DNA of 63,690 nt, the filler included, from Reclinomonas americana ATCC 50394 (lineage: Eukaryota): NCBI GenBank assembly GCA_048213135.1. It is 4 parts of 3 records of this genome, joined end to end, with 100 filler letters (N's around TTAATTAATTAA, not from the genome) between each part and the next. Parts side by side here need not be neighbours in the genome. Positions count along the whole stretch, not along the records: positions 60,387 to 63,690 come from PS015514.1; 3 more parts are not named here. The stretch is one strand, 5' to 3'. Shown in pieces: positions 1-63,690 of this stretch. The first letter of the stretch is position 1, and every line of letters begins with the position of its first letter. Both the position numbers and the translations under genes were made by a program. Below the pieces are notes generated by a model that searched no databases, had not been told where the DNA came from, and saw only the letters and a list, made by a program, of their open reading frames with translations.

Positions 1-476
1 TTGCATCAAGAGAGCGGTTGCTTGTTTGTTGTTGTCACGGTGCGGGATCCGGAAATGCAGTAGCGATCGACATGCTAACGGCACCGTCGCTGGGACCTCT
101 CTCACTCTCTCGCGCGCGCTTGACACGCTGCGGGTGCGTAAGCGAGAGAGACTGCACAGTCAGGCGATCGAGCGCGCTCAAAAGTGAGGACCGAACAACA
201 ACAACAATGGGGAGCGTCGTTGGCGATGCAGCAGCAAGTTGACAGCGTGGTGTGATCACCATCTTGAGTGAGCACCTGCAAGAGTAATCTCCGCTCACGA
301 ATAGCGAGAGGTGTTGGCGTCAGAATCAACGCAAAGCCACCACGTCACACGCGCGTCCGTCATTTTACTGAACATCAGAAGGCACAACACACACACAGAC
401 ACACACACATATGACGCGCATGGAAGACGATACAAACGAGAGAGAAAGGCAGGAACGAAACAAAGACTGCGACATC

Positions 477-2845
477 TCAGTTGGCGGGCGAATCCAACGG
501 CGACGTCATGTCGGGTGTCGCGATGCCGAGACCCGACGACACGGCGGCGCGCAGTGCTGGAGACATGGGCCGTGGGAGTCCGTGGTGGCTGTTCACCGGA
601 GACTGCATGCAGGCGCGCACACACGTCAGAAAAATGGCATCCACAACTCACTCGTGTCATCAAGAGACGCACCCAACACTGCTCGTCGTCATCGTGGCCC
701 GACCCATCCATGCTGTCCTGTCGAACATTGGCAAACTTGAGGACCAGCTGACCTGCAGCTGTGGTGGGATCCGGCCGCGGCTTTGACGGCGACTTATCTT
801 TCGGCTCGGGTGTTGCCGGGCGCAGCTTGGTCGCTCCGGCCAGCAAGTCAGTGGTCAGAGGCTGGCGCGAGCGAGTTCAGCGTGGTGTGATAAGAACAAG
901 GCGGTGAGAGAGAGAGAGAGAGAGACACGCACCGTAAACGAGGCGCGTCGTGGAGTGGTACTTCCGTCGCCGTTGCCATTTCCCGCTGCCCTGGGCGGCG
1001 ATGGTGGCGCATGAGGTGGGGGTGGTGGCGGCGGAGGTCCTGGCGGTGGCGGTGGTGGAGGTGGTGGTGGTGGTGGTGGCGGTGGCGCTGACGACGAGTT
1101 GCCAGTGTTGATCGGCGCCGGAGGGGCGCCAGGGAAGCCAGGCGGCGGCACACCCGCTGGAGGTGTGCGACGGAAGGCCGACGGTCCAGCAGTGCCTATT
1201 TGTGGCGACTCGACGTCCTCGTCGGGAACACGCATGGTCACGGCTGTTCCCTTGCGCGCGAGAGCAGAAGGCATCTGCAGCTGTGGAATGAGAGTGAGTA
1301 GAAGAAGAAGAGGCAGGGAAGTGTCTCCTCCTGAGAAGGAGCACGGAACTGCAGGCTGCGCAGACCAGTCAGCACCAATACACACTTTCATAATACAGAC
1401 ACGATACGCACCACCTTACGCGGCGATGGGTCGCAGGATGAGCCGCCGGATTGTGACGAGAACTCCTCCATATCCTCAGAGTGTGCGTGGCCCATGTGCA
1501 CCTGCGAAACATTGTCACGCAATATCGAAACCGGACAACACACATGAAGGAAAAAACGAAACTGCAGGCGCCAAGGCCTTCTGTGACACACGCACACACA
1601 TGCATACAGTCAAACATGTGGCGAGCGATAAACGAGGTTGACAAGCAGACGTACCGACGACGATGCGTCGACACGGAACGAGTCAAACGCGATCGTCTTC
1701 TTGTCCAGTCCGTGATGCACCGTTGATTCCACAGGCTGCGCGGGTGAGCGATGAGAGTGGTAGGGGAGGAGGAGGAGGAGAAAGGCGCCGACGAATAGAA
1801 GCAGGCGAAGGCGTGGATCGCATGAATGCCTATCTCTTCCAACTACAAGCAAGAGGGTGAGCGACGAGAGTGGTACGGGAGGAGGAGGAGGAGGGCGCCG
1901 ACGAAGAATAGAAGCAGGAGAAGGCGCGGATCGCATGACATGCCTGTCTCTCCCAGCTACAAGCACCAGATGCTCTCATTCCCTTCGCGATCGCTGACAG
2001 ATCAACAACGCTCAAAGAGTACGGTTGATCTCTCACACCCTTGCAGCACAGCGCCATAGCAGAAAGCGCACATGGACTGGCAAGGGAAGGATCGTCCTTT
2101 GCATAGACAACTGTCGATCGCTGATCACTCTGTGCCTCTTGTCCTCGCCCTCACGCAATCTCACGCACTATCGTCAGCTGTTCGCCAACACAGAAAGCTC
2201 GAAGGCTCTCTTTCCCATGTATATCACAATCGCAGATCAAGCACTCTCCTCCGATCTCCCTTCTCAGTAACCCAATCGCTCTCCCCTTCGCAGCAAGACG
2301 CCACAGATCAAGGGCGCCAAGCACAATCACTCCCATCTCTACTCCCAGCTGCCTTCACAATCGCTCAATAGCCCTCCCACTCAGTTCCCCCTTCGCCAGC
2401 CAAGACGCCACAGAAGAAGGCCCCAACACCCCAAGCACAATCACCTCCCACCTGCCTTCACGATCAACTCGATCGCTCACCATCACCACATGTAGCAAGG
2501 CGCCACAGATCAAGGCAACTCACAATCACTCACCCATCGCTCTCTCTTTCACTCTCCTCTCTCTCACACACACCCAGTCGCTCAATCGCTCCCCCACTCC
2601 ATCACCTCCAGGTAGCAAGACGTCACAGATCAAGCACGAACACTCTCCCATCATGATCACTCAATCGCTCACCCATCGCTCTCTCTCTCACTCTCCTCTC
2701 TCTCTCTCTCTCACACACCCAATCGCTCAGTCGCTCCCCCACTCCATCACCACCATGTTGCAAGGTGTCACAGGCAAAGGCAGTAAGCACGAAGACTCAA
2801 AATCACTCACTCCAGAGTCACTCAACGCTCTCTCTCTCTCTTTCA

Positions 2846-2894
<49 letters not shown>

Positions 2895-3325
2895 TGCACA
2901 CATCAGACCCTGCATCAAGACTGGCATCAGGACATCAAGCACAAACGCTCACTCTCTTCCCATCTTGACAATCTCCTGCTCACTCTTCTCCCCCCACCCC
3001 CTCTCCACCCACACACCTTCAACCACCCCTCCAACTTCAACGTGCGAATCTGCCTCGGCCCAGCAGCCGCCAACACAGCAGACGATGACGACGATGACGA
3101 CTCCACAATCACAGTCGCAGAAGAAGCAGAAGAAGACACGAGTGGCGCACCCGGAGTGCTTCCCACTATCCCACTCTGTTGCTGTTGTTGTTGGTGTTGC
3201 ATCTGAAGTGCGGTCTTGAGAGTGGTGACGGCATCGGTGAGCGCCACCACCAGTTGCTTCATGTCCTCGGGCGGTGGCGCGAGCCCCGACTCGGGTTGCT
3301 TGTCTTTGGAGGGACCGCACCCCAT
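477..3325 (-). CDS. Multi-exon N-myristoylated/palmitoylated-type proline-rich protein with a WH2-like motif
   Basis: ATG at 3325 gives MGCGPSK (Gly2/Cys3 acylation motif). GT-AG exons encode poly-Pro (about 1000-1150), then PLTTDLLAGATKLRPAT; the last exon ends ...SPLDSPAN-TGA at 477-479. Internal exons between 1400 and 2250 are less certain. Confidence 0.6.
1741..1965. repeat. Two-copy ~115-bp tandem duplication in an intron
   Basis: GGGTGAGCGA..GAGAGTGGTA..GGCGCCGACGAA..TAGAAGCAGG..GGATCGCATGA..CTACAAGCA occurs twice. Confidence 0.8.
2232..2945. repeat. Degenerate C/A-rich intronic minisatellite
   Basis: Recurring GCAAGACGCCACAGATCAAG..CACAATCACTC and TCGCTCAATCGCTC units. Confidence 0.75.
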
Positions 3326-3670
3326 GGAGTCGTGTGTGTGTGTGTCACACTGAGGCGCGCAAGGTCGGAGGGTTTGTGTGCTCGCGAACGGATATCGTGG
3401 GCGGTGCGCGACTCTCGGTTTTTGTTTGTGTTGTTCGTTCATGATCGTGGTTGGGAAGGTGTTCTAAGGTGCCTGTGGTGGAGGATGCCTTATACACGCC
3501 AACGATTCATTCACCCAAGTCGCGCACAAAACGTCGATCGCGGTCGCCGGTCGCGATATGACAGATAAGCGACACAAATGATTGTGAAGCGCGCGTAAAC
3601 CAGTGATCGGTGAGAGCGCACGGGCAGCCAACGTGCGGGCGCGGGATATCGCCTGCAGATGCATAATTCC

Positions 3671-3740
3671 TTTTGGATATGGCTGAACTTGGTCATCAAG
3701 ACAGCTGTACATGTTGTTTGTTTGGTGATTGAATTTGTTG
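3671..3740. repeat. Dispersed ~70-bp element, copy 1
   Basis: Shares TGAACTTGGTCATCAAGACAGCTGT and GGTGA.TGAATTTGTTG with 55441-55506. Confidence 0.75.
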
Positions 3741-3864
3741 TACATGTTGCCCGACGCCATCAGCTGCAGCCCACACCACTGTAGGCCACCGTGCACGTGA
3801 TCGCTGGCTACACTGTATCACGGCATCAACCTCACCGCTCTTCCTCAATAGCCACAGTACAGCC

Positions 3865-4530
3865 CGCTACGACATCAGAGAGGTCCGAATTCACCTGCCT
3901 GCTCTTCATCTCCGCCAGCGTCTACGACCACGGTATTCGCTGCTCTCCTCTCCCCTCCAGCAGCGTCCAGGTAATGGAGTTGACGTGCCCGCTATCACCT
4001 CAGGGAGACCCGCGCTCATCTCCATCGAGACAGAAGCGAAACCGACAAGGTAAGCGCACGAGTCCACAACTTCGTGCGCTTAAGCTTCCATTCTGTGCGT
4101 GGTTACCAGCGACTCCTCGTCTACGACCTCAGAGAGGCCCCTGCACTCGAGCTCAAGCGAGAGTCTCGGTGTACGTGCCTACGAGTTCAGGTTCGCTGGA
4201 GCTACTCTCCTGCTCCCGTCTGAGAGTTATCGTGTCGGCTCAGCAGCGACTCTCCCATCTGTGGCCTCAGAGAGGTCCGAGCTCGGCTGGCGTGCACTCC
4301 AAAGAGAGCCACAGTGTCCACGAATTCAGTTCGCGTGTTCGTCACTCGCCCTCTTCCATTCTGCACATGTTCACCGACGACTCCTCGTCAACAACCTCCG
4401 AGACGTCTAGATCCGAATTCGAAGCGAGTCACCATGTCTTCGACTGCAGGGTCGCTGCAGCTGCTCTCCTCTCTCCCGTTTGTGCACGCTGAATTCTCTT
4501 CCATTCTGCACATGTTATCCTGCTAGAGAA
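3865..4530. repeat. Degenerate intergenic repeat cluster
   Basis: Recurring CCTCAGAGAGG(T/C)CC, CTCTTCCATTCTGCACATGTT and ATCCGA motifs. Confidence 0.55.
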
Positions 4531-4595
4531 ATCCGAGTCAAAGCACAACAAGAGTCACCGTGTCCTCGACTCCTCTTCTCCCAAGCTTCTCTCCC

Positions 4596-6982
4596 TCACT
4601 CCTCGTCCGGAAACACCCTCATGAGCTCCTCCGCCTGCCTCTGCGTGCTCACTCGGTGCAGACGAATACTCTCGTCCGTCAGCGGCGCCACAAACATCGA
4701 CGCACGCGTGTCGGCATCGTGGAAACGCATGTCCGACGCCAAATGCAGCGGCACATCACCTTTCGCAAACGCCCACGCCATGTTGCAGTCCTCGCCACCG
4801 ATCTGATCAATGGCCGACACCGAGGTGGAGCGACGCCACCACGCCACCAGATCCCACGAGAGGAGATACATGGCGCCGACCGGAAACTCAAACACCACCC
4901 GCCCACGAAACCCCATCAGTGTCGCGCCCCACATGAGTCGCTGCCGCGGCAGTCGCCGCAACTCGCGCTCCATTTTCACCGTGCGCAGAAACACGTCCAT
5001 GTCCACTCGCCCCACGTACCGCAGCGGCGAGGACGGCAACGCACTGCCGTACACGTCGTGCACGAGTGTGAACCACGCGCGGTTCTTGCTCAGGTTGATG
5101 TTGTCGCGAATGTCGAGAAACACCACGTCACCAAACTGCGCAGCCTCCTTGTGCACCATTGTCGCCACCTCGCGTGATCGTGGGCGGGCCAGCACAAACA
5201 GAACCTGCACCGTACCGCTACGATTGCTCCGTGCGTCGTACACGTTGTGGTAGCGCATCCACGAGCGGCGCAGTCTGTCGCGAGAGATCCTGTCGACATC
5301 GGTGCACAGCGCACCCAGGAGAGTGTGGACACGTGAGCCGAGTGGCGGTGGCGGGTGGGCGCGCACAAAGCGCGAGCCCCACACTGAATTGCCGTGCAGC
5401 GGCGGCTCGCCGCGGCCCGAGCTGATGCCACTGGTCAATCCGTAGCTCATGCGGCAGCTGAACGGCAGCGTGCGGCGATCGTGTGGCGGCTCAAACGGCC
5501 CGGGGAGTCGCAGCGACACATGCTCATCAACAGCTGTCGGTTCGTCGTCATCCCATTCGGGTGGAGGTGGTCGCGGAGGAGGCAGGAAACGAAGATGTGT
5601 GAACCGCGGTGCCTGCACGACGGCGCGCGATAGGTGAGAGTGCGTGGAGCGCTAAGCAGGAGAAGGAACACAGAACCAATCACCCACCCGCAAGTACGGC
5701 GCCACCATCTGTTCGACAACAATCGGTGATCATGAGAGACGATGAGTGAGCAGCAGTGCACACGACGACCACACCACACCTCTGGGTTCTCGTCCATAAA
5801 GGAGACGGCGGAGCGCCAGTTCACTTCACCAGTGCGAAAAAAGCGCACACCCATCGACGGCCACTCATCATCCATGGTCGCATCTGCACACGAAAACCCG
5901 CAAATAAGCGACAGACAGTACGCTCGCCGTGCGTCCCCGCGCGCCGACACTCACGCACCGCACTTGTATCTGTCAACCAGCGGGATCGCGAAAATGAACT
6001 CGGCATCGCTGTACGGCAAGCCTGGAACGACGAGACGCCAGCCCTTGCGCAGCAGCTCGACACGCGAGAGCGAGAAATCCAAGTCGGCTGGCTGCGCACA
6101 GACATGCACTGAGTGGACCACACAGTTGGGAGTGAGGGTGGGCAAAGCCATACGAACTTCCGGCTGTCGTGCATCGATCTGCTGTCGCATCGACAGCGCC
6201 ATTGCCGGCACCAACTCGCTCTCGAGTTCGTGTTCCACGGCAAACGCAGCCGCTGTTCCACAGTCGACAAAGGAGTGAGCACGGTGAACTCTCAGTGTAC
6301 AGCATACACGCACGCATGCACACCAACACTGTCGGCATTGCTGCCGTCGGCGGCGACGGAAAACGCAAAGAGACGACCTCGCAACACAAGCGCCACTCTT
6401 CGTCGATCCCCCTCCTCCGTCTCACGTGCCTGCTTGCAGCGGAATCGTGAGACACAGCGTGACCAATGGAGAGAGCTCGAGGACACACCGTCGTTGACAG
6501 AAAAGGCACAAACCGCGGACGCACGTGTCTCCCACACGGCCACAGTCCGTCTCGTGTCATTGCCAGACGAACATGCTTGACAACGGACGCCATGTCCAGC
6601 TCGCTGAGTGAGTGGCGGGGCATCCGCAGCTGCTTCACTGCAGCCTCCACTGGAGAGCAACGAAGACAGAGTGATTGATGAGCGATGGATGTTGGACATA
6701 CTGCTTGCATCTTTCCGCGCACAAACCTGCATGTGTGAGTGATCTTATCGCTGGGTCGCTCCAAGAGACTCGCAAGGGCGCCACGAGCTCACTGGCTTTC
6801 GGATTGGGATGCCACAGATGATGCGGAACGATGATGCGCGTGGCGCCAAATCGACGCGCCCACTCAAAGTCGTCCTCGTCTTCACTGGCGGTCTCTTGTG
6901 TGCTGTGGACACACACAGAGAGGAGGAGGAAGAGGAGGAGGAGGAGGAGCGCCAACAACGATGTGTGGCGACACACAGACAT
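4596..6982 (-). CDS. GT31-family (beta-1,3-galactosyltransferase-like) glycosyltransferase, paralog A, with signal anchor and unassigned N-terminal domain
   Basis: The last exon has GT31 motifs RDRLRRSW, EAAQFGDVVFLDIRDN, DxD (DMD), GAMYLLSWDLV and ED. ATG at 6982 gives hydrophobic MSVCRHTSLLALLLLLLFLLL. Upstream exons align with paralog B. Confidence 0.85.
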
Positions 6983-7259
6983 CTCAATCAATGTCCGCGT
7001 CCAGCCTGTCGACGTTCTGTGATCGAAGACGATGAGAAGGCCCTCCAGCTTCATAGACACTTTGCAGTCGAGCGCCGATAGACTGGTTAGTTTCGTCAAA
7101 ACCAAAAACCAATCATTTCCACAAGGGATAGCTGCAGTTGTTCATTACGTCGCGCAAGTTCAGTTCCTGCGCCTCTGCACCATCGATCATCACTCTTATC
7201 GACTTGCCTACAGTCGCGATGATTCCGTGCCCGGTCACCGTTTCCCCGCGCGCGCATTG

Positions 7260-8399
7260 TCACATCAGCGCATCGTCTTTTGTCTCGCAGGAGGTGCGGT
7301 GCAGGCTGATGCTCTCGTCGCTCAGCGGCTCAACATAGTAGGCCTTGCGTCGCTGGGCCAGGTCGTGAAAGCGCACATCGTGGCCCAGATGGAGCGGGAT
7401 AGCGCCCTTCACAAACATCCACGAGAGACAACAGTCGTCCGGGCCAACCTGGTCAATGGCCGAGGTGGACGTGGCGCGACGCAGCCAACCCACCAGGTCC
7501 CACGAGAGCACCAGCGTCTGGCCACGCATGAACTCGTATATCATGCGACCGCGGAAGCCGCTGATGCCAATTCCCCACAGCAGTCGCTCGTGTGGCAGGC
7601 GCATCAGCTCCCTCTCCAGCTTCTCCGTGCGCACAAAGGCATCCGTGTCCGCACGGGCGACGTAGCGCAACTGCTGCTGTGAACCGTATGTGTCGTGGAC
7701 AAACAAGAACCACTGGTGGTTCTTTCCTCGATTGACGTTGTCGAGCACGTCGAGGAACACCAGGTCTCCGTGCGCCGCCGACTCGTTGTGCAGTGTGCGT
7801 GCGACGGCAGCGGTTTGCGGTCGCGCCATCACAAACACGATTTGCACGGTGCCAGTCGGATTACGTGTGGGGTGATAGACGTTACTGTACCGCATCCAGG
7901 TCCTGCGGATGCAGTTGCGCGCCGCCGTATTCGAGTCGCCGCTGAGAACGCCGAGCAGAATGATCACGTTTTCGCCCAGCGGCGGTGGCGGATGAGCGCG
8001 AATGAAGCGCGAGCCACATACTGCACACTGCGACGCAGTCGGTTCTCCGCGGCCTGTCTCTGACGCGAAGCCGTCCGACACCCTACACGGGAAGGGACGC
8101 GATCGCGGGAAGTGCGGTGGCTCAAACGGGCCCGGCAAGCGCATCGACGGCATCTCGTCAGAGTACGACTGCCCCCAAGCGGGTGGCGGTGGAAGTGGAG
8201 GTGGCATGAAGCGTTCTTGGGTGGACACCGGGGGCTGTGGAGAGAGAGATGGAAATGGAATGAGGCTTATGGCTGACACATGAGAGAGGGTGTGTGAACG
8301 TAACTCGAAAGTACTGCGCCACGATCTGCACATTATACAAGCAGGGTCAGTGAGTGGCGCGCACATACACACAAGCACACTCACAGCCACATACTCGCT

Positions 8400-8482
<83 letters not shown>

Positions 8483-10191
8483 NNNNNNNNNNNNNNNNNN
8501 NNNNNNNNNNNNNNNNNNNNNNNNNNNNNNNNNNNNNNNNNNNNNNNNNNNNNNNNNNNNNNNNNNNNNNNNNNNNNNNNNNNNNNNNNNNNNNNNNNNN
8601 NNNNNNNNNNNNNNNNNNNNNNNNNNNNNNNNNNNNNNNNNNNNNNNNNNNNNNNNNNNNNNNNNNNNNNNNNNNNNNNNNNNNNNNNNNNNNNNNNNNN
8701 NNNNNNNNNNNNNNNNNNNNNNNNNNNNNNNNNNNNNNNNNNNNNNNNNNNNNNNNNNNNNNNNNNNNNNNNNNNNNNNNNNNNNNNNNNNNNNNNNNNN
8801 NNNNNNNNNNNNNNNNNNNNNNNNNNNNNNNNNNNNNNNNNNNNNNNNNNNNNNNNNNNNNNNNNNNNNNNNNNNNNNNNNNNNNNNNNNNNNNNNNNNN
8901 NNNNNNNNNNNNNNNNNNNNNNNNNNNNNNNNNNNNNNNNNNNNNNNNNNNNNNNNNNNNNNNNNNNNNNNNNNNNNNNNNNNNNNNNNNNNNNNNNNNN
9001 NNNNNNNNNNGAAATAGTGTATGTGTGTGTCCGTCACGTGTAGCGTGACACGCTGATCCTCTTTGCGGGCAGCGGCCAAGTTTGTCGCCGAGCAGAACTT
9101 GGGCGATGAGCTGGTGCCGGCCATGGGCATGGCGATGCGCAAGCAGCTGGAGATGCAGCAGGAGGTGTGAGGGTAGAGCGTGTGCAGGAGGAGGTGGGGC
9201 ATGTGTGTGCGGTGTTTGACGATGTTTTGCAGCTGCCGCCTGTGGACTGGACGAAGCAGCGCTTGGAGTATGTGCAAAAGGGGTTTCGACTCGAGGTCCC
9301 TGGGCTTCCGTTCAACAACAGCTGGCACTATCAGTACGCGATGCCCGGTGTCGACATGTTTGGTGCGCAGAGTGCGCGAGTCTCTTCTGTGCTGCAACCA
9401 GCTGCTGACTGACTGACTTTTTGTCGACGCAGATCCGCCCGTCAATCCGTACTACCCGTCGCTGTACACCTCCGACAGGACGTACTCGGGAGCGCCGCCA
9501 GATACAGAGGGCTACCTGCCGCGCACAGCCGCCTATATTCGCGAGCATCCCGAGGTGTGGGAAAGGAGAAGGGAGTCGAGGGGAAGGATGGGGAAAGGCA
9601 GAGGGAGGGAGGGAGGATGGGAAAAGGGAGAGAGGGGAAGGGAGGGAGGGAGGGAGGACGAAGGGTAGAAGGGAGGGCAGAAGAGAGAGGAGGGGAAGGA
9701 TGGGGAAAGGCAGAGGGAGGGAGGAAGAGAGGGCGAAAAGAGGGGAAGGAGAAGGGGGAAATGAAGGGAGAAAGGAGGAAGGAAGGAGGAGGGAAGAGAG
9801 GGAGGGAGGGAGAGCAAAGGTGGTAGGACGAGGAGGCAGAGAGAGAAGGGAAGAAAGATGAAGGAAATGGAACGGCAGATGGTAGAAGGGAGACGGTGGA
9901 ATGGCAGACGGGAGACAGGAAAAATAACGGTGAGGAGGCAGGGAGGGCAGAAGGAGAACAGAGAACGGAGGGCAGAGTGGAATGAGAAAGGAAGAAGAAG
10001 GGTAACAGCAGATGGTGGAAGGGAGACAGGAAAAATAACGGCGAGGAAGCAGGGAGGGCAGAACGGAGACGGAGAGGAGAAATGAGGAAGAAAGGTGGAA
10101 GAAAGTGCAGATAGGGGAACGGCAGACGGGAGGTCAGAAGATTGGTGTGTGAGCAAAGATCGAGTGAGTGGCTGTGTCTTAGCACGTGATC

Positions 10192-10254
<63 letters not shown>

Positions 10255-10803
10255 NNNNNNNNNNNNNNNNNNNNNNNNNNNNNNNNNNNNNNNNNNNNNN
10301 NNNNNNNNNNNNNNNNNNNNNNNNNNNNNNNNNNNNNNNNNNNNNNNNNNNNNNNNNNNNNNNNNNNNNNNNNNNNNNNNNNNNNNNNNNNNNNNNNNNN
10401 NNNNNNNNNNNNNNNNNNNNNNNNNNNNNNNNNNNNNNNNNNNNNNNNNNNNNNNNNNNNNNNNNNNNNNNNNNNNNNNNNNNNNNNNNNNNNNNNNNNN
10501 NNNNNNNNNNNNNNNNNNNNNNNNNNNNNNNNNNNNNNNNNNNNNNNNNNNNNNNNNNNNNNNNNNNNNNNNNNNNNNNNNNNNNNNNNNNNNNNNNNNN
10601 NNNNNNNNNNNNNNNNNNNNNNNNNNNNNNNNNNNNNNNNNNNNNNNNNNNNNNNNNNNNNNNNNNNNNNNNNNNNNNNNNNNNNNNNNNNNNNNNNNNN
10701 NNNNNNNNNNNNNNNNNNNNNNNNNNNNNNNNNNNNNNNNNNNNNNNNNNNNNNNNNNNNNNNNNNNNNNNNNNNNNNNNNNNNNNNNNNNNNNNNNNNT
10801 TCT

Positions 10804-10844
<41 letters not shown>

Positions 10845-11540
10845 CTCACCAACATGATCCGCATTGCTCCCATCGATGGCCACTTGCAGCACCTGCAGTC
10901 GTCCGCCCAACAGCAGTCCGACTCGCCGTGTGGGCCGATCATCCTCCTCCCACGGTTCCATTCGCAGCTGCACACAAACACGCGCTGAGTGCGGACCTAG
11001 GCGCGGCCTATCCTCCTCTTGCACACCACACCTCATTCATAAAAGGCGCGAATCGAGGTTTCACATGGTGACAGGCGCGAAAGCCCGCGAGTTCGAATGT
11101 GGCGAAGAGTTGTCTCACAATGGCTGCTCGAGTGGCGTGCTTCAAGGCCGATGGTGACTGCAACAGTGCCAAGTCCACTGCTCACAGTGCGAGTGTGTGA
11201 GAGAGAGAAAAGAGAGAGAGTGAGAGAGGAGAGAGAGAGAGAAAAGAGAGAGTGTATCATGTGCATGCATGAGTGTTGTTCTCTCTCTCTCTCGTGTGTG
11301 TGTGTGTGTGTGTGTGTGTGCACCTGCTTGCTCGACTGTCTTGATTGCAGGGTCCTTCCACGACACATACAACTCGGCATCACTCCACCTCCCCAAACGG
11401 AGTGTGGTGTCAAGCACCTGGTTGCGCCGCGCCACCACAAACTCATCGTCGACACTGTCACTAGAGTGTGTGGCGAACGCGGCGACCGTCAGCAACGCGA
11501 ACACGACACAGATTGCCAATGCTCGTCTCGCAAACCACAT
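7260..11540 (-). CDS. GT31-family glycosyltransferase, paralog B (middle exons lie on the inverted contig 9011-10254)
   Basis: Motifs RNCIRRTW, ESAAHGDLVFLDVLDN, DTD and LVLSWDLV. Signal peptide MWFARRALAICVVFALL. VSWKDPAI, DGSNAD and ELVPAM are shared with paralog A. Confidence 0.85.
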
Positions 11541-11605
11541 GTAGCTATGCGATGCGGACAGGACATTGTTTTCACGTTGAGCTTCACTTCTCATGGAGGA
11601 TTGCT

Positions 11606-25060
<13,455 letters not shown>

Positions 25061-26344
25061 TTGTGTGCTTCTCTCACTTCTTTCGGTGGCGCAACGACGA
25101 GCGCTCACACGACCGCAAGAGTGAAACAATGAGGGGAATTTGTGCGCGGCCAATTTGGTTGCGTTTCGCGCGCGCTCTCTCGTCGGGCTTCTCGTCTTCT
25201 TCTTATTCGCTGTGCAAAGCGTGCTCTTGCGCGCGCGTGGTGTCTCCGTCTCTTTGTGTAGTGCATGCACGGTCGACGTCTCGCGCGAACGAAAAAGTGC
25301 GTCAATGATCAGCAAAACAGCATGTTCGGAGCACAGCAGCCTGTGAGCGTGTGCGCCTGATGTTGGGTGTGTGGCGTTGCGTGTGACAGTGAGTGAGTGA
25401 AGGTGAGGGAAGGCGTCGTTGGGTTTGCGCGGGAAACACAGCAATAAATCGATTGGCATTGTGATTGTGCACCATTCTGCAGCTGAATGATGCGCATGCA
25501 GCGCAACCGCTGTTGCCTGCGCGATTGATTGGGTGCGTGTGGCGTGTCGTCGTCTTGGTCACAGTGAAAGGCGCGCCAGCGGTTTTGAAGTCGCGTGTGT
25601 GTTCAGTGGATGAGTGCGTCATGCAGTTGCGAAACGCACACTCTGTGCGCACGCGCGCCAGTGGCATTTCACGCGCCGCACACTCCTTTCAACCGCCTCT
25701 CTCTAATGCAGTGCAGTGCAGTGGTGTGTGCCTGTGTGTGAGCGTGTGTGCAGACAACTCGCTCCACAGCTTTCGATGTGACCGTTGCATTGCCCTTTCG
25801 CGATCGCCGAGGCAAGCAGTCGAGCTTCTCTTTCTCTCTCTCACACACACACACACACATTCTCTCTCACTCACACACACACACACCCTGGGGAGTGACA
25901 TGCGCATGCACGCAAGCCTTTCGGCGAAACACTGCATTTCGCAAGCAGTGATCATGATGTGCGCTCGCATTCAACGCGAATTGCATGCGCACATCCACCT
26001 GCCACTGAATGCCCGTGGTTTGCTGAGTGCGTGGGTGCATCGACTGACAAACACAGAGCGCCTCGCAATGAAGTTGGGACAACACACGTGAAACGGTTCG
26101 TCCAGAAATTTTTTGCGCTTCAAATTGTGTTCGAACTGGTCTCGCGCCGGCTCTCTCTGTCACTCACTCTCGTCATCGCCCATGGCGACTCTCTCGCATC
26201 TCACTTTCGTTCTCTACTGCGGAGCAAAGACAACTTGACTCTTCCACCGCATCCACCTTTATCTGTCACCGACTCCTCTGATTCCACCGAGTCCTCCCGG
26301 TTTCCCATCCGAACCGTCACTCAACCCTTTCCATAATTTTTCTC

Positions 26345-27089
26345 ATGACAACCGCGAGTGAGGCCCACCTGTCGCAAGGTCAGTCACCCCTCACTCTCAC
26401 ACATATATCGTGTGTGTGTGCTCACTCTCCTCTCCTCTTCCTCCACAGTGGCCGACTTGGAGCGACGACTTGCCGAGACCGAAGAACGCTTGACGCGATA
26501 CGTTCAGGTTTGTGTGCGCCTCTCTCCTCTCTCCTATCCCCTTCCTCTTCACTCACTCACCCTCCCTCTCCCTCCCATCCACGCAGTACCGAGAGCAGAT
26601 TGAGCGACTGCCCGAGTTGTCGCGCGTGTTGCTGCGCGAGGCCCGCACGTTCGAAGCCGCCGGCAACGCGGCGGCCTGTGAGCAGTACGTCCGCGCATGT
26701 GCCAGCATGCGTGTCCCCGAGGCCATGCACTGGCTGGCATCACTGCTGCCGCAGACATCACGAGGGAATGTGTTGGCGGCGGAGCGGCTGAGAAGAGAGG
26801 CCGATGCCATTGCCGAGGTACCGCCGACCCCACAGCACCTGGTCGCCGCCGCCAAGAAGAAGGCGGCACCACCGCCACCACCACCTCCGCCGCCACCACC
26901 ACCAGTGTCGGTGGCACCGCTGGTACAAGCTGCTGCCGCAGTGCCAGTGCCGCCGCCACCTCCGCCACGCGAGCGCAAGCCGGTGCTGCGCACGCCGCAG
27001 CCGGTGCCGACGGCGGCTGTCGAGGGTGCGCTGTGCGTGCGTCGTAGTGTGACTCGCGACGTGTCGCCGATTGCGCGCCACTACTCGCC
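26345..27089 (+). CDS. Partial protein: coiled coil, helical (Sel1-like?) segment and poly-Pro; truncated at the scaffold end
   Basis: In-frame GT-AG exons MTTASEAHLSQ/VADLERRLAETEERLTRYVQ/YREQIERL..EAMHWLA..PPPPPPPP. Confidence 0.55.
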
Positions 27090-27133
27090 NNNNNNNNNNN
27101 NNNNNNNNNNNNNNNNNNNNNNNNNNNNNNNNN

Positions 27134-27145
27134 TTAATTAATTAA
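27134..27145. other. Artificial six-frame-stop scaffold linker
   Basis: TTAATTAATTAA flanked by N runs. Confidence 0.95.
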
Positions 27146-27189
27146 NNNNNNNNNNNNNNNNNNNNNNNNNNNNNNNNNNNNNNNNNNNN

Positions 27190-29782
27190 TTGGAGAAAAT
27201 GACATTGGCTGCGGGCACAAAGGATGTGAGCGGCGTGCTGCAGGTGCGGAGACGAAGAAGGAGCGACTCACCAAACACTGGCAAGTTCTCCAGTTTGTGC
27301 TGATCCACCCAGCTGCATCGTGAAGTGGTCAGCTTTCTGTGCACCCTACTGCATGCAATAGAAAAGACACGTACCGATCGGGGACGAACTGGTCAGCGTC
27401 GTCGCCAAACACTGCGGGGTCAGTGGTGACAGCCGCGAGTGTGAGGAAGACGTCGCACTGCACGCAGAGACGAGCGTGAGAATGACGATCGTGGCAGCTG
27501 ACTGTGTTGGCAACAAACGCACCCCGGCCGGGATTGTCACGCCGTTGGAGAGTTTGAGCGGCGACACGGTGACACTGCAGGCGGCGTAGCGGTCAGTTTG
27601 TGCTCTTCCTCGCAACAGCCACACACACAACCTCACCGTCCCACTGCCAGTGCTGGATTGAAAAGGCGAAGACTGTGGCGAGCGGAGACGCAAATGAGTG
27701 TCGATCGAGCATTCTCCAACAGTCTGGTGGTCGCAACTTTTCCCAGATGACCGACCACAGAAGGCGACACGACTTGAGCTCGTCATACGTCGGCGTGCTG
27801 TGCAGCGAGTGCAAGTGCTGACCGAGATTCTCCTCCACCTCCGCCTGCAGGCGCGTCATCAGCTCCGGTCGCGACGCAATGTTCCAGCACGCCCACGACA
27901 GTGCACTGGTAAGGGAGGAAGAACGGACAGTGTCAAGCGGCTGGTGAGAAACAGGAGTAGAGGGAGGGGAGGAGAGGAGAGGATTCTTGCTCTGCAGCAA
28001 TACCAACGTACCGACTGGTGGTGTCTTGCCCGGCTGTCACAAGCATCAAAAACAGTGAGAAGCTTGGCGACAGAAGCAGAAGTAGCAAGCAAGCGTGCGA
28101 CTCACCAACAATAAAGGTCGTGACTCTGCACCCGAAGAAGAGATGATGAGCAGCAGGCTGGCGTGTTGGCTCACGTGCTGCACGCAACTGATCTCGCAGT
28201 TCCTCCATGGAGAGCTCGTCACGCATATCCGCACACGCCTCCAACACTGCATCCAACAGATCGACACCGGTGCGCACACGGCGCTCCGCCAGCTCCGTCT
28301 GCGACTCGTCGAGACGGGTTTGGATAAGTTCCACAAAGTACTTGTGCACGTACTCAATGTTCTTCTCGTACGCGCGCTGACGCGCAGTGCGGAAGAGGTT
28401 GTGGTGCTTTCCGTAGAACGGCTCCGTCATGCGCGCGGCGCCCTCCACCAAGCTGCGCGAAGGAGCGGGAGGTGAGACACAGAGAGAAAGAGAGTGGGCG
28501 TTGAAAGAGTAGCGCAACATGGCATCAATGGCCCTCGAATACGGCGATCCTTCAGCAATGGCAGACGACTTGTGACTGAACGTCGTTCGCATGATGACCT
28601 CGTAGGCCATGTTCTGCAGCAGCGGAAGCACATTGTGCTTGTGGTCGGCCGGTTGCGCGCGAATGGCCTCGATCAGCTCGTAGCACACTTGATCAACTAC
28701 GGGCACAAGGGAGAGGTGAGGCCACGGAGGCAAAAGGTGCCGGTTGTCAGTGATGGAACAATGCCACCGAGTGTGTGAACTGTGTGCAGGTAATCACGTT
28801 GCAGGTGTGACAGACACAGAAGTACGCGAGTAGCTGATACACATGTTTTTCTCTCCCACTGTTGCCATCCTCTCTTGTGTTTCTTGTTGCTACATGCAGT
28901 GCAGCAGTAACTCTTCGACATGACCTCGCTCACGCGCATGTCGCTGAAGCTGGGATTGAGGAGCTTTCTGCGCGCACAGACGTCGTCGTCAATCGTCTGC
29001 TCCTCCTCCGAGAACAAGAGTCAGGCACTGTTGCTCACCGCATGCGCTGCCACGGGTGGTCCTCGAGAAAGAGAAGTCCCTGCCCGAACGCCGGATGCAG
29101 CTGCTGCCAGCCCTCGCTTTTATGCACCGCGTGGTACTGCAAGCAGTAGTGCACAGTGGTGAGCAGCGGAAGAGCGTTCTTTGTTATTCTCCGACACTGC
29201 AGCTGGGAAAGACCTCCTTCAGAAACTCGCCCGCCAGCTCGTGCGATCCAATGGAGATGAGCGGGTGGAGCAGCAGGCGCAGAGACACCAGTGGACCCAG
29301 TCGACGATGCTCACTCACGAGGACTGTACGCGCATATGTGAGCAGCAAGGTTGCGACGACTTGTCGATTTCCCGGCGCAACATTTGACCCAGTTGGAGGG
29401 CGGCACTGCGAGAGGCAAGTCAACACAGCGAAAGAAAGAGAGAGAGAGAGAGAGCACATAGAAGGTGTACGCAACTCAGATCGCGCACGTTGCCGAGCAG
29501 AAGACTGCGAGTCTGTGCACAGACAAAGAATCCGAACACGTGGACTTGAGAATGCAACTCTCTCTCACACACTCACACTGCCTCTCTCTCTCTCTCTCCT
29601 CCCCTCTCTTTCGCTCTCTCTGCCTCTCTTCGCTCTCGCTCGTCTCACATTACCTTGACAAAGGGAATTCGCAGAATGTACTTGACATAGGCCAGGCGCC
29701 ACACGACTCGAGCAAGGCCAAAGGCCAACAGCGCAAGCAACGCATAGAACAGCAGCCACACAACACCACTAAGAACTCCCAT
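27190..29782 (-). CDS. Cytochrome P450 (3' end with heme Cys missing, cut by the scaffold end)
   Basis: N-terminal TM anchor, LLGNVRDL, WQRMRKLLNPSF, I-helix FIVAGQDTT, K-helix ENLR (ExxR) and DQFVPDRW (PERF-like), spread over many short exons. Confidence 0.92.
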
Positions 29783-29876
29783 TGCTCTCCCTCTGACACG
29801 ACACAAGAACGAAGACAGAACGAAGAGATACAGGAGCGGACAGAGGGACATGCACATATCGCGTCGGCATTCATTG

Positions 29877-32486
29877 TCACGTTTGGCGACGTCTCAACAC
29901 GAAGCGCTGGTGGATTGAGTTGGCCGCGGCCTCCGGGTCGGCCTCATACTCGGTGAGCGTCACTGTCGGCGGGAAGGCAGCGGCTTGCAGAGTGGCGCCG
30001 ACCCACACGGCGCAGTCGGGAGCCGGAGGAATGAGTACACCGCGTTGACCGGCTGAGGCGTCGGTGAAGTCGCTGGCCAGTGAGTAGCTGGAGGTCGGCG
30101 ATCCGACGCTGGGCGAGGAGGCACTGGCGCCGGCTTTGGTGCTGGTGATCCAGGTGAGTTGTTCGTGCGCGAGGTACGTCACCAGTTCGGCGGAGATGCG
30201 CTGCTTCAGGCCGGGGAGGGCGGCACTGCCGCCGACCACCACCACGTGCTGCGAAGGGGGAAGGGGGTGTAAGGGGAAGAGGGAGGGAGGGGAAGAGGGA
30301 GGAGGAGAGGGAGGGAGGGGGGGAGAGGGAGGGAATGTGTGTGGGAGACACACGCGAAGGAAAGACAGACACCGAGAGAGGCAAGGGGACAGAGACAGAA
30401 TACGCGCGCGTGTGAGTATTTGTGACAGGGAGAGAGACACACACAGGGTGTCGCGTGTACGAGAGAGTAGGGAAAGACCGACGTGAGAGACGAACACAAA
30501 GAAGACAAACATATATATAGAGAGAGAGAGCACAGGTAAGACAGAGAGCGTGAGTGCGACAGCGAGTGACGTGCGTTGTGTGCGTGTGTTGCTGCGATAA
30601 GCGAGAGACGAGAACAGACAAGACTGCGAGGCCAGGGCACTAAGAGAAAGAGAGCGTGTTTGAGCGAGAGAGAGATAAATGAGAGCACGCGTGTGAGGGA
30701 AAGGCTCAGAAACAATGACAGAGTTCTCAGCAAGTGAGGCGTGTGCTGTGTGTGCGTGCGTGTGTTGTGATAGAAAAGTGAGAGAGAAAGAGGATAGAAA
30801 AGTGAGAGAGAAAAGCACAGACAAGACTGAGAGGCAAGGGCACTGAGAGAAAGAGAGAGAGGAGACTGTGAGGGAGACAGAGAGGGAAGTAACAAGGGCA
30901 GACAGCATGTGTGTGTGACAGAAATGAAGGGAAAACAATAGAGGGACACAGAGCGAGCATGCGAGACGGGCTCAGCAACAAAGAGAAAAGTGCAGACAAG
31001 GCGCGCGCGCGTGTGCGCGTGATGAGATTTGTATTACCTCCAGAACAGCCAGGGTCTCATCCTCGCTAAATGCACTGGCACGCAATGCGGCCACCACACA
31101 CTCGCCTAGTCTCATGCGCGCCAGCTGCGCGCCACTGGGAATCTGCAGGGGGCGGCGAGTGAGTGAGTGAGCGTGAGGCTGTAGAAGGAGCTGCATGGTT
31201 CGCTCACCGGAGTGCCCTCGGCCAAATCCGCCACCGCCTCAATCACACTGACGTCGCAGTCGGCCTCGAACAGGACCTCCGTACATGCGACTCTGCGGTG
31301 AAGGGAGGATGGGTCGGCGAAAAGGAGAGGAAATGAACGTGAGACAGAAAGAGGATGGGTGCGAGAAAAAATGACCCTCGGGACAACAGAGACGAATGGA
31401 GAGTGAGCAGGAATAGGTGGGGGAGGGTGAGTGTAAACGGAGGAGAATGGAGAAGGTTGGGGGGAATGGAAGAGGAAACACATGGGAAACAAGGGACACA
31501 TAAGAGCGTGAGTTATCAAGAAGAGAAAGAGTCACATGTTCTTGTGCGTCAGCAATCGAAAATGTCAACTGTGGAGAGATGGACTCGCCTATTGCAGATG
31601 TACGCAGAGAGACAAAGACCAACACGGACAAAGAGACACAGACGCACAATCGAAGACAAGAGAAAAGAAGAGGAGAAGGAGAGATACGGTTCACAAAACG
31701 CACCTTAGTTCCTTGCGGACCAGCAGCGGATTGCCCGGTGGCAGCGCACACGAGTAGTCCTCCACATTCTTCGGCACCCCCGACGAACCATGTCTGTCGG
31801 CCACCACTGCACACTGCTCCTTCACGTAGTCCACCATCATCCAGTCGCAGTGCTGGTCTGTAAATTCTCGGTTCCAGCCGCGCTGCGCCACGACACACGT
31901 CAGCAATCGAAGATTCAACCTGTAATGGACATTACAACGCACAATTCGACCCGCGCGAATGTCCTCATTGAGCAGCTCAGCCAGTCGTGCCGACACATGC
32001 CGTCCACCGGTGAACATGCAGCCGACGCTCGACGGCTTGATGGAGCCGTTGAGGATGGGTGTGACACGAGTGGTCTCGTATCCGAAATCAATGACCAGGC
32101 CTGCCAACGAGAGAGAGAGAGAGAAGGAATGAGAGAGAGAGAGAGACAGACATGCCGCAGCGGAAATCACGCACCAGTGGTGTAGCCAACCGAGAGAAGC
32201 GCCATCAAGTCGCTGTTGGCAAACGAGACGGCGGGCACCTTGAATCGACGAAACAGCAACTCGGCAACGTTGGTGCGCAATGCCGGCCGCCAGCGAGATG
32301 ACTCGCACACGAGAATCGGGTGCGACTGCGCCGTGACTTGCATGTAGTTCTCGTAGATAAAGGACAGGAAAAATTGCAGGTGGCCGTAGTGGATTTCGGA
32401 GCCGGTCACGAAGCGCTTGATGCGTGGGTCGCCCGCGGGCATGCGCACGGGGTCGCGGGGTTCGAAAATGGGCACGTCGTCGGCGG
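29877..32486 (-). CDS. Divergent actin-related protein (N-terminus lost in a gap)
   Basis: HPILVCE, AELLFRRFKVPAV, GYTTGLVIDFGYETTRVTPILNG, TGGRHVS, VKEQC, EVLF, VVVVGGSAALPGLKQRI..EL and AVWVGA all match actin-fold motifs. Confidence 0.9.
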
Positions 32487-33894
32487 CTACGGGGAGAGAA
32501 TGGGGGAGGGTTAGAGGGGNNNNNNNNNNNNNNNNNNNNAAGGGGAAGGGGAAGGGGAAGGGGAAGGGGAAGGGGAAGGGGAAGGGGAAGGGGAAGGGGA
32601 AGGGGAAGGGGAAGGGGAAGGGGAAGAGAGGGGAAGGGAGGGTAAGAGGGAAGGAGAAGAGAGGAGGAGTGTCTTCTCTCCGCTCTGGTCACAGACAGAA
32701 AATTCATTTCTTCTCTGTCCCAGTGGGCACAGCCCTTCTCGGTCACACTGACCTCAGTATCTCTCTTTCGTATTGTTTGTCTCTGTTCCCGTTTCTATCT
32801 AGTTGTCTGCAAAACTCGCGAAGAAGGTGAGGAAGGAGAAGGAAGAGCAGAACAAGCCAGTGGTCCAATGTTACTGCATCTCTCTCTCTCTCTTTCTCAC
32901 ACACACACACACACTCATTTCGTCTCCATCGACGCATCTGTATCACTCTGCTCGACTGCGCTCCTGAATAAACCACTATTCTTCGAACTGAGTGAGGGCG
33001 GTTTCTTTCTGAGAGAGTAGAAAAAGCGAGTCTCGTCTACTATCATGAGTTCATCGCTCTCTCTCTCTCTCTCTNNNNNNNNNNNNNNNNNNNNNNNNNN
33101 NNNNNNNNNNNNNNNNNNNNNNNNNNNNNNNNNNNNNNNNNNNNNNNNNNNNNNNNNNNNNNNNNNNNNNNNNNNNNNNNNNNNNNNNNNNNNNNNNNNN
33201 NNNNNNNNNNNNNNNNNNNNNNNNNNNNNNNNNNNNNNNNNNNNNNNNNNNNNNNNNNNNNNNNNNNNNNNNNNNNNNNNNNNNNNNNNNNNNNNNNNNN
33301 NNNNNNNNNNNNNNNNNNNNNNNNNNNNNNNNNNNNNNNNNNNNNNNNNNNNNNNNNNNNNNNNNNNNNNNNNNNNNNNNNNNNNNNNNNNNNNNNNNNN
33401 NNNNNNNNNNNNNNNNNNNNNNNNNNNNNNNNNNNNNNNNNNNNNNNNNNNNNNNNNNNNNNNNNNNNNNNNNNNNNNNNNNNNNNNNNNNNNNNNNNNN
33501 NNNNNNNNNNNNNNNNNNNNNNNNNNNNNNNNNNNNNNNNNNNNNNNNNNNNNNNNNNNNNNNNNNNNNNNNNNNNNNNNNNNNNNNNNNNNNNNNNNNN
33601 NNNNNNNNNNNNNNNNNNNNNNNNNNNNNNNNNNNNNNNNNNNNNNNNNNNNNNNNNNNNNNNNNNNNNNNNNNNNNNNNNNNNNNNNNNNNNNNNNNNN
33701 NNNNNNNNNNNNNNNNNNNNNNNNNNNNNNNNNNNNNNNNNNNNNNNNNNNNNNNNNNNNNNNNNNNNNNNNNNNNNNNNNNNNNNNNNNNNNNNNNNNN
33801 NNNNNNNNNNNNNNNNNNNNNNNNNNNNNNNNNNNNNNNNNNNNNNNNNNNNNNNNNNNNNNNNNNNNNNNNNNNNNNNNNNNNNNNNNNNGTC

Positions 33895-33966
<72 letters not shown>

Positions 33967-33970
33967 TCAC

Positions 33971-34467
33971 CGCTGGATCCTTATAATACGCCAACACTCG
34001 TCGCTTGGCATCCAGCACCAGCCATCGCCGCTTCCAGCTACAAACAACGTACGATGAGAACACACAGGGGGGAGGAGGAGGTGGAGGAGGAGAAGAAGAA
34101 GAAGTAGAAGAAGAAACGAGGAGAAGAAGAGCAAGAGGAAGAGGAAGAGGAGGAAGAGGAAGAGCAAGAGGAGAAGGCGGAGGAGGAGGAAGAGGAAGAG
34201 GACGAAGAGGAAGAGGAGGAGGAGAAGGCGGAGGAGGAGGGGAAGAAGAAGAAGAAGAAGAAGGAGGAGGGGAAGAGGAAGAGGAGGAGGAGAAGGCGGA
34301 GGAGGGGAAGAAGGAGGAGGAGGAGGAGAAGGAGAGGAAGATGGAGACGAAGAGCAAGAACAACATGACTGAGGGGAAGACTGAGGAGGAGGAAAGGGAG
34401 ACTGCGTAATAGAGACATGCATAGCAACACACACACATGCACACAGCTCTCTCTCTCTCTCTCTCCT

Positions 34468-34536
<69 letters not shown>

Positions 34537-34764
34537 CGACGACGTACGTACGTACGTACGTACGTACTTACTTCTCCTCTCTACTACGTACGACGACGAC
34601 GACGTACGTACGTACGTTACGTACCGTACCGTACGTACGTCGTNNNNNNNNNNNNNNNNNNNNAACAACTAGACTAGAGGGAAGGAAGAGAGGAGGAGGA
34701 AAGGGAAGGAACGAGCGTACGTAAGTAGAACGATAGACATACACAACACACACACCACACACAC

Positions 34765-34856
<92 letters not shown>

Positions 34857-35389
34857 GTCACTCTCAATTTTTCTCTCTCTCTCTCTCAGAGAGCAAGACG
34901 CACTTTTGCACCACGTGTCCCTGCTTGGTGATCCATGTGGCCCGAGTCTGCACACACAAACAAGAGAGAGAGAGAGAGAGTGTGTGAGAGAGAGAAAGAG
35001 ACATGACACTCATCGCGCACACACTTTCACCACAAACACACACACAAACACACACACACACACACAAGTAATGAGAAAGAGAGAAAGAGTGTGTTCGTGA
35101 GAGAGACACGCAGACTTGGAGAGTTGACTGCAGTCACACATAAAAGTCAAATATTGTCTCACTATTCTCTCTGTGTGTGTGTGAGAGAGTGAGAGAATGC
35201 ACTTGACCTGTTGCAGTGGGTTGGGCCAGGGCATCTCCGCAAGCAGCGCTGTCTCACAGAAAGAACAGAGTGTGTGTCAGAGTGAGAGTGAGAGAGTGTG
35301 TGTGTGTCAAAGAGAGCGTGTGCGTAACGAAGTCCGTCGCTGACAAGGCCGCCGGCTGCTGCAGGAGATGACGAGGAGGAAGAGGCCAT
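33971..35389 (-). CDS. 5' exons of a PH-domain protein (possibly the same gene as the actin-related protein)
   Basis: Spliced TRATWITKQGHVVQNWKRRWLVLDAKRRVLAYYKD matches PH strands b1-b3. ATG at 35389. Confidence 0.8.
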
Positions 35390-35528
35390 CTTGTGCGCTC
35401 GTGTGTGTGTGTGAGTGAGAGTGTGATTGAGGACTTTTGTGAAGGCGGACATGCATTGGTGAAGTGGCGAAACGATGACTTGTACATGAAGAGTGGGGAG
35501 CATTGTGAGTAGGTATTGATGGGAGCGT

Positions 35529-36170
35529 GAGCTGTTTAATGATCGGTTTGGTGGCGATGAGAAGGAAGTGCAGAGAGAGGGAGAGTGTGTCGAAGTTCCG
35601 AAATATTTGGCCACAGCGCAATTGCAAAGAGGCAGCTTCGAGAGCTTGTGTAGTATATGTGTGGAAGTATGAGCTGTGCAATGATCGGTTTGTTGGCGAC
35701 GCGAAGGAAGTGCACAGAAAGAGGGAGAGAATGTCGAAGTTCCGAAATACTGCAGTTTTTGACCACAAATTGCAAAGAGGCAGCTTCGAGAGCGTGTGTA
35801 GTATAAGCGTGAAAGTATGAGCTGTGTAATGATCGGTTTGTTGGCGACGCGAAGGAAGTATAGAGAGATCGAGAGAGTGTTTAAATTCGAAGTTCCGATT
35901 ACTGCGGTTTTTGGTCACAACGAAGAGAGGCAGCCTCGAGAGCTTGTGTAGTGTACGTGGGCGTATGAGCTGCGCCATGTTCACGCTGTTGGCGACGCGA
36001 AGGAAGTGCAGAGAGAGGGAGAGTGTGTCGAAGTTCAGCAATACTGCGTTTTTTCGCAAGCTACCGAGTCACAGTGCATTGAGGCAGCGTCGAGAGCTTG
36101 TGCAGTGTACGTGGGCATATGAGCTGCACAATGATCACGCTGTTGGCGACTCAGAGGAAGTGCAGTAACA
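35529..36170. repeat. Tandem array of ~148-bp units (about 4.3 copies)
   Basis: The GAGCTG..GGCGA..GGAAGT..GAAGTTC..GAGGCAGC unit restarts at 35529, 35671, 35819, 35967 and 36121. Confidence 0.9.
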
Positions 36171-36287
36171 GAGAGACTGCGGTCAACCAGAAAAAATGCA
36201 ACCCCTTGAATCCACCCACGAGTAAACAATGCGGGCGCTGCTGCGCCTGCGCGTGTAGTACATAAGTGTCGATCGGTTCCCTCTGCT

Positions 36288-36971
36288 CTACTGTCCCTCC
36301 ACTAACTCGCGCTCCTCCTCCTGCCCCTCCCCACCACCAAACGTCTCAATGTCCGAATACACAATGTACAGGAATCCATCCTCCTCCTTGTGCTCCTCGT
36401 AGATGGCACTGAGTGCGCTGCCGGTGGGCATCAGCATGGTGCCCACAAACAGGTACAGCGCATGGGTGGGTGGCATCTCAATCCTGCACATTCACCAGTC
36501 AACGATCACATTTCTATAAAAAAAAAATCCGCATAGCATGAAAGCGACATGATCACACGGCAAACCTCTTGCGCACGACCTGGATGAACTGGCTGAACAG
36601 GAGATCACCGGGCAACAGGTACCTGGACACGACGAGAGTGGGATGTGAGCATTTGTCGCATTTTCTGTTGTCAGTACTGCAGTGGTGGTGGTGGGAGTCT
36701 CAACTTGGTTCGGTCAATGTCGGGCAGCCTGCACCGCCTGTCCTTCTCCACAATCACCGGGATTCGTGTGGGGAACTTCTACTCTCACATGCACACGCGT
36801 TTGTGAGAAGGGCACAAGAGGCTAGGGAAGAGAGGGGGAGAGACTCAACTTGGCGAATGTCGGCGGCTTCCGTTGACCTCTCCTCTGCAAAAGAATGAGC
36901 ATCCTCGCTGTGAGACGCGAAATGGTCACAAGAGTTGCCTCACCCAGCGTGTACTTCTTCTTGTACGACAT
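36288..36971 (-). CDS. ATG8: Autophagy protein ATG8/GABARAP family
   Basis: Five exons: MSYKKKYTLEERSTEAADIRQKFPTRIPVIVEK..LPDIDRTKYLLPGDL..QFIQVVRKRI..EDGFLYIVYSDIETFG, followed by an acidic tail. Confidence 0.96.
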
Positions 36972-37065
36972 GTGTGTGCTTGTGCTCTCACAAAGTTACG
37001 AAAAAAGATGTCTGCCGTGTTTCACCAAAACCTGTCCAATCCGCCGTGTCACAGCAAAAAACGTT

Positions 37066-38239
37066 CTATTCATGGTTCACCATCACCCCATCCTTCCGAT
37101 CGACTACCATCGACTCCTGCTCCTCGCTGACCTCCTCTAGCACATGATCAAAAAGCTGCACGTTGACGAGGACCGTCCATGGACCTTCGCGCATGCCGGC
37201 GGCCACCGAGGCTTTCACGGCAGGCGTCTTGTCCTCGTCGTCGTCCTCATCGTGGTCGGCGTGCAAAGCTACCACGCCCGAGTCGAGCGTATCGATGCGG
37301 ATGCTTGCCTGCTGCGACTGCTGCTGCTGTCGCACGCTGATGCGGCGCGCCACGCGATCGTGCGCCTCCACGTCGTCAATATCGGCGGCGCCACCCACCT
37401 CGGGCGGCTGCAGTACCACTCCCGCGTCGACGTCAAAAAAGGGATCCTCCTGTCGCAGCAAACGCTCGGCTTGCATTTCGCGCTGTCGCGTCTCGTCCTG
37501 CACGGCCAGATTGTCGTGCAGGCAGGCGCCGCCAGTGCGATGGTGATGCGGATGATTCTGCTGGCGGTGGCGGTGCAGCTCGTGGAAATCGTTCAGGGCC
37601 GACGCAAAATTGTGCTTTTCGCAAATGTCGGCCACGGCCTTGCCCACGGCCGCTCGCCGCTTGGCCGCCGTGTTCTTGGCACTCAGCGGCGTGCCACCTG
37701 TCGGCATGGGTGGCCGTTTGATCTTGCCGGCGCGCTTGCCTCCCGCCGCAGTAGCGGTGCCGGCGTCCGACGATGCCACAGAGGGCGACGCGGGTGGCGG
37801 CTTCTTGACCATGGTGACGTCGACAAAATGCCGTCCCAGTGCGTCGGCGACCTCGCCGAGTGCGGTATTCACTCGTCGCGACCATTCGCGGTGCGTGGGA
37901 TTCGGCAGCGAGCCGACGCGCAGGCCGGCGTTGAAGGAGAGCAGTAGGGGGTAGGTTCCGGAGGCGCGGCAAATCACGCTGAGTGAGTGCACAGAGTGAG
38001 AAGAAGGACGCAGCGAAAGCACAACACAACAAAGCAAAGCACAGCAGAACAACACAGCACAGCACAGCACAGCGCAGCACATCAGAGCAGGAAAGGAGAG
38101 CACAGAACAGCAGAGAACAGCACATCAGAACAGCACAGACACAGGTACAGACACAGGCACAGACATAGGCACAGCACAGCACGACACCGCACCGCACCGC
38201 ACCGCACAGGCACAGACACATGCACAGGCACACGCCCGC

Positions 38240-38284
<45 letters not shown>

Positions 38285-40295
38285 AACTCACCGACCACGG
38301 CACCCGACATGCACGCTGAGCTCGTTGACGGCGGCCACCAACGCACTCCACGCCATTTGATGCGCCGCCACGGTCGACACGANNNNNNNNNNNNNNNNNN
38401 NNNNNNNNNNNNNNNNNNNNNNNNNNNNNNNNNNNNNNNNNNNNNNNNNNNNNNNNNNNNNNNNNNNNNNNNNNNNNNNNNNNNNNNNNNNNNNNNNNNN
38501 NNNNNNNNNNNNNNNNNNNNNNNNNNNNNNNNNNNNNNNNNNNNNNNNNNNNNNNNNNNNNNNNNNNNNNNNNNNNNNNNNNNNNNNNNNNNNNNNNNNN
38601 NNNNNNNNNNNNNNNNNNNNNNNNNNNNNNNNNNNNNNNNNNNNNNNNNNNNNNNNNNNNNNNNNNNNNNNNNNNNNNNNNNNNNNNNNNNNNNNNNNNN
38701 NNNNNNNNNNNNNNNNNNNNNNNNNNNNNNNNNNNNNNNNNNNNNNNNNNNNNNNNNNNNNNNNNNNNNNNNNNNNNNNNNNNNNNNNNNNNNNNNNNNN
38801 GCGGATGCTGTGTGCGTGATGGTGTTCAGGACAGCGTTGATGTATCAGGAAGAGCGAGACAAGACATACCACCGCGTCACTGCCGGCGGGCAGCAGCGAG
38901 TACGGGCCGCCACAATCAAACGTGTTGATGACGTCGACCAGCATGTAGCTCTCGTCGCCGTCGTCGTCGTCAGTGTGCCGAGCATTCTTCTCGTTGAGGC
39001 CCGACAACCCCGACACCAGCTGGTCGCCACTCGGCGCCGGCGACACGCCGAGACCACCAAAGAGCGGCACCTCCTGTTCCCTCTCGCCAACTGCACCTGC
39101 TCGTGCGTTCTTGTGCTCGTCGTCTCCTTCCGCCTCTTCATCGTCGTCTACCATTCGTGTTCGGCACTGCGCGAGAGAGGCGTGAGATGGTGAGGAAAAG
39201 AGAGAGAGAGAAGAGGACACAATTAAAGGTCTCCGCACCAATGCGTATCCGAGCAGTGCGCCCTCTGGCACGCCCGGTACTCCAGTGCTTTCCAGGTACA
39301 AAACTGTGTGTGACATGCTGGCCAAATCCTCGTCCGCGTCGAGATCCAGGGCCTAGAGGGCGAGAGAGTGAGGAGAGGTGAAGAGACGGAAGAGTCGTAT
39401 GATGAACAGACAGAGAGACGCGATGCGTGATGAGGCGGCAGTGGGCATTGAGAAGGAGCAACAACACGACAGGCACAGGCGCGCAAAACAACACCACGCA
39501 ATACCACACCCACACACACACACACAAAGAGAGAGAGAGACATCCCTTTCTCTTATGAGACAGGAGATGGGCGAGATGGAGAAAACAGCCACCCATCATC
39601 CCTCACCCCTACTCCCCACTCAACATCAATGACACCCTGCGTGGACGGCAGCTCCAAGTCCGCAATCATCCGCAAGTGCGCTCGCATCGGTGGCGCCGGC
39701 AGAAACGGCACCTCGAACGAGCACAGCCCCGCGTGTGGCGACCGTGATTTTGAATGCTAATAATGACAGGTGATCAGCACACCAAGGATGGATGGGAGAA
39801 GAGAGAGAGAGACATGGAGGACAGCCCAACCTCAGCAATCGCTCGCTTGACCAACTCGCCCAACTCCGTGTTCTCCTCGTCGTCGTCCTCAGCAGCAGAG
39901 GCTTCTTCACCACTGCAGGGGTGAGAAAAGTGGAAGGCAGTGAGAAAAAAGGGGAAGGGGGTAAGAAGGGAGGACATGAGAAGGCTGTGTCTCGGCGCGT
40001 CGCGTCTTCGTCGCTCTTTTGCTGAAGTATTGGTCTTGGTGGATCCCCCAGAGCAGTCTCTCTCTCTCTCTCTCTCTCTCTCATCTGTCGATAGCTTTCT
40101 GAAATNNNNNNNNNNNNNNNNNNNNNNNNNNNNNNNNNNNNNNNNNNNNNNNNNNNNNNNNNNNNNNNNNNNNNNNNNNNNNNNNNNNNNNNNNNNNNNN
40201 NNNNNNNNNNNNNNNNNNNNNNNNNNNNNNNNNNNNNNNNNNNNNNNNNNNNNNNNNNNNNNNNTCGTCACACACCCTCGTTGTCTGCTCTCATG

Positions 40296-40335
<40 letters not shown>

Positions 40336-40929
40336 GTGCAGTTTTTCCTTCTTACATCCCTCCCCTTTTCTCATTTTCCCCCTTTCCCCTTTTTCCGTGC
40401 CAGAGTGGCCCACTCAACATGGAACTCGCCGAGGCCTGCGCCGTCGGATCACCCACAATGATCTGCGCCTCAAATGCATCCTTCTTGCCCTGCAAATCAC
40501 TCTATCACAATGGCGGAGTTGAGCAAACTGACACTCAATGTGTTACGAGAACGTGAGTGAGAGAGAGGCACCTCTGGCTGGAAGGTCTCTTGCAGCACAT
40601 GCTCGTCCTCTGTGCGCACAATGAGTGAGACACACAGTGTGACTCATTGATTGTGAGTTGCTCTTTTCACCTTCCACCACTCCGCCTTCTCGCTCCCACT
40701 GGCGCCTAATCATGTGCGCCAGAGGTTGTTCAATGACCGCACGCTGTTTGCGTGTGTGATAGAGTGAGTTGAACACAGACACAAACTGACACTTCTTCTT
40801 CTTGTGTGTGTGCGCAACATCGGATTGACGCGAGGAGAAGAGGGCGATGGGTGTGCGGAGAATGGCATTCCAGCGAGAGGTGGCGAGTGGTGTGGGAGTG
40901 AAGAGACGAGCGCCCACGCGCCACCACAT
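37066..40929 (-). CDS. Unknown multi-exon protein with a mitochondrial presequence-like N-terminus
   Basis: MWWRVGARLFTPTPLATSRWNAILRTPIALFSSRQ is Arg/Ser/Thr-rich with no acidic residues. GT-AG exons continue across two gaps to a long last exon. Confidence 0.5.
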
Positions 40930-41384
40930 GATTGATTGATTGATAGGTGTGTCCTCTGAAGTTGTTTGAACGACGGAGGGCGTGAGCCGTGTGAGACTGC
41001 AGGTGCTGTTGTGTAGTACGTGGGGTGTCTCAACATGTAGCCACTTTGAAAGAGACGAAAGCGATTTGCACGAGTCGGAGAGGTCGACGTTTGTGAATAT
41101 CTCCGACGTTCGAGTCATCTACAGGTGCTGCTCTGTAGCACGCACTTCAGCTGAGCTTGTAGACCCTTGCAGGAGACGAATGCTGTCGAGGCAAGGCAGA
41201 GGGGTCGACGGTCTGCGTGAGGCACCCGTGCGAGGTTGTTCTGGGTACTCCGCTGAGACTCACCAGATCAGGTTGCAAACTCTTGCGAGACACGATAGTG
41301 GGTTAGTGAAGCCGCTCCTTCGTCATTCGTATTCCACCGACTCGGCTATCGTGCCCTGCTCCATCTCCAACAACTCCAGATGTG

Positions 41385-41705
41385 CAATCTCTCCGTCGAC
41401 AGATACTTATCTTGACTAACAACGCAGTTGTGCTCTCGTCCTTCCCCCTCACGCGCCCTTCTCCCGATACGTGCAATCTCTCCGTCGACACAAACAAACC
41501 TTGACTGGCAACACAGTTGTGCTCTCGTCCTCCTTTCCCCTAAAGCACCCTTCTCCCGATACATAAACTTGCCCTGACTGGAAACGCAGCTGTGCTCTCG
41601 CCCTGCCCCCACGCTGTCTTCTCCCGATACATAAACTTACCTTGAATAGACTGCTGGCAACGCAGTTGTGCTCTCGTCCTCCTTTCCCCTCGCGCACCCT
41701 TCTCC
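41385..41705. repeat. Tandem ~70-90-bp repeat
   Basis: CAG(T/C)TGTGCTCTCG..CTTCTCCC(GATAC) occurs four times. Confidence 0.8.
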
Positions 41706-41721
41706 CAACACGACCCTTCAA

Positions 41722-47464
<5,743 letters not shown>

Positions 47465-47553
47465 TAAAGTCACTTTGATGAGACTTCAATTGGTCGGCGA
47501 TTTGTTGGTGTTGTGCGTGTTATGTTGTTGTTGNNNNNNNNNNNNNNNNNNNN

Positions 47554-48042
47554 GTTCGCGCATCGTTCCACACTGTCGCGACGAATGAGTGACGAGTGAA
47601 GGGGAGAGAGAGAGAGAGGCTGCGCGTGCCGACGCAACAAATGGCATTATGCAGCGGCTGACCCGTGGTCTTGTCCCAGGCAACCGTCGACTCTCGCTGA
47701 TTCGTGATGCCAAACTACCGGTCGCCGCACTGGTCAGAGCGAGCGAGTGCGACGTACAATCACAGAGACACACATACACACCGCGACAACTCGACTCTTG
47801 TCCACTCCGGCCTTGCTAATCGCCTGTCGCATGCACTCGAGCGACGACGACAAAATCGACATGGGATCGAGCTCGGACCATCTAATAATACGGTGAGCAT
47901 TGAAAAAGGAAAAGAATGCTGACTTGAGCAGGAGGTTGACGCAACGCTGGCTGTGGGTGCACGGGTGTGAGCTCGATTTGATGCGACGCGACCACCTCGA
48001 AGGTGTCGGCGCGGTATAACAGGAAGCGCGTGGAGGAGGTGC
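47554..48042 (-). CDS. GK: Glycerol kinase, N-terminal exons (on a mis-oriented contig)
   Basis: [30 protein letters not shown] and [31 protein letters not shown]. Confidence 0.92.
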
Positions 48043-48119
48043 CTGCGCAAGGAGAAGAGATATTAAGAAAGGGAGACAAAGAAGTCAAGGAGAAGTAAAA
48101 GGAGATGAGAGCGGAAATT

Positions 48120-48565
48120 CGCAAGAGAGGAAGCCCGCTTGAAGTGAGAAGGCGAGACAGGAGAGGAAACGGAGAATGTGAGTGCAAGCCCACTAAGCGA
48201 GAAGGCATTCTGGTGAGTCGAGAGAGGAGAGGAGCCAAGAAACGCATCCACGCAAGCCCACTTGAAGCAAGCACGCATTCTGATGAACCGAGACAAGAGA
48301 GGAAACGGAGAAATGCGAGTGCAAACCCAGTTGAAGGGAGGAGATATTCTGATGGATCGGGGAGGAGAGGTGGCGGAGAAACGAATGGGTGCAAGCCCAC
48401 ATGAAGCGAGAAGGCATTCTGGTGAATCGAGAGAGGAGAGGAGCCAAGAAACGCATTAACGCAAGCCCAGCTGAAGCAAGACCGCATTCTGATGAACCAA
48501 GCGGAGAAACACAAGTGCATGTGCGCGCCAGATGCTCACTTGAAGCAAGCACGCATTCTGACAAA
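48120..48565. repeat. Degenerate intronic tandem repeats
   Basis: Recurring GCAAGCCCA..GAAGC(A/G)AG..GCATTCTG(A/G)TGA units. Confidence 0.75.
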
Positions 48566-48626
48566 GCAAGCGAGGAAGCACAACGCCCAATGCAGAGAAA
48601 CACACACTCTCACTCTCTCTCTCTCA

Positions 48627-48663
<37 letters not shown>

Positions 48664-48707
48664 NNNNNNNNNNNNNNNNNNNNNNNNNNNNNNNNNNNNN
48701 NNNNNNN

Positions 48708-48719
48708 TTAATTAATTAA
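48708..48719. other. Artificial six-frame-stop scaffold linker
   Basis: TTAATTAATTAA flanked by N runs. Confidence 0.95.
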
Positions 48720-48763
48720 NNNNNNNNNNNNNNNNNNNNNNNNNNNNNNNNNNNNNNNNNNNN

Positions 48764-50537
48764 ATCGGCGTTGTGTCAGGAGTTGACGCAGTCGGTGAGC
48801 GGGAGGGCGGATTTGCCGTTGCCGGAGGGAATGGATGCGCGATATGTGTTTGCCGAGCGCTGTGGACTGCCCATTTCCACGTACTTTAGTGGTGTGAAGA
48901 TTGCGTGGATGCTGCGAAATGTTGCGCTGACCGTGGCCTCCTCCTTGCTTTCCTCGTTGCTCGCTCACACTCTTCTTCGGTGAAAGATTCCCGAAATCCG
49001 TGAAGCCTACGACGCCGGTCGCTGCCTCTTTGGCACGGTCGACAGCTGGCTGATTTGGGTGCGCCTTCTGTGTCTCTCTCTTGGTGCCGTGCCGTGCACT
49101 CATCCACTCGCAGAACCTGACTGGCGGTGCCACGGGAGGAGGCGTGCACCGCACCGACGTGACAAATGCCAGCCGCACGCTGCTCTTCGACATCAAACAG
49201 CACCAGTGGGACCCACAGGCGTGTGAATTCTTTGGCGTTGATCCCGCCAAGGCGCTGCCGACTGTGCACTCGAATGCCGAGCCGTTTGGCGTGGTGGCAG
49301 TGGGAGACGCGCAGATTGACGGAATCGCCATTACCGGTTGCATCGGCGATCAGCAGTCGGCACTCGTCGGTCAGTGCTGCCATCGACCGGGCGAGGCGAA
49401 GAATACGTTGCGCGCACTCGATGTTGTTGCCGTCGTCGACTCTCGTTCTCTTCCAACGCCTTGTCCATTTCCGCGCAGCTACGGAACGGGTGCGTTCCTG
49501 CTCGCCAACACCGGCACCACGTGCCCGTTCTCGCGCCACGGCCTCCTCTCCACGATTGGATACCAAATGGGCGCCTCCTCGCAAGTGGTGTACGCGCTGG
49601 AGGGTGCCATTGCGGTCGCCGGATCGGGATTGCGCTGGCTGCGCGACAACATGGGCGCACTGCGCAACTACTCGGAAGGCGAGTCGATTCTGAAGGAGGT
49701 GCAGGACACGGGCGGCGTGTACTTTGTGCCCGCCTTCGGCGGTCTCTTTGCGCCCCACTGGCGGGAGGATGCTCGCGGGTGCGGTTTCAGCAGGCCTCCA
49801 TGACGGAATGAGTGTCGTGCCCCTCACTTCTTCTTCCCCGTGTAGCATCATCGTCGGCCTGACGGCGTACTCGGAGCGGCGTCACATTGTGCGCGCCATG
49901 TACGAGGCCGTGTGCTACCAGACGCGTGAGGTGCTGGAGGCCATGTCGCTTGACTCGGGCATTCCAGTGCTGCAGGTCAGCGTCGACGGCGGAATGACCA
50001 TCAACACGGCGTTTGTGCAGCTGCAAGGTTGGTGATGCTCGTTGATGATGCAGCGGGTCTTTGCGCTGCTCATTTTTGTCGTCCTTGTGCCCGCAGCGGA
50101 TCTGCTCGGCATTCCTGTAGGTTACGTGTCTGTGCGATTGCGGTGTTGTTACCACCGACACTGACATGCGTGCGCTGCAGTGAAACCAGCGGATGCGGAA
50201 ACCACTGCACTTGGTTTGTCTTTTTTTCTCCTGCAGCCATTATTTGCATACGTTATCTCACCCTTCCCCGCAGGCGCCGCCTTTTGCGCCGCCATCGGCA
50301 GCGGTCTCTTCTCCGACCTGGACGACTTGACCTCGGTGAGTTTTCCTTCTCAGAACTGTCGATCTTGGCGGGAGGAGTCTCACGAAAAACAATCAGAAAC
50401 TCGGTCGCCGCCCAGCTTCCGTGTACGAACCGCACCTGGACGCCGAAGCCCGCGAGCACCGCTTCGCCTTGTGGAAGAAAGCCGTCGTCCGTTCCTTCGA
50501 TTGGGCCTCACACGACGCCGTCCATCAACCCGAGTGA
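48764..50537 (+). CDS. GK: Glycerol kinase, remaining exons
   Basis: GLPISTYFSGVKI, FGTVDSWLIWNLTGG, TDVTNASRT, GDQQSALVG, AKNTYGTG, YALEG, FVPAFGGLFAPHW, VDGGMT, ETTALGAA and WKKAV; TGA at 50535-50537. Confidence 0.97.
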
Positions 50538-50618
50538 TCGAAAAAAAGGCGACACAAAAAGACAATTAAAACTCCGCGCGGGTTGCTCGCACTTTTGCGC
50601 AAACTTCGTGTTCCGACG

Positions 50619-53600
50619 ATGAGCGGGGAAGGTTTGTGATCCCAGTTGAAGTCACTTTGATCATCATCATCGTTGTCATCATCAAAGTGCGCAGACTCCA
50701 GCAGCAGCAGCGACGAGGAATACTCGACTCGCAAACAACCAGTGCGCACTCAAACACTCTGTCTCTCTCACGCTTTCACTCACTCTTACTCGCTCACTCA
50801 CACACAGGTTGACAATGATCAGCACATGAGCGATGTTGTCGGTGTGCTCAGTCGCGAGTCTCTGCGTGGCATTGCCGCAGCAGTGGAGAAGTCCGACAAG
50901 GCCAAGGCTGAGATGGCCGCACTCAAAGTTGAACAAGACACACACAGAGAGAGTGAGTGTCACACATGCACACACTGCTCACACACACACGCTCTTCTGC
51001 AGGCGCAAGCGCGAAAGCGACAACAGCGCGGGCTTGTTGCGCGTTTGCGTCGCGAGTTGCATGAATTGGAGACGACTCCGCAACTGCATCGTGTGCGCTT
51101 TCGCACGCGCAAGGAAGAGCTCAGTGAGGCACTGGAGAAGGCGCTCTCGCAGCAAGCTGGCGAAGAGGATGTGCTGATGCGCGGGTCGCGACAGCCGATC
51201 ATTCCGATGGGAAGGCCGATGCATGTGGCGAGAAAGGCGGAGAAGGCGAAGGAGCAGGAGAAGGCGAAGGAGAAGGACTCTGCTGCTGCTGTTGCTGTGG
51301 AGGAGGAGAGTGACAGCGAGTTTGAGGAGGTGGACGCGTCGGGAGAGCCTGTGACGACGCTGGAGGAGACCGACGACGGTGTGGAGGAGCAAGACAAGAA
51401 GGCATCATCGCCGTCGGTGTCGGAGGACGACAGCGAGGAGGAGGAGGTCAAACCTGCGAGGAAGCCCACTGCGAAGCGAGGCAAGAAGGCGCCGTCGCCG
51501 TTGGTGTCGGAGGAGGAGGTCAAGCCGGTGAAGCAGCGTGCTGCGAAGCGAGGCAAGAAGGCGCCGTCGCCATCTGCCTCGGAGGAGGACGACAGTGAAG
51601 AGGAGGTCAAGCCGGTGAAGCAGCGTGCTGCGAAGCGAGGCAAGAAGGCGCCGTCGCCGTCTGCCTCGGAGGAGGACAACGAAGTGGGGGAGGTCAAGCC
51701 AGCAAGGAAGCCCGCTGCGAAACGTGGCAAAGAGGCGCCGTCGCCGTCGGCCTCGGAGGAGGAGGACAGTGAGAAGGAGGTCAAGCCGGTGAAGCAGCGT
51801 GCTGCGAAGCGAGGCAAGAAGGCGCCGTCGCCATCTGCCTCGGAGGAGGACGACAGTGAAGAGGAGGTCAAGCCGGTGAAGCAGCGTGCTGCGAAGCGAG
51901 GCAAGAAGGCGCCGTCGCCATCTGCCTCGGAGGAGGACGACAGTGAAGAGGAGGTCAAGCCGGTGAAGCAGCGTGCTGCGAAACGTGGCAAGAAGGCGCC
52001 GTCGCCATCTGCCTCGGAGGAGGACGACAGTGAAGAGGAGGTCAAGCCGGTGAAGCAGCGTGCTGCGAAGCGAGGCAAGAAGGCGCCGTCGCCGTCTGCC
52101 TCGGAGGAGGACGAGGTGGAGGAGGTGAAGCCAGCGAGGAAGCCCGCAGCGAAACGAGGCAAAAAGGCGCCGTCGCCGTCTGCCTCGGAGGACGACAGCG
52201 AGGAGGAGGTCAAGCCGGTGAAGCAGCGTGCTGCGGAGCGAGGCAAGAAGGCGCCGTCGCCGTCTGCCTCGGAGGAGGACGAGGTGGAGGAGGTCAAGCC
52301 AGCGAGGAAGCCCGCTGCGAAACGAGGCAAGAAGGCGCCGTCGCCGTTGGTGTCGGAGGACGAAGTGGAGGAGGTCAAGCCGGTGAAGCAGCGTGCTGTG
52401 AAGCGAGGCAAGAAGGCGCCGTCGCCGTCTGCCTCTGAGGAGGAGGAGGTGGAGGTCAAGCCAGCGAGGAAGCCCGCTGGCAAGCGAGGCAAGGCTGGGA
52501 AGAACAGCCGTCGGTCATCCAAATCTCGTGATGAGGACGATGAGGATTATGTGGCTGCAAGTGGCAGCGACAGCGCGAGTGCCAGTGATGGCGATGACGA
52601 CGACGATGCCAGCAGTGTCAGTCTGGACTCGGGGAGTGACTTTGTGGAGGAGTCGCCGACGCGAAGGCGGCAGAAGAAGGCGACACCAGAAAAGAAGAAG
52701 AAGGCGACACCGGCAAAGAAGAACACGCCAGTCAAGCGCATGGCATCGTCATCCGAGGACGAACACGAATCTGCACCGGCGCGAAAGAGGCCTCGTGTTC
52801 AGCCGGCGAAACGCAAGTCAAAAGCCGCCGTTGCCGCTGCCGCCCAAGAGAGCGACGTCAAGGAAGATGCCGATGGGGACGGCAGTGACTTTGAGGCGGT
52901 GGATGTGGACGAGGCGAAGGAGCAGGAGGCGCTCGCTGGTGGCGACGAAGCTGCGGCCGATGGAGACGACAGCAAGAAGAAGAAAAAGAAAAAGGCGGCA
53001 ACGGGGAAGAAGGCTGGAGGCAAGACGGGCAAGCGGGCTGCCCCAGCGTGGCGACCGTCGGCACAAGACAAGGAGCGCGCCTTGGAGGCACACAAGGTGC
53101 ACTTGCTGCTCCTCGTGCACGAGCAGGTACTGCTGAGCCAGTTGTGCGATGACGATGACCTCCACGTTGCGTAGCGATGGTGGAAAGAGGGGGCAAATCA
53201 CTCGGGTGGACACTCACAACCATTGGCTCACTGCAGGGCGTTCTGCTGTCGCTCATGTGTTCGGCAGCTCCGTCGGAACTGGTCGACCCAGAGCAGACGC
53301 TGGATGTGCGCCTGCCGTTGCTCATGCGGTGGCTGTCGGAGACGTTTGAGCTGAAGCCGCCGCCGGCGGTCACCGAGGCGCAACAGACAGCCTCCACGAC
53401 CGACTTGCTCGCTGCGGTGGAGGCACGCACTGTGTCCGGTCTCGACATGACTCTGGTTTGTGCTGGCGACTCGACAAGTGTCTGCCATTATGTTGACAGT
53501 CCACGCTTCCTGTTGCCAGTTGTTTGTAGCCTGCTGTCGCGCGCTCTCGCTACTGGCGCGGTTGGTGGTCTCCCTGCGACCCGTGTCGCCCAAGCCGCAG

Positions 53601-56600
53601 CGACCGGAAATCATTGACGTGGACAAGGAAGCGGCGGAGGCGGCAACCGGGATTGAACTGCGTGGGCAGGGTGTGACCATCAAGGTGGAGGAGAGGAAGG
53701 GGGGAGGTGAGTGTGAGGGAAAGGAGAAGGGGGATGGGAGGGGAAGGGCGGAACGGGGGAAGGTGGAAAGAGAAGAGAGGAGCCTGCTGACGTGAAGACT
53801 GGGTTTCATTTTTGAAGCTTCCTGTATGTTTGGACTTGTCATTCGTGTTTCCTGTTTGTTGACGGATGGGTTGGTGTTGAGGCAGAGAGAGGCAGTGGGA
53901 GTAAAGGAGCACTGAAGAGCACTGGAGAAGCAGAGAGAAAGGGAGAGGACAGAGGATGAGAACAGAGATGCAAGTCGGAGCGAGAAGAAGTGGCGGTTGG
54001 AGATGGATGAAAAAAGGCAAGGGGTGACACTAGAGAGTTGGAGAAGAACACTGGAGTGCGTTAGAGTGGCAAAGGCAACTGGAGAAGCAGAGAGAAAAAG
54101 GAGAGGAAGCAAGGTGAGATTGAGCATGGGAGATAATGAGAACAGGAGATGTAAGTTGGAGCAAGTGGCAATGCAAAGGGCGACGGAGAGTGGAGAGCGC
54201 AGGAGAGTAGGGGAATGAGAAACAGGGAGAAAGAGGACAGAGCGAGGAATGTCGAAGAGAATGAAAACTAACAGGAACTCGAGACATGCGTGTTTTATGT
54301 GCTGATGCCGGCCCTTGTCTCTCACAAACAGATGACGACATGGAGCCAATCATCGTGATGAGCGACAGTGACGACGCAGTAGCAGCAGCGACCGCGAGCA
54401 CCGCCACGACGGCGACTACGACCACTGCACCGGAGGCTACAGACGATTCTGCACCACCGCGGAAGAAGAGCAAGGTGTCGAAGGAAGGTGCGCTGTCAAT
54501 CCGCTGTGTTTTGCCACGATGGCTGTGTGGTCTCAGTAATCTCGTTGTTCGATCTGTAGACAAGCTCGGCAAGGCCACCAGTTTCGCATCACATCCCAGT
54601 CTGTCGTTTCTCTGTTATCTCTCACTGCAATGCGCATGCTTCACAGAACTCGAGACCAATGCTGATGCTGGTGGCGAGGATGATGCTGGTGAGACCGACT
54701 TTGTGTGTCTTGGGTTGCTTGCATGGCATTCTCACCAAGCTGCTGAGCAGGCGATGAGAAGACGACGAACAAGAAGAGAAGGAGGAGTACGGATGCGGAA
54801 AGCACCGAGGAGAAGCCAAAGAAGAAGACTGGTTTGCGCTGATTGTTTCGCTTGTCTGCGAGTGCCCCAGTACTGAACATCCTGATCAGTGAAACGCTCG
54901 GCGGTGACGCGCACCACCCCGCGAGTGCCGACGTCGTGGGTGGAGGTGTACGATGAGACGCGTACCAAGTGGCGAGGTATGTGAGTTATTCCAGCTCTGT
55001 AAAACGTCACTCATTCGTCCAACCTCACACACCGCGTGCGCGCGCCGCAGTGATTGACGTGGACCGGCGAGTGGTGGACGCCGAGTTGACGGCGTTTGAA
55101 AAGGCGTCGGAGCCACTGGCCTATGTGCTGGCCATTTGCACCGGGATTGTGCGCGATGTGACACCGCGGTATGCGCAAAAGTGGACCAAGACGGAGCCGC
55201 AGCGTGCACCCGATCGGTGGTGGATGGACACGTTGGGCAGGTCGTACCCGCCGGAGTTTGGTGGGGTGACAGAGGTGAAAAAGGGGGAAGGGGGAGAGAG
55301 GGGAAGGGTGGAGGTGGAGGGGAGGGGTGGGGTGGGGGGAAAGGCGGTGGTGATTGAGTGAGTTATTGCGAGGAAGGGTGAACTGAGAGAGTACATGATA
55401 GTAACTGCTGCTGCCTCGAGATTGGTGTCTGTGTTGATGCTTTAGATACGGTTGAACTTGGTCATCAAGACAGCTGTTGCTTGTTTGTTGGTGAATGAAT
55501 TTGTTGTTGTTAGATATGCAGCGTTGCGTGTCATGGTAAGACAAGAGATGTGTTGAGTGGAGCATTGTGCGAGAGTGGGGTTAGCAGAGAAGTATTTGTG
55601 ATGACAGCAGCAGAACTCAATGAGGTTACTCTGTGAGACATGAAGTGTAGCACTGAGCAACGGTTGGGTAAATAGAGTAGATGACAGAAGTGGACAACAT
55701 GAATGTGGTGAAAGTGAGAGGTTGGTGTACTATTGAGTGAGTGCCGGGTTGAAGGAGAGTGTACAGTTCACATAAATCAGCGCAGGCACCACGATCACAG
55801 TGGCCATCTCTGGTGCGCTCGTGTGTGTGTGAGAGAGAGTGTGTGTGTGTGTGAGTAAGTACAGGACGGAAGGCGACTAATTACTGGGAGCGGGAGGTGT
55901 AGAGTACAGAGATGTGGAGAGACAAGTCAAGAACAATGAAGGTATCAGAGCGCAGTATGTGAAGGGACGACAAGATGGGTGGGTTGAAGTGAAGAAACCT
56001 AGCAGTGGTGTGCGTGAAACAGGCGAGGGAATGTTACCGAGAGAGTCGTAGAGTGCGCAGTTTATTAGTGGCCTATGTGGTGGAAGATCAATGCTGTATG
56101 TGACCTAAAAAAACAGAATGGGTGGTTTGCAGTGGGGTGGAATTCTTTATCCGCGTGCGCGAGAGTTGTCAAAGAGTGTGCTGCACCTGATGATATTTCA
56201 CTGGGCACACACACAACAGATGGCATCCTATTAGTGAAGTTACCAAATTCTCCTATTCTCAACCACTGGTGATGTGCAGGAAATGTGGGATGCCGAATCG
56301 AAGGAACTGAATGTGGCGAGGGCACGAGAGGTATGGATTGGAGAAGAGGATGATCGTGTGCGTCGAGTGTCGCTGACTTCCTTCTCGTTAACTCAGGGCC
56401 TGCCCAAGGCGATTGGAGCATACAAGACGCACCCCCTGTTTCGTCGTATTGCGCTGCATCGAATGCACTCATGAGAGGATCTGACAGCACTACGCAGGTA
56501 CTGCATGGAGCGACACCTGACGAGGTATCAGGCCATTTACCCCAAGGAACCGGTGTTGGGATATGTGGCTGGCGAAGCAGTGTATCCGCGAGGTGTGCTC

Positions 56601-57924
56601 CTCTTGTGGTGTAGCTGTCATACTGTTGCGCGTTGTGTTCACTGTGCGTGCAGACAATGTACAGTTGCTGCACACCAAGGACCGGTGGATTCGGGAGTGC
56701 CGCCAAGTGAGGGTGAGTGAGCCAAATAGTCGTGCTCCCACCACGCGCTTTGCATTCTCACTGTTTTCGTGTGCTGCTACTGCGCAGGAGGATGAGGAAC
56801 CGTGCAAAGTGGTCGGTACGCTGCATCTGCACATGCGTGTCACCAGAGAGACGGCGTTGTATGGCGAGTGGCAGACGGATGAATGGAACCCGCCGCCAGT
56901 GGTGAACGTTGCGTTGTTGCTGCTCGCTGCGCTTTTTGTTGCCGCGATGGCACTCACGCGACTCATCTCGACAGGGTGTGATTCCCCGCAATGAGCGCGG
57001 CAACATTGATCTCTGTGAGTTCCCGCGTTAGTTTGCCTCTTGTGAACAAGCCTCATCTCGTTGGTCAATCGCAGGGACGGATCGGCACTTGCCGCGTGGT
57101 GCTGTTCACGTCAATTTACCGCGCATTCAGAATGTGGCCAAGAAGTTGCGCGCCTGCGTCGTTCTCCTTTCTCGTGCGATGCTCAATTCGCGCTCCAGGC
57201 TGGGCATTGATTACGCGCCGGCAATGGTCGGCTTTGATATTCACTGCGGTCGCTCAATCCCCGACATCAAGGGCATTGTGATTGCCACGGAGCACGAGGA
57301 TGCGTTGCGGGAGGTGTGTCGTGCCTGGGTGTGCTCCAATATGGGCAGTCTGATACTCACCCTTATGTGACAGGCGTACATGGAGGTGGAACGGGAGCGG
57401 CTGGTGAAGTTGGAGGAAAAGATCATTCGGCAGGTGGCGGCGCGGTGGGAGAAGCTAACGCGAGGATTGCTGACAAAGCATCGCATTCAGCAAAACTACA
57501 TGGTGAGCGATTGCGTGAGAGTCGGGAGAGGGCGAGCTGTTCGTGGCTAACCACTTGACGGCATCCGCAGGTGCTCAGCAAGAAAGCAGAGCAGCATGCA
57601 GCATCGCTTCGACGTTGCGTGGCAGCTGTGGGGAGTGTTTCACGTTACCGGGTATTCATTTGCATTCTGGCAGTGGAGGGTGAGGATGTCAAGCAGGAGG
57701 AGGAGGAGCAGGAGGACGAGAAGAAGAGCAGGAAGAATGCCAAGAAGAAGCCGCAGAAGCGCAAGGTGCTGGAGGATGAGGAGGAGGATGACGACGAGGA
57801 CGAGGAGGACGAGGAGGAGGATCAGGCGGAGGAGGAGGACGAGGAGGAGGAGAAGGGTGCTGGCAAGTCGAGCACGCTGCGGAAGCTGGCGTCTGGTTTG
57901 GTGGTGGAGGTGGAGACCTTGTAG
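50619..57924 (+). CDS. XPC: DNA repair protein XPC/Rad4 with a long repetitive N-terminus
   Basis: HKVHLLLL, WVEVY, VRDVTPRYA, YKTHPLYCMERHL, GEAVYPR, LYGEWQT, IPRNERGNIDL, LGIDYAPAMVGFD and IKGIVI (Rad4 transglutaminase-like domain and BHD1-3). Confidence 0.96.
51405..52490 (+). repeat. Coding tandem repeat in XPC, about 13 copies of an ~87-bp (29-aa) unit
   Basis: KPVKQRAAKRGKKAPSPSASEEDDSEEEV alternating with KPARKPAAKRGKK variants. Confidence 0.95.
55441..55506. repeat. Dispersed ~70-bp element, copy 2 (in an XPC intron)
   Basis: Similar to 3671-3740, with an identical 25-bp core. Confidence 0.75.
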
Positions 57925-58460
57925 AGAGATGAATCGTAGATGTACATGTTGTTGCTGACTCGGGGAGAAGAGGAGGACGTGTAGTGGAGGGGCTGAAGGA
58001 GGAGAAGGCCAATCTCGCTGAGTAGATACAGAGTTGCTGCGATGGGTGAACTAAAGAGAAGAGAAAAAAGTGCGAGGTAATGCAGGGGCAGGAGGAGAAA
58101 AGCGATGGCACTCGAACAGCGGAAAGCTTCTGTGATACGGTGCAGCAGAAATCGGGAGGAGGGAAAAGAATGCCCTTCGGAAGCAAATGTGTTAGAGGGA
58201 CATGCGCAGGAGGAGGAGGAGGAGAATGGCGTGGCAAGCCGAGCTCGCAGAAGCTGGCGTCGGGTTTGGTGGAAGGCAGCGAAGACGGAATGGTTCAAGG
58301 GTTCTGCCACGTGATAATGCTGGCCGACCAAGCAGATCAACGTTGCAACTGTCGCCGGAAGAATAAGCACATGAACAAAGGAGCTGCGGTTGACCGACGG
58401 ACTGCTAACGAGTGGTGATAGGTGCAAGACTGACGTTGCCGGCAGGACAACTCGCTTCTA

Positions 58461-59723
58461 ATGTTCCTGCTCGGCGCCGACGAACCTGGCATCGTCTGCA
58501 ACATCCTCAGCTTCCTCCCACCCTCCGACCTCCTCCTTGTTGCGACACTCTCTCACACACGCACTCAGTCTCACACGCTCACTCTGTTGTCTCAGCGCGC
58601 GGCTGTTGTCTGCCAAGCCTGGCACCACTGCTCGCAAGAAGACGCAGTGTGGGTGCGCCTGCTGCCCTCACTATGGCCATCCTCCGATCGCCGCACATGC
58701 ATGCTGCTCAAGCATCGTGATCACACGAGACTGCTGCAAAGAGTGGCATCCTCTGTCGTGCTCCGTCGCCTGCTCAAGCGAGTCGCGGAGGCAGAAGGAG
58801 GAGCAGGAGCAGGAGGACCAATGGACAGTGGGCAGTGCAGTCGACTGGTGTTTCGAGGGAGCAAGCGGGTGCAGCCGGAGATTAATCCGGATGGGGCGCC
58901 CATGCGGACGCACATGTTTGTGGATGCGGTGTTGCCGGGTGGTGGGTTTGTGGGGCGGATGCAGTACTGGTATACGGTGGAGGATCCCGGGTATGCGGCG
59001 ATGGAGCCGGCGGGTGAGGAGAAAGGGGGGAGAAGGGGAAGGGAAAGGGGGGAAAGGGGAAGGGAAACGGGGGGGAAAGGGAGAGGTGAAGGGGAGAAAA
59101 AGCAATGAGCAAGAAGCCGGCAGGTGAGGAAAGGGGGAGAACAAGGGGGACAGTGAAAGGGGGATGAACAGGAGAAGGGAGAAGGTGAGAGGAGAGAAGA
59201 GTGAAGTGCACACTGTGGAGAAAGAGCGATGAGCAAGGAGTCGGCAGGTAAGGAAAGCGGGAAGAAGGGGAAGAGAAGCAGGGACAAGGGAGCAGAGGAG
59301 AAGTGTGAAGAAGGGAGACGGATAAAGTGCACTCTGTGGAGAAAGAGTGATAAGCAAGGAGTCGGCAGGTGAGGAAAGCGGGAAGAAGGAAGAAGGGGAG
59401 GAGAGGAGAAGAAGGAAGAAGGATAAAGTGCACGCTGGGGAGAGTGAACAACGAGCAGGGGCGATATCTGGCACGGCGTCCAGTCTCGCTTGACTTTGCG
59501 GGAGATATTGGTGAGCTGCACTGTTGTCACTCACCGTCCCTCTTGCCCACGCAGTGTGTCGTATCACCGGACGACTTGTGAGTGTGGAAGACGAGGGGCG
59601 CGTGGCACAGCTGACGTTTGAGGAGAACAGCGTGCACGTGAGCGAGTTTATTGCGCGCATCATTAGACAAGCAAGGCTGAGCGATTGCCTGCGCAGAATC
59701 CGGAGCGTGGACGCGGCATGCAA
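58461..59723 (+). CDS. F-box protein (partial; start may lie further upstream, 3' end truncated)
   Basis: Spliced IVCNILSFLPPSDLLL/RAAVVCQAWHHCSQEDAVWVRL matches the F-box pattern; further in-frame exons follow. Confidence 0.8.
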
Positions 59724-60330
59724 GTGTGGCTCGGACCGAGTGGGAGCTTTGAGTATGGTGGGTGTGGGGAGGAGAGGAGAGGAGAGGAGGAGAGAGAGAG
59801 AGATAGTGGGAGAAGGAACACTCGGTTATTGTGCTCTACAGTATCTCTCTTGCCCACTGCGTCCGTTCTTGCATGAGAGAGAGAGAGAGAAAGACGAAAA
59901 AGACAAAGAGAGAAAGAAGGGAGAGAGACAGCACAATCGATTATATGCATGTCGCCCTTTCTCGCCACATGACTTCCCTCCATTTCTCTTATGCATGAGA
60001 ATGCATGGTATGCAAGATCACTCCCTCTCACTTCTGCATCTCTCTCTCTCTCTCTCAATGCTGAATGGGAGAGAGAATGCATTACGCTCGATATGTCCGA
60101 TCACTACCTCACTCTCTTCCGCCTCTCTTTCACTCTCATTCTCACCTTTCCCCCTGTCTCTCCCTCCATTCATCTGCCTATCTGCGTGTATGTGTGAGAG
60201 AGCGTGTGCCTTCCGCTCGATATGTCCGATCACTCTCTGTTACTCTGCATCCCTGCCTCCTTCTCTCTCTCTTTCTCTCTCTCTCTNNNNNNNNNNNNNN
60301 NNNNNNNNNNNNNNNNNNNNNNNNNNNNNN

Positions 60331-60342
60331 TTAATTAATTAA
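60331..60342. other. Artificial six-frame-stop scaffold linker
   Basis: TTAATTAATTAA flanked by N runs. Confidence 0.95.
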
Positions 60343-60498
60343 NNNNNNNNNNNNNNNNNNNNNNNNNNNNNNNNNNNNNNNNNNNNCGTTACGTTAACGG
60401 TAAACGGAAAACGAAACGTAACGAAACGAACGGACGGACGTACTACTACTACTACGTACGTACGTACGACGAACGAACGAACGACTACGTCCTACCTC

Positions 60499-60559
<61 letters not shown>

Positions 60560-60674
60560 ATCGCACACATTTTTGATCATCCTTGCGCTCTCTGTTCTAA
60601 TCTCTCTCGACAGTTGCTCCCCTCCGTCCCTTTCTCCCCCTTTCCCCTCCTCCCTTCCGTCCTCCCCAACTCAC

Positions 60675-61638
60675 CACCAATATCCCACAAATGCACTCGC
60701 ACACGACTGCCGTTCCACAAGAGGCCCTTGATGTGAAAATCAACGCCCAGCGTCTTCAAATACGCATTCTTGAACTCATCCTTCGTGTACCGCATCACCA
60801 GCGACGTCTTCCCACAGCCCTGCTCGCCGACCACGATAATCTTCACAATCGGCTCCTTGTCGCCCCAACCTGCACCATGCGCCGACGCACTCGCCCTGCT
60901 CAACAACCCCGACGCACTCGCCGTCGACTCCAACGCCCTACGATGCCGTCCCGAGTGCGATCCCCCTACAGACTCCGACACAGTGGTCGACTCCTCGCGA
61001 TGCACTCGCTCCCCGCGACTGACAACAATCGTCTCCGCCTATCATGACAAGAGTGATCGATCAGACATGACACATGCGAGATTCGTCTGATGCCGTGTTT
61101 CCCGCTGCTCACCGCCACTGGTGCCACGACAGACAGCTCGCCGTGACTGTGATAGTGATGATGATGATGTCTGGCGTGTCTCTGTGGTGACACGCCTTCT
61201 CCTTCTCCAGTCACCACTGACTCTTGTGTTGTTGGTGACAGTGGTGCTTGCTTGGGTGTCATGGCGGCGACACGTGTCGTGTCGAGTGGCTCTGAGGAGG
61301 AGGCGGAGGAGGCGGAGGAGCGCGAGGAGGCCAGAGAGGGCGGGGACACGGGTGCAGAGTCGCTTTCCGCGGCGACGACGACGACGCAGGGTGTGGGAGA
61401 GGCAATGATGACAGCGGCCGCCTGTGTGTGAGAGTGAGTGAGTGAGTGAGTGAGAGAGAGTGTGTGAGTGAGTGAGTGAGAGAGAGTGTGTGAGTGAGAG
61501 AGAGCAGGAGAGAGTGTCAGTGAGCGTGGAATCTGATCTCTCTCTGTCACTCACTCACGCGCGCGTGCACACATCCTTGTGCGTGAGAGTGTGCTTGTGT
61601 GTTGTGTGTGTTGTGTACGCAACAGTGGCCGCACTCAT
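60675..61638 (-). CDS. Rab-family small GTPase, Rab32/38/29-like, with a long N-terminal extension (3' part missing)
   Basis: KIIVVGEQGCGKTSLVMRY (G1), YLKTLGVDFHIK (G2) and LLWNGSRVRVHLWDIGG (G3). ATG at 61638 in a CACCACCATG context. Confidence 0.85.
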
Positions 61639-62607
61639 GGTGGTGTCGGCGATAATTCTTACGCGAAAACGGCTCTGTGTGTGCAGAGCGCGCGGGACCG
61701 GTTGATTGGTGATTGGTGGTGGCCGTGTTCACTCTTCCCTTTGCTGCTTTGTGTAAAAAGGAAGCGAGTGGCGTTGGCGTGTGCGTCGGGGCGCGAAACG
61801 ATAAAAGGTTGGCTGTGTCGATCGTTGTGCAATTCGTGGCGGCTGACCTTGCGATATCGAGCTTGTCAACTGACCGAGCGGCGAATCGGGCCGATCGGGG
61901 TTTCTCGTTGTACGGGAATATGTAATTGAGGCGTGCTGGGTGCTCGTCTGGGTCCGGTCGGGAAGGGAACGGGATGGGAAGGTGAATTCGAATTCGAAAG
62001 GCCTGCATGCCGATCCGGTGAAAACTGGATGTTCGGGGTGAGCGCAGCGTTCACCTCCGCAAAGTGCGCAGCAGTGCAGGAGAGGCTGGATGCAAGGTGC
62101 CCGTGCATTGCCTACCGTTTTCCATGGAGTTTCTCGCACAAACAGCAGCATTTGCAATTCGCGAGTGGCAATTGCATTTCGAATTCGTCGCACAGTTGTC
62201 GCACGAGCAGCATTCTCGCTTCCACAGCTATATTTGAGGAGGCGACCGTCATGCCGTGCTGCTTCTGCGGAAAGCCGTGGACTTGTATCGTCGTCGTTTG
62301 TGAATTCGAAAACCAGCAACGATGCATGCATATGAATTCGGAAATCGCAGCACAAGCGCAGCGCGCGCGCGCTGTGCGGCCTACTCGCTCCATCATGGAT
62401 TTCTGTCGCGTCACAGTATTCGGTTGCAGAAGCAGCGCGTACTCGCGGGACACTGTAAGCTGCAGCTGTGCTATCGATCGTTTCTTGTGTGTCCTGAACT
62501 TTTTCTGTGAGCACGCAATACGCAACGCAGCATACGAGCACCGCAACGTGTTTACCTGCAACAACAACAACACCAGCACCAACTTCAATCAATCATCAGC
62601 ATCGAGA

Positions 62608-63690
62608 ATGTCGGTGTGTTGACACATGTATTGATGCACGACATGGGGGACGCGACATATTGGAATGGCTTCGCTCATGTTGTGTACTTGTGTTGTGTAC
62701 GCTGTGACGTCGCCCACTGTCAGTTTTCTGTGAACGTCAGTGCAGCACATGATTCGTCGCTGTCGGTGGTGGTAGAGGGCTTGTCAGCCATGTCCACTCT
62801 CGCGGACTTGCTGCGCGAGGCCACACGCCTGCTGCGTGAGACGAGTGGAGATGGAGAGTTGGAGATTGTGGGGATGGAGAAGCCGCTGTCACTCAGCATT
62901 GAGTTTGTCGGTGGCGTGCCCCTCGTCGGACTCGGCATCAACTCATCCACTCATCTCGTTTTCCGTGTGAACCTTCGCGTGGCGCTGCAGTCGAATGGAG
63001 GAAGTGGGACTGGGAGTGGAAGGTATGTGTCTTGAACGCATCATCGTCAGCGCAAGCATGCAACTCACTCATCTTTACACAGCAACTCGGAACAAGCGAC
63101 TCGGTTTGTGTTGCTTGCCTTCGTCAACCTTCTCCCTTCCTTGATCCTCCACTCGAAGCGAGTCTGTGCTGACTGCGTTTGTGCACACACAGTATGATCA
63201 ACTTCAATCGCGTCAACATGGCCTCGCAGGTGGTGGAGGAGGCTGTGCGTCTGCGCTGTCAACGCGTTCTGGCGCAGTTCAGTCGCGATCATCCCGAGTT
63301 TGATGTGCGGGCGTGGGTGCCGAGTTACACGCCTGCTGGCATGGATGCGGCGGCGGTGAAGGCATGGCGATCACGATATGTGCCTGTCACTGGGTGGCAG
63401 GTCAAGCTATTCAGGGAGGTGTATAAGGAAGTGTTCACATGGCGTGCGGCATTCGACGCCGCCCCCTCGTCCGACCCTCCGTGTGACCGTTTCGACACGA
63501 CGGCACTCACGTCCATCATGCTGTATGGTGGCCTCATTCTTGATGACGGCTGCAAGCTGTTACTGATTGACAATGCTGATGAACGCAAGGCGGTGGAGCA
63601 GCTGCGTGACGTGAGGAACGAGTTGGCGCATGGTTCTTTGGCGTGGACGGATGACACGGTGCAACAGCACCTCGGTGACAGTGGTGTTTT
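62608..63690 (+). CDS. Ubiquitin-like domain + HEPN (RNxxxH) domain protein; runs off the window end
   Basis: Exons 62608-62613, 62724-63022, a micro-exon at about 63084-63103 and 63193 to the end. The last exon, absent from the ORF track, encodes DRFDTTALTSIM..AVEQLRDVRNELAHG. Confidence 0.7.

Follow-up and report, generated by a model that had tools for sequence, protein, structure and literature searches.

HEPN domains of the DZIP3/hRUL138-like (PF18738) and CXorf38 types are fused to NACHT in proteins of cnidarians, bivalves, cephalochordates and Capsaspora, according to the accessible parts of two surveys (PMC3710099, PMC9646362), and the same parts give more than 50 HEPN-NACHT genes for the pearl oyster and a conserved motif in 194 of 202 HEPN proteins. 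Fungal NLR repertoires, in the available text of one study, combine a near-identical NOD with different N-terminal heads, and have both NACHT-WD40 proteins and a second NTPase with TPR (PMC4986451). Among them, the Podospora NWD proteins (het-d, het-e) carry 42-aa WD40 repeats in which codons 7, 9, 25 and 27 are reported, in the part of the paper at hand, to be positively selected and located on the top face (PMC1805685). In bacterial STAND/bNACHT defence, HEPN RNases and caspases both occur among the effectors, as far as the accessible portions of the sources cover it (10.1101/2022.07.19.500537, PMC3501461, PMC13581612).

The window, that is the whole stretch of 63,690 nucleotides from Reclinomonas americana that was analysed, ends in the front part of one gene, a single 5' piece, whose complete paralogs can be compared with these systems. 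Like the animal proteins, they have an N-terminal probable HEPN domain with R-x4-6-H before NACHT, a lineage-specific expansion and WD40 at the C-terminus (WD40 or TPR in animals), but the head is not detectably PF18738, there is a ubiquitin-like (Ubl) header, the NACHT is of the pentapeptide-WD40 type, a caspase-like domain occurs as alternative head, and the host is a microbial eukaryote. NACHT-WD40, the 42-aa repeats and the variability at codons 7, 9, 25 and 27 are shared with Podospora NWD/HNWD, and the exchange of heads and the second NTPase with TPR with fungal repertoires; the effectors, in contrast, are HEPN-like and caspase-like and not HET, HeLo or PNP, and the repeats are less homogenised than in Podospora NWD, with a mean DNA identity of 74% within genes. 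The single-chain enzyme-switch-sensor design is that of bacterial STAND proteins, and the caspase-headed paralogs repeat the cyanobacterial metacaspase-NACHT-pentapeptide-WD40 layout, to the extent that the available texts describe these, whereas spliceosomal introns, the Ubl header, more than 100 copies and eukaryotic host contigs set the family apart. An N-terminal Ubl header before exchangeable enzymatic domains is also known from Crinkler/CR proteins (PMC5289972, available part), which differ in their LxLFLAK motif, their profile and their REase; the layout here is the tripartite one of NLRs.

In the database, the nearest relatives of the region from NACHT to the pentapeptide repeats are NACHT-pentapeptide-WD40 proteins from fungi of the Mortierellaceae and from Mycoavidus endosymbionts (26–33% identity, E down to 4e-51); the accessible part of one report discusses a possible transfer between these two groups (10.1101/2022.03.16.484565). 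Profile searches detected no Ubl or HEPN head in these relatives, and the family forms one clade apart from them in a quick tree (SH-aLRT 100). Each part of the protein, and the HEPN-NACHT fusion as such, is already described. New here are the count across the whole family, the support that structure lends to the Ubl, the finding that the motif is retained across subfamilies but lost in one clade, and the agreement of the WD40 variable positions with those of fungal NWD. A literature search, with most subscription journals outside its reach, found no published case of such a family in a protist.

Translation and splice sites give the gene four exons within the window (Table 1). The original prediction was correct in its peptides and their places, with FSVNV in the first large exon, FDTTALTSIM at 63491-63520, RNELAH in the motif and a frame open from 63194 to the window end. 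It was also right about the two large exons, but it overlooked a micro-exon between them; with this micro-exon included, each of the three introns has GT...AG borders, and the spliced reading frame stays open over 274 aa. A strict pattern for the micro-exon is present in 43 of 93 paralogs, and its DNA identity to the paralogs is 81% as compared to 73–76% in the flanking introns. The splice acceptor of exon 4 is kept in 90 of the 93 paralogs carrying both exons. Paralog identity by codon position is 0.82/0.88/0.72 and 0.78/0.84/0.67 in the two large exons, lowest at the third position in both. Coding constraint acts on the gene, and it is not a chance pattern. Past the window end the genome sequence consists of N over some 4.2 kb, and the NACHT-WD40 architecture of this copy is therefore inferred from its paralogs. 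Elsewhere in the window there is no second member of the family. The 5' flank (61901-62607) is common to only one other fetched locus, while the remaining paralogs differ upstream, which points to one very recent duplicate or allele.

Table 1. Features of the window-end gene, by position in the window, and loci with a caspase-like head
Feature	Position or locus	Strand	Basis or remark
Exon 1 (ATG TCG, Met-Ser)	62608..62613	+	GT follows; similar ATG-xCN-GT upstream in 73/93 paralogs
Intron 1 (GT...AG, phase 0)	62614..62723	+	aligns to ~4 paralog loci on average vs 106 for exon 2
Exon 2	62724-63022	+	encodes FSVNV...VVVEGLSAMSTLADLL...LVGLGINSSTHLVFRV
Ubiquitin-like (β-grasp) domain, exon 2	62724..62975	+	variable patch at exon residues 55-70
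Gly/Ser linker, end of exon 2	62976..63022	+	translation; low pLDDT at model residues 87-92
Micro-exon 3 (21 nt; SNSEQATR across junctions)	63083..63103	+	AG before, GT after, phase kept
Exon 4 start, probable HEPN domain, interrupted by window end	63193..63690	+	paralog conservation, model, weak HEPN profile matches, Atlas features
R-N-x3-H motif (RNELAH), predicted RNase active site	63614..63631	+	column conservation, Arg codon use, retention in distant copies
Caspase-headed loci	L144-L151, L154, L155 (G000 C8026, C1213, C2848, C80, C987, C1339, C2703, C245, C6397, C360)

The β-grasp that had been proposed for the N-terminal exon is borne out by the model, in which exon 2 has the β-β-α-β-β topology of a ubiquitin-like fold, and the proposed Gly/Ser linker follows it. 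Assignment of exon 2 as a Ubl is thus supported by predicted structure. In place of the diglycine of conjugatable Ubl modifiers there is a variable linker after the last strand; a GG about 10 residues past this strand in the window-end copy is missing in many paralogs. The LxLFLAK motif is absent from the Ubl, and no Crinkler profile matched among 57 Ubl members at E 0.1. Atypical CR headers without LxLFLAK occur, according to the available part of PMC5289972, and the Ubl may therefore still be related to Crinklers. A search of longer proteins for Ubl homologs covered 8,000 candidates and gave none at E 1, a result of little weight; the Atlas gave no usable match, and the PDB sequences gave chance matches only. 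A Pfam Methyltransf_8 match (E 0.06–0.08) was dismissed as chance because of the β-grasp fold. The variable patch of the Ubl has a pN/pS of 0.72, not above 1, and positive selection in it was rejected on this ground.

The paralogs, which the original prediction had suggested counting, number more than 120. Exon 4 (165 aa) has at least 159 matches in the 108-Mb genome (150 of 169 candidates scored, some of them pieces of one gene), most of them 50–80% identical. From 130 fetched loci, 126 distinct copies were retained, including the window-end copy, with a match reaching residue 150 as the limit and shorter matches left out. The Ubl exon lies upstream in 116 of these 126, and 5 of the 10 copies without it are at a contig edge. 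In 117 copies the same open frame reaches the Walker A of NACHT. The frame runs for at least 1,000 aa to a stop in 69 copies, is open at the fetched end in 36, stops early in 15 and meets N gaps in 6. Pfam NACHT and Pentapeptide were above cut-off in all three copies tested, and four of four had 9–14 Pfam WD40 stretches each. Complete paralogs thus have the layout Ubl - HEPN-like - NACHT - pentapeptide - WD40, with about 1,400 aa after the Ubl, which is the tripartite order of effector, NOD and superstructure repeats. The further sensor domains that were expected beyond the window are present in these paralogs, and we infer that the window-end copy, which reads N there, carries the same ones.

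Judged by sequence, this is a recently expanded family of NLR-like (STAND) genes, and it is under purifying selection. Over 102 copies, dN/dS is 0.32 in the helical head and 0.15 in NACHT, while the dS values for head, NACHT and pentapeptide region are 0.86, 0.46 and 0.34, respectively; the lower dS of the last two suggests that the core is homogenised by gene conversion. An intron-rich subfamily (L156-L161; G000 C559, C3679, C397, C398, C2915) has a NACHT 53–59% identical, a different Ubl-like exon and R-x5-H. Head and NACHT of the main family share one intron-free exon, which implies that introns were lost or gained between the two. Two further loci (L152, L153; G000 C10, C122) combine a divergent, intron-split HEPN head (RNEVVH) and two tandem Ubl-like exons with a NACHT that shares about 90% identity with that of the main family. 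At another locus (L013:5993-7519, +) a downstream 508-aa frame resembles, by eye, a class I SAM methyltransferase (VGEIGVYQG, ISIDGMH).

The active sites of HEPN domains are composite, formed by a dimer, and act as metal-independent RNases. Their signature is R-x4-6-H, in which the R is followed by a polar residue (N, D or H in most cases), and long inserts are allowed (PMC3710099). The head encoded by exon 4 consists of a long helix 1, an insert, the DTTAL helix, a β-hairpin and the motif helix, and the motif (R141 and H146, counted from the M at 63194) sits at the end of model helix 128-146. R-x4-6-H arose in 54% of 20,000 shuffles of the 165 aa and R-[NDH]-x3-5-H in 9.5%, so R-N-x3-H on its own is weak evidence. 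By column, 122 of the 126 copies have the R and 122 have the H, while the intervening positions 143 and 145 are variable (2.5 and 2.2 bits). The residue after R is N in 98 copies, among them the window-end copy, K in 27 and I in one; it is H in three divergent copies. All six Arg codons are used for R141, which is Arg in 100 of 102 copies. In helix 1, E15-x3-R19 fits by sequence the E-x3-[KR] pattern, which in HEPN domains supplies a conserved acidic residue upstream of the motif (E in 98/122, R in 119/124).

Since other residues are equally invariant within the main family, the telling test is the comparison across subfamilies. There, R-[NH]-x3-4-H is kept in 11 copies whose motif exon is 22–31% identical, namely all seven intron-rich NACHT copies (head and NACHT part) and four copies preceding a different P-loop, that of a second STAND chassis. 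It is gone from 17 of 21 sampled heads on this second chassis, which have REVFEQ or REVFDL instead, and the exon with the replaced motif has 70 matches in the genome. These heads are possibly inactive sensors or decoys. They form a recently expanded clade, seen at L168:975-1169 (-), L165:2318-2512 (-) and L170-L185.

Profile and fold searches were less telling about the DZIP3/Swt1-like HEPN originally proposed. The DZIP3-like profile PF18738 gave none among 66 members at E 0.1 and did not reach its curated cut-off; its one match in the genome (L143, E 0.6, 15.9 bits) was rejected as a relative, the locus being unrelated. The Swt1-like profile PF18731 matched the window-end copy with 18.5 bits, over the motif helix only and below the curated cut-off of 27.5 bits, and it matched weakly in 29 of the 66 members (best E 0.00048). 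A profile of 66 copies found 0 proteins at E 0.001 among 1.84 billion representatives, and PDB sequences gave chance matches only. The Foldseek search that had been suggested returned none for the head at E 0.001 in the PDB and viral libraries. What is kept of the proposal is HEPN in general, as an assignment that is probable and short of proof. We find HEPN ancestry of the head very likely and RNase activity within the family likely, the latter as a prediction from the motif.

The position of the head appears to be an effector slot, since a caspase-like domain can stand in its place on the same NACHT. The NACHT search gave at least 154 matches (150 of 220 candidates scored), and in at least 10 loci with the main-family NACHT an intron-split caspase-like domain replaces the HEPN-like head (Table 1). 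These domains carry SGHG and, wherever that exon was seen, NCCR, an unusual nucleophile context; Peptidase_C14 was above cut-off in four of four pieces of the His exon. The main-family Ubl exon is kept in three of the 10 loci (L145, L148, L155), and the NACHT is 77–87% identical to that of HEPN-headed genes. Thus the predicted HEPN-like and caspase-like heads are exchanged. In total the caspase-like exon was found at 17 places (26 matches): the 10 above, six that neighbour a second STAND P-loop, and a last one where a contig ends. This second P-loop exon has 118 matches, with TPR repeats after it in two of two tested, and as both heads are found with both P-loops, both occur on both chassis. 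The second family is itself expanded (L163, L165-L169), with the P-loop GDGGTGKS, TPR_10/12 and caspase-like or HEPN-like heads, often in tandem on one contig. In a quick, poorly resolved tree (9 caspase-headed, 45 sampled HEPN-headed, 2 divergent and 7 outside rows; L155 omitted for an N gap) the caspase-headed NACHTs are scattered, their 9 rows taking 9 changes. The data are compatible with a single origin of the swap (p-AU 0.594; 9 against 24 rows, with outside and divergent rows dropped), and repeated swaps are not claimed for that reason.

At the other end of the protein, 544 WD40 units of 42 aa from 67 complete genes vary most at positions 7, 9 and 25 (3.6–3.7 bits), followed by 6 and 27, with the conserved V8 and D26 in between. 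At codons 7, 9, 25 and 27 pN/pS is 1.20, 1.28, 1.23 and 0.90, uncorrected values that are no proof of positive selection. Repeat DNA identity is 0.74 within genes as compared to 0.70 between them, and 11 genes have repeats 82–87% identical within the gene.

We consider it fairly probable that the window end is the 5' part of an NLR-type sensor gene with a direct RNase output, in which NACHT rather than the Ubl would be the switch. The Ubl-regulated RNase of the original prediction is retained as to the probable RNase head, while the Ubl is now read as a header common to both effector types, possibly for adaptor function, localisation or turnover, and not as the trigger. By analogy with what is established for STAND and HEPN proteins, the top face of the WD40 propellers would bind a protein that is foreign or altered. 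NACHT would then exchange nucleotide and oligomerise, and oligomerisation would bring HEPN heads together in pairs that form a composite R-N-x3-H site. Cleavage of RNA at this site would be followed by a stop of translation or by death of the infected cell.

The head of the same receptor could instead be a non-catalytic helical adaptor, of HEPN or other descent, with the role of recruiting partners such as the caspase-headed paralogs or of forming oligomers with them. The fold searches gave no clear HEPN match, the motif-replaced clade on the second chassis has expanded, and inactive HEPN versions such as Swt1 are known, as far as the available part of the source goes (PMC3710099). We still find this unlikely, given that R and H persist in distant subfamilies on two chassis, that R141 stays Arg through all six codons, and that the slot is otherwise occupied by an enzyme. 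It is also conceivable, if highly improbable, that the window-end copy is a truncated or dead paralog, as its downstream part reads N and 15 copies of the family stop early. Its splice sites and motif, however, are all intact over 274 aa, and the N stretch can fit the approximately 3.7 kb that complete paralogs need.

Other explanations keep the enzyme and change its target. The protein could be an outward-directed toxin like Crinkler/CR proteins, with the Ubl as delivery header and the HEPN or caspase domain acting against prey, competitors or symbionts. A Ubl header, exchangeable enzymes, an NTPase and a large expansion do resemble CR proteins (PMC5289972), and some fungal NLRs bear a Crinkler Ubl (10.1101/2022.03.16.484565), both according to the accessible parts. 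The missing motif and profile match, and a tripartite order with variable WD40 faces, which is the layout of an intracellular NLR, make this very unlikely. In a role in allorecognition or as a selfish killer, the ligands would be polymorphic proteins made by the organism itself, on the model of HET-E and HET-C, rather than molecules of a pathogen, and the RNase would kill incompatible fusion products or siblings. The variable WD40 positions match those of het-d/het-e, and repeats of one gene resemble each other somewhat more than they resemble those of other genes. The copy number is, on the other hand, far above that of the ten-member NWD family (PMC1805685, available part), and there is no indication here of cell fusion in this organism, so we give this little credence.

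If the reading as an NLR-type sensor with an RNase head holds, the family offers a direct test of how free-living protists detect viruses and intracellular bacteria, with more than 120 receptors with variable sensor faces. In each of these single-chain RNase effectors, catalysis would hinge on a switch of two residues (R/H), with the caspase-headed and motif-dead paralogs as natural controls. The fungal pattern of swapped heads and diversified WD40 surfaces would also be extended to another lineage of eukaryotes, and HEPN would gain a family without detectable relatives. Only tentatively do we suggest that the two chassis belong together, so that a microbial eukaryote that is neither animal, plant nor fungus would run a combinatorial repertoire of NLRs with more than 200 genes. 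The NACHT-pentapeptide-WD40 chassis and the P-loop-TPR chassis might then be combined with two domains that kill directly, a HEPN RNase specific to the lineage and a protease of caspase-like type, with the Ubl header shared on the NACHT chassis and the large motif-dead HEPN clade serving as sensors, decoys or brakes of the active ones. If true, destruction of RNA would be the main output of an immune system contained in a single cell.

It was also possible to observe other features in the window. A Ras/Rab-family small GTPase exon at 60577-61038 (-) (Pfam Ras, E 9e-15) is transcribed away from the NLR-like gene. A tandem repeat of about 25 codons at 50963-52546 lies inside a long + strand frame (50661-53171), and a frame at 58434-59108 (+) has, by eye, an F-box-like start (IVCNILSFLPPSDLLLVA...VCQAWH).
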